DNA of 64,000 bases from positions 3,516-67,515 of the forward strand of contig OMYR01000018.1 in assembly GCA_900315335.1 (NCBI GenBank). Direction: 5' to 3'. Positions within the stretch are counted from its first letter, which is position 1, and each line of letters opens with the position of its first letter. Source of the DNA: an uncultured Bacteroidales bacterium. GTDB lineage: Bacteria > Bacteroidota > Bacteroidia > Bacteroidales > P3. The notes under the pieces are model-generated. The model searched no databases, was not told where the DNA came from, and was given only the letters and a program-made list of their open reading frames with translations. The translations under genes and the position numbers were made by a program. Positions 1 through 64,000 of this stretch are shown here, piece after piece.

Positions 1-3000
1 TGTCTATTCCCCAAGACCAATATGACGTTCCTGTATAAACTTCCCTTAAAGCCAAAGTAACGGAACCTGCATTTTCCAATTGCTCGGAATAAGTGCTCAA
101 ATCAGTTTTGCAAAGAGTCCAAGTAGTTTGAGTCTTTGGCCAGGAAGCCAAAGCGACAAATGATGTAGGATCGTTCAAATCCGTTATATATCCCAATTCC
201 ATATCACCGCCATTAGGACCTTCCGATTTACCATAAAACTGAACTCTAAGTGTCGATAAATCGTTTGTGAATTGTGGCAATGATATTATTGAGTTTGGAG
301 TTGCTTCGTTAGATGTTATTTTAAGGGCTTTTGATCCTGAATGAATGAATTTGGATTCAGTTATAACTTTTATCGGATATGAAGAAGCTTCAGCCACAAC
401 TTCCCAACAATCTACACGTGCCAAATTGTTATATGATTCAAAATCTTGAACATAGTTGTTCTCTCCATCAATTGTGATTGCAGCACAAGGTGTCTTGAAT
501 TTTATTGTTTCGGAAATTTTTGTCGTTCCATCATCGCAAGTGTTCTTAACATACACCTCATATTCGGTACTTGCTTCCAAATCAGTTAGAGAAGCAGTCA
601 ATCCATCAGCAGTTGCTTCCGAATAATTCATATCCGAAGTTTTCTTGTAATAAACATTGAAATCGGTTTGAGAACCTGTTACTGTCCAAGAAAGAGTCGC
701 AGATTCTGCCGTAACATCTGTAATTTTCAAATTACGTGCCTTGTCGCAATCAGGAATCAAATCAACGGATACATCGTCAATATACCAAGCGGCGGAACTT
801 GCGTTGTCATGATTGAATACTATGTATATGTTTTCTCCGTCAATTGTTGCTTCTCCGAAATCAACAACTTCTTCAAAATAGTTGGTAGAAGGATATTGTG
901 TCGCAGATTTTTCCCAAACATAAACGATGTTCGCGGTGTCTGCCATATTCAAAGAATTTGTAAGACCAACTCTCATTCTACCATAAGAACTTGCATTACC
1001 CGTAGGTTTTGAATTGAATGTAAGTCTTAATGTGGTGATATCTTCCGTAAAGCGAGGAAGGGCGATTATGGTATTATCACCTGAATGGGTGTAGAAATAC
1101 ATGCTGTTTGCCCCTGTCTTCGAATTGTAACCGCTAATGGTAGGGTTATAAGAAGCGGTATTAAGTTTTGTCCAGCAATAGTACAAAGAAGTCGTATTCA
1201 AATCTTCAAACGAAGTTTCCCAAGGGATGTCCATTGCAACACAACGAGTGTGGAATAAAGCACTGATAGGATCTGTCAAACCTCCGTCTTCACATACTCC
1301 TGTAACGGATGCTACGTATGATGTATTGTCCGTTAAATTTTCAATGGCAAAGGTATTTTCAGTAACATTTGTTTCATTTATGATCACTTCATTCGTACCA
1401 TCTACAACCACTTTAACATTGTAGGAAGAAGCATCTCCGTTCCAAGTTATGTTTGCAGATGTTACATCAATATCGGAAACAACCAAACCATTAGGATCCG
1501 AACAAGACGGAGCCAATCCCACAGAAAGAGAATCTATATAGCAAGAAAGTTCCGAATAACCGGTATAACCAGGTTTGTTATGACGAAGTGCTATATATTT
1601 ATCAGTACTTTCATCGGCAACGATAGTTTCCGAGAAGTCAGCCATATTTATTTTAAGAAGATTCCAACTGCTGCCTACTTCCGATGCTGTGTAAGATTTC
1701 AATAACACGAATGAGGAAGTGTCAGTCAAATTTGTCAAATAACCTATTTGTAAATCTCCACAAGAATAAGAGGAACTTACTTTTGCATAGAAAGATAATC
1801 TTAGAGTTTCCAAATCGTTGGAGAATTTTGGAAGGGCATACATAGGTTGCGTAGTTCCATTTGCACCATAATCCTGGTAAGGAATGTACAGTCTGAATGA
1901 GTTGTTTCCCGATTTGGATTGACTGACAACACCACTGGTATAATAACTTGAAGAAACAGGAGTCATACTTGTCCAACAATCAGGAGTCGCTCCTACGATG
2001 TAAGTCTCAAAATCTTCAATATATTTGTCGTTATCCGTAATGGTAATTTCATCAGGACAGGCTGTCTTAAACTGAATAGGGTTGCTTGCTACATTTTCAG
2101 CACAAACAACTTCTACATATGCATCATATATGGTTGCAGGATTTAGATCCGTTAAGGTTATAGTAGGAGTACCGCTGACAGTTTGGGTTTGATATTCCGT
2201 TTCGGTTGTTTTTTTGTAATAAACCACCCAGGAAGTGTTCTCATCCGATTGTTGCCATGTAAGAGTTGCTGTCGTTGAAGTTATTGCGTCTGGTGTAGCA
2301 GCCAACTTCGTTGGTTTTGCACATTCAGGAATAATTTCCAATGTAACGTCGTCAATATACCATTGGTAATAATTGCCACCGCTTATGTATTTGATTGCGG
2401 GATAATAAACGGCATCGACGTCAGCAGTAAAATCTTCAAGTGTGTTGAAAGGAGTTATCATTTCATCATAAACCGAACTCGGCCAATCGGTAGCAAGATA
2501 TTCCTTAACGACAACGAATGTATTGGTATCCGTATTGTCTGTCATAAAACCGACTTGCATTTTGCCATAACTTGATGTAGTACCATTAGGTTTTGCCCAG
2601 GCAACAAGTTGCAATTCCGTGATATCTCCCTGATAACCGTTCAAAGTTATCATAAGGGTGCTTGAAGTACCATTTGAGAAATAAATATCCTTTGAACCTG
2701 TTCTTGCCGTATAGTCATAAACACTCGGATATGAGACCGAGCCGGATAGATAGGCAATAGGTGCGGACCAACAATTAGGCATAAGACCTTTCGTCTCATT
2801 TTCAAATCCGTTGTAATAAGGAAGATCGTCCATCGTTAAAGGAACACATTGTGTTTTGAAAGTAACTTTTTCGTTGGATGTTAAAACACTTTCTCCACAT
2901 ACAGAGGCAACTTTTACTTCATAATCAGTCCCCGAAGCCAAATCGTTCAGTGTATATGTGGTTTCATTTGCGGTTTCTTCCGTCCATTCCGTATCGGTAG

Positions 3001-5266
3001 TTTTCTTGTAAAAGACCGTCCATTCTGCTGCAATATCACCATATTGAGACCAAGTTACCTCAGCGGAATTTGTAGTTATTTCACTTACGGCAATATTGTT
3101 AGGTGCAGGACATTCCGGAACTTTATCCAAAACTATATCATCAATGTACCAAGCATATCCGTATGTTTTTGTAGGGTATTTGATAACAGGATAATAAACT
3201 ACACCGTCTTCCACTTCAAAATCCAAACCGGAGAATATAACGTCATATGGTTTATACTCCGTATTTGCCAATTGGGTGGCAACTATTGTCTTTGCTACAT
3301 GGAAAGAAGTTGTATCGTTCAAATCGGTCATAACACCTATCTCGATTTGTCCGTAAGATTGAGTAGTACCTCCCGGTTTAATGTAAGCGGACAATTGAAG
3401 ATCCTTTATATTTCCTTGGTAACCCGGTAATGCAACCATATTGCCATTGGATGTTGTGTTATAAAGTCTCATGCAATTATTTCCGTTGTGTGCTGAATAA
3501 TTTAAGACGTTTGGATAACTATCGTACGAGGTTTGGGCTTTTTCCAAGATTGTCCAGCAGGCAATGTTCATCAACGAATAATTCGCAGCCGTTTCGTTTT
3601 CAAAATCCATCTGATAAGGCAAAGTCGATTCAACAATTGCTTCACAAGGAGTCTTGAATGAAATCGTTGCAACATCCGTAGGTGTTCCGTCCGAACAGAA
3701 ACCTGCTATTGTAACGGTGTATGTCGTTAAAGTCGTAAGTTCCGTCAAATCATAATTTGTTTCCGTAATGTCGGTAAGTGAGGCAACCTCCGTATTGTTT
3801 TCATCTTTCACCGTAATGTTGAATGTAGCGGCTGTTGAAAGCCAACTCAAATTTGCACTTGTAGCCGTCAAGTTGCTTACGGTAAGGTCTGACGGTCCTT
3901 TGCAATCCGGAGTTATCATAACCTGTACACTATCTATATAGTAAAAATTATAGGAAGAAGTTACACCGGAATTTTGGCGTATCGCTATATAAGGAGTGCC
4001 TTCAACTTGCTGCAATTGTTCTGCATAATAATCCAAATCCGCAGTGTATTTTTTCCAAGTGCTTGAGGCTTCTATCGTTTTCAATGCAACAAAAGTGGAA
4101 GAGTCTTCCAAATCCGTTATGTAACCTATCTGCAAGGAGCCGGAATTAGCCGATTCGTATCGTGCATACAATGAAACTCTTAAAGTCGATAAATCATTTG
4201 TAAATTTTGGTAAAGCAATTATAGGTTTTTGGCAATTTGCTGAAGCATACATAGCAAGGGCTTTTGTCCCACCGTTTGCATATATTGATGCAACGTTTGA
4301 CGGATGATTATCGTCTTGCGAAACCATCGTTAAGCAGTTGGGAAAATCTGACACTTGATAAGATTCAAAATCTTCTACATATGTATTTTGTTCATCTATG
4401 GTCAGTTCATCCAAACATTGTGTGGTAAAAGTTCCCAAAATCCATTGACTTGTTCCATCGGTGCCGCAATTGGATCTCAGTTTGTATTTGTAATTCGTTC
4501 CCGGAAGTAGATCGGAAAGCGTAATCGAGTTTGTTTCGCTCGAGATGTTGTCATCATTCCAATCGGCAGTAACCAACTCGTATTCGAAATCATAACTGTC
4601 GGCAGAACCGGTGAAACTAAGTGTTCCGTTATCGGTAACGAACGAACTTACGATATCGGTAGGTGCCGGACAATCGACGTTAGGGATGAAGACATCATCA
4701 ACGTAAATTCCTATACCGTTATTATCCACTACGTGAAATGCAATATAAATGTTTTGCCCGTTATATTCCGACAAATCTATATCATACTTTTGGTAGGTGT
4801 CCGACAAATCAATCGCTTGGATTTGTGTGAAATTTGCCGTGTCGCTTGTTGATGTTGAAACTTCAATGTAGAGTTTGCTATCATCAGCGAAATTAATGTT
4901 CCCTAACTTAGCATAGAAAGACAATGTCATTCCGGTTTTGGCAGCAATCTGCGGAGTAATCAAAAAATTACTGCAACCGCTATAATCATAATCGTGTCGG
5001 GCACAGTAATACCCGGTATGATAATAGTAGGAATGAGCCGACCATTGGGAGGTCTTAGTACCTTTAATTTCCCAACCGTCAGGAGGAAAAGTGTTCTCAA
5101 ATCCTTCCTCCAAAGAGGTTATTTGAGAATATCCGCTTAATGAGAGCAACGTCATAAGCAGACAAAACATAGGAATAACTCCTTTACGTACAGCCCGCAC
5201 AAGGGATCGGATACAATCCGTCCGCCATCGGCTGGATCTCGTTTGAAGATCATGTGTTTTTTTCAT
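1..5266 (-). CDS. Giant modular secreted/cell-surface protein, first 1755 codons (3' end lies beyond the left window edge)
   Basis: Absent from the ORF track because there is no stop inside the window. The minus-strand frame from ATG 5266-5264 stays open to nt 1 in my hand translation. Both ends were checked codon by codon: MKKTHDLQTRSSRW...MFCLLMTLLSLSGYSQ (signal-like) at the start and ...TLALREVYTGTSYWSWGID at nt 58-2. A WYIDD(V/I)-type motif recurs at about nt 780, 1540, 2355, 3145, 3937 and 4700 (760-815 nt spacing). Each copy is followed by P(D/E)C and an Fn3-like segment (e.g. ATLTWQ, YEVYV). The + strand ORFs at 668-3657 are antisense to it. Confidence 0.8.
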   Translation of the reverse strand, partial: MKKTHDLQTRSSRWRTDCIRSLVRAVRKGVIPMFCLLMTLLSLSGYSQITSLEEGFENTFPPDGWEIKGTKTSQWSAHSYYYHTGYYCARHDYDYSGCSNFLITPQIAAKTGMTLSFYAKLGNINFADDSKLYIEVSTSTSDTANFTQIQAIDLSDTYQKYDIDLSEYNGQNIYIAFHVVDNNGIGIYVDDVFIPNVDCPAPTDIVSSFVTDNGTLSFTGSADSYDFEYELVTADWNDDNISSETNSITLSDLLPGTNYKYKLRSNCGTDGTSQWILGTFTTQCLDELTIDEQNTYVEDFESYQVSDFPNCLTMVSQDDNHPSNVASIYANGGTKALAMYASANCQKPIIALPKFTNDLSTLRVSLYARYESANSGSLQIGYITDLEDSSTFVALKTIEASSTWKKYTADLDYYAEQLQQVEGTPYIAIRQNSGVTSSYNFYYIDSVQVMITPDCKGPSDLTVSNLTATSANLSWLSTAATFNITVKDENNTEVASLTDITETNYDLTELTTLTTYTVTIAGFCSDGTPTDVATISFKTPCEAIVESTLPYQMDFENETAANYSLMNIACWTILEKAQTSYDSYPNVLNYSAHNGNNCMRLYNTTSNGNMVALPGYQGNIKDLQLSAYIKPGGTTQSYGQIEIGVMTDLNDTTSFHVAKTIVATQLANTEYKPYDVIFSGLDFEVEDGVVYYPVIKYPTKTYGYAWYIDDIVLDKVPECPAPNNIAVSEITTNSAEVTWSQYGDIAAEWTVFYKKTTDTEWTEETANETTYTLNDLASGTDYEVKVASVCGESVLTSNEKVTFKTQCVPLTMDDLPYYNGFENETKGLMPNCWSAPIAYLSGSVSYPSVYDYTARTGSKDIYFSNGTSSTLMITLNGYQGDITELQLVAWAKPNGTTSSYGKMQVGFMTDNTDTNTFVVVKEYLATDWPSSVYDEMITPFNTLEDFTADVDAVYYPAIKYISGGNYYQWYIDDVTLEIIPECAKPTKLAATPDAITSTTATLTWQQSDENTSWVVYYKKTTETEYQTQTVSGTPTITLTDLNPATIYDAYVEVVCAENVASNPIQFKTACPDEITITDNDKYIEDFETYIVGATPDCWTSMTPVSSSYYTSGVVSQSKSGNNSFRLYIPYQDYGANGTTQPMYALPKFSNDLETLRLSFYAKVSSSYSCGDLQIGYLTNLTDTSSFVLLKSYTASEVGSSWNLLKINMADFSETIVADESTDKYIALRHNKPGYTGYSELSCYIDSLSVGLAPSCSDPNGLVVSDIDVTSANITWNGDASSYNVKVVVDGTNEVIINETNVTENTFAIENLTDNTSYVASVTGVCEDGGLTDPISALFHTRCVAMDIPWETSFEDLNTTSLYYCWTKLNTASYNPTISGYNSKTGANSMYFYTHSGDNTIIALPRFTEDITTLRLTFNSKPTGNASSYGRMRVGLTNSLNMADTANIVYVWEKSATQYPSTNYFEEVVDFGEATIDGENIYIVFNHDNASSAAWYIDDVSVDLIPDCDKARNLKITDVTAESATLSWTVTGSQTDFNVYYKKTSDMNYSEATADGLTASLTDLEASTEYEVYVKNTCDDGTTKISETIKFKTPCAAITIDGENNYVQDFESYNNLARVDCWEVVAEASSYPIKVITESKFIHSGSKALKITSNEATPNSIISLPQFTNDLSTLRVQFYGKSEGPNGGDMELGYITDLNDPTSFVALASWPKTQTTWTLCKTDLSTYSEQLENAGSVTLALREVYTGTSYWSWGID

Positions 5267-5532
5267 TTTAGTAAAATTTTATGTTCAACAATAAATTATT
5301 TGCAATATCCATTCGCAAAACAAATCGCAAAGATACATATTTTCTCAAATATAAAAACGAAAATTTTATTTTTATATTGCAGTTCTTGTTAAATATTCGG
5401 TGATAATGGATGTTATCGGTTGATTGTTTTATTGAAAAATTTCTTTTTATTGCAATCGAATTTTTTTTGATGACACATATTTATTCTTTCGAAATATCAA
5501 AATAAAAAATCATAGGTAATATCGGTTTATTG

Positions 5533-5596
5533 GTGTTAAATATTATTTTGGTAATGTTTAATACTATTTCAACGATGTTTAATACTATTTCAGATA
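5533..5596. repeat. 21-bp-phased repeat array, locus A (3 units)
   Basis: Units are GTGTTAAATATTATTTTGGTAA / TGTTTAATACTATTTCAACGA / TGTTTAATACTATTTCAGATA. Units 2 and 3 start at 5555 and 5576, exactly 21 nt apart. Lies upstream of the giant gene and downstream of pcm. Confidence 0.75.
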
Positions 5597-5654
5597 AAAG
5601 TAGAAATAGTTTGTTCGATATTTATGTCAAGTCGGCAATGAAAACAAAGGCTTT

Positions 5655-6299
5655 TTATTGTTGCTTGTCTTTAAGCATGGGGACGAACTTGAAATTACCG
5701 AAAGTTTCTTTTTTTAATTCGGTTTCCGATATTTTGGTTAGTCTGTACATAGTCTGCGATTCGTCGCCTACGGGAATGACCATGATACCGCCGATTTTCA
5801 ACTGGCTAACCAAGTCTTGCGGAATGAAAGGTGCTCCGCAAGTAACTATAATCTTGTCGAAAGGAGCAAATTGCGGCAATCCTTTGTAACCGTCGCCATA
5901 AAAACATAGCGGATGTATATTCAATTCATCGAAAAGTTTTTGGGCTGACGTGTATAAAGGCTTTTGCCTCTCGATAGTATAAACCCTTGAAGACAATTTG
6001 TACAAAACAGCAGTTTGATAACCGCTGCCCGTGCCGATTTCAAGGATTTTTTCTCTGTTTTTGACTTCCAAAAGTTGGGTTTGAAAAGCGACTGTCGAGG
6101 GTTGAGATATGGTTTGGTCGCAAAGTATTCCTATCGCTCTGTCTTCATAAGCGAGCATTTCCAAAGACCTATCCATAAACAAATGTCGTGGTATCTTGCC
6201 CATAACGTCCAAAACTTTTTGGTCGGTTATACCTTTTGTTATAAGCGTTTCTACCATTTTTTTTCTCATTCCTTGCATCAAGGTCGTTTCTTGTATCAT
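5655..6299 (-). CDS. pcm: Protein-L-isoaspartate O-methyltransferase
   Basis: 214 aa. SAM-binding motif ILEIGTGSGYQTAVL, plus TISQPSTVA and the GGIMVIPVG C-terminal motif typical of PCMT. Confidence 0.9.
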   Translation of the reverse strand: MIQETTLMQGMRKKMVETLITKGITDQKVLDVMGKIPRHLFMDRSLEMLAYEDRAIGILCDQTISQPSTVAFQTQLLEVKNREKILEIGTGSGYQTAVLYKLSSRVYTIERQKPLYTSAQKLFDELNIHPLCFYGDGYKGLPQFAPFDKIIVTCGAPFIPQDLVSQLKIGGIMVIPVGDESQTMYRLTKISETELKKETFGNFKFVPMLKDKQQ

Positions 6300-6354
6300 A
6301 GTTGTTTTAGTCGGGATTAAAAGTATTGTTTTATTTGTTTTGGCTATTATTTAA

Positions 6355-6831
6355 TTAATAACTGATAATATCAATATTGTTTTCGCCGATAAGACCATAC
6401 ATTTTTTTGCTTTCGCAAATCTTTTCGTTCGCTCTTTCGGGGTAAAGAACAATCAGCGGGCATTCAAACGAAAGAATTGTACGCTTGCCCGCCTGACAGA
6501 TTGAGATGTAAGGCAAAATACTATTGTAGTTCATTCGTTCCGAATTGTCTTTTGTGTATGCGGCAATGGCAAAGAAGTTCATAGGAGTCTTAACGGAATT
6601 TTCTACTCTCCAAACCTCGCATCCAAGAGACACATCGCTATGGGTTTCTGCGAAAACATAAGAAATTGTAGAGGCTTTCTTGTTTTTTTGCGTTAAAGAA
6701 AAAATCTTTATTGCTTGATTGTTCTCGCCAATACTGTCTTTGACTTTATACATTTGTGCAGAGCAAATGTCAATGCTTGTAAAGGCAATTAAAAACAAAG
6801 AAACTATGTAAATATTAAAGTACTTCGTCAT
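6355..6831 (-). CDS. Hypothetical secreted protein
   Basis: The ORF track starts at 6903, but the first 24 codons (MIGKIVLNTNIVKTH...) read through repeat locus B. The internal ATG at 6831 gives MTKYFNIYIVSLFLIAFTSIDICSAQ, a clean signal peptide. No family recognised. Confidence 0.5.
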   Translation of the reverse strand: MTKYFNIYIVSLFLIAFTSIDICSAQMYKVKDSIGENNQAIKIFSLTQKNKKASTISYVFAETHSDVSLGCEVWRVENSVKTPMNFFAIAAYTKDNSERMNYNSILPYISICQAGKRTILSFECPLIVLYPERANEKICESKKMYGLIGENNIDIISY

Positions 6832-6870
6832 AGGGTTGTCGCATATTAATTTTGCAATGTGTGTTTTTAC

Positions 6871-6938
6871 GATATTAGTGTTTAATACTATTTTGCCAAT
6901 CAAAGAAAAGAAAAAATTAGTTTCACTAACTATTTTTT
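6871..6938. repeat. 21-bp-phased repeat array, locus B
   Basis: Contains GATATTAGTGTTTAATACTATTTTGCC ... AAAAAATTAGTTTCACTAACTATTTTTT. These are the same words (TTAGTGTTTAA, TTAGTTTCACTAA) as at the other loci. Confidence 0.65.
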
Positions 6939-7705
6939 CGTTTCGACGGAGGAGTCGTGGAATAGGTTAGTCCCTGATTGTCTTGTTTGGATAGTTTTGT
7001 GCCGTCAATGTCGTAAATCTCGTAACCCAAAGGTTTGCCTTCGGAAGAGAAGTATTCCCATTTTCCGATTCTGTTGCCTTTGTTGAATTTACCTGAAATA
7101 ATTTTTTGGCCATTCTCGGCATAAACCGTATAAGTGGAATCCTGCATACCATCTATATAATAATGTATGGAATTGATGTTGCCGTTTTCGTGCCAAGACA
7201 TCGCTTCGCCTTGCGGAATGTTGCCTTTAAGATTAACTCTCTCCATAATTTTGAAAGAATTGAAAAAGCGATAAAATATTTCACCCTTATCATCTTTTTT
7301 TATGCGAACGGAAACGGGAGTACCCTCGTTTGAAAAAGCAATGGCTATAATTTTATCATTTTTATTGACAAGGACGGAGTCTTCATCAAAATAGAATTGC
7401 CAATCTTCGCCGTTCTTGTTTTTTGAATAGTCGGCTTGGGCGAATAAAGTGCCGTCCTCAAAATAATATTTCCAAATACCGCTTTTGTTTTTGTTGTTGA
7501 ATTTTCCTTCCAAGCGTAACTTACCGTTATTGTAGAAATGTTCTTCATATGTTTTGACTTTTTTGCCGTCTTTTGTTTTAAGATATTCGACAATGAACGG
7601 TTTGCCGTCTTCGTAAGATGCTACAACTTTTTTTTCTCCCTTTGAGCAAGAAAACATAATCAAAGATATTAAACATATAAATGCTGTTTTTTTCAAATTA
7701 ATCAT
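6926..7705 (-). CDS. MORN-repeat-variant (YwqK-like) lipoprotein
   Basis: 259 aa. Lipoprotein signal LIMFSCS. Repeated G-x-W-x-Y-(Y/F)-x-x-G units (GIWKYYFEDGTL, GKWEYFSSEGKP, MSWHENGNI). Confidence 0.65.
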   Translation of the reverse strand: MINLKKTAFICLISLIMFSCSKGEKKVVASYEDGKPFIVEYLKTKDGKKVKTYEEHFYNNGKLRLEGKFNNKNKSGIWKYYFEDGTLFAQADYSKNKNGEDWQFYFDEDSVLVNKNDKIIAIAFSNEGTPVSVRIKKDDKGEIFYRFFNSFKIMERVNLKGNIPQGEAMSWHENGNINSIHYYIDGMQDSTYTVYAENGQKIISGKFNKGNRIGKWEYFSSEGKPLGYEIYDIDGTKLSKQDNQGLTYSTTPPSKRKNS

Positions 7706-7958
7706 AGTTGAGATTGTTTTTTCATACGTTTGAAGCGCAAAATTACGAAAACTTTTTCGTCTGGGATATTAAAGTTTTCTTTTTATTGATTTTGACGAAT
7801 TGTTTTGGTAAATGAGCGGATTTTTATTTATGATGAATTTAGGGGATAAATAAGTTTTTTCAATTATTATAATATTGAAAAATAAGATATTAAACAAATG
7901 CGTTTAAGAAATATTGAAAAATTTTTCAAAATCATTACTTCATATCACAAAAAGTTTA

Positions 7959-7966
7959 TATTTTTG
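7959..7966 (+). promoter_or_regulatory. Bacteroides-type -7 box (TATTTTTG) upstream of the ferredoxin gene
   Basis: Matches the TAnnTTTG consensus, 35 nt upstream of ATG 8001. Confidence 0.4.
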
Positions 7967-8000
7967 CAAATAGTTATAAACCTTAAAATACTTAAAAGAA

Positions 8001-8171
8001 ATGGCATACAAAATTTCAGACAATTGTGCAGCATGTGGCACTTGCATTGACGAATGTCCAAACGGAGCAATCTCTGAGGGACCAATTTATAAAATAGACC
8101 CTGACAAATGTGTTGATTGTGGTACTTGCGCAGACGTTTGTCCTATGGAAGCAATTGCTCCTGAGGATTAA
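8001..8171 (+). CDS. 2x[4Fe-4S] ferredoxin (56 aa)
   Basis: Below the ORF-track size cutoff. Hand translation: MAYKISDNCAACGTCIDECPNGAISEGPIYKIDPDKCVDCGTCADVCPMEAIAPED. Two CxxCxxCxxxCP clusters. Stop TAA at 8169-8171. Confidence 0.9.
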   Translation: MAYKISDNCAACGTCIDECPNGAISEGPIYKIDPDKCVDCGTCADVCPMEAIAPED

Positions 8172-8195
8172 AAAGTGAGATAAAGATTGTAATAA

Positions 8196-8230
8196 AGCCC
8201 TGCGAGTATATTTTTTGCAGGGCTTTTTTG
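8196..8230 (+). terminator. Rho-independent terminator after the ferredoxin gene
   Basis: Stem AGCCCTGC ... GCAGGGCT followed by TTTTTTG. Confidence 0.7.
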
Positions 8231-8279
8231 TAAAAATATGGGTTTATAACCTTTATTATATTTAATAATTTAGAAAGAA

Positions 8280-8936
8280 ATGACAAACGAAGAATTGGGT
8301 AAGCAGATTCATAACAAGACCTTACTTTTGAATGATATTTTGGACAAAACTCGTAAAACTTTTGAACTGATGCGTGTTCAGGCAAGAGAGATAATGGAAT
8401 ATATGTCGAAGGAATATCCGAATGAGTTTGTGTTTGAAGACAAAAACAATAACGAATTTGAGATACGTTTTGGTTCGGATATACTTGTTTTTGTTATGCA
8501 CACCAATGTTTTTGAGTTTTCACGCAACCATGAAGTTATGCGTTTGCCGTATGTTCAGCAAGATCGCAACCGTTCTTTTTGTGGAATGATAAATATATAC
8601 AATTTCTTAACGGATTCATTCGATTATAATAGGGATTATGATTTAGGATATTTGATAGGAAGAGTTTTTATAAACAAAGACAATCATTATTTCATCGAAG
8701 GCAAAAGAGAAGTAGGATTGTTGTATTCTTCATTCAATACGGCAGTGATTGATGAGCAAAGCGTTTGTGATATTATTCGCTCTTCAATGGAATATGCGAA
8801 CAATTTTGACCTATTAACACCGCCATTTGATGAGGTAAAAGAGATTTCTGTGTCTGAAATACGCTCTTCTGCGGTATTGGGAGGTAAGATTACGGCTAAA
8901 CGATTGGGCTTTGAGTTTCAACAAGATAAAGAATAG
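8280..8936 (+). CDS. Hypothetical protein (218 aa)
   Basis: Long ORF with typical coding composition. No signal peptide and no motif I recognise. Confidence 0.5.
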   Translation: MTNEELGKQIHNKTLLLNDILDKTRKTFELMRVQAREIMEYMSKEYPNEFVFEDKNNNEFEIRFGSDILVFVMHTNVFEFSRNHEVMRLPYVQQDRNRSFCGMINIYNFLTDSFDYNRDYDLGYLIGRVFINKDNHYFIEGKREVGLLYSSFNTAVIDEQSVCDIIRSSMEYANNFDLLTPPFDEVKEISVSEIRSSAVLGGKITAKRLGFEFQQDKE

Positions 8937-8970
8937 AAATTATTTTTTTTGACAAAAAATTGTGGAAAAG

Positions 8971-9002
8971 TTTGGTGGGTATGTAGAATTGTTATAATTT
9001 TG
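8971..9002 (+). promoter_or_regulatory. Bacteroides-type promoter (TTTG -33, TAATTTTG -7) for tRNA-Glu
   Basis: TTTG at 8971-8974 and TAATTTTG at 8995-9002 with a 20-nt spacer. The tRNA starts about 20 nt downstream. Confidence 0.55.
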
Positions 9003-9022
9003 CAACCTGAAAAACAGACAAC

Positions 9023-9097
9023 GCCCCGTTCGTCTAGTTGGCCTAGGACGCGAGATTTTCATTCTCGAAATCAGGGGTTCAAATCCCCTACGGGGTA
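9023..9097 (+). tRNA. tRNA-Glu (anticodon UUC)
   Basis: Cloverleaf drawn by hand. Acceptor GCCCCGT/ACGGGGT (G1-U72 wobble). D stem GTCT/GGAC. Anticodon stem CGAGA/TCTCG with loop TTTTCAT (anticodon TTC). T stem AGGGG/CCCCT with loop TTCAAAT. CCA is not encoded. Confidence 0.9.
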
Positions 9098-9168
9098 CAA
9101 AGAGAGGCGGAAGAGTTTTTCGCAAAGTGAAGAATAAAGTTTAGGATAAAAGAAAGACTAAAAATAAA

Positions 9169-9420
9169 ATGGCAAATCATAAAAGTGCATTAAAGAGAGT
9201 ACGTCAGAGCGAAAAGAGAAAATTGTACAATCGTTATCATTCAAAAACGATGAGACATGCTTTGAGAGATTTTAGAGCTATTACAGATAAGAAAGAAGCA
9301 GAAGAAAAACTTCCTAAAATGATTTCTGTAATTGATAAGTTGGCACAGCGTTCTATTATTCACAAGAATAAAGCAGCTAACTTGAAATCAAAATGTATGA
9401 AGAAAGTAGCGACTTTGTAG
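9169..9420 (+). CDS. rpsT: 30S ribosomal protein S20
   Basis: 83 aa. N-terminus MANHKSALKRVRQSEKRKLYNR is typical of bS20. Very basic. Confidence 0.92.
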   Translation: MANHKSALKRVRQSEKRKLYNRYHSKTMRHALRDFRAITDKKEAEEKLPKMISVIDKLAQRSIIHKNKAANLKSKCMKKVATL

Positions 9421-9448
9421 TAAATGATTTAGTCGAGAGAAGAAGATA

Positions 9449-9479
9449 AACTCCGTCATTTAGTGGCGGAGTATTTTTG
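9449..9479 (+). terminator. Rho-independent terminator after rpsT
   Basis: Stem ACTCCGTC ... GGCGGAGT (one mismatch) followed by ATTTTTG. Confidence 0.55.
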
Positions 9480-9541
9480 TGTGTTAAGGAGTAGAGTATT
9501 TTTTACTTAATCTAAATGACAAATTCAATAAATAAGATGTT

Positions 9542-10315
9542 ATGATATTAACGGATACGCACACGCATATTTATGGCGAAGAATTTTTGGACGATATAGA
9601 TTCTGTGGTTTTAAGAGCAGAGGAAAATGATGTCAAAAATATTTTTTTGCCGACAACAGAAGCGGAATCTATCTCTCCTATGCTTGATTTGTACAAAACT
9701 AATCCGAAAATGTTTTATGCTTTTGTTGGCTTGTATCCTGGTAGTGTAAATAAAGATGTGTCATTACAGTTGTCTCAAATCAAGCCTTATTTGGACGACA
9801 AGCGTATCAGTGGTATTGGTGAGATTGGATTGGATTTTTATTGGGATAGAGATTTTGTTGAAGAACAGATTACAGCATTCAAAACTCAAATGCAGTGGAG
9901 CAAACAATACAATGATTTGCCTGTATCTATTCATTGCCGTAAGGCCTTTGAGGAAATATTTTCTTGTTTCAATGATTTGAACTATGCCAAATATAATGGA
10001 GTTTTTCATTGTTTTGGCGGTGATATTAATCAAGCCAACAAAGTTATTGAAATGGGCTTTAAGTTAGGCATAGGTGGGGTGGTTACTTTCAAGAATGCTC
10101 ATTTGGCGGAAATCGTTAGGCAGATAGATTTACAAAATATAGTATTGGAAACGGATGCTCCATATATCACACCTGCTCCGTACAGAGGTAAAAGAAACGA
10201 GCCTATGTATATAAAAATAATTGCTCAAAAGATTGCCGAAATTAAAGAAATCACTCTTGAAGAAGTAGCAGAAGTTACGACAGATACCGCAATGAAATTA
10301 TTGACAAGACAATAG
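9542..10315 (+). CDS. TatD-family metal-dependent hydrolase
   Basis: 257 aa. N-terminal DTHTHIY. Also EIGLDFYW, SIHCRKAFEE, VFHCFGG and LETDAPY. Confidence 0.88.
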   Translation: MILTDTHTHIYGEEFLDDIDSVVLRAEENDVKNIFLPTTEAESISPMLDLYKTNPKMFYAFVGLYPGSVNKDVSLQLSQIKPYLDDKRISGIGEIGLDFYWDRDFVEEQITAFKTQMQWSKQYNDLPVSIHCRKAFEEIFSCFNDLNYAKYNGVFHCFGGDINQANKVIEMGFKLGIGGVVTFKNAHLAEIVRQIDLQNIVLETDAPYITPAPYRGKRNEPMYIKIIAQKIAEIKEITLEEVAEVTTDTAMKLLTRQ

Positions 10316-10500
10316 TTTAATATAGTATATGACAAGACAATTGTATAAATACTGATGCTAATAGTATTATGGGCAAACAATATAAATTTTTCATTATTCA
10401 TCTTGCTTGTAATTGTTTTTATTGTTGCTACGAATGTTATCAAAAGCATTAGAAGCAAAAATAATATTTTGAAACCTATTTATATATCTAAAAAATTTCG

Positions 10501-10508
10501 TAATATTG
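10501..10508 (+). promoter_or_regulatory. Candidate -7 box (TAATATTG) upstream of the C25 peptidase gene
   Basis: One mismatch to TAnnTTTG. Lies 24 nt before ATG 10532. Confidence 0.3.
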
Positions 10509-10531
10509 CACGCTGATTTGCAAAGAAAAAT

Positions 10532-13500
10532 ATGAAAGCGAAATTACATATATTTTATTTACTGATAATCCTTGCAACGACTGTTTTTTCGCAAGAAAGA
10601 AAGGTATATATCAAAGAATTTGAAGAGTTTAATCTCGTCCCCATTCTTGCGAACAATCAAACATTTTACACTATTGATTTAGGGAAAGATTTTCGTAATT
10701 CAAATTCAGTAGCCCAGGCCCAATTGCCATTGGAAAATTCATTGGTTACTTATGAGCTTGATAGCGATATTCAAGTTAATGTTATTGTATTGGAAAAAGA
10801 TACAATCAAGATAAAAGACAATATATTGATTTATCCTATCCAAAAATCCAAAATAAAAATCGATACAACATATTCCTTTGTCATTGACAAGAAATATTAC
10901 ACTACCGATGCTTTTCAAGGAGAAAATCTCGTCAAAGTTGATAAAATCGGAGTTATGCGTAACCAAAACGTTGCGGTGGTATCAATCTCGCCATTAAGAT
11001 ATAACCCCGTAAAAAATTTGATTGAAAGGGTAAAAAAACTGCAAGTTGAAATCGTTTCTGTTAAAGATACTTCTTCGGCAGAAGCACATAAAAAAAACCT
11101 TTCTGCCACAGTTTCTCAAACAAATGCTAATTTACCATTGAAATTGGCTATTGTTACCAATGAAGCGTTTAAGGGAAATTTAGCACCTTTTGTAAAATGG
11201 AAAACAATGCAAGGTTTTGAAGTCTTGGAACTATATACCTCTCAAATAGGTAGCGATACGACTCAAATCCGTTCATATCTAAAAAATCTATACACATCAT
11301 CTACGCCTCTGAATACCCCGATAGATTATCTGTTGATTGTTGGCGACACGAACATTGTGCCAACCTTTAAGGGAAAATATAGAATAGAAAATTACCCTGC
11401 ACATTACACTGATTTATATTATGCAGAATACACAGGGGATATACTTCCCGATGCTTTCTATGGCAGAATCTCTATTTCGGATACTCAAACGTTGAACGCT
11501 GTTATTGATAAGACTATAAAATATGAGCAATATCTTTTGGGAGATACGTCATATTTGAATAGTTCGTTATTGGTTGCCGGCAAGGAAGGCTCGGACAATG
11601 CTCCGACTATGACAAACGGACAAAACAATTATCTGAAACATTATTTCCAATCACTAACCGATACAAACGTATATTACAATCCTACAAGTGCTGATAATTC
11701 CCATAAACCGCTTATATACGAAAAACTTTCTTTGGGTAATTCTTTTGTTAGTTATACGGGACACGGCAGTTTTATGGGTTGGCAAAATCCGCCATATAGA
11801 GTAAAGGACGTTGATACTTTGCTAAACAATGTCGGCAAATATGGAATTTTTGTAAATAATTGTTGTCATACGGGGCAGTATGATATGCCTGTTTGTTTTA
11901 CGGAAAGTCTTTTGCAAGCAAAAGATAAAGGCGGAGTGGCGTGTATAGGTTCTTCGGATTACACTCTATGGGACGAGGATTACTATTGGGCAGTCGGCTA
12001 TAAGGATATATCATTGAATCCACAATATGATGCAACCAAATTGGGAATGTATGATAGATTGTTTCACACCCATAATGAAATATTTTTGCAGCGTTATATT
12101 ACTTCTGCTCAAATGGTTCAGAGTGGCAACTTGGCAGTTACTCAGTCTTTGTCGCCATATTACAAGCATTATTGGGAAATGTATAATTTGCAAGGAGACC
12201 CCACTCTTATGCCGTATATAGGAATTCCGAAAACCTTTGAACGGAATTTTCCCGACACATTAATTGTCGGCAAAAAAAATTTAAGTTTCGTGGCAGAGCC
12301 ATATACATATGTGGCTTTGAGTGATGATAACGGTTTGATAACATCTGTTCAAGCCGATTCGCTTGGTGATGTCGATATTGATTTGACTGATATAACCGAA
12401 GCCAAAACGGTAAAAATCGTGCTGACCAATCAATTCTATTGTCCTTTGATTGATTCCATTGTTTTTACGTCCCCGAAAAATGCGTTCGTTGTTTTGAAAA
12501 ACATAAAAATCAAAGATAAAACGACAAATCAAGAAGTGGAAAATCTTTTGCAAGGCGAGCAATATATAGTGGATATTGATGTTACAAATGTGGGTTTAGC
12601 TGATTTGAATGGCGAAAATAATTACATAAAAATAATCACTGATACTGTTTTACTGATGTTAAACACTAATTCATCAGTGTTAAACACTAATTTACCAATT
12701 ACTCACATTAATTCTTTGGAAACACTTCATTTTTCAGACGCATTTGAATTTACTGTAAAAGGTGGGGTTAAAAACTTTTCGTTGGCAGATATTACTTTCG
12801 AGATTTATCAAAATGGAGAAAAAACCAATGAGAAAAAAACAGCGAAAGAAGTATTTGCTCCTCAATTATCCATAAACTCCGCTTCGATGAGTAGAAAAGA
12901 TAATGCTATCTCGCTAAAACTTTTGCTGCAAAACATAGGCAGGCAACCGTCTTCGCAAGGCAGCATCGAGATTGGTGATTTGTCAAGCAATATAAGTGTT
13001 GTTGATTTTATAAATCCAATCAAGTCTTTGGGCGTAAATGAAAAGGATACTGTGAATTTTCAAATTATGTTAACGGATACCACTCAAAGCGGAATTTCGT
13101 TTGATGTGAATTACACGGCAGGAGATTACAATGTTTTGAAATCATTTGATATTGATTTGAAACCAAAGATTGAGGGTTTTGAAAATGGTTTTACTTCATT
13201 GGATTGGCAAAATGATGAAACGAATGCGTGGGTTATAGATTCCACAACATCTTTTAGTGGAAAATATAGTGCAAGGAGCAAAGTGAATTTGGCACACAAC
13301 AAGCGTTCAAGACTTAATTTGAATGTGAATAACGCCGTGTCTTCGACTATTTCATTCTATGCTATGGTGTCAAGTGAAAAGGATTATGACAAATTAGTGG
13401 TCTATTTGGATAATGAGCCTATGTTTGATTTGAGTTTCGGGTATAATGATTTGGGATTGCTTGAAGGCTGGAAGCAATATAGTTTTCCTGTTTCCGACGG

Positions 13501-13867
13501 CAGCCATACGGTCAGTTTTTCTTATGAAAAAGATCAGTCCAACTCTTATGGTGAGGATTGTGCAAGGATTGATAATGTTGTGTTAAGTGTTTGTTCGGAT
13601 TCTGTTGTATTCGGTTTTGACGATTTGATGCAAAGCAATATTGATATGTTCCCAAATCCTGCTGCAAAGACGATAAATTTGAATAATCTGCCACAACATA
13701 ATACCGTAACCATAATAGACAATAACGCAAGGGCGGTTTATTGTGATGATAACATAGGGGAGAGTAAGCAAATAGATATTTCGTTTTTGGAAAACGGAGT
13801 TTATTATGTTGTAATTACCAATCGAAACATTGTTGTGGATAGACGAAAACTTATTGTTGCAAAATAA
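10532..13867 (+). CDS. Peptidase C25 (gingipain/PorU-like) family protein with T9SS C-terminal sorting domain
   Basis: 1111 aa with a signal peptide. Candidate His/Cys dyad contexts are SYTGHGSFMGW and IFVNNCCHTGQYD. A MAM/lectin-like module is present (EGFENGFTSLDWQNDETNAWVIDS...YEKDQS...ARIDNVVL). The C-terminus ISFLENGVYYVVITNRNIVVDRRKLIVAK is a type-A CTD. The ORF contains repeat locus C in frame. Confidence 0.75.
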   Translation: MKAKLHIFYLLIILATTVFSQERKVYIKEFEEFNLVPILANNQTFYTIDLGKDFRNSNSVAQAQLPLENSLVTYELDSDIQVNVIVLEKDTIKIKDNILIYPIQKSKIKIDTTYSFVIDKKYYTTDAFQGENLVKVDKIGVMRNQNVAVVSISPLRYNPVKNLIERVKKLQVEIVSVKDTSSAEAHKKNLSATVSQTNANLPLKLAIVTNEAFKGNLAPFVKWKTMQGFEVLELYTSQIGSDTTQIRSYLKNLYTSSTPLNTPIDYLLIVGDTNIVPTFKGKYRIENYPAHYTDLYYAEYTGDILPDAFYGRISISDTQTLNAVIDKTIKYEQYLLGDTSYLNSSLLVAGKEGSDNAPTMTNGQNNYLKHYFQSLTDTNVYYNPTSADNSHKPLIYEKLSLGNSFVSYTGHGSFMGWQNPPYRVKDVDTLLNNVGKYGIFVNNCCHTGQYDMPVCFTESLLQAKDKGGVACIGSSDYTLWDEDYYWAVGYKDISLNPQYDATKLGMYDRLFHTHNEIFLQRYITSAQMVQSGNLAVTQSLSPYYKHYWEMYNLQGDPTLMPYIGIPKTFERNFPDTLIVGKKNLSFVAEPYTYVALSDDNGLITSVQADSLGDVDIDLTDITEAKTVKIVLTNQFYCPLIDSIVFTSPKNAFVVLKNIKIKDKTTNQEVENLLQGEQYIVDIDVTNVGLADLNGENNYIKIITDTVLLMLNTNSSVLNTNLPITHINSLETLHFSDAFEFTVKGGVKNFSLADITFEIYQNGEKTNEKKTAKEVFAPQLSINSASMSRKDNAISLKLLLQNIGRQPSSQGSIEIGDLSSNISVVDFINPIKSLGVNEKDTVNFQIMLTDTTQSGISFDVNYTAGDYNVLKSFDIDLKPKIEGFENGFTSLDWQNDETNAWVIDSTTSFSGKYSARSKVNLAHNKRSRLNLNVNNAVSSTISFYAMVSSEKDYDKLVVYLDNEPMFDLSFGYNDLGLLEGWKQYSFPVSDGSHTVSFSYEKDQSNSYGEDCARIDNVVLSVCSDSVVFGFDDLMQSNIDMFPNPAAKTINLNNLPQHNTVTIIDNNARAVYCDDNIGESKQIDISFLENGVYYVVITNRNIVVDRRKLIVAK
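12637..12714. repeat. 21-bp-phased repeat array, locus C (inside the C25 peptidase CDS, in frame)
   Basis: Sequence CACTGATACTGTTTTACTGATGTTAAACACTAATTCATCAGTGTTAAACACTAATTTACCAATTACTCACATTAATTC, translated TDTVLLMLNTNSSVLNTNLPITHINS. Closely matches the reverse complement of intergenic locus D (CTGATGTTTAACACTATTTTATTAATCACTCACATTAAT). Confidence 0.7.
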
Positions 13868-13874
13868 ATTGATT

Positions 13875-14798
13875 ATGGCTGAAAATGATACTCTACATAC
13901 TGATTTAACTAATGTGCAACCTGTAAAGGATTCTGTGTTTGTACCTGAGTACGTGCAGAAAAATCCTTTGGAAATGTCGTCAAATACACAGAATGTATCT
14001 TGCAGGCAGTATATTTTCACCTTGATAAAGGATTCTGAGCTTAAACAACAAGAGCGGCTGACGATGTTTAAGGAAAAAACCTATTGTCCAAAGGATATGA
14101 AAATGGAATTAAATATCTATCAATCGCCGTCTAACTGGATATTTGGGATATTTATTTTTATAGTTTTTTCTCTTGTAATGTTTTTGAGGTTTGCAGGAGC
14201 ACAAATGTGGAGTTTCCTTGCCGGTTGTTTTTCAAAGAACCAAATTGCGATAACTACAAAGGACGGCACAACGATACATGCACTTGTTCTTTTACCTATT
14301 GTATTTATTTTGTTTCCGACTATAACTTTTTTACTCTTTGGTATCATTGATTATTATGATTTTGGTAAATATGCTTTTGGGTACTCAAATGCTTTGGATT
14401 TAGTCATAAAAACTCCTATTCTTTTGTGGCTTGGACTTTATTTGGGCTTGACGATAATTTATTTTTTCAAAATATTGCTTATAAAATTCTTCGCATGGGT
14501 ATTCAAGGAACGAAAAATATCCAATTATTATGTGCAAATCGTGCTAAATTTTGGTTTTTTGGCTGGAATTTTATTGATTTTGCCGTCATTTTTCGTGATA
14601 TACGGTGATAAATTTTACACAGAAATTTGTTTTGCTGTGATGGGGATACTGCTTGGTTTATTGTTTGTTACGCGATTGCTACGGTGTTTTTTTGTAATTA
14701 TTGACACCTTTAAGTTTTCTCATATCTATCTTTTTTTCTATCTTTGCATTTTGGAATTGCTACCATTGATAGTTGTAGGAAAAATTCTATTTTTTTAA
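13875..14798 (+). CDS. Polytopic membrane protein (DUF4271-like)
   Basis: The ATG at 13875 (MAENDTL) avoids overlap with the upstream stop at 13867. About 6 hydrophobic helices. From memory, genes of this type sit next to HemD-like genes in Bacteroidota. Confidence 0.6.
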   Translation: MAENDTLHTDLTNVQPVKDSVFVPEYVQKNPLEMSSNTQNVSCRQYIFTLIKDSELKQQERLTMFKEKTYCPKDMKMELNIYQSPSNWIFGIFIFIVFSLVMFLRFAGAQMWSFLAGCFSKNQIAITTKDGTTIHALVLLPIVFILFPTITFLLFGIIDYYDFGKYAFGYSNALDLVIKTPILLWLGLYLGLTIIYFFKILLIKFFAWVFKERKISNYYVQIVLNFGFLAGILLILPSFFVIYGDKFYTEICFAVMGILLGLLFVTRLLRCFFVIIDTFKFSHIYLFFYLCILELLPLIVVGKILFF

Positions 14799-14815
14799 GA
14801 TAAGATATATACTTT

Positions 14816-15805
14816 ATGGCTAAAAGTGCGAAGAATATACTGATTTCCCAAAACGCTCCGGCGGAAAAGGAGCGATCTCAGTATAAGTTATTGGCGGAAA
14901 AATACAATCTTAACCTTACATTTAACAAATTCTTTGAAGTTGTAAGAATCAGTAATAAGGAATTTAGGGCGCAAAGAATTAATCTTTTGGATTATCCTGC
15001 CGTGATAATGACAAGTAAAATGGCTGTGGATAATTACTTTCATTTTGCAGAGCAGATGCGTTTGGTTATTCCCGATGAAATGAAATTCTTTTGCATAACA
15101 GACTCCATTGCCAATTATCTACAAAACTATATTCAGTATCGTAAGCGTAAAATATTTTATGGTAAATTGACTTTTGACGAGTTAATACCTGTTATGTTGA
15201 AGCATAAAGAGGATAAATATTTATTCCCTTGTGCTGAGGACGCTTCGGCAATTAATTTCAAGAAATTGGAAGCGGCTAATATTAATTACACGAAGATTGT
15301 GATGCACCGCTCAGAGCCGAAAGATTTGTCAAAGATAGATATTAAGAAATATGATATGGTTGTTGTGTTTTCACCTATCGGCGTAAAATCGTTCGTAACC
15401 AATTTCCCAAACACTACTTCCGACGATGTGATGTTTGCAGCCTTTGGCAAGCCTACCCAAAAGGCTCTTCAAAAATATAAATTGAAAGTAACCGTTGCGG
15501 CACCTACGGTGAAAAGTCCTTCGATGATAATGGCGTTGGATCATTTCTTTGAAGAGACAGCACAAGCCAAAACTTCAAAGAAAGCAATGGAAACAAAAGA
15601 TGACGAGACTAAAGTCGCAACAGCAGTAAAGAAAACAACCAAAACTACTGCCGCTAAAACAACAACTACAACCGCTAAGAAAACTGCCTCTGCGACTAAG
15701 ACCACTATTTCAAAAGCCACATCGACAACCACAAAACCTAAGACGAGTTCAACAACCAAAACTGCGACAACCAAGACAGCAAAAGCAAAGAAAGCGGATC
15801 AATAA
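14816..15805 (+). CDS. Uroporphyrinogen-III synthase (HemD)-like protein with Thr/Lys/Ala-rich C-terminal tail
   Basis: 329 aa. The first 250 aa or so have a HemD-like two-lobe pattern (VIMTSKMAVDNYF, VVVFSPIGVKSF). The last 70 aa or so are TKVATAVKKTTKTTAAKTTTTTAKKTASATKTT...KTAKAKKADQ. Confidence 0.6.
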   Translation: MAKSAKNILISQNAPAEKERSQYKLLAEKYNLNLTFNKFFEVVRISNKEFRAQRINLLDYPAVIMTSKMAVDNYFHFAEQMRLVIPDEMKFFCITDSIANYLQNYIQYRKRKIFYGKLTFDELIPVMLKHKEDKYLFPCAEDASAINFKKLEAANINYTKIVMHRSEPKDLSKIDIKKYDMVVVFSPIGVKSFVTNFPNTTSDDVMFAAFGKPTQKALQKYKLKVTVAAPTVKSPSMIMALDHFFEETAQAKTSKKAMETKDDETKVATAVKKTTKTTAAKTTTTTAKKTASATKTTISKATSTTTKPKTSSTTKTATTKTAKAKKADQ

Positions 15806-16206
15806 TGTTTGAGTTCGATAAAAAACAGCGATTGTGTTCCAAAAAAAGAATAGAAACTCTTTTCAAACAAGGAAAGAGTTTTTTGGTATATCCTCTTAGC
15901 ATAAGATATGTTTTGCGAAAGGGGTGCGGAGATGTGTCGGTGTTGATAGTTTGTCCTAAGCGGTATCAAAAACATGCAGTCGATAGAAACAGAGTTAAGC
16001 GTCTGATAAGAGAAAATTATAGACAGAGTTCTTTGGATTTGAAACGCTTTGCGAAAGAAAATAATGTTGATATGGATTTTTCAATGCTATATGTAAGCAA
16101 ACATTTAATAAGTTTCGAGGATTTGCATACAGCAATCAAAGACGTGTTATCACATCTGCAAGAAGAGATAACAAAGAATATATCCGTTGAGTCTGAACAA
16201 AAATAA
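15805..16206 (+). CDS. rnpA: Ribonuclease P protein component
   Basis: 133 aa, basic. KKRIETLFKQGKSF and RNRVKRLIRE motifs. TAATG stop/start overlap with the upstream gene. Followed by yidD, the conserved arrangement. Confidence 0.85.
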   Translation: MFEFDKKQRLCSKKRIETLFKQGKSFLVYPLSIRYVLRKGCGDVSVLIVCPKRYQKHAVDRNRVKRLIRENYRQSSLDLKRFAKENNVDMDFSMLYVSKHLISFEDLHTAIKDVLSHLQEEITKNISVESEQK

Positions 16207-16227
16207 TTTCTTTCATACAATAAAGCA

Positions 16228-16479
16228 ATGACAAGGCTGAAAAAAATATTATCCTTTCCATTAAAGATGTTGCAATGGGTTATGATTTTTTTGATAAGGT
16301 TTTATCAAGTCGTGATTTCCCCACATACACCTGCGGCATGTAGATTTACCCCAACGTGTTCGCAATACGCCATGGAAGCTATAAAGAAATACGGCCCTTT
16401 GAAAGGTTTTTGGTTAGCCTTGAAGCGAATCTTGCGTTGCAATCCTTGGGGCGGCAGCGGTTATGACCCTGTTCCGTAA
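16228..16479 (+). CDS. yidD: Membrane protein insertion efficiency factor YidD
   Basis: 83 aa. [23 protein letters not shown] and [14 protein letters not shown] are hallmark motifs. Confidence 0.92.
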
Positions 16480-16545
16480 TTTTCATTAACAGCCTATATT
16501 TGTTTTGTAAGATATACATCCATTAAATAATAATTTCAAAAGATT

Positions 16546-17451
16546 ATGACAGCCATTCCTCCTGCGTTGCAACAAGGCGATAAAGTAGCGATAATATCCA
16601 CCGCCCGTAAAATATCTTCCGAAGAAATCGAAAGCACAAAGCAATTACTTACTTCGTGGAATTTGAATGTTGTTATTGGCAAGACTATAAACGCACAATG
16701 CAATCAATTTGCGGGTAGTGATGATTTAAGAGCCGAAGACCTTCAAACTATGTTAGACGATAAAGAAATAACAGCGGTGTTTTTTGCTCGTGGCGGCTAT
16801 GGTAGTGTGAGGATTTTGGATATGGTCAATTGGCAGAGCCTTGCACAAAACCCTAAATGGCTTATAGGTTATTCCGATGTTACTGCCGTTTTGATGCATG
16901 CTTATTATAATGTGAATACGGCATCTGTTCATGGCATTATGCCGGTCAATATTACGGATACAAAAACCAATGTTGCCGTTTCTTCACTAAGAAATATCTT
17001 GTTTGGAGTTGATAATACGATTACGGCAAAGCCACATAAATTAAATAGGTGTGGCGAAGTGAGTGCAGAAGTTATAGGCGGTAATTTGTCTGTGATATAT
17101 TCGCTTTTGGCAAGCGATAGTTTTCAAAGCTCAGATGATAAAATCCTTGTCATAGAGGACTTGGACGAATACCTGTATCATATCGACAGAATGATGCAGG
17201 GGCTTAAACGTGCTGGCAAATTAAAAAACTTAAAAGCATTGATAGTTGGGCAGTTTTCGGATATGCACGACAATACCATACCTTTTGGTAAGACGGCTTG
17301 CGAGATTATTGCCGAGAGCGTAAAGGATTATGATTTTCCGCTGGCTTTTGATTTTCCGATAGGGCATATAGCAACCAACAATCACGCCTTTATTCACGGC
17401 AAAGCGGCAAGGCTCAATGTAACTCCAAACTCCGTAACGCTTATTCAATAG
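16546..17451 (+). CDS. LD-carboxypeptidase (peptidase S66)
   Basis: 301 aa. GDKVAIISTA, ARGGYGS, nucleophile context LIGYSDVTA, and C-terminal FPIGHI. Confidence 0.85.
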   Translation: MTAIPPALQQGDKVAIISTARKISSEEIESTKQLLTSWNLNVVIGKTINAQCNQFAGSDDLRAEDLQTMLDDKEITAVFFARGGYGSVRILDMVNWQSLAQNPKWLIGYSDVTAVLMHAYYNVNTASVHGIMPVNITDTKTNVAVSSLRNILFGVDNTITAKPHKLNRCGEVSAEVIGGNLSVIYSLLASDSFQSSDDKILVIEDLDEYLYHIDRMMQGLKRAGKLKNLKALIVGQFSDMHDNTIPFGKTACEIIAESVKDYDFPLAFDFPIGHIATNNHAFIHGKAARLNVTPNSVTLIQ

Positions 17452-17499
17452 TACGAAGAGATTTCATTTATAATTGAAATCACGTTTTTGTTGTGTGGA

Positions 17500-17583
17500 A
17501 TTAAAAAATTAGTGTTTGACATTAAAAAATTAATGTGAGTGATTAATAAAATAGTGTTAAACATCAGTTTTGCGATAAGTGAT
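17500..17583. repeat. 21-bp-phased repeat array, locus D (4 exact-phase units)
   Basis: Units are ATTAAAAAATTAGTGTTTGAC / ATTAAAAAATTAATGTGAGTG / ATTAATAAAATAGTGTTAAAC / ATCAGTTTTGCGATAAGTGAT, starting at 17500, 17521, 17542 and 17563. Confidence 0.8.
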
Positions 17584-17619
17584 AAAAGAAAATTATTGCT
17601 TACGGTCGATAAACAAATA

Positions 17620-17662
17620 AACGTCCGTCAAAAAGTTTTTTTTCGGCGGACGTTTTGTTTTT
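17620..17662. terminator. Bidirectional hairpin terminator between convergent genes
   Basis: Stem AACGTCCG (17620-17627) / CGGACGTT (17647-17654), flanked by an A-run and a T-run. Lies between the LD-carboxypeptidase (+) and flavodiiron (-) gene ends. Confidence 0.65.
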
Positions 17663-17677
17663 GATTATTTGAAAGGA

Positions 17678-18838
17678 TTAAATCTTGTCTTCGATTTGTT
17701 TTGTTATTTCATTCAAGCGGTCTTTTGTCGGAACGAATTGTTCGTTGATTGTATCGACAGTTTCAATGCAAGACTCATCAAAGAAACGTTGCATAAACTT
17801 CATACTTAATCCAGCCCAGCCGTAAGAACCGAATAAAAAGCCTTTCTTTCCTTTGACGATAAGTCCTTGTAGATAGGTCATAAAGGAAGCAACGGTAGGA
17901 AGCATTCCCTTGTTCAACGTAGGGGAGCCGACACAAATGTATTCTGCATCCAAACAATCCGCCATAATATCCGAAATATGGTTGCTTTGCAAACAGAACA
18001 TCTTGAATTGATAGCCTTTATTCTCAAACGCTTTGGCAACGGCTTTGGCGATTTTTTCCGTTGAGTGCCACATAGAGTCATATACTATAACGGCTTTCTT
18101 TTCTGTCTTGCCCGTTGCCCAATCCGTATAAAGCGATAAATATTTGTCTAAATCCTTACGGAAGATAAGTCCATGGGAAGGGCAAATCATACGGATGTCC
18201 AAAGTTCCGACAGTTTTCAAAGCATTGACAACTTGTGGGGAATAAGGCATAACTATATTGGCGTAATAGGTTTTTGCTTGTTGGAAAACGAAATCCAAAG
18301 GCAATTCATCGGCGAATATTTCGCTGTGAGCGATGTGCTGTCCGAAAGCATCGTTAGAGAACAACATTTTTTCTTCTTCCAAATACGTAACCATATTGTC
18401 GGGCCAATGCACCATAGGTGTTGCAACGAAATCAAAGGTACGAGAACCTATTTTTCTCTGGTCGCCGCTTTTGATAATATCCCATTTCCAAGCAGTGGTA
18501 TCGTAATGCAATTGCAATTCTTGTTGTGCCTTTGCGGTTGTGATTACTGTTGCGTTTTTTGCAACATTCATAACAACGGGCATAGCACCGGAGTGGTCCA
18601 TTTCAACGTGATTACAGATTACATAATCTATCTTTGACGGGTCGATGATTTCACTTATACGTTCCAAAAGTTCCTCACCGAACGGAGCTTTTACGGTATC
18701 AATCAGAGTTATTTTCTCATCTATAACAAGATAAGCATTGTATGAAGAACCGTAGTGGGTTAAATATCCATGGAAGTTACGAACGTTCCAATCACTTGCA
18801 CCCACCTCAAAAATGTTTTTTGCAATTTCTTTTCTCAT
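17678..18838 (-). CDS. FprA-family A-type flavodiiron protein
   Basis: 386 aa. Metallo-beta-lactamase-like di-iron motif HVEMDHSG. C-terminal flavodoxin-like domain (KAVIVYDSMWHSTEKIAKAV, GSPTLNKG). Confidence 0.88.
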   Translation of the reverse strand: MRKEIAKNIFEVGASDWNVRNFHGYLTHYGSSYNAYLVIDEKITLIDTVKAPFGEELLERISEIIDPSKIDYVICNHVEMDHSGAMPVVMNVAKNATVITTAKAQQELQLHYDTTAWKWDIIKSGDQRKIGSRTFDFVATPMVHWPDNMVTYLEEEKMLFSNDAFGQHIAHSEIFADELPLDFVFQQAKTYYANIVMPYSPQVVNALKTVGTLDIRMICPSHGLIFRKDLDKYLSLYTDWATGKTEKKAVIVYDSMWHSTEKIAKAVAKAFENKGYQFKMFCLQSNHISDIMADCLDAEYICVGSPTLNKGMLPTVASFMTYLQGLIVKGKKGFLFGSYGWAGLSMKFMQRFFDESCIETVDTINEQFVPTKDRLNEITKQIEDKI

Positions 18839-19062
18839 ATTCTATTGTTTTTTAGTATTTGCACGTTTAATTCAATTATTTTCGGATTTTTAAGTATTAA
18901 AAATACTCCCAATTTTATTGGGGTGCAAAGTTACAGAATTTTCTTTATTTCAAAGAAAACACAATTCAAATTATTATAGATTTTCTTCTTTGATTGCAGT
19001 CATTTTGTGGCAAAAAACATTAAAAACTATTGAATTTGCTGTTTTTTATGTACCTTTGCAAT

Positions 19063-20193
19063 ATGAAAAAAAGAGTTTTGGTAAGCGTCAGCAATGATTT
19101 ATATAATGACAATAGGGTTTTGAAGACTTGTAACAGCCTTGAAAAATATGGTTTATCTGTTACTGTCGTTTGCAAAAAGGCTACCAAACAAAGGAAATCC
19201 CAAAACGTTGATTTTTCCACAAAGTATCCGAAATTACAAACTATTCGTCTTAGGTTTTTGTTTAAGAAGAATGTTTTTTATTATGCAGAATTGAATTTGA
19301 GAATGTTTTTCGTTTTGCTTTTCAAGCGTTTTGATGTTTTGTGGGCGAATGATTTGGATACCTTGCCTGCTAATTATCTTGTAAGCAGGCTGAGGAAAAA
19401 ACCTGTTATATTTGATTCTCACGAGATGTTTTGTTATGTTGCCGAATTACGTGTAGGCAGTATTCAGCAACGTGTTTGGCTTGGCTTGGAAAAGGCTATC
19501 GTTCCTCATTTGAAATATATTACGACGGTTTGTGAGCCTATCAAACAATATTTTTTTGACAAATATAAAGTCAATTCCGAAATCATAAGAAACATTCCGC
19601 TATATAGCGAAAGCAATCAAACAAGAAAAAACTATCCCTTTAATGAAAAATATATAATTTGGCAAGGTTCTACAAATATCGATAGAGGTTTGGAAGAGTT
19701 GGTGGAAAGTATGCAATATGTTGATTGCAAATTATATATCTGTGGTAAAGGAGATATTTTTCAAGACTTAAAAAATCTAATCGAGAAGTATAGTTTGCAC
19801 AATAAAGTCTTTTTGCTTGGCAAGTTGCCTTATGAAAAAATGATTGAAAAGACTAAAAACGCCACTTTGGGCATATCGATAGACAAGCCCACTAATAGAA
19901 ACTATGCTATTTCGTTGCCAAACAAAATTTTTGAGTATATCAATTCCGCTGTGCCTGTTTTGTATTCGCCTCTTTGCGAGATAAAAAATATTGAGGACAA
20001 GTTTCGTTGTGGTGTTGAGATTGTTTCGTATCAGCCGTTGGAGTTGGCAAAACAAATAAACGAGTTGATAAATAATGATGACTTGTTACAGAAATTAAGT
20101 GATAACTGTTTGGTTGCACAAAAGCAATTGAATTGGCAACAAGAAGAAAAGACATTATTTAATCTTTTGGATAAAATCAAGGCATTGGATTAA
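19063..20193 (+). CDS. Glycosyltransferase, GT-B fold (GT4-like)
   Basis: ATG 19063 gives MKKRVLVSVSN. The track start at 19030 is a TTG. E-x7-E-like context NKIFEYINSAVPVL. Caveat: a TACCTTTG box sits only 5 nt upstream (19051-19058), so the start site is uncertain. Confidence 0.7.
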   Translation: MKKRVLVSVSNDLYNDNRVLKTCNSLEKYGLSVTVVCKKATKQRKSQNVDFSTKYPKLQTIRLRFLFKKNVFYYAELNLRMFFVLLFKRFDVLWANDLDTLPANYLVSRLRKKPVIFDSHEMFCYVAELRVGSIQQRVWLGLEKAIVPHLKYITTVCEPIKQYFFDKYKVNSEIIRNIPLYSESNQTRKNYPFNEKYIIWQGSTNIDRGLEELVESMQYVDCKLYICGKGDIFQDLKNLIEKYSLHNKVFLLGKLPYEKMIEKTKNATLGISIDKPTNRNYAISLPNKIFEYINSAVPVLYSPLCEIKNIEDKFRCGVEIVSYQPLELAKQINELINNDDLLQKLSDNCLVAQKQLNWQQEEKTLFNLLDKIKALD

Positions 20194-20195
20194 TC

Positions 20196-20268
20196 ATAAA
20201 ATTAGTCTCAGTAATTGTAAAAATAGTTTCACTAACTAAAAAATTAGTTTCACTAATCAATTAACTGA
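20196..20268. repeat. 21-bp-phased repeat array, locus E
   Basis: Sequence AAATTAGTCTCAGTAATTGTAA / AAATAGTTTCACTAACTAAA / AAATTAGTTTCACTAATCAA. Unit starts at 20199, 20221 and 20241. Confidence 0.75.
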
Positions 20269-20350
20269 TATGGCTATTTACTTCACGATTTGCGACATTA
20301 TTTTTTCCAATCTTAAACTTATTGTTTTTACTCCTTTGTTTTGCATTTTT

Positions 20351-21022
20351 TCATCTTGCCTTATCGCGATTTTCATTTTCCTTTCTCAAATCATCAAGTA
20401 TTTTGCCTTTATACGAAAAATATTTTGCTCCTTGATAGGCTCCGGATGTATTCTGGATATCTTCTGGCATAAATGTTCCAACGAAAGGCGACAACTTATA
20501 TATACGACCTTCATATTCGATGGTATCGTCCGATGCTACTTTTACGATTATACCGGTAGGAATGAAAGTAATGTCTTTTCCGATTTTTATGCCGCACATA
20601 CTGAATTTGAAGCGAGATCGCTTAACTTCTCGTTTAATGCTGACAGGTTTTGCGTTGTCAATAGGTTTATTTTCATGGTATAAAATAACTTCTGCATCAT
20701 CAACAGTCGTTGCAATATCGCGAAAAATATCAAGAGCCACTTGTGGAGCGACATTAAAAAATTCGCGATTTTGTCGAATACGCAAGTCTGTTAAACGGTC
20801 TATTGTCTTATGTACTAATTTTTCGACCTCGTTATATTTGCAAGTTTTCATAGTCGCAAGTATCTCAAAAGGTAAAGGTACTGCAGTATTGTCAAGTTCC
20901 TTGGACCTAATATCTACGGGGCGAGAACTTTTGCCAATCTTTACCCAATCCTCTTTGAAACTTGGATTGGTAAGTATATACACATATCCTTTCTCCACGA
21001 CTTTTGCTATTATTTTGGACAA
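20351..21022 (-). CDS. GIY-YIG / T5orf172-type domain protein
   Basis: 223 aa. N-terminal GYVYILTNPSFKEDWVKIGKS ... REFF matches the T5orf172 (GIY-YIG-like) pattern. The C-terminal half is uncharacterised. Confidence 0.6.
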   Translation of the reverse strand: MSKIIAKVVEKGYVYILTNPSFKEDWVKIGKSSRPVDIRSKELDNTAVPLPFEILATMKTCKYNEVEKLVHKTIDRLTDLRIRQNREFFNVAPQVALDIFRDIATTVDDAEVILYHENKPIDNAKPVSIKREVKRSRFKFSMCGIKIGKDITFIPTGIIVKVASDDTIEYEGRIYKLSPFVGTFMPEDIQNTSGAYQGAKYFSYKGKILDDLRKENENRDKAR

Positions 21023-21048
21023 ATTGAAACTACTTGTGTTATAATTTA

Positions 21049-21098
21049 ACGATTAACGGCGGGCATCATTAAATGCTCGCCGTTAATCGTTAAAAGCA
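21049..21098 (-). terminator. Strong hairpin downstream of the 21104-21823 gene
   Basis: Perfect 14-bp stem AACGATTAACGGCG ... CGCCGTTAATCGTT with a 16-nt loop. No clean U-run, so terminator function is inferred from position only. Confidence 0.45.
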
Positions 21099-21103
21099 AT
21101 GAT

Positions 21104-21823
21104 TTAGTGTTTAACTATTAATTTCTTTGTTACCAAAGGTCTTCCGTCAGCAGTGATAGAGTAGAAATAAACTCCATTAACTAAATCTGAAACGTTTAAT
21201 GAAACTTTGCTTGCGCTACCAACTTTCAAATTAACTTCCTTAACTGTTGAACCCAAAGAGTTTCTTACAACCAATTTTGCATTTCTGAAATTTGCAGGAA
21301 TTGAATACGCAACATTCGTTGCAGACATTGCAGGATTAGGCTGTGCATTCAAAGAAAGTTTTACGTTTTTGCTGTTTTGGGAAGTCAATGAACTTTGAAC
21401 TTGATAAATAACGTTCAATGTTTTGAGTACTTCGTTTGTGTTGTGGTCAATGAATTTCACAACAACTGTTGAAGTTACGCCATTGGCATATAGATATTGT
21501 AAATCAAATCCCTCATAAGTTTCCTCCGGATCAATCAATACAGGTGTAGAAACAGTTTCCGTCATACATGTTCCATTAAAACACATCATAACGTCATTAC
21601 CCTCAGAAACGCCTGACTTATCCATTTCGACGCGGAAATTCAATTCGGTATTGGCTTTATTCTGAATATGAATGTAATCTATTCTCATCGGCTGATCCAT
21701 ATCCAATGTAATTGCAAGTTCATTACCCTCAATAACATCATCGTGATACAATAAATCAATGCTTTGGGCACTTGCCATAAAGATGCCTAACACGGCAACC
21801 AAAAACAAATAAATTTTTTTCAT
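21104..21823 (-). CDS. Secreted protein with T9SS C-terminal sorting domain
   Basis: 239 aa. Signal peptide MKKIYLFLVAVLGIFMASAQ. C-terminus VSDLVNGVYFYSITADGRPLVTKKLIVKH is a type-A CTD. Confidence 0.7.
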   Translation of the reverse strand: MKKIYLFLVAVLGIFMASAQSIDLLYHDDVIEGNELAITLDMDQPMRIDYIHIQNKANTELNFRVEMDKSGVSEGNDVMMCFNGTCMTETVSTPVLIDPEETYEGFDLQYLYANGVTSTVVVKFIDHNTNEVLKTLNVIYQVQSSLTSQNSKNVKLSLNAQPNPAMSATNVAYSIPANFRNAKLVVRNSLGSTVKEVNLKVGSASKVSLNVSDLVNGVYFYSITADGRPLVTKKLIVKH

Positions 21824-21922
21824 TTTAATATCCTTTCCTATTTAATTATGTTTATAAATTCTAATTTTGGGCTGCAAAAATACGACATTTTTATAAAATG
21901 ACAAATTTATATTCCAAAAATC

Positions 21923-22768
21923 TTATTCAATATCAATCTCATTTACCTGCAATACTTCACCGTTATCAGCATTAGTTGCGAATACGACTATCTTGCAGTT
22001 GGCTGTGTTCCAAGAAGAATCTATATTAATCTCGTAGTTTTTGTTGATATTTTGATTTGCGCTTGCGGAAGTGAAAAACGAATAATCAACAAGACCATTG
22101 GTTCTTAAAACATGGTTGAATACATAGTCTTTAACCATAGGATTTTCCGCATTGTTGGTCAGTTGTGTGCCTATTATACCATCTTCCAAGACCAAAATAG
22201 TTATTAACACCGGTTGATTAATGTCTTGTAATATTTCACCATTCACACTGACTAAAAATTTATTATCTCTTTTCGTCGCACCAAGATTAATATTCATTGT
22301 GTGCTTTGTTGAAGAAAGTAAAGAGACAATAGTCGAACGCCAATCATCTTTTAGTATTCCTTTTGAGGAACTTGTTCCGTTGCTCTTACGATTTATAACG
22401 CCGATAGGGTTGCTTGTTATTCCAAAATCATTATACCATTTCTCGCCGTATTCAGTACGGAAATCCATATTGCCATTTGCGGAACTTGGTCTTGCAAAAG
22501 CACCTGCATGAACAGCCATAGCAACCAACTTTTCGCCAAATTCATTCTGTAAATCAGTTACAAGTTCTGCCGCCGCAGGACAATTGACACAACTCCAACC
22601 GGTGTAATCCTCCAAAAGTATTGCTTGTTCGTTTTGCTTTTTTGTTATAGGGGTTTGCTCGGAAGTTTCACCCTCGGGATAGATAACATATTCGTTTTCT
22701 TCAAAATTATCACAAGCCACAAACATTAACGGCAGCACTGCCAATGTTATATATTTCAAAATTTTCAT
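21923..22768 (-). CDS. Omp28-related thioredoxin-fold outer membrane lipoprotein
   Basis: 281 aa. Lipobox LMFVACD. LLEDYTGWSCVNCPAAAE carries a CxxC in the context I associate with Omp28-related proteins. Confidence 0.6.
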   Translation of the reverse strand: MKILKYITLAVLPLMFVACDNFEENEYVIYPEGETSEQTPITKKQNEQAILLEDYTGWSCVNCPAAAELVTDLQNEFGEKLVAMAVHAGAFARPSSANGNMDFRTEYGEKWYNDFGITSNPIGVINRKSNGTSSSKGILKDDWRSTIVSLLSSTKHTMNINLGATKRDNKFLVSVNGEILQDINQPVLITILVLEDGIIGTQLTNNAENPMVKDYVFNHVLRTNGLVDYSFFTSASANQNINKNYEINIDSSWNTANCKIVVFATNADNGEVLQVNEIDIE

Positions 22769-22830
22769 ACCTATTTATATTTTAATGTTCTTTCAAATAA
22801 GCCATAAATTTACCCAATGGGATATTTTTT

Positions 22831-24531
22831 CTAAAAACTTGAAGTTATTGTCATAAACATACCGTTGCTTGCAGGTACTTCTCTACAAACTCCGCCTATA
22901 CACATGATGCCTTGACGCTGTTTTCCGTAAGAAAGACTAAATCTTGTTGTCCCGAAAGTGCAACCGGCAGAGACATTATAATAATGTACTTTGTCGCCCT
23001 GCTCTGTTCCGTAGTTCCATTGGTCGGAAGCAGCCAAAAACCAATGACCCGCAAAATTGTATTCCGCACCATATTGGAACCAATTGCCTTTTGCAAATTC
23101 GTCATAGTCTTGCTTGGTAAATAATGCTTGAATTTCTCCTTTGATTGACTGATGTGCAGCCAATTTGTATGTTCCGTCGATAACGGCAACGTGTGCGTAA
23201 ATCATAGGATTGCCTGCATGACCGTATGCAATAGGGTTGAACTCTTGGTAAGAATACATAAAGTTCATCTTGAAATTAGAAGAGATTTTTTTGTTTATCT
23301 CCAAATTTATTTCAGAGAAGTATTTTTCTTCGCCAATACTGAATAAATCTGTCTCATATCCGTTAGTACCTGCTTCAAATAAAGCATAGCCGTCAATAGG
23401 AGTCATATCCAAAGAATGAATATTGGAATAATTCAATTTTATTGAAGTTCCGTATTTACCACCAAGCAAAGTGCCTTTTGGAATCTTGTACATAATATCG
23501 GCACTAAAACCAATCTCGCCGTTGATTTGTGTTGCATAGGAATACATACTCATCAAAGAGTAAGAGTGATTACGAGTGATTGACGGCAAATAATTAACGT
23601 TTAACATATTTCCTGTTTCGGTACGTTTGGATTTGAAAGACATATTATCTATACGTTTTCCCTCCAAACGGATTCCTAAACCTTTAATGGAATATTCGGC
23701 AGTAAGCAATTGGGCATTACCCTTGCGATAGATATAGTTATTTACCGCATTTGGGTCTTGACCTTTGAAAGCAAATTCTCCCGACAAAGCGAAAGCGTTA
23801 TAACCGAAATTGAAACGCACTGCACCTGCACCTATATTTTCGGGAAGATTTAGTTTGTAGTTGTCATTGTTTCTTGTTATGTATTTAGTACCTGCTTTTT
23901 CATAAGTGGAAACAAAACTACCGCCCAAAGATAAACTTACGGGGGAAGAAGCAAGCGAAGGAATCATTTCACTTAATGAAAATTCGCCGTCAATACCACG
24001 AACAAGACCATTATCGTTTTGCCAAATATCGTCCCAATAGTATCTTTGCTTTCCAATAACACCTTTAAGGATTATTCCTTTATAAGGCCTTGCTACGACA
24101 CGAACTCCGTCCATAGCATTATCCAAGCCAAGGTTTCTTTCTTCGTAAGAACGGAATATTAATCCGTTGCCGAATTGTTCGTAGTAATTACCTGCGGTTA
24201 TTTCCAAAAAATCTTTTTTGTAAGAAACAAAACGATAAGGAACACCGGAACCTTTGTATTGTTTATCAAAGCCCAAAATAGGATTTAGATAAGATTCAAA
24301 TCTTACACCGGCTGAAAAATCTCCGTTAGTATATAAAATATTCGCAAAAGTATTCGACAATAATTTTTCATCAACTTTTTGAGCCCCGATAGTTTTGTCT
24401 TCTTTGGACATTTGAATATCGGTTTGGAAATTGCCAGTAACTTTGCCTCCAAGTATTCCTTGTGCGTTTGCATGTACGAACACAAAAGAAACAGAGGCCA
24501 ATAATACAATTATTTTCTTCATTATTTTCAA
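22831..24531 (-). CDS. Outer membrane beta-barrel protein (DUF6029-like)
   Basis: 566 aa with a signal peptide, an alternating beta-strand pattern and a C-terminal ...FMTITSSF. From memory, this family neighbours TlpA-like genes. Confidence 0.55.
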   Translation of the reverse strand: MKIMKKIIVLLASVSFVFVHANAQGILGGKVTGNFQTDIQMSKEDKTIGAQKVDEKLLSNTFANILYTNGDFSAGVRFESYLNPILGFDKQYKGSGVPYRFVSYKKDFLEITAGNYYEQFGNGLIFRSYEERNLGLDNAMDGVRVVARPYKGIILKGVIGKQRYYWDDIWQNDNGLVRGIDGEFSLSEMIPSLASSPVSLSLGGSFVSTYEKAGTKYITRNNDNYKLNLPENIGAGAVRFNFGYNAFALSGEFAFKGQDPNAVNNYIYRKGNAQLLTAEYSIKGLGIRLEGKRIDNMSFKSKRTETGNMLNVNYLPSITRNHSYSLMSMYSYATQINGEIGFSADIMYKIPKGTLLGGKYGTSIKLNYSNIHSLDMTPIDGYALFEAGTNGYETDLFSIGEEKYFSEINLEINKKISSNFKMNFMYSYQEFNPIAYGHAGNPMIYAHVAVIDGTYKLAAHQSIKGEIQALFTKQDYDEFAKGNWFQYGAEYNFAGHWFLAASDQWNYGTEQGDKVHYYNVSAGCTFGTTRFSLSYGKQRQGIMCIGGVCREVPASNGMFMTITSSF

Positions 24532-24586
24532 TTATAAATTTGAAAAACTTATAACAACCCTATTTATTAAATTCTTTTCAGGAATG

Positions 24587-25081
24587 TTATTTGTTTGATA
24601 ACTCTTTGTATTTTGCTATTGTGTTTTGCTCATCTCCTTCTGCATAGCCTGCGTGTTGCCACAATATCGTACCGTCAGCACCAACGATAAAAGTATGAGG
24701 AGGATTATTTACGCCCATCGCACGTTTGAAATCCGAATTTTCATCAATAACAACTTCATATTCCCATTCGGAACTATTGACAAGTGTCTTGACTTTGCCT
24801 TTTGTTCTTGTATCATCGATAGAAACGGCATATACCTTAACTCCCGTTTCTTCCCTCCAATCGGAATACAATTCAGCTATAGCGTTTAGTTCATCTAAAC
24901 AAGGGTGGCACCATGTTGCCCAAAAACAAACGATATAAGGTTTGCCGTCATTAGAGAAACTACCTGTATTGACTACTTTACCATTTACGTCTTTTACGTC
25001 TATCTTTGCAATCTTAGCATCTTGTGCATTTACACAGAACGCAAACAATGCCATAGCTGCAAGTAAAAATATCTTTTTCAT
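24587..25081 (-). CDS. TlpA-family thiol:disulfide oxidoreductase
   Basis: 164 aa with a signal peptide. Active site FWATWCHPC. Confidence 0.85.
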   Translation of the reverse strand: MKKIFLLAAMALFAFCVNAQDAKIAKIDVKDVNGKVVNTGSFSNDGKPYIVCFWATWCHPCLDELNAIAELYSDWREETGVKVYAVSIDDTRTKGKVKTLVNSSEWEYEVVIDENSDFKRAMGVNNPPHTFIVGADGTILWQHAGYAEGDEQNTIAKYKELSNK

Positions 25082-25136
25082 ATCGGTTAAGATTTTTTGT
25101 GTTGTTATTAATTCTACGTTATTTACTTATTTTGCT

Positions 25137-26114
25137 TTATTTATTGCGTATTGTCAAATATTGTACCAATGCTCTGAGGTTTATGGAATATTCGTTGAGT
25201 GGCATATTATCCACAATCTTTAATGCTTTATCGGAATAATTTTTTTGAACTTTGAAAGTCTTTTGCAAAGCACCACTCTCATTTACCTTTTCAATGAAAT
25301 CCTCTATTTCTTCCTTAGATTTGTTGTCTCCAAAGAAGAAATCAACAGCCTTATCTTTCTCTTTGTCGCTAAGAGTTTCCAAATAATGAATGAAAGGTAA
25401 GGTTATTTTCTTTTCTCTAATGTCGTTGCCAAGCCCTTTGCCCATAAGGTTATTTGCATCATAGTCCAAAATATCGTCTCGTATTTGGAACGCCATTCCT
25501 ATATGCTCGCCAAGTTCGGCTATTTCTTTAAGATTTACGTTTTTGTTGCCGCAACTTCTTGCACCGCACTCGGTGGAAGCGCATATCAATGATGCAGTTT
25601 TGTAGTATATGACTTTGGAGTATGATTCAATAGAAGTGTCTTTGTCGTTGGTTATATCCGTTTCTTTAATCTCGCCGGCAGGCAAATTGAGTGCAATGCG
25701 GGCAAACACGTCCATTAAATTAAAATCTTCTTGTGTTTTTATCGTAGCAAGAGCCTTGCCATAAAGATAATCGCCTACCAATATCGCAGGGCGATCACCG
25801 AATAATGCATTGACAGTTGTTTTATTACGGCGTATTTTAGAGGAATCGATGACATCATCGTGCAGAAGAGAAGCAGTATGCAAGAGTTCAATAATAATGG
25901 CGGCCCTAAGCGTTTGGGGAGTTATATCGCCAAAAGTTTTTGCAATCAAAAACACGAGCAGTGGTCTTATTCTCTTACCTTTGAGTGAATTTGTATGGGT
26001 AAGTATAGTATTCAAAAGAGCATCGTCAGTGTGAAAATTTTTATCAAAAGCCTCCTCAAACTGTTGCATCGGTTGTTGCAAACATTCAATAATATCTTCA
26101 AGTCTATTATCCAT
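25137..26114 (-). CDS. Polyprenyl diphosphate synthase (trans-IPPS)
   Basis: 325 aa. First DDxxD motif LLHDDVID. Second motif FQIRDDILD. Confidence 0.88.
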   Translation of the reverse strand: MDNRLEDIIECLQQPMQQFEEAFDKNFHTDDALLNTILTHTNSLKGKRIRPLLVFLIAKTFGDITPQTLRAAIIIELLHTASLLHDDVIDSSKIRRNKTTVNALFGDRPAILVGDYLYGKALATIKTQEDFNLMDVFARIALNLPAGEIKETDITNDKDTSIESYSKVIYYKTASLICASTECGARSCGNKNVNLKEIAELGEHIGMAFQIRDDILDYDANNLMGKGLGNDIREKKITLPFIHYLETLSDKEKDKAVDFFFGDNKSKEEIEDFIEKVNESGALQKTFKVQKNYSDKALKIVDNMPLNEYSINLRALVQYLTIRNK

Positions 26115-26193
26115 CTAAAACAAGTTTATCAAGGTGCAAAGATACACATTTTTTGTAATAAATGTTTCATTTTGTAAGAAAAACGAATATTTT

Positions 26194-26278
26194 CAAGTGT
26201 TATCAGTTTTTTAGTGTTAATGATTATTGTCGTGATGTGAGAGATTAATTTTTTAGTGTTAAACACTATTTTGATAAA
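26194..26278. repeat. 21-bp-phased repeat array, locus F
   Basis: TTAGTGTTAATGATTATTGTCGTGATGTGAGAGATTAATTTTTTAGTGTTAAACACTATTTTGATAAA. The two TTAGTGTT words start at 26211 and 26253, which is 42 nt or 2 x 21. Confidence 0.75.
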
Positions 26279-26317
26279 TATTCATAATATTTTAGTCGTA
26301 TGAGAAACGGTTGATTT

Positions 26318-27973
26318 TTATGCAAATACAGACGTAAATTCAAATGACTTCGCATCAAACAAACCCTTATCGCTGAGTTTTATTTCGGGGATTACCAAAA
26401 GAGCCATAAACGCCATAGTCATAAACGGTGCATTCATCTTGCAGCCCAATGATTTGGCAAAATTATTCAGGCTTTCATACTTGCTTGAAACAACATCTAT
26501 TGTTTCGTTACTCATAAGTCCTGCAATAGGTAGTGGTAGAGTTTCTGTTTTTTCTCCATTTGTAATACATATACCACCTTTGTTTGCAACGAGTTGGTTG
26601 ATAACTTTAACAATAAGTTCATCGCTTGTTCCAACGGCAATTATGTTGTGGGAATCGTGGGCTATCGTAGAAGCCATTGCACCATTCTTTAATCCGAAAC
26701 CATTAATGAATGCAACGGCAGGCTTTGTATTATTGTACCTGTTACATACCACCAATTTCAAGATATCGTTCTTTGTATCGGATACTACAAAATTATCTTG
26801 GATTTTAGCATTACAAACAATGCTTTCTGTATATAATTCCTTGTCTTTGGCTTTAATTACTTTGATTGCAGATGTTTGAGCAATTAATTTAATATCTGTT
26901 TCAGTGATTTCGCTTCTGTTGAAATTGTTAATAATATTTGTATTATCGCTAAGTAAATCGTTGCAAACAAGATTATTATTTGTCTTATCAAAGACTTGTT
27001 TGCCCGAAATGAAAGTAGATTGTATTTCAAAGTATTTTAGATTATTTACAACGATAAAGTCTGCTTGGTCGTCTTTTCTCAGTATTCCGATTGGTAGTTT
27101 GTAATGTGAGATAGGATTTAACGAGCTTGTTTGCAGTATGTTGAATAAAGACAATCCTTTTTCCATACTTCGCTTTACGAGTGTATCAATATAAGAATTT
27201 TGAAGTTCGTTCGGGTGAATGTCATCACTGCAAAACATAGTCATTGTAGGGTATTTGTCAATCAGTTGCCATAGATTATCAAAGTTTTTTGCAGCACTGC
27301 CTTCACGAATCAAGCACTTTATTCCATATTTTATTTTAGTCTCCGCTTCAACGTATGAAGAACTTTCATGGTCAGTGGAAATACCTGCAAGCGAGTATGC
27401 TAAAATATCTTTGTCCTCTAACATCGGAGCATGGCCGTCAATAGGTTTTCCGACTTGTTTGGCGTATTCGATTTTCCTTAGCACTTCCTCGTTTTTGTTC
27501 AATACACCAGGAAAATTCATCATCTCTGCAAGAGCGTATATCTCCTTTTTCTCCAACAATTGTTTGACGTCTTGGCTGTTCAAGGTGTAGCCCGAAGTCT
27601 CGAAATTCGTTGCCGGAACGCAAGAAGGAGCCGTGAAAGCAAAATGAAAACACGATTGTTTGCTGTTTTCAATCATAAAATTTATTCCTTGCGTACCACA
27701 CACGTTTGCTATCTCGTGAGGATCGCATACAGCACCTACAATACCGTGGCGTACAGCTTCTTTTGCATATTGAGGGGGCAATAGCATTGAACTTTCAATA
27801 TGAACATGGGAATCAATCAAGCCGGGAAGAATATATGGTGCGTTGCTATCAATGTCGGGTATTGGAATAATATCCTCAATCTTACCATTCTTAACGTACA
27901 ACTCTCCATCTATAAGTGTTTTGTCTGCAACGGATAAGATATGTCCTTTTATTACGAAATTATTGTTTAACAT
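26318..27973 (-). CDS. ade: Adenine deaminase
   Basis: Amidohydrolase motif GLIDSHVHIESS, then CDPHEIANV and DGHAP. Start moved to ATG 27973 (MLNNNFVIKGHIL). The 21 extra codons in the ORF track are read-through of repeat locus G. Confidence 0.85.
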   Translation of the reverse strand: MLNNNFVIKGHILSVADKTLIDGELYVKNGKIEDIIPIPDIDSNAPYILPGLIDSHVHIESSMLLPPQYAKEAVRHGIVGAVCDPHEIANVCGTQGINFMIENSKQSCFHFAFTAPSCVPATNFETSGYTLNSQDVKQLLEKKEIYALAEMMNFPGVLNKNEEVLRKIEYAKQVGKPIDGHAPMLEDKDILAYSLAGISTDHESSSYVEAETKIKYGIKCLIREGSAAKNFDNLWQLIDKYPTMTMFCSDDIHPNELQNSYIDTLVKRSMEKGLSLFNILQTSSLNPISHYKLPIGILRKDDQADFIVVNNLKYFEIQSTFISGKQVFDKTNNNLVCNDLLSDNTNIINNFNRSEITETDIKLIAQTSAIKVIKAKDKELYTESIVCNAKIQDNFVVSDTKNDILKLVVCNRYNNTKPAVAFINGFGLKNGAMASTIAHDSHNIIAVGTSDELIVKVINQLVANKGGICITNGEKTETLPLPIAGLMSNETIDVVSSKYESLNNFAKSLGCKMNAPFMTMAFMALLVIPEIKLSDKGLFDAKSFEFTSVFA

Positions 27974-27977
27974 TATT

Positions 27978-28061
27978 AAAATAGTTATGGAGATTAATTT
28001 ATTAGTGTCCATAACTATTTTAATAACTATGGACACTAATTTTTCAGTTATTGAGATTATT
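27978..28061. repeat. 21-bp-phased repeat array, locus G (4 exact units, palindromic pair)
   Basis: Units are AAAATAGTTATGGAGATTAAT / TTATTAGTGTCCATAACTATT / TTAATAACTATGGACACTAAT / TTTTCAGTTATTGAGATTATT. Units 2 and 3 form ATTAGTGTCCATA...TATGGACACTAAT, with perfect 13-bp arms. Confidence 0.8.
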
Positions 28062-28915
28062 TATAGGAATGCAGCATTCATTCCAGATTTCTTTAACGGC
28101 ACGCAAATCACAGGTACTTTTGCATAGCGGACAACATCTTGGGCTCTTGGGTCAGCGGCAAAATCCGTAGTAATATCCCTACCCATAACGATGCACATAT
28201 CCACACCGTTCGCCTCATTATTCATAAATTTTATTGATTCATCGGCGAAATCCTTACTTTGTGCAAGCATAGGCATCTTCACAACATTGCATTCCACACC
28301 TTTTGAAAGTATGAAATTTTCTGCTTTTGAGGCCGTGTATTCCAAATGTAATTTTTGGTCGCTTTCTATTCCGTCCCAAGAGCCGATTAATATCGTGATT
28401 TTTGCTCCATATTCTTTTGCCAATTTTATTGCAGTTGGAACTTTTTGTCTTGAAGAAAGATTTAATTCAAGAGGCAAAAGAATATTTCTTATAGGTTTCG
28501 GCTCAATATTGACAGCAACCGTCATCAAAGGTATTTCAGCCGTGCGAATAAGTTTATGAGTGTTCGCTCCAATTGTATTCAAACCGGTATTGGAAGTACC
28601 AACGACAAGCAAATCAATCTTATTTTCTCTTATGAAATTATTAATCTCGCCCGTGATACGTCCTCTGCGAATGTAGGCTGTAACATCCAATCCGTACAGA
28701 GTTTTGATATTTTTCTGCAATTCGGAGAAATGCAGCCTTTGAACATCTTCCGAAACTTCTTGTTGTCCCAAAAGTTTGCCGAAAAAACCAACCTCTTCAC
28801 TGACGTGTAACAATGAATAATTGGTATCAGAATCTTTGAATAAGAATTTACAGAATTTCAAACAAGCATTTAAACTTAAATCGTTGAAATCTGTCGTTAT
28901 CAAAATATTTCTCAT
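28061..28915 (-). CDS. Tandem universal stress protein (UspA) domain protein
   Basis: 284 aa in two halves of about 140 aa. Each half ends in a USP-like nucleotide-binding segment (LLVVGTSNTG...IGANTHKLIR; MCIVMGRD...VVRYAKVPVICV). Confidence 0.65.
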   Translation of the reverse strand: MRNILITTDFNDLSLNACLKFCKFLFKDSDTNYSLLHVSEEVGFFGKLLGQQEVSEDVQRLHFSELQKNIKTLYGLDVTAYIRRGRITGEINNFIRENKIDLLVVGTSNTGLNTIGANTHKLIRTAEIPLMTVAVNIEPKPIRNILLPLELNLSSRQKVPTAIKLAKEYGAKITILIGSWDGIESDQKLHLEYTASKAENFILSKGVECNVVKMPMLAQSKDFADESIKFMNNEANGVDMCIVMGRDITTDFAADPRAQDVVRYAKVPVICVPLKKSGMNAAFL

Positions 28916-29047
28916 TTTATTTTAATTTTTATTATCTCTTGAAATTGTTTGTTCGCAAGAACAAATTACTATTATTAATGTATATGTATAAATTACTATG
29001 CAAAACTATTGTTTATTCCGTATTCAAACAGTGTTTATTGTAAAATA

Positions 29048-29962
29048 TCAGAAAATGGACTCTTTTGTTTCAGTCGTTAGTAATTCCAAAAATTTCATAC
29101 CTACAACCGAATTGCCCTTTTCATTTAAGCGTGGCGAGAATACTGTTACCGCATATCTTTGTGGATATATTGCAGAAATTCCACCACCTACGCCGCTTTT
29201 TCCGGGCAGACCCACCAAATAAGAGAAGTCTCCCGATTCATCGTAAAAACCACATGTAAGCATTATTGCATTTATTCGTTTGACTTGTGAAGCCGTTAAA
29301 TGAACGTTTGCATAATTAAACTCTTTTTTGTGGTCAGCAAAGCAAATGAATGCCTTTGATAATTCTTTGCAATTCATTTCTATGCTGCACATCAATAGAT
29401 AGAATTGTAATACATGTTCAATGTCGTTTTCTATATTGTGATAATATTTCAGCATATTGGTTATTGCTGCGTTCAAATAGCCGCAACTTCTTTCCGAACG
29501 GGCAACAGAAAAATTGTAATTGACCGTTTCGCTTTGCGATATGCAACGTACAAAATCAAGAAAATCACTCTCGGGATTTGGTAAGTGAGAAAGAAGAATG
29601 TCTGCCACTACAATCGCTCCTGCATTGATAAACGGATTACGTGGAATGCCATGTTCAAATTCTAATTGAACCAAAGAATTAAACGCACTGCCCGAAGGCT
29701 CTTTTCCCATACGATTCCATAATTTATCTCCCTCCAAGGCAAAAGCCATTGCGAATGAAAAAACTTTTGAAATACTTTGAATGGAAAATCTTGTGTCTGC
29801 TTTGCCACATTGATACTGATCTCCATTAAGTGTTTGCAGACAAACGCCTATTTGGTCGGGATTTACTTTTTCCAACGCAGGTATATAATCTGCTTGCTTG
29901 CCTATTTGACGATATTGTTGTACTTTCTCGTAAATATTTTCTATGATTTGTTGATAGTCCAT
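29048..29962 (-). CDS. glsA: Glutaminase A
   Basis: Serine-beta-lactamase-like S-x-x-K motif in FSIQSISKVF. Also INAGAI and GLPGKSGVGGGI. Start moved to ATG 29962 (MDYQQIIENIY) to remove overlap with the upstream gene stop at 29988. Confidence 0.88.
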   Translation of the reverse strand: MDYQQIIENIYEKVQQYRQIGKQADYIPALEKVNPDQIGVCLQTLNGDQYQCGKADTRFSIQSISKVFSFAMAFALEGDKLWNRMGKEPSGSAFNSLVQLEFEHGIPRNPFINAGAIVVADILLSHLPNPESDFLDFVRCISQSETVNYNFSVARSERSCGYLNAAITNMLKYYHNIENDIEHVLQFYLLMCSIEMNCKELSKAFICFADHKKEFNYANVHLTASQVKRINAIMLTCGFYDESGDFSYLVGLPGKSGVGGGISAIYPQRYAVTVFSPRLNEKGNSVVGMKFLELLTTETKESIF

Positions 29963-29987
29963 GTCGTAAAAATATGTTTTTGTAATA

Positions 29988-32411
29988 TTAGAACGGATAA
30001 CCGATACCAAATTGTATTGCAATATCGGAAAATTTTGCATTATCCAATACAAAACGTTCAGTCAAGTCTCTACTCGGGTCCCAAACTTTTATTGCGAAAT
30101 CCAATCTGAAAAGAAAGATTCCAAAGTTCAAACGAGCTCCCAAACCGGTTCCACACGCAATTTCTTTGTAGAAGTCTTTGCTGATTGTACCTCCTTCCAA
30201 TCCGACTTGGTCTGATAATGTCCAAATATTTCCTAAGTCTAAAAACATTGCACCTTCCAAAAAGCCTGCAATAGGGAAACGATATTCAAAATTGGCTCCT
30301 ATTGCAATATCGCCTGCTCTGTCATATTTTCTATCGCCTGACGGAGTGCTGCTGCCCGGACCTAAACTTCTAAGTTGCCAAGCACGTAAGCCATTGGCTC
30401 CACCACCGAAAAAGGCTTTCTCATAAGGTAAGGCTTCTGCATTGGCATAAGGAATACCTATGCCACCATAAATTTTATATACGAATGAAGTGTTTTGTGT
30501 CAAATAATTATAGTGCGTGAAAGAAAAGTCAGTTCTTACATATTGGGCAAAAGGAATGTGAAACAAAGTGTAATGTCCGTCATCATCCTTGCTTTGATTA
30601 AACGTCATGGAGTATAAATCCAAGACATTTCCTGCTGTTTCAATATTCCAAGAAAAGTAATTGAAGTCTTGTTTTTGTGTTGTTTGCTGACCGTTGTAAT
30701 TATAAGAAAAACGAATTGCCATAACCAAGTGGTCGGACATCTGATATTGTATTCTTTTGTCCATATTGTTTATGATTTCAGCGTATTGGGGGTCGGTTAT
30801 CTCCATATTTACGAAATTCACTTCCAAAGGTATAATGGCAAAATATTTCTTTTCGGTTGTATTCCACGAGTATCCGTAATTAAGATTAAATATTGAGCGT
30901 TCGTAATAAGAACGTTTCTGAATGTTATATCCAGTTTTGATACTCGTATGAGGATGAAATTTCATAGAATAGAATGATGTTTTGAAAGGGGCTAAGAATC
31001 TTGGTATTTCTATACCGAAATCCAATCCTGCTTCAAAAGCATTGAATACGTCCCAACCTGCTTTGGTATTGTTTTTTCTAAAAATGTTGCTGTTGATTTC
31101 TGCTGCCAATTTAAGATTTGCAGTGAATATTTCTGCTCCATGTAACAAGTTTTTGTCAGAGTAAGACAAATTGCCTGCCATACCAAGATTTGACGACGAT
31201 GAATTCGTTGTATTATTCATAGGGTCGTTTGTTGCCGAATAGTTCAACTCAAAAGATGAAGAAAGACTTATCGGTTTGTTTCTTGTGAGGCGGATATAAC
31301 AAGCCAAATCGTTAGTATCTTTATCTTCCTTGGTTATATCTTCGTAGAAAATGTCTATATACTTAAAGTTTCTTAATTGGAACAACGATGAATAAGTACT
31401 CTGACTTGCTTCGGGCGAAAAGAGATTGTTGTTTGTCATTAAAATACTCCTCATAATGGTACGTTCTTTTATCGCAGGCTTTTCCGTGTTATATATAAAG
31501 TAAAGCGGAGTCGGTTTATAGCCTTTTTGCTGTTTGTGATAGAAAAGAACGGTATCTATATCGGGTATATAGTCGGGCGATTGTGGTGAAACGTAGTTCG
31601 GATGCAGATATATTTTTGATATTTTGTATGGTTTGTGTCTTGTGATATTGACAGAATCGGAACCACTGCCGATAGGATTTTTTACAAGCATGATGATACT
31701 CGTTTTATCAATGCCATTAGTTGTGTCGATATTGAAAGTAATATATTTTGGCACGAATGTATAATAACCTTTGGACAACATACCTTGCGAAACATCGTTA
31801 CGTATTTTTACAAGATGCTCTTCGTTATATATTTCGCCTTTTTGAGGAATGTTTTTAATGAAATTTTTTATTTCTTTATCGATGTCAGTATCTTCAACCT
31901 GAACGATAAAAGTGTCGATAATCGCACAAGTAGGGGCATCTATATTATAGTTTATTACACGGCGACGCTTGTAATAACTCCAAGGGGCATACCATTTTCT
32001 GACAGGCGAAAAAGAAGTGGTAACCACCGCATTGAAACAACCATGTGTTTTCAAATATTTTTTAATGTTTTGACAAGATACTTCCGTCAAGTCATCGTTT
32101 ATTTCCACAGGCTTGTCGCCCAATCTACGTAAGACATATTTTTCAAGAAAGTTGCATGTGCTGTCGTCTCCCGGGCTGGAAGCGGAATAGATATACATAC
32201 CTATTTTTGCACCCAATATCTTGTGATTAGGGTCTTGCTGTATGTATTTTGTAATATCGCCTTTTGAAATATTTTTGTTGTTAATCTCGATTTTGTTCTT
32301 GCTTAATAAATAACCGTTCTTGGAAAGATGACGATTTGGAGAGCAAGAGCAAACAGCAACTACTATAACAAAAAGCAGGATTATAATATTATATTTTTTC
32401 AAACACTTCAT
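29988..32411 (-). CDS. Omp85/BamA-TamA-family outer membrane protein
   Basis: 807 aa with an N-terminal signal/lipobox-like VAVCSC. Long C-terminal beta-barrel with GGANGLRAW and a terminal ...IQFGIGYPF. Confidence 0.6.
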   Translation of the reverse strand: MKCLKKYNIIILLFVIVVAVCSCSPNRHLSKNGYLLSKNKIEINNKNISKGDITKYIQQDPNHKILGAKIGMYIYSASSPGDDSTCNFLEKYVLRRLGDKPVEINDDLTEVSCQNIKKYLKTHGCFNAVVTTSFSPVRKWYAPWSYYKRRRVINYNIDAPTCAIIDTFIVQVEDTDIDKEIKNFIKNIPQKGEIYNEEHLVKIRNDVSQGMLSKGYYTFVPKYITFNIDTTNGIDKTSIIMLVKNPIGSGSDSVNITRHKPYKISKIYLHPNYVSPQSPDYIPDIDTVLFYHKQQKGYKPTPLYFIYNTEKPAIKERTIMRSILMTNNNLFSPEASQSTYSSLFQLRNFKYIDIFYEDITKEDKDTNDLACYIRLTRNKPISLSSSFELNYSATNDPMNNTTNSSSSNLGMAGNLSYSDKNLLHGAEIFTANLKLAAEINSNIFRKNNTKAGWDVFNAFEAGLDFGIEIPRFLAPFKTSFYSMKFHPHTSIKTGYNIQKRSYYERSIFNLNYGYSWNTTEKKYFAIIPLEVNFVNMEITDPQYAEIINNMDKRIQYQMSDHLVMAIRFSYNYNGQQTTQKQDFNYFSWNIETAGNVLDLYSMTFNQSKDDDGHYTLFHIPFAQYVRTDFSFTHYNYLTQNTSFVYKIYGGIGIPYANAEALPYEKAFFGGGANGLRAWQLRSLGPGSSTPSGDRKYDRAGDIAIGANFEYRFPIAGFLEGAMFLDLGNIWTLSDQVGLEGGTISKDFYKEIACGTGLGARLNFGIFLFRLDFAIKVWDPSRDLTERFVLDNAKFSDIAIQFGIGYPF

Positions 32412-32416
32412 ACAAA

Positions 32417-33628
32417 CTAAAAAATCTCAGTTAAAATCTTATTTGTCGCTCCTATATTTTCTTTAACATAAGCCCCTGCAATATTAGCGGTATTCGTGTA
32501 AATAGTTTCATTATTCAGTAAATTAGTTAGCCACACTGATAAATTAGTTTCATTGATTATTTCTTTGGCTCCACCAAGTGCGATAAGGTCTTGTGCTTCT
32601 TTGAATTTTTTATTATTAGGACCGAAAGCAACAGGTTTATTGAATACCGCCGCTTCCAATATGTTATGAATGCCTGCTCCAAAACCGCCACCGATATATG
32701 CAATGTCGCAAAGAGAATATAAAAACATAAGCATACCTATATTGTCTATGATAAGCACACGATAGTTTTTCGCATTTTCTTCACTTAAAGACGAAAAAGC
32801 AATACTATTGTCAAACTGCGAAAGTAGTGCTGATATATGATTTTTATCTATCAAGTGCGGGGCTAATATAATCTTCAAATCGTTTAGATTATCCGTTGCC
32901 TTTTTGATTATTTTCTCGTCCTCAGGCCACGAACTTCCTGCGATAAAAACTTTCTTGCCGTCGATGAATTTATTTATTATAGGAAAAGTTTTATGCTCTT
33001 TGCTCATAGAATAAACTCTGTCAAAACGGGTATCGCCACATATTTTGTTATTTGTGTAGTTTATCGAATTTAGAAGAGATGCCGTTTTTTTGTCTTGGAC
33101 AAAAAACATATTGAAATTACTTAACTGCTTTCTGAACCAAGATGAGTAAGATTTGAAGATATAATGCTTTTCCCTCAAAATAAGACTTACCGAATACAAT
33201 GGAGTGTTCTTTAATTCGAAGATATAGTTCCACCAAAATTCGTATTTAACGAAAAACACCATATCGGGTTTTGTCAAAGCGACGAAACGTTTTGCATTTT
33301 TTATTGTATCAAAAGGCAGATAAACGACACAATCGGCATAAGCATAGTTTTGTCTTACTTCATAGCCGGAAGGAGAGAAAAAAGTGAGTAGTATTTGGTA
33401 TTCGGGCTTAGTTGTTTTGATTTCTTCGATAAGATTTCTTGCTTGTTCGAACTCACCAAGCGATGCACAATGAAACCACGCTGTTTTTTTGTTTTTATCC
33501 AATAGCGAGAGTTTTTGCCACGTCTGACTTTGTCCTTTACACATCGTGCGAATTTTTTCGCTGAACAATGCAGCAATATTACACGCAAAAGAAAAAATGA
33601 TTATACCTAAATTATATATAAGTCTCAT
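32417..33628 (-). CDS. waaA: 3-deoxy-D-manno-octulosonic acid (Kdo) transferase
   Basis: 403 aa. WFHCASLGEFEQARNLIEEIK matches the KdtA N-terminal signature. C-terminal GGGFGAGIHNILEAAVFNKPV. Confidence 0.85.
   Translation of the reverse strand: MRLIYNLGIIIFSFACNIAALFSEKIRTMCKGQSQTWQKLSLLDKNKKTAWFHCASLGEFEQARNLIEEIKTTKPEYQILLTFFSPSGYEVRQNYAYADCVVYLPFDTIKNAKRFVALTKPDMVFFVKYEFWWNYIFELKNTPLYSVSLILREKHYIFKSYSSWFRKQLSNFNMFFVQDKKTASLLNSINYTNNKICGDTRFDRVYSMSKEHKTFPIINKFIDGKKVFIAGSSWPEDEKIIKKATDNLNDLKIILAPHLIDKNHISALLSQFDNSIAFSSLSEENAKNYRVLIIDNIGMLMFLYSLCDIAYIGGGFGAGIHNILEAAVFNKPVAFGPNNKKFKEAQDLIALGGAKEIINETNLSVWLTNLLNNETIYTNTANIAGAYVKENIGATNKILTEIF
32498..32565. repeat. 21-bp-phased repeat-like array, locus H (inside the waaA 3' coding region)
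   Basis: Units AATAGTTTCATTATTCAGTA / AATTAGTTAGCCACACTGATA / AATTAGTTTCATTGATTATTT. The third unit matches locus K (AAATTAGTTTCATTAATCATTT) at about 20 of 23 positions. Confidence 0.5.
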
Positions 33629-33683
33629 CGCAGAAATATAACAATTAAATATTGGTCGGAATAAAGATTAGCGTCAAACAATA

Positions 33684-34481
33684 TTAGTAATAATATATTT
33701 TATCAGCCGAACGTCCGAAAAATGGAAACATCCAACCAACTTTTAATGTGAGCATGTGGTCGGTATAACGAGTATTGTCTCCGCCTTGTAAGTCGGCTTG
33801 ATAACTACGGGTCATTTTAGTCCAAGCAATCTTCCAATCAATGCCGACAAACCAGTTGGCGTAAGATTTTTTGCTTATATGACGATAGCCTAAGAACAAA
33901 CCGGTCATTGGGCCACGCATCTGACGGTCGTAAAGATATTTGTAATCGCCCTCTAATTGATAAACTCTACTTAGAGTTGCCTCATAAATAATTTGGTGTT
34001 GCAAGAAACCGCCCCACAGTGTAACTTCCAAACCGCTATTTGGGTTGCTACCAAAAATTGGAAAGATTTTACCTATACCCAAACACAAAGAAAGATTTCT
34101 GTTGTAAGCAACCACTCCTGCATCTGTTCCGTCCGAACCAACGATTATCGGTTTTTCGCCCGTTGTGTATAATGTTGCCAAATAATCTTTCATGTGTTTT
34201 ATGTTGTCTGAGCCAAACTGAAAACCGAAATCCACATTGATTATCCAATTGTTTAACGTCTTCCAACCCAAATCGGCATTGACATTGAAAAATGATGAAT
34301 ATCTGTTTCCCATTTCACCAAAAGGCATTGTCCAACCTGCCGATGCTGCAAAGAATGGGGTAGATATATTTGTATCTTGCCCCGTTATTTTCGCAGATTC
34401 CTTATCGTTTTGAGCTAATAGCCCGACAGATGATAACACCAATGCCAATATCATTATGATGAATATATTTGTCTTTTTCAT
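33684..34481 (-). CDS. Hypothetical outer-membrane beta-barrel candidate
   Basis: 265 aa with a signal peptide. Alternating hydrophobic strands and an aromatic C-terminus (KIYYY). No family recognised. Confidence 0.4.
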   Translation of the reverse strand: MKKTNIFIIMILALVLSSVGLLAQNDKESAKITGQDTNISTPFFAASAGWTMPFGEMGNRYSSFFNVNADLGWKTLNNWIINVDFGFQFGSDNIKHMKDYLATLYTTGEKPIIVGSDGTDAGVVAYNRNLSLCLGIGKIFPIFGSNPNSGLEVTLWGGFLQHQIIYEATLSRVYQLEGDYKYLYDRQMRGPMTGLFLGYRHISKKSYANWFVGIDWKIAWTKMTRSYQADLQGGDNTRYTDHMLTLKVGWMFPFFGRSADKIYYY

Positions 34482-34485
34482 TTTA

Positions 34486-35892
34486 TTATTGTTTTATGAT
34501 TTTTCGAGTAATTATTTCTTGTTTGTCATTATACGTTTTTATGATATATGAACCTAATGGTAGGTTTTGTATATCTATTGTCGTTAAAGGTGGGTTTATT
34601 ACACCTTTGTCTGCAATCCGTGCATTGAGGTCAAATATTTCGTATCTTAAATTCTGATTTGACTGTACGTTTATTATGTTTTGTGCAGGGATTGGATAGA
34701 TTTGGATTTGTGGAGATAGTGTTTCGTTTAAGGACGTGTTTATCGGAGACAATTCCACGTTGTTTTCAGTTAGGATATCGCCGATGGAAATTTCCATAGT
34801 CTTTGAATGATAACCGTCTTTTGAGAAAGTAACAGAATAAGTGCCGTTCAAAATCGGGCGGAAATAGTATCCGTTATTGTTAGTATAAACTTGCGAAGAT
34901 TCTGTGTCGTGATTCTCTATGCTTATCATTACATCGTTTATAGGTTGATTGGTTATGCTATCGGTAACAATCCCTTGAAAACCTATGTTGCAGTAATCAA
35001 AAAATGTAAATAATGAATTTTTTAATCTATACCAATAATCGTTTAGCAATGATTCCTTAGGCATATAGTCCATACTTATTTCCAAAGTAATTTCTCTGCA
35101 ATGAGCGAAATAAGTACTCCAATCCTGCCTTGAACCATAAATAACATACCAATCACCACCATTTACAACGCCGTTGTTATTAACATCAGTAAAATAGTTA
35201 CTGTAATCATTTTGCAGATGTTTAACAAAATTTTCGCCTAATGAGTCAAACCAAATCTTATCGGCGTGAGTCTTTTGATTTGAGCGGTAAGTATCCCAAG
35301 GATAATTGAAAACTTCGCTGCCGGTGTGAATGTTACAAGATATATTAAAGCGTTCCTTGTTTTGATATTCAATAAAGGCAGTGGTTTCTTTTTGTTGCAA
35401 TTCTCCGTCAGAGTTATTATTTGAGCGAATATCGGGGAAATTTCTATTCAAATCGACGTAATTGGCGTTATACCTTATAGCACTTTTTATATTGTCGTTA
35501 CCACCGTACCAAGTGCCGTCAGGATTTGCAAAAGGACATATATAAATATCGGGCAAATTGGAAGTTGTAATCAGTTCGGGATTGTTTATCAAAGAATCAA
35601 TCAAACGCAAAAGCATAACAGACCCCGTCAATTCGTTTCCGTGTATGGCAGCAGAATAAAAGAACTTAGGCTTGTTGAGATTACTATTCGGCTCAGAGGA
35701 AATCTTCAAACATAAAATCAATCTTTTGTTGATGCTTGTGCCGATAGTGTCCAAGCGGCAAATATCACTATGGTCTTTTGCTGTTTGTTGCATATAGGTT
35801 ACAAAGGTACTGTAAGTAGGGTAATGTTCCCACTTTTCAGCCTTTGCAGATAAACAATACAAAAATAATAACAACAAAAAAATTCTTTTCAT
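34486..35892 (-). CDS. M14 zinc carboxypeptidase with T9SS C-terminal sorting domain
   Basis: Start at ATG 35892 (MKRIFLLLLFLYCLSAKA). Zn motif AAIHGNELTG (HxxE). Carboxypeptidase-regulatory-like segment (GIVTDSITNQPINDVMI). CTD ending LPLGSYIIKTYNDKQEIITRKIIKQ. Confidence 0.8.
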   Translation of the reverse strand: MKRIFLLLLFLYCLSAKAEKWEHYPTYSTFVTYMQQTAKDHSDICRLDTIGTSINKRLILCLKISSEPNSNLNKPKFFYSAAIHGNELTGSVMLLRLIDSLINNPELITTSNLPDIYICPFANPDGTWYGGNDNIKSAIRYNANYVDLNRNFPDIRSNNNSDGELQQKETTAFIEYQNKERFNISCNIHTGSEVFNYPWDTYRSNQKTHADKIWFDSLGENFVKHLQNDYSNYFTDVNNNGVVNGGDWYVIYGSRQDWSTYFAHCREITLEISMDYMPKESLLNDYWYRLKNSLFTFFDYCNIGFQGIVTDSITNQPINDVMISIENHDTESSQVYTNNNGYYFRPILNGTYSVTFSKDGYHSKTMEISIGDILTENNVELSPINTSLNETLSPQIQIYPIPAQNIINVQSNQNLRYEIFDLNARIADKGVINPPLTTIDIQNLPLGSYIIKTYNDKQEIITRKIIKQ

Positions 35893-36101
35893 AAAGAAAT
35901 CCAAATTAGGACGCAAAGGTACAAAAAAAACATATCATAAAAAGCAAACTTATTAAAATATTGTTGTTTTAGGGATATTTGTAAGAATTTTGTGGTGTTA
36001 ATATTCATTAGACTGATAAATGACAGCGATTGTACGATTTTTGACAACATTTTTTGTTTTCTTACAATAAAGAGGGAGAAAATAGAGTTTATAAATAGTT
36101 T

Positions 36102-36827
36102 ATGAGTGGAAAAATTTTCAAGATATTGTGTGTGATAGTTGTTGGGGCATTGTGTTTAGTATATAGTAATGATGCAAAAACGCAAAACGTTCCTCAAAAT
36201 TCGCCTAAGTATGATACAAAGCCTGTTATCTTTGGTTGGTATGTGGGATTTAATACTATGTATTCAACTCTTTCCGGTAAAAAAAATATTCCTTACAACG
36301 ATACCATTATGGCGTTTCATTCCAATACGAAAGTAGGTGCTCAAATAGGGGTTTTGGCAGATTTGCGTATTTTTTCTTTTCTAAATCTTAGATTTTTGCC
36401 CAATATATCTTTCAGTGATAGGAATTTCACTTTTTTGATTAAAAACGGCGATAAATTTCGCGAAGCAAACCAAAATTTTGAGGTTATTTATTTGGATTTA
36501 CCCATAGAGTTCAAACTTTCTGCTAAACGTTGGAATAATTTTCGCCCTTATGTGCTTGGTGGAATGAAATACGATTACGATATGGGTTCCATAAGAAGAA
36601 AAAAAATAGGAGATAACGAGTTTTTATTCAAAATAAACGAAAGCGAATTGTTTTATACATTGGGTGTAGGCTTTGATTTTTATTTTTCTTTCTTCAAAAT
36701 GACTCTTGAAATCAAGAACTCTTTCGGTTTGACGGACGTTCTTAACAAGGACTATAAGACCGTTTATTCCGATTGTATAGAAAAAATGAAAAGTCAGATG
36801 TTTTCCATAAATTTAATATTCCAATAA
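36102..36827 (+). CDS. Small outer membrane beta-barrel protein (OMP_b-brl_2 / PorT-like)
   Basis: 241 aa with a signal peptide. About 8-10 predicted strands and a terminal ...FSINLIFQ. Size and pattern resemble the PorT/SprT family, but I cannot confirm that. Confidence 0.5.
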   Translation: MSGKIFKILCVIVVGALCLVYSNDAKTQNVPQNSPKYDTKPVIFGWYVGFNTMYSTLSGKKNIPYNDTIMAFHSNTKVGAQIGVLADLRIFSFLNLRFLPNISFSDRNFTFLIKNGDKFREANQNFEVIYLDLPIEFKLSAKRWNNFRPYVLGGMKYDYDMGSIRRKKIGDNEFLFKINESELFYTLGVGFDFYFSFFKMTLEIKNSFGLTDVLNKDYKTVYSDCIEKMKSQMFSINLIFQ

Positions 36828-36829
36828 CG

Positions 36830-38365
36830 ATGCGTAAGACCATACAAATTACACTAACTCCCGAAGATTATTACGATAAAAATACTTTTGAAAAAACTAT
36901 TGCAAAAAAGAGCGGAATAAATAGCAAGTACTTGTCTTATATGATTAACAAGGAAAGTTTAGATGCTCGTAAAATACCGGTGTATCATTTGGAAATTATA
37001 ACCTCGCCTGATAACGATTTGCCAAATATTAATCCCGAACCATTTTTGAATGTAAGCAATTCTCTTCCTGTTATTGTTGTGGGGGCAGGTCCTTGTGGGC
37101 TTATGGCAGCATTGAAACTTATTCAAAAAGGATTAAAACCTATAATCATAGAACGAGGTTCGGTGGTAGAGAAACGTAAAAAAGATGTTGCTTTGATTGT
37201 TAGGAACGAAGCCCTTAATGAAGAAAGCAATTTTTGTTTTGGAGAGGGCGGAGCAGGTACTTTTTCTGACGGCAAGTTATATACACGCAGTAGCAAAAAA
37301 GGTAATATCGAAGAAGTCTTGCAACTGTTTGTTTATTTCGGTGCAAACAAACAAATACTCTATCAATCACATCCTCATATAGGTACAGATGTCTTATCCC
37401 GAGTTGTTAAAAACATAAGAGAGAAAATACTGCAATGCGGTGGAGAGTATAGATTCGATTCCAAGGTCGTGGATTTTATTGTAAAAAATGATGAGGTTAT
37501 CGGAGTAATTACTGCAAGTGGCGAAGAGATTTTAGCAAACAAAGTGATTTTGGCAACGGGGCATTCGGCAAGTGATATATACCAATTATTCTATGATAGA
37601 AATTGGCATATAGAAGCCAAACCTTTTGCAATGGGTGTAAGAGTCGAGCATCCACAAGAAATGATAAACGCTAACCAATATCATAACAAAAAATATTCAA
37701 CACTACTTCCTCCTGCCGAATATTCATTGACAACAAACAATGAGGGTAGGGGCGTGTTTTCTTTTTGTATGTGTCCGGGAGGAATGGTTGTCCCAACACC
37801 GGATAAAGAAGGGATAATGGTAGTTAATGGAATGTCTTCTTCCACAAGAGGCGGCAGGTTTGCAAATAGTGCAATAGTGGTTACGGTAAATGAGGGGGAC
37901 GCACAAGAGTTTAGTGATTTTGGAGCGTTGTCTTTATTGAAATTTCAGCAGCAATGGGAAAAAAATATGTATTTCGATAAAAGAATATGCCCTGCACAAA
38001 GGCTAAGCGATTTTGTAAATAATAGAGTTTCTTCGTCTTTATCGGAAAGTTCGTATAGGCCTTCTCTTGTCGCTTGTGATATGAAAGAAAGATTGCCAAA
38101 AGTTGTAAGCAAAAATTTGCAGTTAGGTTTTTCTGTCTTTGATAGAAAGATAAAAGGATTTATTACAGACCAAGCCAATATCATAGGATTGGAGAGCAGA
38201 ACGTCTTCCCCTGTTCGTATTCCAAGAGATAAGGAAACGATGCAGCATATAACTCTAAAAAATCTTTATCCTTGCGGAGAAGGGGCAGGTTATGCAGGAG
38301 GAATAACGTCTTCTGCCATAGACGGAATAAATGCAGCGAAAAAGATAGCCGAAGCATTGGCGTAA
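36830..38365 (+). CDS. FAD-dependent oxidoreductase (COG2509-like)
   Basis: Start at ATG 36830 (MRKTIQITL), 3 nt after the upstream stop. Dinucleotide-binding motif VIVVGAGPCGLMAALKL. C-terminal GEGAGYAGGI. Confidence 0.75.
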   Translation: MRKTIQITLTPEDYYDKNTFEKTIAKKSGINSKYLSYMINKESLDARKIPVYHLEIITSPDNDLPNINPEPFLNVSNSLPVIVVGAGPCGLMAALKLIQKGLKPIIIERGSVVEKRKKDVALIVRNEALNEESNFCFGEGGAGTFSDGKLYTRSSKKGNIEEVLQLFVYFGANKQILYQSHPHIGTDVLSRVVKNIREKILQCGGEYRFDSKVVDFIVKNDEVIGVITASGEEILANKVILATGHSASDIYQLFYDRNWHIEAKPFAMGVRVEHPQEMINANQYHNKKYSTLLPPAEYSLTTNNEGRGVFSFCMCPGGMVVPTPDKEGIMVVNGMSSSTRGGRFANSAIVVTVNEGDAQEFSDFGALSLLKFQQQWEKNMYFDKRICPAQRLSDFVNNRVSSSLSESSYRPSLVACDMKERLPKVVSKNLQLGFSVFDRKIKGFITDQANIIGLESRTSSPVRIPRDKETMQHITLKNLYPCGEGAGYAGGITSSAIDGINAAKKIAEALA

Positions 38366-38382
38366 ATAGTATGTGATACTGC

Positions 38383-38470
38383 AAAATTAGTGTTAAGCAT
38401 TATCAAATTAGTGTTAAACATTGGTAAAATAATATTAAACATCAGTAAAACGATTAGTGGTACCGTGATT
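38383..38470. repeat. 21-bp-phased repeat array, locus I
   Basis: Units AATTAGTGTTAAGCATTATCA / AATTAGTGTTAAACATTGGTA / AAATAATATTAAACATCAGTA / AAACGATTAGTGGTACCGTGA. ATTAGTG words start at 38386 and 38407. Confidence 0.8.
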
Positions 38471-38617
38471 GCACTATGTTTTAATAATATTTTGTGTTCT
38501 CTTTATTGCTGCTTTTGTAATATATGAGTGGTTATTTAACTTGTGAAAGATATTGTAGAACCGTGCTTGTTTTGAATAATTATTTTGTAGAACTCACGTA
38601 GTTTGAAAAAAATGTTG

Positions 38618-38625
38618 TAATTTTG
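38618..38625 (+). promoter_or_regulatory. Bacteroides-type -7 box (TAATTTTG) upstream of the mltD-like gene
   Basis: Exact TAnnTTTG match, 53 nt upstream of ATG 38678. Confidence 0.4.
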
Positions 38626-38677
38626 ACAACCTTAAATCCCCTCTGAGGTTGGGGTAACAAATAAATCAGACATAAAT

Positions 38678-40336
38678 ATGATACTATATAAAAAAATACT
38701 GTTGCTGTTGATTGCTGCTATTTCGTTACAGGTGGTTGTGGCTCAAAACGATGATGAAATATATTCCAACTTTGAACGTAACTATAATGAGTTGCTGCAA
38801 TCATACTATATGAAGACTAATGAGAAGCAGAACAACCAAAATTATTCGGGTACTACGTACGGTCGTAAAAAGGCATCGGAACTGACGGACGAAGAAATTA
38901 AAAATCGATTGAAAGTTATACCTTCTTGCGTGCCTCTTGTATATAATTCTGTTGTAAGGAATCACATTGTTTATTATATAGACCGTATTGGTGACAGAGT
39001 TGGTGTGATGTTGGGTGTAAGTAAGTATTATTTTCCGATTTTCGAGAATATTTTGGACGCTTACGGTGTGCCGAGTGATTTGAAATACCTTGTTGTCATA
39101 GAATCTGCGTTTAATCCAAAGGCTGTATCCCGTGCAGGTGCGACAGGTCTTTGGCAGTTTATGTATGCAACGGGACGTAATTACGATTTAAGGGTTAATA
39201 GTATTGTTGATGATAGACGAGACCCGATAAAATCAACTATTGCGGCGGCTCAATACCTTAAAGACTTATATTCTATTTATCATGATTGGTCTTTGGTGTT
39301 GGCTGCATATAATTGTGGGCCTGGTAATGTCAATAAGGCTATCAAACGTTCGGGGAAAAATGACTTTTGGCAAATATATTCTTACTTACCAAAAGAGACA
39401 AGAAACTATGTTCCCGCTTTTATTGCTGCAACCTACGCAATGAACTATGCCGATAAACACGGCATATGTGCAGCTAATTTATCGAAACCTTTGGATTTGA
39501 TAAACGATACTGTCAATGTTTCAAGAGATATTTATTTTGGTCAAATTGAAAAAGTGTTGGGTATATCTGTTGAGCAAATAAAGGAGATGAACCCGCAATA
39601 TAAAATGAACTATATTCCCGGGACAACGGCTAAATACTCATTGCGGTTGCCACTTAAAAACATTGAGGAGTTTATTGAATTGGAAGATTCCATCGCTTCT
39701 ACCGATACGAATTTGTATAATTTAAGGAATTTGGCTTCCGATGGTACGATTAAAATGAATGTAAATTGTGATTCACAATCGGATGCTGTGTATATTACCA
39801 AAACAATTACTCATAAGGTACAATCAAGAGAAAGTTGGTCGTCAATTGCAAGAAGATATGGAGTTAGCGTCAGCGATTTGAGAAAATGGAACAGAAAAGT
39901 TAAGACAAATAAATTGCGTAAAGGTACATTGCTTTCGGTAAAACAGCGTGTGGCTGTTGAAAAACAGAAATATATTCCACAGAGCGAAAGCGAAAAAGAG
40001 AGTATTGTTGAAGAAAGCATAACGGCTGCCGATAACGAGAACAATCAAGTGGAACAAATAACGGCAAACAACACTAACAAGTCTTCTGTTAATAACACTT
40101 CGTCTAAAAACAAAACCAATATTAACAGTAAAACAAATAACACTAAGGCAAACAATAATAATAAAAAAGCAACTAACCAGAAAACATCTAAAACGCATAC
40201 CGTTAAAAGCGGCGATACTATTACCAAGATTGCCGCAAGGTACAACACAACGGTTGAAAAAATTATGAAGTTAAACAATATGGATAAGAAATCTGCCGAC
40301 AGACTTCGTTTAGGACAAAAGATAAAAGTAAAGTAA
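38678..40336 (+). CDS. Lytic murein transglycosylase (MltD-like) with LysM domains
   Basis: 552 aa. SLT catalytic region VVIESAFNPKAVSRAGATGLWQFM...AAYNCGPGNV. LysM repeats (HKVQSRESWSSIARRYGVSVSDLRKWN; HTVKSGDTITKIAARYNTTVEKIMKLNN) are separated by an Asn/Lys/Thr-rich linker. Confidence 0.88.
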   Translation: MILYKKILLLLIAAISLQVVVAQNDDEIYSNFERNYNELLQSYYMKTNEKQNNQNYSGTTYGRKKASELTDEEIKNRLKVIPSCVPLVYNSVVRNHIVYYIDRIGDRVGVMLGVSKYYFPIFENILDAYGVPSDLKYLVVIESAFNPKAVSRAGATGLWQFMYATGRNYDLRVNSIVDDRRDPIKSTIAAAQYLKDLYSIYHDWSLVLAAYNCGPGNVNKAIKRSGKNDFWQIYSYLPKETRNYVPAFIAATYAMNYADKHGICAANLSKPLDLINDTVNVSRDIYFGQIEKVLGISVEQIKEMNPQYKMNYIPGTTAKYSLRLPLKNIEEFIELEDSIASTDTNLYNLRNLASDGTIKMNVNCDSQSDAVYITKTITHKVQSRESWSSIARRYGVSVSDLRKWNRKVKTNKLRKGTLLSVKQRVAVEKQKYIPQSESEKESIVEESITAADNENNQVEQITANNTNKSSVNNTSSKNKTNINSKTNNTKANNNNKKATNQKTSKTHTVKSGDTITKIAARYNTTVEKIMKLNNMDKKSADRLRLGQKIKVK

Positions 40337-40361
40337 TAACAAACAAGTCAGACTTACTAAG

Positions 40362-41723
40362 ATGAAAATCTCTAAACTCATCTTAACTTTTTCCGCAGTT
40401 TTATTGTTGTTGGGTGTTATCGTATTGGTATTTCCGAAAGGCGGATTGAAAATCGGGATGTTGGAATTGAGATTCCCAACCTTTGAGGAGTTGTTTTTAA
40501 CAGAGAAGGTACAGTATTCAGATATTGATGTTTTGTTTGATGAAGACACATCGAAGCAAAATCTTGATAAAGACGACAAACAAGTAAAAATAAAAGAAGA
40601 TAATCTCGTTAAAATAGAACTTCCACAAGATAATCTTCATTATTTGGATAAACTATTTGCTTCGTTGGATAGCATAAGCATAAATAATGATAAGGTAAGA
40701 ATTATTCATTACGGCGATTCTCAAATAGAAGGCGACAGAATTACCTCTTATTTACGTTTGCGTCTGCAAAATCAATTCGGCGGCAAGGGACAAGGCGAGA
40801 TACCACTGCATTCATTATCCAATATTAAGAATGTTAGTTTTGAATACTCAGATAACTGGAATTTTTATTCGATTATAGATTTGGAAAAACACGATTTTCA
40901 TCGCTACGGTCTTATGCAAGCAGCCACTATTCCCGAAGATGAAAATTCTTTTGTAAAACTAAACTTCGCCAAAGCGATTAGCGGCGATATTACTCTGTAT
41001 TATGGAAACCACAGCGAGAATACTCAAATCGGTTTTGTTGCAAATAAAGATACATTGGCTTCGTATTCATTGGATAATGAAGTGCTACTTTCCAAACAAA
41101 GCTGCCATATAACCAAGCCTACCAAATCACTGACTATTTCTGTCAAAGGTCGTCCCGAATTGTATTCTTTGGATTTCAGCAATGGTGGTGGGGTATATTT
41201 TGACAATGTGTCGTTGAGAGGCTCATCGGGTTATGGCTTTAACAAAAACAATGTAGATTTCCTTTGCCGAATGAGTAATATGCTTAATGTTAAATTGATT
41301 ATTCTTCAATTCGGTGTTAATGCCGTGCCGCAAGATGAACAGACTATTGTTTCTTCATATCAATTCTACAAAACCAATCTCAAAAGACAAGTCGATTTTA
41401 TTAAACGTACCAATCCGCAAGCGGCTATAATTATCGTCGGTATATCCGATAGAAGTCGTAAAAAGGGAGATAATTATGAGACAAACCCTAATATTCCAAA
41501 AATTCTCGCCGTTCAAAAGCAGGTCGCCCAAGAATGCGGCGTTGCTTTTTGGAATTTGTTTGAGGCTATGGGAGGAAACAATTCCATGCCCTCATGGGTA
41601 TTAAGGGACAAGCCGTTGGCGAATAAGGATTTTACACATTTCAACGATGCGGGGGCTAAATATGTCGGCGAGATGTTTTATAAAGCATTGGAAAACGCTT
41701 ATAAAGATTACAAAACAAGATAA
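40362..41723 (+). CDS. SGNH/GDSL-family hydrolase
   Basis: 453 aa with an N-terminal TM/signal. Block I is IIHYGDSQIEGDR. Also ILQFGVNA and a C-terminal DFTHFN (DxxH-like). Confidence 0.7.
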   Translation: MKISKLILTFSAVLLLLGVIVLVFPKGGLKIGMLELRFPTFEELFLTEKVQYSDIDVLFDEDTSKQNLDKDDKQVKIKEDNLVKIELPQDNLHYLDKLFASLDSISINNDKVRIIHYGDSQIEGDRITSYLRLRLQNQFGGKGQGEIPLHSLSNIKNVSFEYSDNWNFYSIIDLEKHDFHRYGLMQAATIPEDENSFVKLNFAKAISGDITLYYGNHSENTQIGFVANKDTLASYSLDNEVLLSKQSCHITKPTKSLTISVKGRPELYSLDFSNGGGVYFDNVSLRGSSGYGFNKNNVDFLCRMSNMLNVKLIILQFGVNAVPQDEQTIVSSYQFYKTNLKRQVDFIKRTNPQAAIIIVGISDRSRKKGDNYETNPNIPKILAVQKQVAQECGVAFWNLFEAMGGNNSMPSWVLRDKPLANKDFTHFNDAGAKYVGEMFYKALENAYKDYKTR

Positions 41724-41749
41724 ATAAACACATAAATATATCACGAGTT

Positions 41750-43222
41750 ATGAAAGATTTTATTAAAAACAATTATCATTATATTTGCATTGCGGCGATA
41801 ATGATAATTTCGTTTTGCTTCTATTCTTATTTGCGTTACCCTTTGTTAAATTCGGACGATGCATGGTGTGTGCTTATGGCTCAAACGTTTCATCTACCCG
41901 ACGATTTATTTGCTTGGAATCAATCACGTGGTGGCAATATTGTAGCTATGATTGCCCAAATATTTATGTGGTGCGGTTTTAGAACGATAACGGCAGTAAG
42001 TATTGCGGAATATCTTTTACTACTGGTCGGAGTACTTTGCTTCGGGACATTATTCAAACGTAAAAGCAACAAAATATTTGTAGCAATAATTTTCTTTCTA
42101 CCCTTTCAAAGGTTTATAGATATAACTCGGTTCTTTATAGGTTGGGAATATAGTGTGTTGGCTGTGTCGGTTATGTTTATCAATAAAGTTTGGGATATGG
42201 ATAAAAACACATTGAAAGCCAAAGTATTTATGTGTCTTGCAATGTTGTTTATGGTTATTGCTATATGGGTTCTTTACAACGCTATATTTAGCATCATTTT
42301 TTTGATTGTTGTTCTTTTGTTCTACAATGGCAAAAAATTACCGCATAAGAATGTTTGTTTATTCTCTGTTATTGGTGGTATTGTGGCTTTGGCTTTGATA
42401 AAATTTATTTATTCTTTCAATGCAGCGGAATGCGCCGAATGCAATAAAATCAGCGGAATAAAAGATATATTGAAAGCACTACTTATTCTGTACTACGATT
42501 ACAGAGCCATACTTGTTTTCCATACCAAAGAATACATTGTCAGCATTCACACCTATTTATGTCTTATCTTTTTAATCACACTGACATATTTTATAATCAA
42601 GAAAAAATGGTACAAAGTTCTGTTGAAAGACAAATGGATTACTTTTTTCTTCCTTGATTTCTGTGCATTTTATGGCATATACTTACTTTCTTTATGGGTG
42701 ATGAAGAATGGTATGGGACGTTGGTATTATGTTTCTTGTTATATATCTTTATCTATGTGTGTATTGCTTATATTCGACAGGTTGTATGACGAGAAACTTA
42801 TGCGTTATTTAAGGAAATTTTTATACGTTGTATTGTTCGTTGGAGCGATAAGTCCTGTCTATACTATGTTGGAATCGAAACCAAAAAACCTTAAACCTAT
42901 GGAGCGATACGCTAATGAATTGGAGCCTTTGGGCAAGTGCGGAATTATTGGCGATTGGTGGCATTCTTATATTTGCTCCGTTGCACATCCCGACAAAGTG
43001 CTTTCCACTCCGCACCAAGACGATTGGGCATACACTCGTAACCCTCAAAGAGCTACACAAGTCGCAGCAATGGATACTATATACATCGTTAAAGATGGTT
43101 GGCTTGATGATTTTCCCGATACAATGCAGCAATTCGGTTACAAATTTAGGCGACACGGCAACGGCTTTCATCTTGGCAATTGGGATTTGTGTCAATATAT
43201 CAATGAAGGTAAGGTAGAATAA
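41750..43222 (+). CDS. Polytopic integral membrane protein, unknown function
   Basis: 490 aa. About 10-11 hydrophobic helices followed by a roughly 110-aa soluble C-terminal domain. No family recognised. Confidence 0.55.
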   Translation: MKDFIKNNYHYICIAAIMIISFCFYSYLRYPLLNSDDAWCVLMAQTFHLPDDLFAWNQSRGGNIVAMIAQIFMWCGFRTITAVSIAEYLLLLVGVLCFGTLFKRKSNKIFVAIIFFLPFQRFIDITRFFIGWEYSVLAVSVMFINKVWDMDKNTLKAKVFMCLAMLFMVIAIWVLYNAIFSIIFLIVVLLFYNGKKLPHKNVCLFSVIGGIVALALIKFIYSFNAAECAECNKISGIKDILKALLILYYDYRAILVFHTKEYIVSIHTYLCLIFLITLTYFIIKKKWYKVLLKDKWITFFFLDFCAFYGIYLLSLWVMKNGMGRWYYVSCYISLSMCVLLIFDRLYDEKLMRYLRKFLYVVLFVGAISPVYTMLESKPKNLKPMERYANELEPLGKCGIIGDWWHSYICSVAHPDKVLSTPHQDDWAYTRNPQRATQVAAMDTIYIVKDGWLDDFPDTMQQFGYKFRRHGNGFHLGNWDLCQYINEGKVE

Positions 43223-43244
43223 ATAGTTTGCACGGAAGCGAAAA

Positions 43245-43335
43245 ATAATGTTTAACACTAAAAAATTAATCTCTCACATTAATAAATTAGTGTTAAACAT
43301 TAAAAAATTAGTTTCTCATACTGTAAAACCGATTA
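43245..43335. repeat. 21-bp-phased repeat array, locus J (clearest palindromic words)
   Basis: Units AATAATGTTTAACACTAAAAA / ATTAATCTCTCACATTAATAA / ATTAGTGTTAAACATTAAAAA / ATTAGTTTCTCATACTGTAAA, starting at 43245, 43266, 43287 and 43308. Confidence 0.8.
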
Positions 43336-43394
43336 AATGACTTTGAAAAACCATAAAAGACGCCGAAAAATCATTGAAAGGCAAAAAAATTTCA

Positions 43395-43402
43395 TACCTT
43401 TG
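43395..43402 (+). promoter_or_regulatory. Bacteroides-type -7 box (TACCTTTG) upstream of pyrH
   Basis: Exact TAnnTTTG match, 21 nt before ATG 43423. Confidence 0.45.
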
Positions 43403-43422
43403 CACGACAAAATCAAAAGGCT

Positions 43423-44136
43423 ATGAAGTATAAAAGAATATTATTGAAACTTTCCGGCGAGAGTCTTATGGGAAACCAATCCTACGGTATTTCTCCCGAG
43501 ATGCTGACGATGTATTGCAGCGAAATCAAACAAGCATACGAAAAAGGCGTTGAGGTTGCTGTCGTTATAGGCGGTGGCAATATCTATCGCGGAATGCAAG
43601 GTTCGGCGAAAGGTATGGACAGAGTGCAAGGCGATTATATGGGAATGATGGCTACGATGATTAATTCTTTGGCACTGCAAGGCGAATTGGAACGTCAAGG
43701 TGTGAAAACGGAATTATTGGGCGGCTTAGCCATAGAACCTATAAGCAAGGCTTTCTCTCGAAGACGTGCAATAGAAGCATTGGAGTCAAAGAAGGTTGTT
43801 ATCATTGGCGGAGGAACGGGTAATCCTTTCTTTACAACCGATACCGCTTCCACATTAAGAGCCATAGAAATCAAAGCCGATGTTATCTTGAAGGGAACAA
43901 GAGTCGATGGCGTCTATACCGCAGACCCCGAGAAGGACAAAAACGCAAAGAAATACGAAACGCTTTCATTCGACGAAGCGATGAATAAGAAACTAAAAGT
44001 TATGGATTTGACGGCTTTTGCCTTGTGTCAGGAGAACAATCTTCCGATATATGTCTTTGATATGAACAAACAAGGCAACTTGCAACGTGTTGTACAAGGC
44101 GAAAACATCGGAACATTGGTTTGTCAGAACGTATAA
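43423..44136 (+). CDS. pyrH: UMP kinase
   Basis: 237 aa. YKRILLKLSGESL, VVIGGGNIYRG, and GGGTGNPFFTTDTA. Confidence 0.93.
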   Translation: MKYKRILLKLSGESLMGNQSYGISPEMLTMYCSEIKQAYEKGVEVAVVIGGGNIYRGMQGSAKGMDRVQGDYMGMMATMINSLALQGELERQGVKTELLGGLAIEPISKAFSRRRAIEALESKKVVIIGGGTGNPFFTTDTASTLRAIEIKADVILKGTRVDGVYTADPEKDKNAKKYETLSFDEAMNKKLKVMDLTAFALCQENNLPIYVFDMNKQGNLQRVVQGENIGTLVCQNV

Positions 44137-44169
44137 AACGAAAATATAATTTACAATAACAATAATAAG

Positions 44170-45900
44170 ATGAGAAGAAAGAGTATTTTGGCGGGATTAT
44201 TATTCACCACCGCCTTAGCATTAAGCACGGCAGCCTTTGCTTGCACCAATTTCTTATTCACAAAAGGTGCTACAAAGGACGGCTCAACGATGATTACCTA
44301 TGCGGCAGATTCTCATACCTTGTATGGAGAACTTTATTACAGACGTGCTGCACAATATCCGGCAGGAACGATGATTCAAATCATTGAATGGGACACCGGC
44401 AAGCCGCTTATCAAAATTCCACAAGCAGCACAAACCTACACCACCGTTGGAAATATGAATGAATGGGGTTTGGTTATAGGTGAAACGACTTACGGCGGCA
44501 GAGAAGAATGTTGGGATTTGGGCAACGGCATAGACTACGGCTCATTGATATACTTAACATTGCAAAGAACCAAGACCGCTCGTGAAGCAATCAAGCAAAT
44601 AGCGGATTTTATGGCTACATACGGCTACGCTTCGGAGGGAGAAAGTTTTTCCATAGCCGACGGAGAAGAAGTTTGGATAATGGAACTTATCGGCAAGGGC
44701 AAAGGTAACAAAGGTGCCGTTTGGGTTGCAAGAATGATACCCGACGGTTATGTTTCGGGACACGCAAACCAAGCACGTATAACCACATTCCCTTTGGAGA
44801 CAAAGAAGAACACAACATCTATCTCCTACAAAAACATTAAGAAAATATTCGATAAAAACATTACAACCGTATATGCTGACGACGTTATCACATTTGCACG
44901 TTCCAAGGGTTGGTTCAATGGTAAGGATTCCGAATTTTCTTTTTCCGACACCTACGCTCCATTGACTTTCTCGGGCGTCAGAGGTTGCGAGGCCAGAGTT
45001 TATGCAATGTTTAACCGCATCAACTCAACTATGCACAAATACGAAGACTACGCAATGGGCAAAACTTTGGCTTCGGTTAATGTTGAAAGAATGCCTCTTT
45101 GGATTAAACCCGACCATAAAGTGAGCGTTAAGGAAGTTATGGACTTGATGCGTGATTATTATCAAGGTACGGCAATGGATATGTCTAAGGATTTGGGAGC
45201 AGGTCCTTATGGTTGTCCTTACCGTTGGAGACCTATGACTTGGAGTGTCGATGGTCAAAACTATATTCACGAAAGAGCAACTTCCACCCAGCAGACAGGC
45301 TTTTCATTTGTCGGACAAACCAGAAGTTGGATGCCTGCAAAAGCCAAAGGTATCTTATGGTTCGGTGTAGATGACACATATACTACGGTCTATGTGCCTA
45401 TGTATGGTTCTATCGCCAAAGTTCCTCATTGCTTTGAGGAGGGTAACGGTTCTATGGTCGAATATTCGCCAACTTCCGCTTTCTGGAAATTCAACCAAGT
45501 TACGAACTGGGTATATACCCGTTGGAAAGATATGATTGTCGATTTGCAAAAAGTACAAAACAACTTGGAAAACTCATTCATTAAAGAGGTAGAACAAATC
45601 GACGCTAAGGTAAAGAATATGGACGATGTTGATGCAATGTGTAAGATATTGACAGACTTTTCCGTTGCAAAGGGAGACCAAACTTTCGAGGCTTGGAGCA
45701 ATCTTTACAATTACTTATTGGTTAAATACATCGACGGTAATATCAAGAAAGAAAAGGACGGCAAATTTGAGGAGACCGGCTACCGCAAGGGTGATTGTGT
45801 CTTTCCGCAGCAGCCTGCTTATCCGGAAGAATGGTATCGTATGATTGTCAAAGACCACGGAGACGTTATCAAGGACCTTAGCCCGAAGGAGACCAAATAA
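44170..45900 (+). CDS. C69-family dipeptidase
   Basis: 576 aa. Signal peptide followed by the nucleophile context AFACTNFLF. Size and overall pattern fit peptidase C69. Confidence 0.8.
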   Translation: MRRKSILAGLLFTTALALSTAAFACTNFLFTKGATKDGSTMITYAADSHTLYGELYYRRAAQYPAGTMIQIIEWDTGKPLIKIPQAAQTYTTVGNMNEWGLVIGETTYGGREECWDLGNGIDYGSLIYLTLQRTKTAREAIKQIADFMATYGYASEGESFSIADGEEVWIMELIGKGKGNKGAVWVARMIPDGYVSGHANQARITTFPLETKKNTTSISYKNIKKIFDKNITTVYADDVITFARSKGWFNGKDSEFSFSDTYAPLTFSGVRGCEARVYAMFNRINSTMHKYEDYAMGKTLASVNVERMPLWIKPDHKVSVKEVMDLMRDYYQGTAMDMSKDLGAGPYGCPYRWRPMTWSVDGQNYIHERATSTQQTGFSFVGQTRSWMPAKAKGILWFGVDDTYTTVYVPMYGSIAKVPHCFEEGNGSMVEYSPTSAFWKFNQVTNWVYTRWKDMIVDLQKVQNNLENSFIKEVEQIDAKVKNMDDVDAMCKILTDFSVAKGDQTFEAWSNLYNYLLVKYIDGNIKKEKDGKFEETGYRKGDCVFPQQPAYPEEWYRMIVKDHGDVIKDLSPKETK

Positions 45901-45930
45901 TAAACTACATTTAATTTTCAATATATTGAC

Positions 45931-45965
45931 AAACCGCCGCAATTATGTGGCGGTTTATTTTATTT
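45931..45965 (+). terminator. Rho-independent terminator after the dipeptidase gene
   Basis: Stem AAACCGCC ... GGCGGTTT followed by ATTTTATTTATTT. Confidence 0.7.
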
Positions 45966-46088
45966 ATTTGAATTTGTGTCGTTCCGCACTGCCATTAATA
46001 TATAATGATGTACTTCTTTCGTCCCATTGTCTTTAATTTTTATTTGAAACACCCCATTTTTTATCCGCTACACGCCACTTAGAGTTTC

Positions 46089-46295
46089 AAATACGCAGGT
46101 TTGTGTTCCAAACACGGTAGTTCTCGTTCCAAACACGGAGGTTCGTGATGTATATAGTACTATATAGCGACTATATATAGTACTATATAGTAACCGTATA
46201 TAGTACTATCTGCGTCACGAATCTCCGTGTTTGGAACGAAAACCTGCGTGTTTGGAACGAGAACTACCGTGTTTGGAATATAAACCTGCGTATTT
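46089..46295. repeat. 207-bp composite inverted-repeat element (iteron arms plus three central palindromes)
   Basis: The left arm AAATACGCAGGTTTGTGTTCCAAACACGGTAGTTCTCGTTCCAAACACGGAGGTTCGTGATG matches the reverse complement of the right arm, except that the right arm carries one extra unit of about 21 nt (GCAGGTTTTCGTTCCAAACAC). The centre holds TATATAGTACTATATA at 46151 and 46174 plus a partial copy at 46197 (23-nt period). Confidence 0.85.
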
Positions 46296-46402
46296 TTATT
46301 AAAAACTGCCGTATCTTGAATGAGAAATAAAGAATCCGCCGATAGTTCTACCGACGGATTCTCAAAAAATGAACAATTAGGTAATGAAATTTGTTTGCCA
46401 AA

Positions 46403-46954
46403 TTATTTGATGTCCCTTAAAAATTCTTCCAATTGCGAGCGGGTGGGATTATTTAGAAGTTTGCCGCCTTTGATATTGACTTTCGGGTTGGCGGATTTAA
46501 GGTCTTGAACGGCTTTATCGATAGTGCTGCCGCCCGAAGTGGCGAATAGAATAACGGTTTTGCCGCTTAAATCGTAGGTTTCAAAGAAAGTGTCAATGAT
46601 TTCGGGGTTGCTGTACCACCAGATAGGGAAGCCGACGTAGATAATGTCGTAAGAGGTTACGTTGTCAGCCTTTTTGATTGCAGGGCGTAAGTCGTCGCGA
46701 TGCTCAATTGTGGAGCGGGAGTTTTTGTCCGTCCAATCCAAATCGGCATCGGTGTATGCCTTTTCGGGAGTTATGGGTTGAATGTCGGCGTTAGCCATCG
46801 AAGCCAATTGTTTAGCCACTGCTTCGGTTGTTCCCGTGGCGGAGAAATAAGTTACAAGCGTTTTCATTTGTTTGCCCTCCTTGTTGTGTTTTTGACCGCA
46901 CGCCGTAAAAGCTAAGATAGAAAGTGCGGCGATGATTAATAAAATGCGTTTCAT
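46403..46954 (-). CDS. Flavodoxin with lipoprotein signal peptide
   Basis: 183 aa. Lipobox ILAFTACGQ. FMN-phosphate loop KTLVTYFSATGTTEAVAKQLA. Also GFPIWWYS. Confidence 0.8.
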   Translation of the reverse strand: MKRILLIIAALSILAFTACGQKHNKEGKQMKTLVTYFSATGTTEAVAKQLASMANADIQPITPEKAYTDADLDWTDKNSRSTIEHRDDLRPAIKKADNVTSYDIIYVGFPIWWYSNPEIIDTFFETYDLSGKTVILFATSGGSTIDKAVQDLKSANPKVNIKGGKLLNNPTRSQLEEFLRDIK

Positions 46955-46977
46955 TTGTGTTTTAGTTTTTGAGTTAC

Positions 46978-47019
46978 AAGAAAAAAACGGAAAAAATAAA
47001 TTTATATTGTTTTCCGTTT
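46978..47019 (-). terminator. Rho-independent terminator after the beta-lactamase gene
   Basis: On the minus strand: AAACGGAAAA - loop - TTTTCCGTTT followed by TTTTCTTG. Confidence 0.7.
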
Positions 47020-47040
47020 ATTCATTATGTTAAAAAAACA

Positions 47041-47973
47041 CTAATTTGAAGAACAAATAAATTGATATATCGTCTTTGAAATTTCGGCAATAACTTTCTC
47101 GGCTTCTTCCTGTGTTCCCTTGTAATCTTTTACAAGAATGACAACCGTATATGTTTTGCCATCGGGAAGAGTTATGAACCCACCGTCATTAACAGCGGCA
47201 ATTTCTCCTTTTTCGTTAGTGTAGCCCGAGCCTGTTCTGTGTGCGAAAGTTATGTTTTTATTTTTTGGAAGTCCTGCCGCTATACGGTTCATTCCTGTCT
47301 GACATAGTTGCATTGTGTGTTTGATATAGTCTTGACAAGGTTTGCAAGTCAGACTGTCGGTAAATACTTTATGGACAAGTTTTGCAAAGGACATTGGAGA
47401 AGTTACGTTGGAATACGCAAGCGAATGGTCTTTCGACATATCGGCTTCTTTGTATATGAGTTTGAAACCGCGTTCGGGCAATATGGTAGAGGCTATTATG
47501 CTGTCGGTATTTGCAACATTTACAATGCGGTCAAAAAGAATATTGCTTGCATTGTTGTCGCTATCTACCATAAGATACATAATCAAATCCTTTATGCTTA
47601 TATCAAAACCTTCGTGGCTGTACTGTTTCAACATAGGGCTCCATGTGTTGGTATCTATTTCATTGCTGTTTATGGTTATAACGCTGTCAAGCGAAGTGTT
47701 GCTTTTGCTTAAAACGTTACATACGGCAATGGACTGATGAAGTTTGAACATACTCATCAACGGATAAGTTGCGGTGTTGTTCATTGCAAAAGAGTTGCTG
47801 TCGATGATTATCGCAATGCCGAATTGTCCTTTTTCGTCTGCAATTATCTTTTTTATATTGTTTTCAAGTGGAGCGAAATCCCCTGCATTGTTTGGCGAAC
47901 AGGCAGAAAACAGTTGTATCAAGACAGCAAAAGCAATAACTATGTTTGCTTTCAATCTAAATAATCTATACAT
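47041..47973 (-). CDS. Class A beta-lactamase
   Basis: 310 aa with a signal peptide/lipobox (LFSACS). S-x-x-K in PLMSMFKLHQ. SDN in VDSDNNASN. K/R-T-G in FAHRTGSG. The pattern resembles Bacteroidota class A (CfxA/CepA/CblA-like) enzymes. Confidence 0.8.
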   Translation of the reverse strand: MYRLFRLKANIVIAFAVLIQLFSACSPNNAGDFAPLENNIKKIIADEKGQFGIAIIIDSNSFAMNNTATYPLMSMFKLHQSIAVCNVLSKSNTSLDSVITINSNEIDTNTWSPMLKQYSHEGFDISIKDLIMYLMVDSDNNASNILFDRIVNVANTDSIIASTILPERGFKLIYKEADMSKDHSLAYSNVTSPMSFAKLVHKVFTDSLTCKPCQDYIKHTMQLCQTGMNRIAAGLPKNKNITFAHRTGSGYTNEKGEIAAVNDGGFITLPDGKTYTVVILVKDYKGTQEEAEKVIAEISKTIYQFICSSN

Positions 47974-47984
47974 AGCAAAGAGAT

Positions 47985-49028
47985 TTAGAAGATATATTGT
48001 AAGCCGATTTGATAACCTATGTATAAAGATTGGGAGTTGCCGTTGTCAATCTTGTTCCAAAGATTGTCGGAAGGGAGAATGTTATCAAAGTCGGTGGAAG
48101 AAGAATAGAAGTAGTTAAGGCTTACGCCTGCGAAGATATTGTAATGTTTTGCAAGAGTGAATGACGGAGCAAGAAGATAAGAGAAATTTGCTGCCGAGGA
48201 TTCATCGGAATTGTTACTTATCGAAGTGGCTTTTATTTCGTTGTCGATTCTGAAATAGTTGGTAATAGGGATATGTACGCCGTAACCGCCTTCGGCAACG
48301 AAATTATTGTCTTGGTTTGTCTTGGTGTTAAGACCCAAACCTAAGATACCGTAAGTGTATTTACCGCCCGAACGAAAAGATATAACGGCATTGGACAATA
48401 AATCGTAGGATATTGCGATGCCTTTTTCACCTTTTTTGATGATGTTGATAAGTCCTATCGGGTATTCGCATTGGTCGGCGATATTGATTAAGCCTGCGAA
48501 CTGCACGCCTTTAACATCTTTGGCTATGTTGATAAGTCCGGAAAATTGCAGACCATAGACATTGTTTGCAATATTGGAGAGCCCTGCGAATTGCAAGCCT
48601 TTAACATTTTTGGCAGTATTGACTGCTCCCGATAATTGCAGACCTTTGAAATCTACTTTGACGATATTTGCTAATCCGCCTACTTGTATTCCTTTGAAAG
48701 AGCCGCCTACCGTATTGACACCTCCTGCTATGGCAATTCCTTTACCGTAATTTCCGATATGATTGGAGATTCCTGCCAATTGAAATCCCTTTGCGTTTTG
48801 AGAAATAACGTTGCTTATGGACGCTATTGCGAAGCTTTCCTCATTTTTTGAAACTCCTACCAATAGATTAAGAGAAGCCCCGTTGGTATATTCTTTTGCA
48901 TTTGCTCCGTTAGTCCCCACAGGATATGTGAAAGTAAATTGGAAAGGAGAGAATAATTCTTCTTGTTGAGCATTAGACGTTATGACGGCGATTAAACATA
49001 AAGCCAAGCATACTAAAAGTCTTTTCAT
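47985..49028 (-). CDS. Outer-membrane/surface repeat protein (about 7 tandem 15-16-aa KG-x-Q-x-x-G-x-x-N units plus C-terminal barrel-like region)
   Basis: 347 aa with a signal peptide. Repeats are KGFQLAGISNHIGNYG / KGIAIAGGVNTVGGSF / KGIQVGGLANIVKVDF / KGLQLSGAVNTAKNV / KGLQFAGLSNIANNVY / GLQFSGLINIAKDV / KGVQFAGLINIADQ. C-terminus is ...GYQIGLQYIF. Confidence 0.6.
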   Translation of the reverse strand: MKRLLVCLALCLIAVITSNAQQEELFSPFQFTFTYPVGTNGANAKEYTNGASLNLLVGVSKNEESFAIASISNVISQNAKGFQLAGISNHIGNYGKGIAIAGGVNTVGGSFKGIQVGGLANIVKVDFKGLQLSGAVNTAKNVKGLQFAGLSNIANNVYGLQFSGLINIAKDVKGVQFAGLINIADQCEYPIGLINIIKKGEKGIAISYDLLSNAVISFRSGGKYTYGILGLGLNTKTNQDNNFVAEGGYGVHIPITNYFRIDNEIKATSISNNSDESSAANFSYLLAPSFTLAKHYNIFAGVSLNYFYSSSTDFDNILPSDNLWNKIDNGNSQSLYIGYQIGLQYIF

Positions 49029-49274
49029 AGTTATTGTTTTTAAGTTTCCTAAGTTCCAAAGGAAGGTTAATAAATTCGTATCAAAAGCGTGGAACTTTGT
49101 TGCTGTTGAGACATAACGCTTTTGTCAAAAAACCGCAAGCAAATCCGAAAACATAATAATGAATATTAAGACTATGTTGTCGAAATATGTGGCGGCTTTA
49201 TACGGCTGCAAAATTACAAACTATTTTTTATATGACAAAAAACGGGAATTGGCGAATGTGGTGGCAATGATTAT

Positions 49275-49799
49275 TTAGAGGGTTATTTTGTAAAGCACGT
49301 GTGGATTGAGAATGGAGTCGGCAGCAAGAGTCGGAATGTTAAATTCGCATAATTTGGTCATACCGATTTTCTGCATTACCCGTTCGGAGGGTTTATTAAT
49401 CTTGGCTGTAAAGGAATACAATTCTTTAATTCCTATTTTCCTTGCCAAAGTGATAACGGCTGTGGCGGCTTCGGGAGCGTATCCGCATTTATGGTATTTG
49501 CTTGCAAGCCTCCAACCTATTTCTATACCTGAGACAACATCGGATTTGAAACCGATTTGATGTAGTCCGACATAGCCGATAAACTCTTTGGTCGCTTTTA
49601 ATTCAATTGCGTAAAGACCGTAGCCTTTTTGTTGAAATTCCAAAGATATTCTCTCATAAAACGCTTCTGTTTCTGCGTCCGAAAGCAAAGCAGGAAAGTA
49701 TTTCATTACTTCCTTGTCCTTGTTCATTTGTTTGAATAGTGCAATATCTTCCGTTTTCCACGAACGAATGATAAGTCTTTCGGTTTGTGTGAATATCAT
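49275..49799 (-). CDS. GNAT-family N-acetyltransferase (RimJ/RimL-like)
   Basis: 174 aa. TERLIIRSW N-terminus, FIGYVGL, and a KYHKCGYAPEAA acetyl-CoA-binding-like segment. Confidence 0.7.
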   Translation of the reverse strand: MIFTQTERLIIRSWKTEDIALFKQMNKDKEVMKYFPALLSDAETEAFYERISLEFQQKGYGLYAIELKATKEFIGYVGLHQIGFKSDVVSGIEIGWRLASKYHKCGYAPEAATAVITLARKIGIKELYSFTAKINKPSERVMQKIGMTKLCEFNIPTLAADSILNPHVLYKITL

Positions 49800-49836
49800 A
49801 ATGATGCGGTGTTTAAGAGTTAAGGATATGGCAGGA

Positions 49837-50976
49837 TTAAGAGTCTTTGTTGAGGTTTTTGATTTTAACGTCTTTATAATAAAACTCTATAACCTCCCAA
49901 TACTCATAACCGCTCTCGCACATATTGACAGCACCCTCTTGGCTCATACCTACACCGTGTCCGTAGCCTCTGCCTTTGAGTTTAATGTTGCTACCCCAAA
50001 CAATAACGTCAAAATATGTACTTTTCAAATTGAAATCTTTACGAATTTGCGTCAAAGGAACGCCTAATATGTCGGTTTTTCTGCCTTGTGATTGAGAGAA
50101 AGAAAGCAGCTCGTCTTTGTTTTTCTTTGTGTTGATGCCCTTGCCTTTGAAATAGTTCAGCCATTGCTTTTGTGTTATTTCTTTTTCCCATTTTGCGTTC
50201 GGCATATTCAAGGAAAAAGAATCCACAACGCTGCGTAGGTACGGAATTTTATTACTCCATACATCTTCGCTGTTAGATGTCTGTCCGCCACTGTTGGAGT
50301 GAAAAAGCGTTTCTATGATTTTGTCATTTTCATCTACTATAATCTCGCCGTTTGTACTTGCAGCCCCTTCGATACATTGCGGCTTGTTCGCACGAGAAAG
50401 ATATACTTGACAATTTACGTCATCGCAAAGGTTGTAGCCGTCCTTGGCGTGTTTGTTTATAAACCTATACATATAACTTCTGCAACAAATGGCCTGAACC
50501 TTGAAGAACTCCACATTGTCGCTCGCTCCACCGGCTTCGCTTTGCACAACACCCGCCAAATAATTGTCTTGACTTACATCGTTTATAATTATAAGATTCT
50601 TTTTGGCAACGTCTAACTTTATTATGATATTGTTGTCATATCGTCTTGGTTTGACGTTATCAGGCGTAATTTGGACAAAACATTTCAAATCTTCACTTGA
50701 TATTTTTACGCTGTCGGTCTTTGCAATCGTTTTGTCGTTTAACGAAACTGCAATTTTGCAGTCATTGACCGATATATTGACTTTATTGCTTTTGTTTAGT
50801 TTTATTGAATCGTTCAAAGTGTAAGCACCAAAGGACGGGGTAAGGGTTAATGACGTTATGTTGCAAGTGGAAAAAACTCTTACCCTTACGTTTTGTGCCA
50901 TTGTCTTGGTGGTGCAGGCTGCAAATAAAGTTATAGTAAGAATATTTATGCTTAATAAATAAAGTATCTTTTTCAT
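49837..50976 (-). CDS. SpoIID/LytB-domain protein
   Basis: 379 aa with a signal peptide. YLAGVVQSEAG, LFHSNSGGQTSNSEDVW, and GYGHGVGMSQEGA. Confidence 0.8.
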   Translation of the reverse strand: MKKILYLLSINILTITLFAACTTKTMAQNVRVRVFSTCNITSLTLTPSFGAYTLNDSIKLNKSNKVNISVNDCKIAVSLNDKTIAKTDSVKISSEDLKCFVQITPDNVKPRRYDNNIIIKLDVAKKNLIIINDVSQDNYLAGVVQSEAGGASDNVEFFKVQAICCRSYMYRFINKHAKDGYNLCDDVNCQVYLSRANKPQCIEGAASTNGEIIVDENDKIIETLFHSNSGGQTSNSEDVWSNKIPYLRSVVDSFSLNMPNAKWEKEITQKQWLNYFKGKGINTKKNKDELLSFSQSQGRKTDILGVPLTQIRKDFNLKSTYFDVIVWGSNIKLKGRGYGHGVGMSQEGAVNMCESGYEYWEVIEFYYKDVKIKNLNKDS

Positions 50977-51055
50977 TTTTGTTGTTATTTCTTTTGTTGT
51001 CGGTTTAATATTGTTGTTTATGGTGATTGTTTGTTAAGTTATCGTTTGCGTTATA

Positions 51056-52270
51056 TCATTGTTTCTTGCGGAAAAGACAAGCATCGCCGTAAGAAAGAAA
51101 TCTGTAATTATTTTCCATTGCGTGCAGATAAACTTTTTTCCAATCCTCGCCAATCATTGCACTGACAAGCAAGAGCAAAGTACTCTTAGGCTGATGAAAA
51201 TTAGTTACCATACCTTTGACAATCTTGTATTCATATTGCGGTGTTATGATTAACTGTGTTTGACCATACACGCTCTGCATATTGTTATTGTTAAGCATAT
51301 CAAGGATAGCCGTCAGGGATTCTTTTGTTGTGATGTGCTTATGATTTTCGTATGGATACCATTGTTTGATGTCGATTTCGCTATACGTTTTGCCGTTTTC
51401 AATTAAATCGACACCGAACCAATAAAGCGATTCTATCGTACGAACGGACGTTGTACCCACACAGATAATCTCTTTGTCGATATAATTCAAAAGATTTTCG
51501 ATTACATGCTTTGCAATAGTGATTTTCTCGGTGTGCATTATGTGGCCGCCGATTGTTTCTGTGGTAACGGGTTTGAAAGTTCCCGCACCGACATGAAGAG
51601 TAATGAAATCGGTTTTGATGTTCCTTAATTTCAAATCTTCAAAAGTCTTGTCCGTGAAGTGCAATCCCGCCGTTGGAGCGGCAACAGAGCCGTTGAAATG
51701 TGCATAAACGGTTTGGTAGTCTTGTTTGTCTTGTTCTTCGGATTGTCTGTTAAGATAAGGAGGCAGTGGTATGACACCGAAATGTTGCATAATCTCGGCA
51801 AAAGAAAAGTCTTTGTCCCAAGAAAATTCAACAGCCCAACTCTCGTTTTCGTTGTACAATCTTTTGGCATTAAGTGTTACAGCCTTCCCATTGATTGTTT
51901 TGGTTTGAGACAATATGCCGTCTTTCCATTTTTTGTTGTTACCAATCAAACATTTCCAGGTGGTTGTCCCGGTTTGATAGAATGCAAGTTGAAAATCGTT
52001 AGGTGTTATCGGCTCCAAGCAAAATATTTCTATCGTGCTGCCTGTTGGTTTCTTGAAAAACAAGCGTGCATAAACGACTTTCGTATCATTGAAAATCAAA
52101 AGAGTGTTACTATCTAAAATATACGGCAGTTGCTTGAATATCTTGTCTTCTATTGTCGTTCCGTTGAAGCATAATAACTTTGCCTCATCACGTTTTTGCA
52201 GGGCAAATTTTGCAATCTTTTCTTCTTTCAACGGATAATTAAAGTCCTTTATCTGAATATCTTTTACCAC
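51056..52270 (-). CDS. queA: S-adenosylmethionine:tRNA ribosyltransferase-isomerase
   Basis: 404 aa. IPLPPYLNR, YQTVYA, VAAPTAGLHFT, ITLHVGAGTFKPV, GTTSVRTIES, VTNFHQPKSTLLLLVSA and YRFLSYGDA all align with E. coli QueA as I recall it. Confidence 0.9.
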   Translation of the reverse strand: MVKDIQIKDFNYPLKEEKIAKFALQKRDEAKLLCFNGTTIEDKIFKQLPYILDSNTLLIFNDTKVVYARLFFKKPTGSTIEIFCLEPITPNDFQLAFYQTGTTTWKCLIGNNKKWKDGILSQTKTINGKAVTLNAKRLYNENESWAVEFSWDKDFSFAEIMQHFGVIPLPPYLNRQSEEQDKQDYQTVYAHFNGSVAAPTAGLHFTDKTFEDLKLRNIKTDFITLHVGAGTFKPVTTETIGGHIMHTEKITIAKHVIENLLNYIDKEIICVGTTSVRTIESLYWFGVDLIENGKTYSEIDIKQWYPYENHKHITTKESLTAILDMLNNNNMQSVYGQTQLIITPQYEYKIVKGMVTNFHQPKSTLLLLVSAMIGEDWKKVYLHAMENNYRFLSYGDACLFRKKQ

Positions 52271-52390
52271 TTCTGTACTTTTTGATATTGCAAACCATAT
52301 TTTTGGGGTTTGCGTGTGATTATCAAACTGCTTTAATGAATTTTTTGCAAAGGTAACTCATTTTAATAATTTACAAGGTTTATCAAACCA

Positions 52391-52497
52391 AAAAATAATT
52401 TCAATAACCAATAAAATAATCTCAATGATTAGTAAATTAGTTTCATTAATCATTTTGCTGATGTTTAACACTAATTTTGCAATAACACTTATTAATT
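52391..52497. repeat. 21-bp-phased repeat array, locus K (divergent queA/ackA intergenic region)
   Basis: Units AAAATAATCTCAATGATTAGT / AAATTAGTTTCATTAATCATT / TTGCTGATGTTTAACACTAAT / TTTGCAATAACACTTATTAAT. Confidence 0.75.
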
Positions 52498-52577
52498 TTC
52501 TGTAAGTGTATTTGTGATTTTCGGCGAGTATCGAAAACTCTGTTTTGCGGTAAAAGAGAGAAAAATAAAATAAAGGC

Positions 52578-52608
52578 TTTGTCGTTTTGAAAAATAGTTG
52601 TAATTTTG
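52578..52608 (+). promoter_or_regulatory. Bacteroides-type promoter (TTTG / TAATTTTG) for ackA
   Basis: TTTG at 52578-52581 and TAATTTTG at 52601-52608 with a 19-nt spacer. About 100-nt leader to ATG 52712. Confidence 0.5.
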
Positions 52609-52711
52609 AAAATCGTTTCCAAAAAAGGGATAATGATGATAATTTTTGCTTTTAAGGAAAACGAAAAATTGGTACAAGTAAGACAAAGAAGGTAAAAATA
52701 AAAAGAATATT

Positions 52712-53917
52712 ATGAAGATATTAGTTTTGAATTGCGGAAGTTCTTCAATCAAGTATCAGTTGATTGATATTATTAACGACAATGAGTCGAAACTTTTGGC
52801 AAAGGGTCTTTGCGAGAGAGTGGGTTTGGAAATGGGTGAATTTACACACAAACCACAAGGCAAGGACAAATATTACGAGAAAGTCCCTATTCCAACTCAT
52901 AAGGACGGTATCAATATGATATTAAAAGCCTTGACAGATGAGAAGATGGGCGTTGTATCATCTCTTAGTGAGATAGAGGCTTGCGGACATAGGGTTGCTC
53001 ATGGTGGAGAAGTATTCACAAAGAGCGTTCTTGTAGATGATAAGGTAAAACAACATATAAGGAATTTGATTTCTTTGGCACCTTTGCACGCTCCTGCGAA
53101 TTTGGCAGGTATAGAAGCAATGGAGCATTTGCTTCCTAATGCACCTCAGGTTGCAGTGTTTGATACCGCTTTTCACCATACTATGCCTGCTAAGGCGTAT
53201 TTGTATGGTATTCCTATCAAATATTACGAAAAAGACAGAATACGTCGTTACGGTTTTCACGGAACATCTCACAGATATGTTGCACCTAAGGCTGCGGCAA
53301 TGGTTGGAATGGATATAAACAATTCTAAAATCATTTCTTGCCACTTAGGTAGCGGTGCTTCGGTAGCAGCCATTGTCAATGGAAAGAGTATAGATACTTC
53401 TATGGGATTTACCACGGTTGAAGGATTGATGATGGGTAGCCGTTGCGGAGATATTGATGTTGGAGCAGTGTTGTATATTGGCGAAAAAGAAGGTTGGGGT
53501 TATAAGGAATTAAACAAATTCATTACCAAAGATTGCGGTCTTAATGGTTTGACGGAAGGTGTAACCGATATGCGAGATATTATGGCAGGAAAACGAGAGG
53601 GTAATCAACGTTTGAGCGATGCTTTTGATGTTTTCGCTTATAGAGTTAAGAAATATATAGGTGCTTATGCGGCTGCAATGGGTGGAGTCGATATTATCCT
53701 ATTTACGGGAGGTATCGGAGAGAATGCTTGGTGGCAAAGAGAGGCAATATCTACCGGCTTGGAGTTTTTGGGTGCAAAAATTGACAAACAAATCAACGAG
53801 CAGACGGCAGGTAAAGACGGTATAATTTCAACGCCTGACAGCAAAGTCAAATTATTGTCTGTAACAACGGACGAGGAATATGTAATTGCGAAAGATACTT
53901 ACCTTTTGGCTAAATAA
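52712..53917 (+). CDS. ackA: Acetate kinase
   Basis: 401 aa. MKILVLNCGSSSIKYQL, RVAHGG, FDTAFHHTMP, YGFHGTSH and FTGGIGEN. Confidence 0.94.
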   Translation: MKILVLNCGSSSIKYQLIDIINDNESKLLAKGLCERVGLEMGEFTHKPQGKDKYYEKVPIPTHKDGINMILKALTDEKMGVVSSLSEIEACGHRVAHGGEVFTKSVLVDDKVKQHIRNLISLAPLHAPANLAGIEAMEHLLPNAPQVAVFDTAFHHTMPAKAYLYGIPIKYYEKDRIRRYGFHGTSHRYVAPKAAAMVGMDINNSKIISCHLGSGASVAAIVNGKSIDTSMGFTTVEGLMMGSRCGDIDVGAVLYIGEKEGWGYKELNKFITKDCGLNGLTEGVTDMRDIMAGKREGNQRLSDAFDVFAYRVKKYIGAYAAAMGGVDIILFTGGIGENAWWQREAISTGLEFLGAKIDKQINEQTAGKDGIISTPDSKVKLLSVTTDEEYVIAKDTYLLAK

Positions 53918-54483
53918 TGAAGTTATTAGGTAAGATAATATTAAAACTCGGCGGTTTTCGTCTCCAATCGGATTTTTCACAGGAGATGAAAAACGCCGTT
54001 ATCATAGAAGCCCCTCATACAAGTATGTGGGATTTTGTGTGGGGGAGAGCAGGATTATGGGCGTTGGGGGTGAAATCTCATTTCCTTATCAAGAAGGAGA
54101 TGTTCTTCTTTCCTTTGGGAGGAATCCTCAAATGCTTGGGTGCAGTGCCTGTCAATAGAGGGCATGACGGCAAAGGATTTTTCGATGACATTATCCATGA
54201 ATTGAAAACCAACAAGGATTTTTCGTTGGTACTTACACCCGAAGGCACACGTAAGAAAACCAATAATTGGAAGAAAGGTTTTTATTATATTGCACAAGCA
54301 AGTGAAAAACCAATCTTCTTGGCATGGATTGATTATGAAAAGAAAACTTGCGGAATGGACAAATCAAGCAAAATAATCCCGACCGGTGATTACGCAAAAG
54401 ATTTCAAACAAATTGAAGAATTTTATAAAACCGTTAGAGCAAAGTACCCGTTACAATTCAATTTGAGTAAAGAAAATTTATAA
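53917..54483 (+). CDS. 1-acyl-sn-glycerol-3-phosphate acyltransferase-like protein
   Basis: 188 aa. HX4D motif APHTSMWDF. Also LTPEGTRKK. Start overlaps the ackA stop (TAATG). Confidence 0.75.
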   Translation: MKLLGKIILKLGGFRLQSDFSQEMKNAVIIEAPHTSMWDFVWGRAGLWALGVKSHFLIKKEMFFFPLGGILKCLGAVPVNRGHDGKGFFDDIIHELKTNKDFSLVLTPEGTRKKTNNWKKGFYYIAQASEKPIFLAWIDYEKKTCGMDKSSKIIPTGDYAKDFKQIEEFYKTVRAKYPLQFNLSKENL

Positions 54484-54522
54484 ATTTTATTAATCTTGTT
54501 GTTAGTCTTGCTCAAAATATTA

Positions 54523-54530
54523 TAATTTTG
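54523..54530 (+). promoter_or_regulatory. Bacteroides-type -7 box (TAATTTTG) upstream of aspS
   Basis: Exact TAnnTTTG match, 51 nt before ATG 54581. Confidence 0.45.
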
Positions 54531-54580
54531 CATTGTCATTTACATATTGTGAATGAGTAATTATCTTTATATATACGAAT

Positions 54581-56335
54581 ATGCTTAGAACAAAAACTTG
54601 CGGAGAATTAAGAATAGAAGATTGCGGTCAAAAGGTTGTACTATGTGGTTGGTTGCAAAAATCACGTGATTTGGGAAGTATGACTTTTATTGATTTAAGA
54701 GACCGTTACGGAATAACGCAATTGGTTTGCAATATCGATACAAACAAAGAGCTTTACACTCAAACGAAGAGCCTTAACAGAGAATATGTCCTTCAAGTTA
54801 CAGGCACGGTAAGAGAGAGAAGTAATAAAAACAAAAACATACCTACCGGTGATATTGAGATAGAAGTAGAAAAGATAAACATCTTGAATACCGCCAAATT
54901 ACCGCCTTTTACGATAGAAGACAATACTGACGGTGGCGATGAATTAAGAATGAAGTATCGTTATTTGGATTTACGTCGTCCTGTTGTCAGGAAGAATTTG
55001 GAATTAAGACATAGATTGGCACGTTTGATAAGAAATTATCTTTCTGACGAAAGTTTTCTTGAAATAGAGACGCCTTTCTTGATTCGTTCCACCCCGGAAG
55101 GAGCAAGAGATTTCGTTGTTCCGTCAAGAATGAACCCTAATCAGTTTTATGCTTTGCCACAAAGTCCGCAGCAATATAAACAACTGCTTATGGTTGCAGG
55201 CTTTGACAGGTATTTTCAGATAGTTAAATGTTTTAGAGACGAAGATTTGCGTGCAGACCGTCAGCCTGAATTTACACAGATAGACTGTGAGATGTCTTTT
55301 GTTGAGCAGGAAGATGTCCTTGTAATGTTTGAAGGTTTGATAAAACATTTGTTTGAACAAGAAAAAGGCTTGAAATTTGACAAATTCCCGAGAATGACTT
55401 GGCAAGATGCGATGAAATATTACGGAAGTGATAAACCTGATTTGCGTTTTGATATGAAATTTGTTGAACTTAACGATGTGGCACAAGGTAAAGGCTTTTC
55501 TGTTTTCGATGATGCTGAATTGGTTGTAGGTATTTGTGCCAAAGGTTGCGCATCTTACACAAGAAAACAATTGGACGCTTTGACGGATTTCGTTAAACGT
55601 CCGCAAGTCGGTGCAAAAGGTCTTGTTTATATCAAATACAATGAGGACGGAACTTTCAAATCATCAATCGATAAATTCTATTCGCAAGAGGATTTGCAGC
55701 GATTTGCAACAAAATTCGGTGCAGAAAAAGGCGATTTGATGCTTGTAATGTCGGGTAAAACTATGCAGGTTCGCACTCAACTTTGTGCATTACGTTTGGA
55801 AATGGGTTCTCAACTTAATCTTAGAAATCCATTCAACTACGCTATAACTTGGATAACCGATTTTCCATTGTTGGAATGGAGTGAAGAGGATAAGCGTTTC
55901 TATGCTATGCACCACCCATTCACATCTCCAAACCCGGAGGATTATCCTGAGTTGTTGGATAAAGATCCGGGCAAAGTACGTGCTTGGGCATACGACTTGG
56001 TTATTAATGGAACGGAAGTCGGTGGCGGCAGCGTGAGAATACATGACAGAAATATGCAGATGCGTATGTTTGAGGCGTTGGGCTTTACTCCTGAGTCGGC
56101 AATGGCTCAGTTCGGATTCTTTATGAATGCTTTTGAATACGGAGCGCCACCTCACGCAGGTATAGCCTTTGGTTTTGACCGTTTGTGTTCAATATTTGCG
56201 GGCGTTGAGAGTATTCGAGATTTCATAGCCTTTCCTAAGAACAACAGCGGTAGAGACCTTATGAGTGATTCGCCAAATGTTATCGACCAAAAACAATTGG
56301 ACGAATTGTACTTATCATTGGTTAAACCCGAATAA
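54581..56335 (+). CDS. aspS: Aspartate--tRNA ligase
   Basis: 584 aa. OB-fold N-terminus ([22 protein letters not shown]). Class II motifs [42 protein letters not shown] and GIAFGFDRL. Confidence 0.95.
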
Positions 56336-56380
56336 TGATTGGTTAAATTAAATAGTGATTAGTTAAATCACATAATGCTT
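56316..56380. repeat. Repeat-family-like array, locus L (overlaps the aspS stop codon)
   Basis: CATTGGTTAAACCC / GATTGGTTAAATTA / GATTAGTTAAATCA, with units starting at about 56316, 56337 and 56357 (21 and 20 nt apart). A weaker member of the family. Confidence 0.45.
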
Positions 56381-56416
56381 AATGGGGATTGCCGCGACTT
56401 TGCGGCAATCCCCATT
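56381..56416 (+). terminator. Hairpin terminator after aspS
   Basis: Perfect 15-bp stem AATGGGGATTGCCGC - GACTTT - GCGGCAATCCCCATT followed by TGTTTAT. Confidence 0.7.
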
Positions 56417-56673
56417 GTTTATATCTATTGCTGTGAATTTTTATAACTTTCCAATTTACTATGTAAATTTTTTATAATTTTGCATCTCAAATAAAAGTTT
56501 AATAAAGAATTATTTTGTATTGGAAGCCGAATTAGTTTTGGAAATATTAAATTTGTTTTTACATTATCATCGGAAATTCAAAAAGTCATTTTTTGCAAAA
56601 CGTTTGGTCATTTTTTCAAAAAAGAAAAGCAGAGCGAAGTTGCCCTGCTTTTGGAGAAAAAAAAGAAAATTTT

Positions 56674-56713
56674 TTTGCTTTTCGTTTTGAGAAAATTTGC
56701 TTTTCGTTTTGAG
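56674..56713. repeat. Direct repeat 2 x TTTGCTTTTCGTTTTGAG (22-nt period)
   Basis: Copies at 56674-56691 and 56696-56713, just upstream of the MurG-like fragment. Confidence 0.8.
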
Positions 56714-56748
56714 GATTATAATCGGAAAAATAAACCATATATCATCCT

Positions 56749-56982
56749 ATGAACAACAACAGACATATAAGAAGTCTCATTAGCGGAGGTGGCAATCAGG
56801 GGAATATCCTGTTGGCAGTTAAAATCGCTGACAGACTAAAGGAGATGAATCCAGCAAATGAAATTCTTTTTATCGGAGTTAAAGACCGTGAGGAGATGGA
56901 AATCGTTTCAAAACATGGTTATGACATTGTTGGCATACCTGCTGCAAGGATAGTGAAAGGGGCTTTTATGTCTTATGTGCTA
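56749..56982 (+). pseudogene. 5' fragment of a MurG-like (GT28 N-terminal domain) glycosyltransferase gene, truncated by the IS
   Basis: RSLISGGGNQGNILLAVKIADRLKEMNPANEILFIGVKDREEMEIVSKHGYDIVGIPAA parallels the MurG N-terminus (ISGGGTGGHIFPA...ILFVG...ME...GY.I.G), with a degenerate G-loop. The reading frame runs into the IS terminal repeat after about 78 codons. No continuation is found on the far side of the IS. Confidence 0.65.
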
Positions 56983-58305
56983 TCATTGCTGTCCGGAGAA
57001 ATTTTACCATAAAGTGAGTTGCCTGGCAGAGTCGTCCTCCGGAACATTTAACGGCTCAACAGGTTTGTTATAAAAATCTCGGATGTCTCCTCTTTTGAAG
57101 AGAATCTGTCCGATGGAATTAGAAATTGTATGAAGACTGGGCTTCAATCCATATTGCTTCTTTGCTATAATAAGCAGCAGATAGTCACAAATGGCTATCC
57201 ATATCTGCGTATAGACAGCATTCCTGGATGTGCCATAGAATGTCTTGATATGCAGATGCTGCTTAATCCATTTGAAGAATATTTCAATCTGCCATCTCTC
57301 CCGATACAGTTCAGCAACTGTAAGTGCTTCGACGATGAAGTTATTGGTGAGAAAACGGTAGACTTTTCCATCCCTAAAATCCTCATACACTACAAGCCTG
57401 AGATTATCGGGGTACTTCTTGGAAGTATAATATCCGGAAAGTTTGACCGTTTCGTCAGAAATAAGACCGGCGTGCGAATCAACTTCACGAGACTCGACAA
57501 CTTCGTACAACATATTATCCTTGGCTCTCGTAACGAACCACGCGTGGTTTTGATGGAAGTGCTTGTAAAGCGTATCAAATTTCACATAACCTTTATCCAT
57601 GAGATAGTAGGCGTTCGCTTCTACGGGTATTTCTTCCATAATCTTGGAATCGTGTACAGAGGCTTCTGTGAGGCGGATAAAAGTAGGGATAGAACCATTC
57701 AAATCCATAAGCGTATGCATCTTGAAACCTCCTTTCCCGTGATGAAGCGTGGCCCATGGACACAGAGAAAGACACAATTCAATGGTACTGCTGTCAAACG
57801 CACAAACCATTTCATCAAGGTCAAGTCTGAGTCTTTCTCCCTCATACAACTTCTTGGCCTTCTGTATCAAGACGTAACCAAAGTCCTGATAAATACGCCA
57901 GTCCCTTTTCTCGTTCGCTTCCGCAAGTGTGGATTTCGGCATAATCTTCAGACCGGATCTATACAAGTCTTGCGAGCAAAGATCAAGAGTAGTCTCAATA
58001 TCTCTCAAACCGCTTCTGTCTGTGAATTGCGCAAAACTCATTACCAAGAACTGGTCTCGGCAATTAAACTTTATTGCATGTCGGTCACCTTTGTAATGTT
58101 TGACACACTTGCTGAATTCATATTCGGTAAAAAGAGACATAAGTTGAGCGAAGATTGTTTTGCCTTTATTCATGACTTGCAGAAACTGGATTTAATACCA
58201 TTCTGCAAACTTACGAGTTCTAATCGAAAAATAATTTTTGCCTTGTAACTTATTATATTTTAAATAATTAAATGCTATCGGAGATTTTTTCTCCGGACAC
58301 TAATG
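56983..58305 (-). mobile_element. IS4-family insertion sequence (about 1.32 kb)
   Basis: Terminal inverted repeats CATTGCTGTCCGGAGAAA (56983-57000) and TTTCTCCGGACACTAATG (58288-58305), matching at 16 of 18 positions. A single transposase ORF lies inside. I could not find a flanking direct repeat. Confidence 0.8.
57004..58173 (-). CDS. IS4-family DDE transposase
   Basis: 389 aa. N-terminal MNKGKTIFAQLMSLFTEYEFSKCV (DUF4372-like region common in Bacteroidota IS4 transposases). DDE-region contexts AFDSSTI, YYLMDKGY and ERWQIEIFFKWIKQ. Confidence 0.85.
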   Translation of the reverse strand: MNKGKTIFAQLMSLFTEYEFSKCVKHYKGDRHAIKFNCRDQFLVMSFAQFTDRSGLRDIETTLDLCSQDLYRSGLKIMPKSTLAEANEKRDWRIYQDFGYVLIQKAKKLYEGERLRLDLDEMVCAFDSSTIELCLSLCPWATLHHGKGGFKMHTLMDLNGSIPTFIRLTEASVHDSKIMEEIPVEANAYYLMDKGYVKFDTLYKHFHQNHAWFVTRAKDNMLYEVVESREVDSHAGLISDETVKLSGYYTSKKYPDNLRLVVYEDFRDGKVYRFLTNNFIVEALTVAELYRERWQIEIFFKWIKQHLHIKTFYGTSRNAVYTQIWIAICDYLLLIIAKKQYGLKPSLHTISNSIGQILFKRGDIRDFYNKPVEPLNVPEDDSARQLTLW

Positions 58306-58546
58306 AATGAGTACATGTACACATATATACCTGTGTACATAGACACAGACGATGCCTGTCCACGAATGTTGAACGCACTAATTACTTTTTCTCATAACTG
58401 AGGGGTGCCTGCTCGTGATGAGTAGGCACCCTTGCCTTTTATGATAAAAACATGGGAATGGTCATGGAATGAATCTCGTATTTCATGCAATTAAAGCAAG
58501 GGAAACTAAAAAAATGCACCGTTTGCGTCATTTTTACGCCAAAATA

Positions 58547-58578
58547 TTTGGTTGCGTCAAAATAACGCATTAGCTTTG
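58547..58578 (+). promoter_or_regulatory. Bacteroides-type promoter (TTTG / TAGCTTTG) with embedded palindrome, upstream of the Nudix cassette
   Basis: TTTG at 58547-58550 and TAGCTTTG at 58571-58578 with a 20-nt spacer. TGCGTcaaaataACGCA (58553-58569) lies between the two boxes. Confidence 0.5.
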
Positions 58579-58604
58579 CACCTGTAATTGATAAATCATT
58601 TGGC

Positions 58605-59342
58605 ATGTACACATATAAATATCCTCATCCTGCTGTCACTACAGACAGTGTTATCTTTGGCTTTGATGGGTCGAGCATAAATATTCTCCTCATAGAGCGA
58701 GGTTTGGAGCCTTACAAAGGAACTTGGGCTTTGCCAGGTGGTTTCCTCTGCATGGACGAGACGGTCGAGGAGGGAGCCAAAAGAGAACTTTGTGAAGAGA
58801 CAAACATAAATAATGTCTATCTGGAGCAGTTTCATGTATTCAGTGAGGTTAATCGTGACCCTCGTGAAAGAGTGTTGACTGTTGCATTCTTTGCTTTGGT
58901 GAGCAAAAATGATTTCAAGGTTATAGCTGGTGATGATGCGAGCAAGGCTCAATGGTACGAGTGGAATCACCTGCCCCCTTTAGCCTTTGATCATTCTGAA
59001 ATCATCTCTATGGCAAGAAGGAAACTACAGGAAAAACTTAGAGTGTCACCCATCGCTTTCAAATTATTGGACAACGAGTTTAAGATGGACGAGCTGCAGC
59101 GAATCTATGAGTTAATACACGAGAAGAAGTATGACCGTCGCAATTTCCTTCGCAAGATGGAGGCTTCCGGGTTTCTCATAAAAAAGGAACAGGAAGATAA
59201 TCGTGTATGTGGTATGATGCTCCCTGACGTAATGGAAGACGCTGCTTCCCCACATACCCTCTATGCGTATTCATTTGATGAAGAAGCATTTGCAAAGGCA
59301 AGCACATCCAAAGAATGGCGTAAATATCCTTTTGACTTTTAA
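58605..59342 (+). CDS. Nudix hydrolase fused to a winged-helix domain (NrtR-like ADP-ribose-responsive regulator/pyrophosphatase)
   Basis: 245 aa. Intact Nudix box GGFLCMDETVEEGAKRELCEETNI. The C-terminal 80 aa or so (FKLLDNEFKMDELQRIYELIHEKKYDRRNFLRKMEASGFLI) matches the NrtR wHTH pattern as I recall it. Confidence 0.7.
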   Translation: MYTYKYPHPAVTTDSVIFGFDGSSINILLIERGLEPYKGTWALPGGFLCMDETVEEGAKRELCEETNINNVYLEQFHVFSEVNRDPRERVLTVAFFALVSKNDFKVIAGDDASKAQWYEWNHLPPLAFDHSEIISMARRKLQEKLRVSPIAFKLLDNEFKMDELQRIYELIHEKKYDRRNFLRKMEASGFLIKKEQEDNRVCGMMLPDVMEDAASPHTLYAYSFDEEAFAKASTSKEWRKYPFDF

Positions 59343-59354
59343 TATTATTTGACT

Positions 59355-59867
59355 ATGAGAACAATTAGAATCAACAGAAACTCAGATTTGAGATTACCTC
59401 ATTCTGTACGCTCTTATATTGACGGATGTGCACATGAGTTTTCCGAAACGGATGAATGGACAAAAATCGCTCACATAGCCTATAGGATAAAGCGTGGAGC
59501 AAATCTTCTGCCTTCTTTCATGGAAGACATAGAACGACACATGGCAGATCCAGCCTACCACGACTATGAGAATACGGCAAAGCAAAGTATCGCATCCTAT
59601 ATAGAACTGTTGCGTATTGATGAGAACTATGTCCTTACGATGGAACTGGCAGAAAGCAACAGTTTCCCGAAACTCTTTCAATTATTGACAGAAGAAATAC
59701 TCTATCGCTATTGGGAAAACATCAATGATGGCAAGGTAGAATGTCATTTCGATGATGTACATTATGACTACGATGAGATAGCCTCACGTTATGCAGATGT
59801 GACTACGGCAAGACGTGACTTCATCAAGTACATTTCAACCTCTCAGGAACACACTCCGCAACATTGA
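59355..59867 (+). CDS. Hypothetical protein (170 aa, acidic), cassette gene 2
   Basis: ATG at 59355, 12 nt after the Nudix stop. The track start at 59349 is a TTG. No recognisable motif. Confidence 0.55.
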   Translation: MRTIRINRNSDLRLPHSVRSYIDGCAHEFSETDEWTKIAHIAYRIKRGANLLPSFMEDIERHMADPAYHDYENTAKQSIASYIELLRIDENYVLTMELAESNSFPKLFQLLTEEILYRYWENINDGKVECHFDDVHYDYDEIASRYADVTTARRDFIKYISTSQEHTPQH

Positions 59868-59868
59868 C

Positions 59869-60666
59869 GTGGAAAAACATAACATCAAGCAGAAAAATGG
59901 GTGGGCAACGGTTGCTGAAAGCCTTTATGGTTATACGCTATGGTCTGACAAAGAAGAGGATGAACGCATATATCCTGGTGATGCCACGTTTATCCACGAC
60001 TTCAACAGCAAGGTGGATTCAAAATACAAGTATGTTGTGGGCGTGCCTCCTATGCCATTCTCAGGTAATTTGCTTGACGCCAAGGTTGTCATTCTGACGC
60101 TGAACCCTGGATATGTGGAAAAGGTTAACAAGGACTTATGTATGAACATGAACGATTCAGAGAAAGAGCAGTTGTTATGCTTAATGAGAAACGCACTATC
60201 CTTTCAGGGAGAAGGCATCTATGATGGTAACAAGTGTTCAAGAGCGCAAGGTAATTATTACTGGCAGCAGGCTTTTGACCAACTTGCAATAGAAGCATAC
60301 GGCAAGCCTTCATCAGAGATATACCATCCCATCTTTCACGATATAGCCATCTTTCAGCTCATCGGTTATCACTCAGAAAAATTTAGATACTCTTCGGGCA
60401 TAAAACATCTTCCTTCGACGATATTCACCAATCTGTTGGCAAAATATCTTGCCACGAAGACAGACAAGACCTTTCTCATTCTACGCTCAGAATCACTTTG
60501 GAAGGAAACCTTCGGCGAAGAACTGTGGAGCAAACTGGAGAAAGAAGACCGCCTCATTACCAAGGGGCATAAGGGGATGTCTCAGAAAATCACACGAGGC
60601 AACCTCCAAAAAGACAATGGTTTTGATAAACTTGTCAAACTTTTAAGGAATGATAGTCATGAGTAA
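59869..60666 (+). CDS. Hypothetical protein (265 aa from GTG 59869; 283 aa if ATG 59815), cassette gene 3
   Basis: The in-frame GTG at 59869 lies immediately after the upstream stop (TGA 59865-59867). ATG 59815 would overlap the upstream gene by 53 nt. Contains GNLLDAKVVILTLNPGY and FQLIGYHSEKF. No family confidently recognised. Confidence 0.55.
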   Translation: MEKHNIKQKNGWATVAESLYGYTLWSDKEEDERIYPGDATFIHDFNSKVDSKYKYVVGVPPMPFSGNLLDAKVVILTLNPGYVEKVNKDLCMNMNDSEKEQLLCLMRNALSFQGEGIYDGNKCSRAQGNYYWQQAFDQLAIEAYGKPSSEIYHPIFHDIAIFQLIGYHSEKFRYSSGIKHLPSTIFTNLLAKYLATKTDKTFLILRSESLWKETFGEELWSKLEKEDRLITKGHKGMSQKITRGNLQKDNGFDKLVKLLRNDSHE

Positions 60667-61108
60667 AAACAGAACAGAAAACCCAAATATAGCCTCAGAT
60701 AGAATCGATATTCTTGAAAAGGGTGAGATTTTCGTCTTTTGCAGTAATCTTGCCGGTCATCACATGGGTGGAGCTGCAAGAGCTGCTCACAAGAAGTTCG
60801 GCGCAGAATGGGGCGTTGGTGTAGGACTTACAGGTCAGTCCTATGCCATACCTACCATGCAGGGAGGTGTTGAAACTATCAAACCCTACGTTGATGAGTT
60901 CATTGAGTTTGCAAATCAGCACCAGGATATGAAGTTTCTGGTAACACGTATTGGATGCGGTATAGCAGGCTTCAAGGACGAAGAGATTGCTCCACTTTTC
61001 AGGAATGCTGTCCTTTCAAGCAACATTTACCTGCCACAGACGTTCTTCGACATCCTGCGCTGTCGTTCCCGTCGCCGAGAAATAGGCTACCAGTATTTTG
61101 TCGTTTGA
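60662..61108 (+). CDS. Macrodomain-like protein (A1S_2505-like phage-type family), 3' end chimeric
   Basis: ATG 60662 overlaps the upstream stop (ATGAGTAA). VFCSNLAGHHMGGAARAAHKKFGA and TRIGCGIAGF resemble the two macrodomain signatures. GQSYAIPT is a motif I associate with a phage-borne family. The last 20 codons or so (RCRSRRREIGYQYFVV) are antisense read-through of the truncated flavodoxin gene. Confidence 0.55.
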   Translation, partial: SKNRTENPNIASDRIDILEKGEIFVFCSNLAGHHMGGAARAAHKKFGAEWGVGVGLTGQSYAIPTMQGGVETIKPYVDEFIEFANQHQDMKFLVTRIGCGIAGFKDEEIAPLFRNAVLSSNIYLPQTFFDILRCRSRRREIGYQYFVV

Positions 61109-61198
61109 TTTTCCTTTGCCCATATCCTGTCTTTGCTGTGCGTCGGTGGCGGTCGCCATGCCGACCACCGACAGCAATATCAATAAGAACCTATACAT
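61016..61198 (-). pseudogene. Truncated flavodoxin gene (5' end of about 50 codons only)
   Basis: MYRFLLILLSVVGMATATDAQQ (signal) ... KILVAYFSATGTTAQDVEERL parallels the intact flavodoxin at 46403-46954 (KTLVTYFSATGTTEAVAKQL). It then diverges (WQVNVA) and stops. Full-length flavodoxins are about 160-185 aa. Confidence 0.7.
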
Positions 61199-61206
61199 GA
61201 TGTTTA

Positions 61207-62022
61207 CTATTTGAGTTTGTCATATTCCTCGTCAGTTACGGGTTCCAGCCACTCATTGGAAGCGTTTTCACCTGAAATCTCGAATGCGAGGTGCGCAAAC
61301 CAGCTGTCTGCCGCTGCTCCGTGCCAATGCTTCACATTTGCAGGAATGTGGATGACCGTTCCGGGCAGAATCTCTACGGCAGGTTTGCCTTCTTCCTGAT
61401 ACCAGCCGCGCCCGGCAACACCGATAAGCATCTGTCCGCCGCCTTTCGTTGCTTTGTGGATGTGCCAGTTGTTACGACAACGTGGCTCGAAGGTGACATT
61501 GGATATGTTCACCTGCTCCCGCGAAACCGGTGCGAGATAGCTATTGCCTGTGAAGTACTTGGCATAAGCTGTGTTCGGTTCTCCTATGGGAAAGATCATT
61601 TCACGCTGGAAAGCCGCCTTGGCATCCCCTCCTGTCGTGTCTTCTGCCCACACGTTCTTAGCGAGGTTGAATGCCGCCCAAGCCTTGGGCCATCCGGCAT
61701 AAAAACCGATGTGGGTGATAATCTCGGCAATTTCAGTGCGGGTGATGCCGTTTTTCTTCGCCTCCTGAAGATGAAAACCAAGTGAATTGTCTGTAATTCC
61801 TTGACTGATGAGCGAGGTAATTGTTACAAGACTACGGTCGCGAAGACCGAGTTTATCAGTACGACTCCACACCTCACCGAAGAGGACATCATCGTTAAGC
61901 TCCGCAAACTTGGGAGCGAACTCGCCGAGCTGGTTGCGCCCGGCCGTTTGTACTATCTTTTCCTGTGCCATAACATTGAATGTTAAAATGCTGAATATTG
62001 AAATTAAAATGATTTTATTCAT
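61207..62022 (-). CDS. Carboxymuconolactone decarboxylase-family / cupin fusion protein with signal peptide
   Basis: 271 aa. Signal MNKIILISIFSILTFNVMAQ. CMD region (VWSRTDKLGLRDRSLVTITSL...ITHIGFYAGWPKAW). Cupin region (NNWHIHKATKGGGQMLIGVAGRGWYQ...HWHGA). Confidence 0.75.
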   Translation of the reverse strand: MNKIILISIFSILTFNVMAQEKIVQTAGRNQLGEFAPKFAELNDDVLFGEVWSRTDKLGLRDRSLVTITSLISQGITDNSLGFHLQEAKKNGITRTEIAEIITHIGFYAGWPKAWAAFNLAKNVWAEDTTGGDAKAAFQREMIFPIGEPNTAYAKYFTGNSYLAPVSREQVNISNVTFEPRCRNNWHIHKATKGGGQMLIGVAGRGWYQEEGKPAVEILPGTVIHIPANVKHWHGAAADSWFAHLAFEISGENASNEWLEPVTDEEYDKLK

Positions 62023-62027
62023 GATTC

Positions 62028-63023
62028 TTACTGAATGAAGTTATTGATTCGGTTTGCAGGGTTAAGCGGTGTCTGGTCAGTCAGCACCAGTGACTTGACC
62101 ATGTGCAGCGTTCCCTGCTTGTATTTCTGAAAATGCTCCGAGGCAATGTGCTTCTCGTAGGCTTCACGGCTTGCGTAGGTTTCGAGAATGGTTATCTTGC
62201 AGGGATTCTCTTTTTCACCGACAGCGTACATGGTCAGTACGCCCGGTTCGGTACGCAGGGAGACTTCGCCAACCTCGGTTGCGTATTTCATATACTCGTC
62301 GAGATACTGCGGGTAAACCTCGATTTTCGACAGGCGCACGATACCGTTGGCACCCATCGCTTCCTTGACGCACATTCCCGGCTGCTTGTCCAAGTTCAAA
62401 CATTTTCCGATAATCTCTCCGGTGGCAATATAGGAATAGGTCGGAAACTCGAACAGTACAGGTTTCAATCTTGTATAGTCGAGTTTCCCGTCAGCGTCAA
62501 GTACATCCGGAGCAGCGTAAGTGTTGGCAATGGAGCAGATGAAGTTGTCGAAGCCTTCGGTTTCGTAGATGTCCACCACGTCACACTCCATCGTCAGCGG
62601 TGAGGCATCGATTACGGGCGTTCCGTTTTCTCCCCAATGGTATTCGAATAGGTTTGATTTATCGACCGATGCACCGCTCACGCTGCCCACATAGTCGGCT
62701 TTCGGCAACATTTCGCGACTGACAAGGTTGATAGAAAGTTTCTTTGACTCACGTATCCCTTGATTGGTGTAGTGGCTTTTACTCATGCTCACGAGAATCC
62801 GGTCGTGACCGATGATACCCGTATGTCCCACAACAAGCCAGTTTACCTTGCCCTCTACCTCCGCACCGACAACGGTCATTGGCTTGGGATAGAGAGCAAG
62901 CAGGTTTCCGATATTCTTCTTTTCCATTTCCGTACTGTTTTGTTTGTTTGTCTCTTTTGTCGGCTGCGTATTGCACGACAACAAAAGGGAGAGAAACAAG
63001 ATGGTTAATATTGATTTTCTCAT
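62028..63023 (-). CDS. Flavin reductase-like / ABM (antibiotic biosynthesis monooxygenase) fusion lipoprotein
   Basis: 331 aa. Lipobox LLLSCNTQ. Flavin-reductase-like N-domain (PKPMTVVGAEVEGKVNWLVVGHTG). C-terminal ABM-like domain (IVRLSKIEVYPQYLDEY...TILETYASREAYEKHIASEHFQKY). Confidence 0.7.
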   Translation of the reverse strand: MRKSILTILFLSLLLSCNTQPTKETNKQNSTEMEKKNIGNLLALYPKPMTVVGAEVEGKVNWLVVGHTGIIGHDRILVSMSKSHYTNQGIRESKKLSINLVSREMLPKADYVGSVSGASVDKSNLFEYHWGENGTPVIDASPLTMECDVVDIYETEGFDNFICSIANTYAAPDVLDADGKLDYTRLKPVLFEFPTYSYIATGEIIGKCLNLDKQPGMCVKEAMGANGIVRLSKIEVYPQYLDEYMKYATEVGEVSLRTEPGVLTMYAVGEKENPCKITILETYASREAYEKHIASEHFQKYKQGTLHMVKSLVLTDQTPLNPANRINNFIQ

Positions 63024-63038
63024 TCTTATGATTGCATT

Positions 63039-63614
63039 TCAGATACTTTTAATCATTTTTGCCGGGACACCGCCCACGACCGTATTGACCGCTACGTCTT
63101 TCGTAACGACTGCACCTGCCGCGACAATGGCATTGTCACCGATAGTCACACCTTGTAATATCGTGGCATTAGAGCCAATCCATACATTCTTACCAAGCAC
63201 GATTGGTGCCGGATACGTGTGCTTACGTTCTTCGGGAGCAAGGCCGTGGTTAAGCGTGGCAAAGACTACATTATGCCCGATTTGGCATCCGTCGCCTATC
63301 GTGACACCGCCATGATCCTGAAAATGACAACAAGCGTTGATGAACACTCCTTCGCCTACGGTGATGTTTTTCCCGAAATCAGCGTAAAACGGCGGGAAAA
63401 CACGAAGCGACTGCGGTACTTCATAGCCGAGCAACTCGGATAGCATTCCGCGCACTTCATCCGGCGTATGATAAGCCGTATTCAGACGAAAAGTGATGCG
63501 ACGGGCCTCGTTGCTCATCTCATCCATAAAGCAGTGTATCTCTTCTGTATCAAGAGGTTTGCCCGCATTTGCATATATCTTAAAATCTTCGATTGTCATA
63601 TTTATTTTTTTCAA
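63039..63614 (-). CDS. Sugar O-acetyltransferase (maltose/galactoside acetyltransferase-like, left-handed beta-helix)
   Basis: 191 aa. Hexapeptide repeats (IGDGCQIGHNVVF, IGSNATILQGVTIGDNAIVAAGAVV). Mac-type N-terminus. Start may be ATG 63599 (MTIEDF). Confidence 0.8.
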   Translation of the reverse strand: MKKINMTIEDFKIYANAGKPLDTEEIHCFMDEMSNEARRITFRLNTAYHTPDEVRGMLSELLGYEVPQSLRVFPPFYADFGKNITVGEGVFINACCHFQDHGGVTIGDGCQIGHNVVFATLNHGLAPEERKHTYPAPIVLGKNVWIGSNATILQGVTIGDNAIVAAGAVVTKDVAVNTVVGGVPAKMIKSI

Positions 63615-64000
63615 ATTTAACCTTTATATCTCCGCCTACTGTCAGAGCAGAAATGCCATCGTCATCTATATGTCCAATCCTAATCAGGTCATTGCTGTGT
63701 GACCAGTTCTTGCAAAAAATAGCCACGTTGCCCCACGGAGCATATATCGTAATATCGCCGGGAACAGGTGCGCAACCGCGTTTTACCCCTTCAAGTGTCA
63801 AAGCCGGATCAGGATAAAATATTTTCTCTGTCGTATTATTAAAGTCGTTCAGCGTAACTTCCAACGGCAGACGGGAAAGGAAATCCCTGCCTGCCGCATT
63901 GTCTTCCATTGTGGCGGAAATTATCCGGTCGCCTACTATGATGTTCACTTTCAAAGAAGTTGCGTCCGGCGTATCGGGTTCGCCCGGTTCTTCCCGGCTT
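63580..64000 (-). CDS. Cyclophilin-like-fold protein, partial (5' end beyond the right window edge)
   Basis: The ORF track starts at a TTG (63954), but the frame stays open to nt 64000. My hand translation upstream reads SREEPGEPDTPDATS, a typical post-lipobox linker. The core is VNIIVGDRIISATMEDNAAGRDFLSRLPL...GDITIYAPWGNVAIF. Confidence 0.65.
   Translation of the reverse strand, partial: SREEPGEPDTPDATSLKVNIIVGDRIISATMEDNAAGRDFLSRLPLEVTLNDFNNTTEKIFYPDPALTLEGVKRGCAPVPGDITIYAPWGNVAIFCKNWSHSNDLIRIGHIDDDGISALTVGGDIKVKFEKNKYDNRRF

Follow-up and report, generated by a model that had tools for sequence, protein, structure and literature searches.

A decayed copy of a mobile gut Bacteroidales operon combining a Nudix-type regulator with predicted ADP-ribose hydrolase domains

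Introduction

The closest described relatives of the locus reported here are the ‘ARG-centric’ host systems of Iyer, Burroughs, Anantharaman and Aravind (2022, Viruses 14:1977, section 3.8; PMC9503650), in which an ADP-ribosylglycohydrolase (ARG) core stands in one operon with a Nudix or WYL transcription factor, Macro domains are optional and no ADP-ribosyltransferase (ART) is linked. They have been reported from actinobacteria, planctomycetes and proteobacteria, usually together with a phosphatase (in about 55% of the systems) and a chaperone, and the class itself is a computational prediction only (Iyer et al. 2022, PMC9503650). We have analysed a stretch of 64,000 nucleotides from an uncultured Bacteroidales bacterium (contig OMYR01000018.1), called the window in the following, in which positions 58306–61056 represent the decayed version of an operon of three genes circulating among the mobile DNA of gut Bacteroidales. 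With the ARG-centric systems the intact operon has in common the ADP-ribosylglycohydrolase core and a Nudix-HTH (NrtR-like) negative regulator; it also resembles them in that most loci have no linked ART, that Macro comes as an additional, optional domain for ADPr processing and that modules are variably gained and lost in mobile or conflict-type contexts. An ARG core together with a Nudix or WYL repressor and without linked ART or sirtuin was found in the intact relatives, and in the window copy the ARG part is lost. Differences from the published systems are the lack of both phosphatase and chaperone (neither gene was detected at the loci examined), the direct fusion of an A1S_2505-type macrodomain to the ADP-ribosylglycohydrolase (ARH) domain and the addition of an undescribed 437-aa protein. 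The operon family is uncharacterised.

Results and Discussion

Anatomy and decay of the window copy

The window carries four ORFs on the same (plus) strand at 58605–59342, 59355–59867, 59869–60666 and 60659–61108, encoding 245, 170, 265 (GTG start) and 149 aa and referred to as genes 1–4. A check of the sequence located these ORFs, the promoter, the Nudix box and the gene 4 motifs where the initial annotation had placed them. That annotation had read them as a four-gene cassette. Comparison with its relatives shows the cassette to consist of three genes, two of them damaged, with genes 2 and 3 representing one frameshifted gene and gene 4 a truncated fragment. The positions of the junctions also stood, except that the ATGAGTAA overlap between genes 3 and 4 covers 60659–60666 and not 60662–60666, and that the supposed junction at 59867/59869 is an internal frameshift, with gene 3 read in the +1 frame when gene 2 is taken as reference. 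At the DNA level window positions 58306–61056 are 89.7% identical to positions 6960–9704 of the intact operon L005. With dN/dS against relatives of 0.03–0.15, all reading frames of the cassette are real coding sequence, and all three genes are under purifying selection. The intermediate GC that had been noted is real as well, with 0.40–0.44 in the cassette versus 0.48–0.51 downstream.

Both edges of the copy are marked by rearrangements, and the insertion sequence and the broken gene previously described to the left and right were confirmed. On the left lies an IS4-like insertion sequence (56983–58306, minus strand; DDE_Tnp_1 7e-29, DUF4372 1e-22) with 19-nt inverted repeats at 56983–57001 and 58288–58306 and a transposase ORF at 57004–58173 on the minus strand. 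The homology to the intact operon L005 begins exactly at its right end, 58306, so that the IS end abuts the promoter region of the window copy. Within the block homologous to L005 a terminator-like hairpin with a T run (58401–58433, plus strand) is left over from the gene situated ahead of the operon in intact elements. On the right, the homology of gene 4 ends after ...FFDIL at 61056, and the alignment and a step in GC show that its last 16 codons (RCRSRRREIGYQYFVV) and stop (61057–61108, plus strand) are unrelated; this tail was created by the deletion junction. A shortened flavodoxin-like ORF on the minus strand (61016–61198), the broken gene mentioned above, converges on the same junction, its translation running from a signal-like stretch through KILVAYFSATGTT into the antisense of gene 4. 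The split middle gene, the cut hydrolase gene, a substituted Gly in the macrodomain and the IS end together lead us to regard the window copy as probably defective and at most partly functional.

The regulator and its putative operators

Gene 1 (58605–59342, plus strand) is intact and encodes a regulator of the NrtR/AraR family with a Nudix domain (PF00293, 3.2e-18, residues 11–134) and a winged helix (NrtR_WHD, PF21906, 2.9e-12, residues 151–198), in agreement with its first assignment. Its Nudix box GGFLCMDETVEEGAKRELCEETNI is complete with an intact REx2EE, and its dN/dS is 0.05. The best match in the PDB is AraR from B. thetaiotaomicron (5bs6, 3e-44), with NrtR (3gz5) matching at 1e-25; with 137.5 bits the protein stays below the 400-bit cutoff of the NrtR equivalog model NCBIfam NF050029. 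It has the same domain architecture as the described NrtR and AraR proteins (Rodionov 2008; Huang 2009; Chang 2015) and, as in that family, the promoter of its own operon is overlapped by palindromic (here putative) operators, whereas the targets in the cassette are neither NAD nor arabinose genes and the catalytic Nudix box is, unlike in AraR, retained. AraR, the closest solved relative, senses arabinose and not ADP-ribose; that ADP-ribose would be the effector releasing the repressor we infer from the context only.

The cassette is preceded by a Bacteroidetes-type promoter (58547–58578, plus strand), recognised from sequence and conservation, with a −33 TTTG (58547–58550), a −7 box TAGCTTTG (58571–58578) and a 20-nt spacer, and this consensus is that of Bacteroides sigma-ABfr promoters. 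Two 17-nt imperfect palindromes of the form TTGCGTCA-N5-ACGC, repeated directly (repeat D1) at 58523–58539 and 58552–58568 on the plus strand, appear to be conserved GCGT-N7-ACGC operators on this promoter, the second one sitting between the −33 and −7 boxes. They are nearly invariant over 10 loci, and the sequence farther upstream is unalignable. Of the searched loci that carry the regulator, nearly all have the motif 5' of its gene, and the window contains four matches versus 0.5 expected.

The 437-aa protein encoded by genes 2 and 3

Alignment with homologues shows genes 2 and 3 to be a single gene split by a frameshift, the product of which has about 437 aa in nearly all homologues; full-length homologues are nearly all single ORFs of about 431–460 aa. 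An alignment with four relatives (L005, L019, L021 and L023) places one extra base at about 59850 (plus strand, GGAA-C-ACAC), and this 1-nt insertion splits the gene at the linker between two domains and leaves the final five codons of gene 2 (HTPQH) out of frame. The split allele is present in at least 10 contigs from different samples. Gene 2 (59355–59867, plus strand) corresponds to the N-terminal domain, which is mostly helical according to the homologues and the AlphaFold secondary structure, and this 170-aa domain gave no match at all. Gene 3 (59869–60666, plus strand) covers the C-terminal domain, an alpha/beta domain as judged from AlphaFold, Foldseek and hhalign (AlphaFold pLDDT 92), with invariant residues and the motifs PPMPFSGN, LNPGY, YW, GYHS and KGHxGMSQ. 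The family of this C-domain comprises 545 clusters at 50% identity, many of them with this domain alone, and the 437-aa family has no Pfam model.

A fold search on genes 2 and 3 had been proposed with ART and uracil-DNA-glycosylase (UDG)-like folds in mind, and what came back is weakly UDG-like, with no sign of an ART. The C-domain has no Pfam UDG match and no sequence match in the PDB. Its top structural match in the PDB is BdiUNG, a weak one (Foldseek probability 0.85, E = 0.15, TM 0.36), UDGs make up 8 of the top 30 matches among viral structures, again all weak, and hhalign against UDGs gave short collinear matches with E of 0.03–0.05; one of 63 family members matches PF03167 (E = 0.023). 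UDGs are thus the top or recurring structural matches in two libraries. Strand beta1 and the NPG of the C-domain align with GINPG of Mug, the alignment with UNG covers the helix, beta3 and the xS loop, there is an invariant His after the last strand and, as for the UDG superfamily including Brig1 and Brig2, the family is spread on mobile elements. In contrast to UDGs, the 437-aa protein has the extra N-domain and an operon link to ADP-ribose enzymes that is unprecedented for UDGs, and the matches themselves are without statistical significance. We therefore call the C-domain weakly UDG-superfamily-like, as a model-based suggestion.

Gene 4 as the remnant of a macrodomain–ARH fusion

The alignment shows gene 4 to be the truncated 5' third of a gene for a 542-aa macro-ARH fusion. 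Its homologous part (60659–61056, plus strand) belongs to a divergent macrodomain family, A1S_2505 or N4 gp14-like, according to NF049995 (150.5 bits, cutoff 45, profile positions 1–109 of 109) and fold prediction. The phage association suspected earlier is borne out by a match to phrog_2072 (1.5e-38) and by 332 phage records in the family, for which the protein search returned at least 8000 matches. Gene 4 has no match to Pfam Macro and no sequence match in the PDB, and hhalign against YmdB gave E = 0.67 and no profile match. The structure model (AlphaFold, pLDDT 80) nevertheless supports the proposed macro-like fold: all 50 of the top 50 PDB matches are macrodomains (probability 0.84–1.0, TM 0.43–0.65, E about 1e-2), and gene 4 is predicted to fold as one. 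It would share with the macrodomain ADP-ribosylhydrolases (TARG1, MacroD1/2, DarG, viral nsP3 macro) the three-layer alpha/beta/alpha fold and has Gly-rich loops after the first strand and near the C-terminal strand, but the domain has only about 125 aa and carries the family signatures FVFGSNxxGxHGxGAA, G-x-S/C-YAIPT and TRIGCGIAG. In the window copy a Cys replaces the nearly invariant Gly of FVFGSN.

The intact 542-aa neighbour combines A1S_2505_Nterm with ADP_ribosyl_GH (2.9e-40). The best PDB relatives of this ARH domain (PF03747) are ARH3 enzymes at about 1e-16 to 1e-17, and the metal-site motifs YTDDT and GGDADT are present, which points to an ADP-ribosylglycohydrolase of the ARH3/DraG type. 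ARH3 acts on protein and PAR substrates. The macro-ARH proteins form clusters of 195 and 1676 sequences. Because gene 4 is truncated at 61056 the ARH domain is absent from the window, and ARH activity is lost from this copy. The ADP-ribose theme proposed for the cassette is thus stronger in the intact relatives than had been guessed.

Distribution and genetic context

A survey of neighbourhoods, as had been suggested, showed that the genes do co-occur and sit on mobile elements. At 10 of 12 species-level loci the regulator lies directly upstream of the full-length 437-aa gene, and a macro and/or ARH gene follows directly downstream, likewise at 10 of 12, its start codon mostly overlapping the stop codon of the 437-aa gene. 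Most species with the middle gene have all three genes together, as a rule on conjugative or mobilisable elements from gut Bacteroidales (Prevotella, Bacteroides pyogenes and relatives), with Mob_Pre, ArdC-N, MPTase-PolyVal, TraG and, in L029, an adjoining AbiEi as neighbours; several copies lie in the chromosome, away from any element genes. The operon genes are not obligately linked, and each occurs without the others in some lineages. The 437-aa gene is intact where the macro gene is deleted (L008–L013; at least 23 contigs for P0038), and these stand-alone copies keep a remnant of the macro gene start and are therefore derived from the operon. Conversely, the macro gene occurs without the 437-aa gene in L014–L018, and regulator–macro pairs without it exist as well. 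In a variant operon the ARH is replaced by a protein of 746 aa in which SIR2-like and RES-like signals are faint. Typing as a known defence system, which had been anticipated, failed: PADLOC gave no match for genes 2–4, intact P0002 and the macro-ARH proteins, and the sole match of gene 1 was a weak one, of Nudix type, to the candidate family PDC-S07.

Possible function

The intact operon comprises a presumably self-regulated repressor, the 437-aa protein and the 542-aa macro-ARH fusion, and the reading we favour is that of an ADP-ribose-induced module which removes ADP-ribose from modified macromolecules. By default the operon would be kept off by the NrtR/AraR-family repressor bound to the two operators overlapping its own promoter. 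When a foreign ADP-ribosyltransferase, possibly from a phage, a contact-dependent toxin or a DarT-like enzyme, modifies macromolecules of the cell, free ADP-ribose or a derivative might arise, bind the Nudix domain and release the repressor. The macro-ARH enzyme would then strip ADP-ribose off its targets and its substrates might be shared by the 437-aa protein, which could act on nucleic acid via its UDG-like domain. The same logic has been predicted for operons in which a transcription factor of the Nudix or WYL type accompanies an ARG (Iyer et al. 2022, PMC9503650).

It is rather unlikely that the operon serves conjugative elements as counter-defence, shielding their incoming single-stranded or newly replicated DNA from DarT-type ADP-ribosylation by recipients while the UDG-like protein handles modified bases; phages carrying orphan DarG-like NADAR enzymes (AdfN) would be a parallel case. 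The ARH domain is closest to a protein/PAR-acting enzyme, a specific tie to DNA substrates is lacking, an ADPr-inducible repressor would be slow for protecting DNA at entry, and the chromosomal copies speak against it too, even though the operon lies beside anti-restriction-type (ArdC-N/MPTase-PolyVal) and Mob/TraG genes and the middle protein has its UDG-like fold hint. The macrodomain family is moreover common in early regions of N4-like phages, beside SLOG/DUF2493, DUF4326 and Nuc_deoxyrib_tr genes, and work on orphan antitoxin-like ADP-ribosylglycohydrolases has shown that they counteract DarTG1 (PMC11825919). A more specific version, in which the 437-aa protein is a UDG-fold glycosylase recognising ADP-ribosylated DNA bases and forms with the macro-ARH and the ADP-ribose-sensing repressor an inducible system, carried by Bacteroidales conjugative elements, for repair or neutralisation of DNA ADP-ribosylation by DarT-like attack, we regard as improbable; it would add a new substrate class for UDGs and a new kind of counter-defence. 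Unlikely, though less so than this version, is that the 437-aa protein is an independent defence glycosylase against modified phage DNA, similar to Brig1 and Brig2, inserted by chance between regulator and macro-ARH, the cassette then having no joint ADP-ribose function. Enzymes of the UDG family have repeatedly been recruited for defence and disseminated by mobile elements (PMC11078745; bioRxiv 10.1101/2025.10.29.685425), the gene or its C-domain is widespread without the other genes, it adjoins a YobI-ATPase in L038 and stands alone in L008–L013, and the regulator–macro pair manages without it. Where the genes are together, however, they share one promoter and overlapping stop and start codons, the stand-alone copies descend from the operon, PADLOC does not recognise the protein and its similarity to UDGs is weak.

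The analogy to DarT-DarG drawn in the initial annotation fared worse. A toxin–antitoxin or abortive-infection module of this kind, with genes 2/3 as toxin neutralised by the gene 4 macrodomain, would fit the pattern of a macrodomain paired with unknown proteins on mobile DNA, the AbiEi neighbour in L029 and the 746-aa protein that follows the macro gene in the variant operon; that protein also counts against the favoured reading, as it would suit a system with an effector better than one for repair only. Since each partner is retained in lineages that lack the others, such a module is very unlikely: an intact 437-aa gene outlives the loss of the macro gene, which would be intolerable for a toxin. 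Furthermore, the 437-aa protein has no ART, RES or SIR2 signal in Pfam, NCBIfam, PADLOC, the PDB or Foldseek, and in the window both the putative ‘antitoxin’ and the putative ‘toxin’ are damaged. What the operon does share with DarT-DarG and with the phage-carried AdfN, an orphan DarG-like NADAR and antitoxin-like ADP-ribosylglycohydrolase, is an ADP-ribose-removing enzyme on a mobile element or phage without its cognate transferase; it differs in having no DarT and a macro-ARH fusion in place of a NADAR or DarG macro. Least likely of all is that the operon is an ordinary NrtR regulon which serves NAD or ADP-ribose housekeeping and plays no part in conflict. The regulator, with its intact Nudix box, may itself hydrolyse ADP-ribose and some copies are chromosomal, but none of the loci examined has a linked NAD biosynthesis or salvage gene, and the operon occurs patchily, on elements and often in decayed form.

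If the favoured reading, inducible ADP-ribose removal, is correct, the predicted ADP-ribosylation-reversing operons would gain a version from gut Bacteroidales, abundant in metagenomes of humans and animals and made up of a regulator with putative operators, two predicted hydrolase domains and one unknown enzyme. The large and unnamed A1S_2505/“N4 gp14-like” family would find its place as a compact macrodomain, and through the 437-aa family, with its possible UDG fold, ADP-ribose biology would gain a new family of proteins. The window copy itself matters only as an example of how rapidly such cargo decays.

Results and Discussion

The cassette was read as four same-strand ORFs, gene 1 (58605-59342), gene 2 (59355-59867), gene 3 (59869-60666) and gene 4 (60659-61108), behind a Bacteroidetes-type promoter upstream of gene 1 (TTTG at 58547-58550, TAGCTTTG at 58571-58578). 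Every motif quoted in the initial annotation was found in the window sequence, but the four-gene unit described there turned out to consist of three genes, as nearly all full-length homologues possess a single ORF in place of genes 2 and 3, the middle gene carries a +1 insertion and gene 4 has lost its ADP-ribosylglycohydrolase (ARH) domain.

A search with the gene-3 protein returned 95 proteins, the full-length ones being nearly all about 431-460 aa long and corresponding to gene 2 plus gene 3. The closest intact relative, the homologous protein P0002, shows about 91% identity across the repaired 437-aa protein and has ...STSQETLRNIEV... opposite ...STSQEHTPQH* of the window, which then resumes in the +1 frame; a DNA alignment with four relatives places one additional base at about 59850. 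In the related locus L005 and other loci a 542-aa gene directly follows the 437-aa ORF and encodes an A1S_2505 domain, a linker and an ARH domain (PF03747, 2.9e-40), the latter being nearest to ARH3 with the metal-site motifs YTDDT and GGDADT kept. With this fusion in the intact relatives the ADP-ribose theme of the initial annotation is borne out. Gene 4 matches the macro-ARH fusion over 133 residues (97% identity), followed by 16 unrelated codons, and a Cys replaces the nearly invariant Gly of the family in FVFGSN (G28C). Positions 58306-61056 of the window are 89.7% identical to L005, the left limit being the exact right end of an IS and the right limit lying inside gene 4. The window copy is without an ARH domain and its middle gene is split.

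At least 10 contigs, obtained from different samples, carry the split and truncated alleles, which are therefore real; as the contigs with the split allele also come from different assemblers, sequencing error could be dismissed as its source, and so could programmed frameshifting, since nearly all homologues keep the reading frame and the two split alleles that turned up stem from different indels. The damaged alleles are a small minority: the 90% cluster of gene 2 (n = 189) is almost all 437 aa long, and the clusters of intact macro-ARH fusions comprise 195 and 1676 sequences. With the frameshift corrected, the coding sequence contains no other stop, and dN/dS calculated against relatives lies at 0.03-0.15; the damage is therefore recent. 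A -1 frameshift, GAG(G)TGAGTG, was observed in L043 (3276-4570) about six codons away from the +1 insertion of the window and divides the 437-aa gene into ORFs of 170 aa and 248 aa. As it is independent and again resulted in two ORFs, a split at the inter-domain linker seems to be tolerated. In L042, which is also frameshifted, further decay has left only 111 aa of the N-terminal ORF, and the ORF of the C-domain (the gene-3 part) is intact.

The GC content of the cassette is 0.40-0.44 versus 0.48-0.51 downstream. Its left neighbour, at 56983-58306, is an IS4-like element that encodes a DDE transposase and is bounded by 19-nt inverted repeats. An 87-aa ORF at 56749-57012 with weak N-terminal similarity to Glyco_transf_28 (MurG-like) stops at the left inverted repeat and looks like a gene truncated through IS insertion or rearrangement. 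The right flank contains a truncated flavodoxin-like ORF that is convergent with gene 4. A minus-strand redox cluster of higher GC (61207-63954; CMD/cupin, flavin reductase-ABM, hexapeptide acetyltransferase and flavodoxin-cyclophilin-like genes) runs past the window in L001, where aldo-keto reductases, AraC and then MobC_2 and DUF3408 are encoded; it looks like separate mobile-element cargo, brought against the cassette by a deletion at 61056/61057.

The domain-level intuition of the initial annotation was good for gene 1, which shows NUDIX (3e-18) and NrtR_WHD (3e-12) domains, as well as for gene 4 with its predicted macro fold. The top solved relative of gene 1 is AraR from B. thetaiotaomicron (3e-44), followed by NrtR from Shewanella, and gene 1 differs from AraR in its intact RE-x2-EE Nudix box, which can be read directly from the sequence. 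Two 17-nt imperfect palindromes, TTGCGTCA-N5-ACGC, are located at 58523-58539 and 58552-58568, the second falling between the -33 and -7 boxes, and both are almost invariant in ten loci with unalignable sequence further upstream. Among the loci searched, nearly all that possess the regulator gene have the motif 5' of it, none that lacks the regulator has it, and in the window it is enriched (4 matches vs 0.5 expected). As these operator-like palindromes are conserved at the promoter, tied to the regulator gene and over-represented, the regulator presumably represses its own promoter. An exact operator-like match, TGCGTCAAAGGAACGC at 50048-50063 within a SpoIID-like gene (49837-50976, minus strand), is probably due to chance.

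A survey using one genome per species yielded 15 loci, nearly all from Bacteroidales (Bacteroides pyogenes, Prevotella spp., Muribaculaceae and others). The full-length 437-aa gene is present in 12 of the 15, with the regulator immediately 5' in 10/12 and a macro and/or ARH gene immediately 3' also in 10/12, confirming that the genes co-occur. L008-L013 carry the 437-aa gene alone, and because remnants of the first codons of the macro gene still follow (L008 7859-7972, MGRNRT...RIDMLEE; L012 about 9375-9405, MSRNR...), these lone copies arose from the full operon by deletion. L014-L018 possess the regulator and the macro gene without the 437-aa gene, the macro ORF stopping at a TTG-to-TAG nonsense codon with ARH remnants downstream, and L042-L044 and L026 show a stand-alone macro gene followed by a 746-aa protein. 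Operon neighbours include Mob_Pre, ArdC-N/MPTase-PolyVal, TraG, HsdM_N and AbiEi. In several loci (L005 10977-13009, L019 10702-12761, L020) a small radical-SAM protein of 218 aa, resembling glycyl-radical-enzyme activases, and a 469-aa serpin are encoded downstream of the operon; no glycyl-radical enzyme gene is located close by.

Genes 2 and 3 and the intact 437-aa protein gave zero matches in Pfam, NCBIfam, PADLOC and PHROGs. PDB sequence searches with genes 2 and 3 returned noise alone, a 63-member C-domain profile found nothing in the PDB, a Pfam scan of the 63 C-domain relatives gave scattered singletons, and domain fusions among distant relatives amounted to weak YopX matches alone. Searching 1.8 billion representatives with a profile yielded 545 clusters, and as many of them are 250-300-aa proteins matching the C-domain alone, gene 3 corresponds to an autonomous and widespread domain, with the conserved motifs SGN, LNPGY, YW, GY-x-S, R...W and KGH-x-GMSQ. 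In L038 (6001-11331) a C-domain-only homologue of 255 aa precedes a 54-aa ORF and a YobI-ATPase family protein of 1253 aa, with an annotated weak uracil-DNA glycosylase (UDG) gene close by in an island-like context. As phage, plasmid and viral-contig searches gave 1, 4 (weak) and 1 matches, respectively, the 437-aa gene is not typical of phage or plasmid. Its product was modelled with AlphaFold as two domains (pLDDT 92, pTM 0.92). Foldseek against PDB and BFVD gave nothing at E < 1e-3 and left the N-domain (the gene-2 part) unmatched; the top PDB match is a UDG (probability 0.85, E = 0.15, TM 0.36, not significant) with UNG2 lower in the list, and UDGs are 8 of the 30 top viral matches (none at E < 1e-3). 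Using Mug and UNG sequences confirmed against the PDB, hhalign aligned AKVVILTLNPGY to LRVVFCGINPGL of Mug and the helix, beta3 and xS segment to the corresponding segment of UNG. Of the folds that the initial annotation proposed to look for (ART, UDG-like or nuclease), the UDG-like one gave weak, non-significant matches in the 437-aa protein and the ART fold none. A UDG-like fold appears somewhat probable.

Gene 4 matches NCBIfam NF049995 ("A1S_2505 family phage non-structural protein") with 150 bits (cutoff 45) and also phrog_2072. Its family comprises at least 8000 candidates in the protein search and occurs in 332 phage records (tblastn), mostly N4-like phages, where it is about 125 aa long, lies in early regions and is frequently labelled "N4 gp14-like" by annotators. 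The AlphaFold model of gene 4, built from 22 input sequences with phage sequences left out (pLDDT 80.1, pTM 0.78), matched macrodomains in 50/50 of the top PDB hits (probabilities 0.84-1.0, TM about 0.5-0.6), including TTHA0132, macroH2A1.1, PARP14, TARG1, DarG, MacroD1/2 and alphavirus nsP3. Macrodomain similarity was absent at the sequence level, as the Pfam scan gave no Macro match, the PDB sequence search gave noise and hhalign of the family against E. coli YmdB gave no signal, and thus the family is a divergent macro fold by prediction only. Our literature search found no functional study of A1S_2505 or N4 gp14. In phages the gene is found among early genes with DUF2493 (SLOG), DUF4326 and Nuc_deoxyrib_tr, each tied to nucleotide or ADP-ribose processing (L034, Klebsiella phage KP8, 990-2875; L037, Agrobacterium phage 7-7-1, 1-1860), and some depositors name it 'ADP-ribosylglycohydrolase' or 'ADP-ribosyltransferase'. 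The metagenomic proteins P0361-P0366 (265-273 aa) carry the A1S_2505-type macrodomain duplicated in tandem in one polypeptide.

For ARG-centric systems a logic of repressor, ADP-ribose induction and removal has been proposed (Iyer et al. 2022, PMC9503650), and the operon matches it. A Nudix-type repressor would hold the operon off, ADP-ribose freed from modified targets would induce it, and the ARG and Macro domains would then strip the modification laid down by a foreign transferase. We observe the anatomy, the conserved operators, the domain identities and the linkage; effector, substrates and enemy we infer, candidates for the enemy being phage ARTs, contact-dependent ART toxins and DarT. 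The toxin-antitoxin module suggested by the initial annotation is disfavoured because for each component there is a lineage that does without it and the searches revealed no ART-like fold, and possibly the UDG-like protein acts as an independent, Brig-like defence factor. The operon family represents a Bacteroidales variant, not described before, of a class so far predicted by computation, and the intact copies, such as those of B. pyogenes DSM 20611 and Prevotella sp. P3-122, rather than the window copy, merit testing.

In L019 (9089-10132) and L015 (9138-10100), otherwise different locus types, a PAD_porph gene (agmatine or peptidyl-arginine deiminase-like) is located immediately after ARH, a hint at arginine-linked substrates. 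In the variant operon (L043 4575-7790; L026 7307-9966) the regulator is followed by the 437-aa gene, a stand-alone 135-aa macrodomain, the 746-aa protein and a 174-aa protein. By eye the N-terminus of the 746-aa protein is SIR2-like (GAGA...FNWDPLL...FLHGN and two CxxC pairs); NCBIfam gave a single faint NAD-dependent deacylase match (E = 0.024), and a RES-domain match was sub-threshold (E = 1e-3, 19.5 bits vs cutoff 23.2). These faint SIR2-like and RES-like hints assign the protein to no family. It may be an NAD-using effector in place of ARH. In L026 its gene is broken into two parts of 266 aa and 442 aa.
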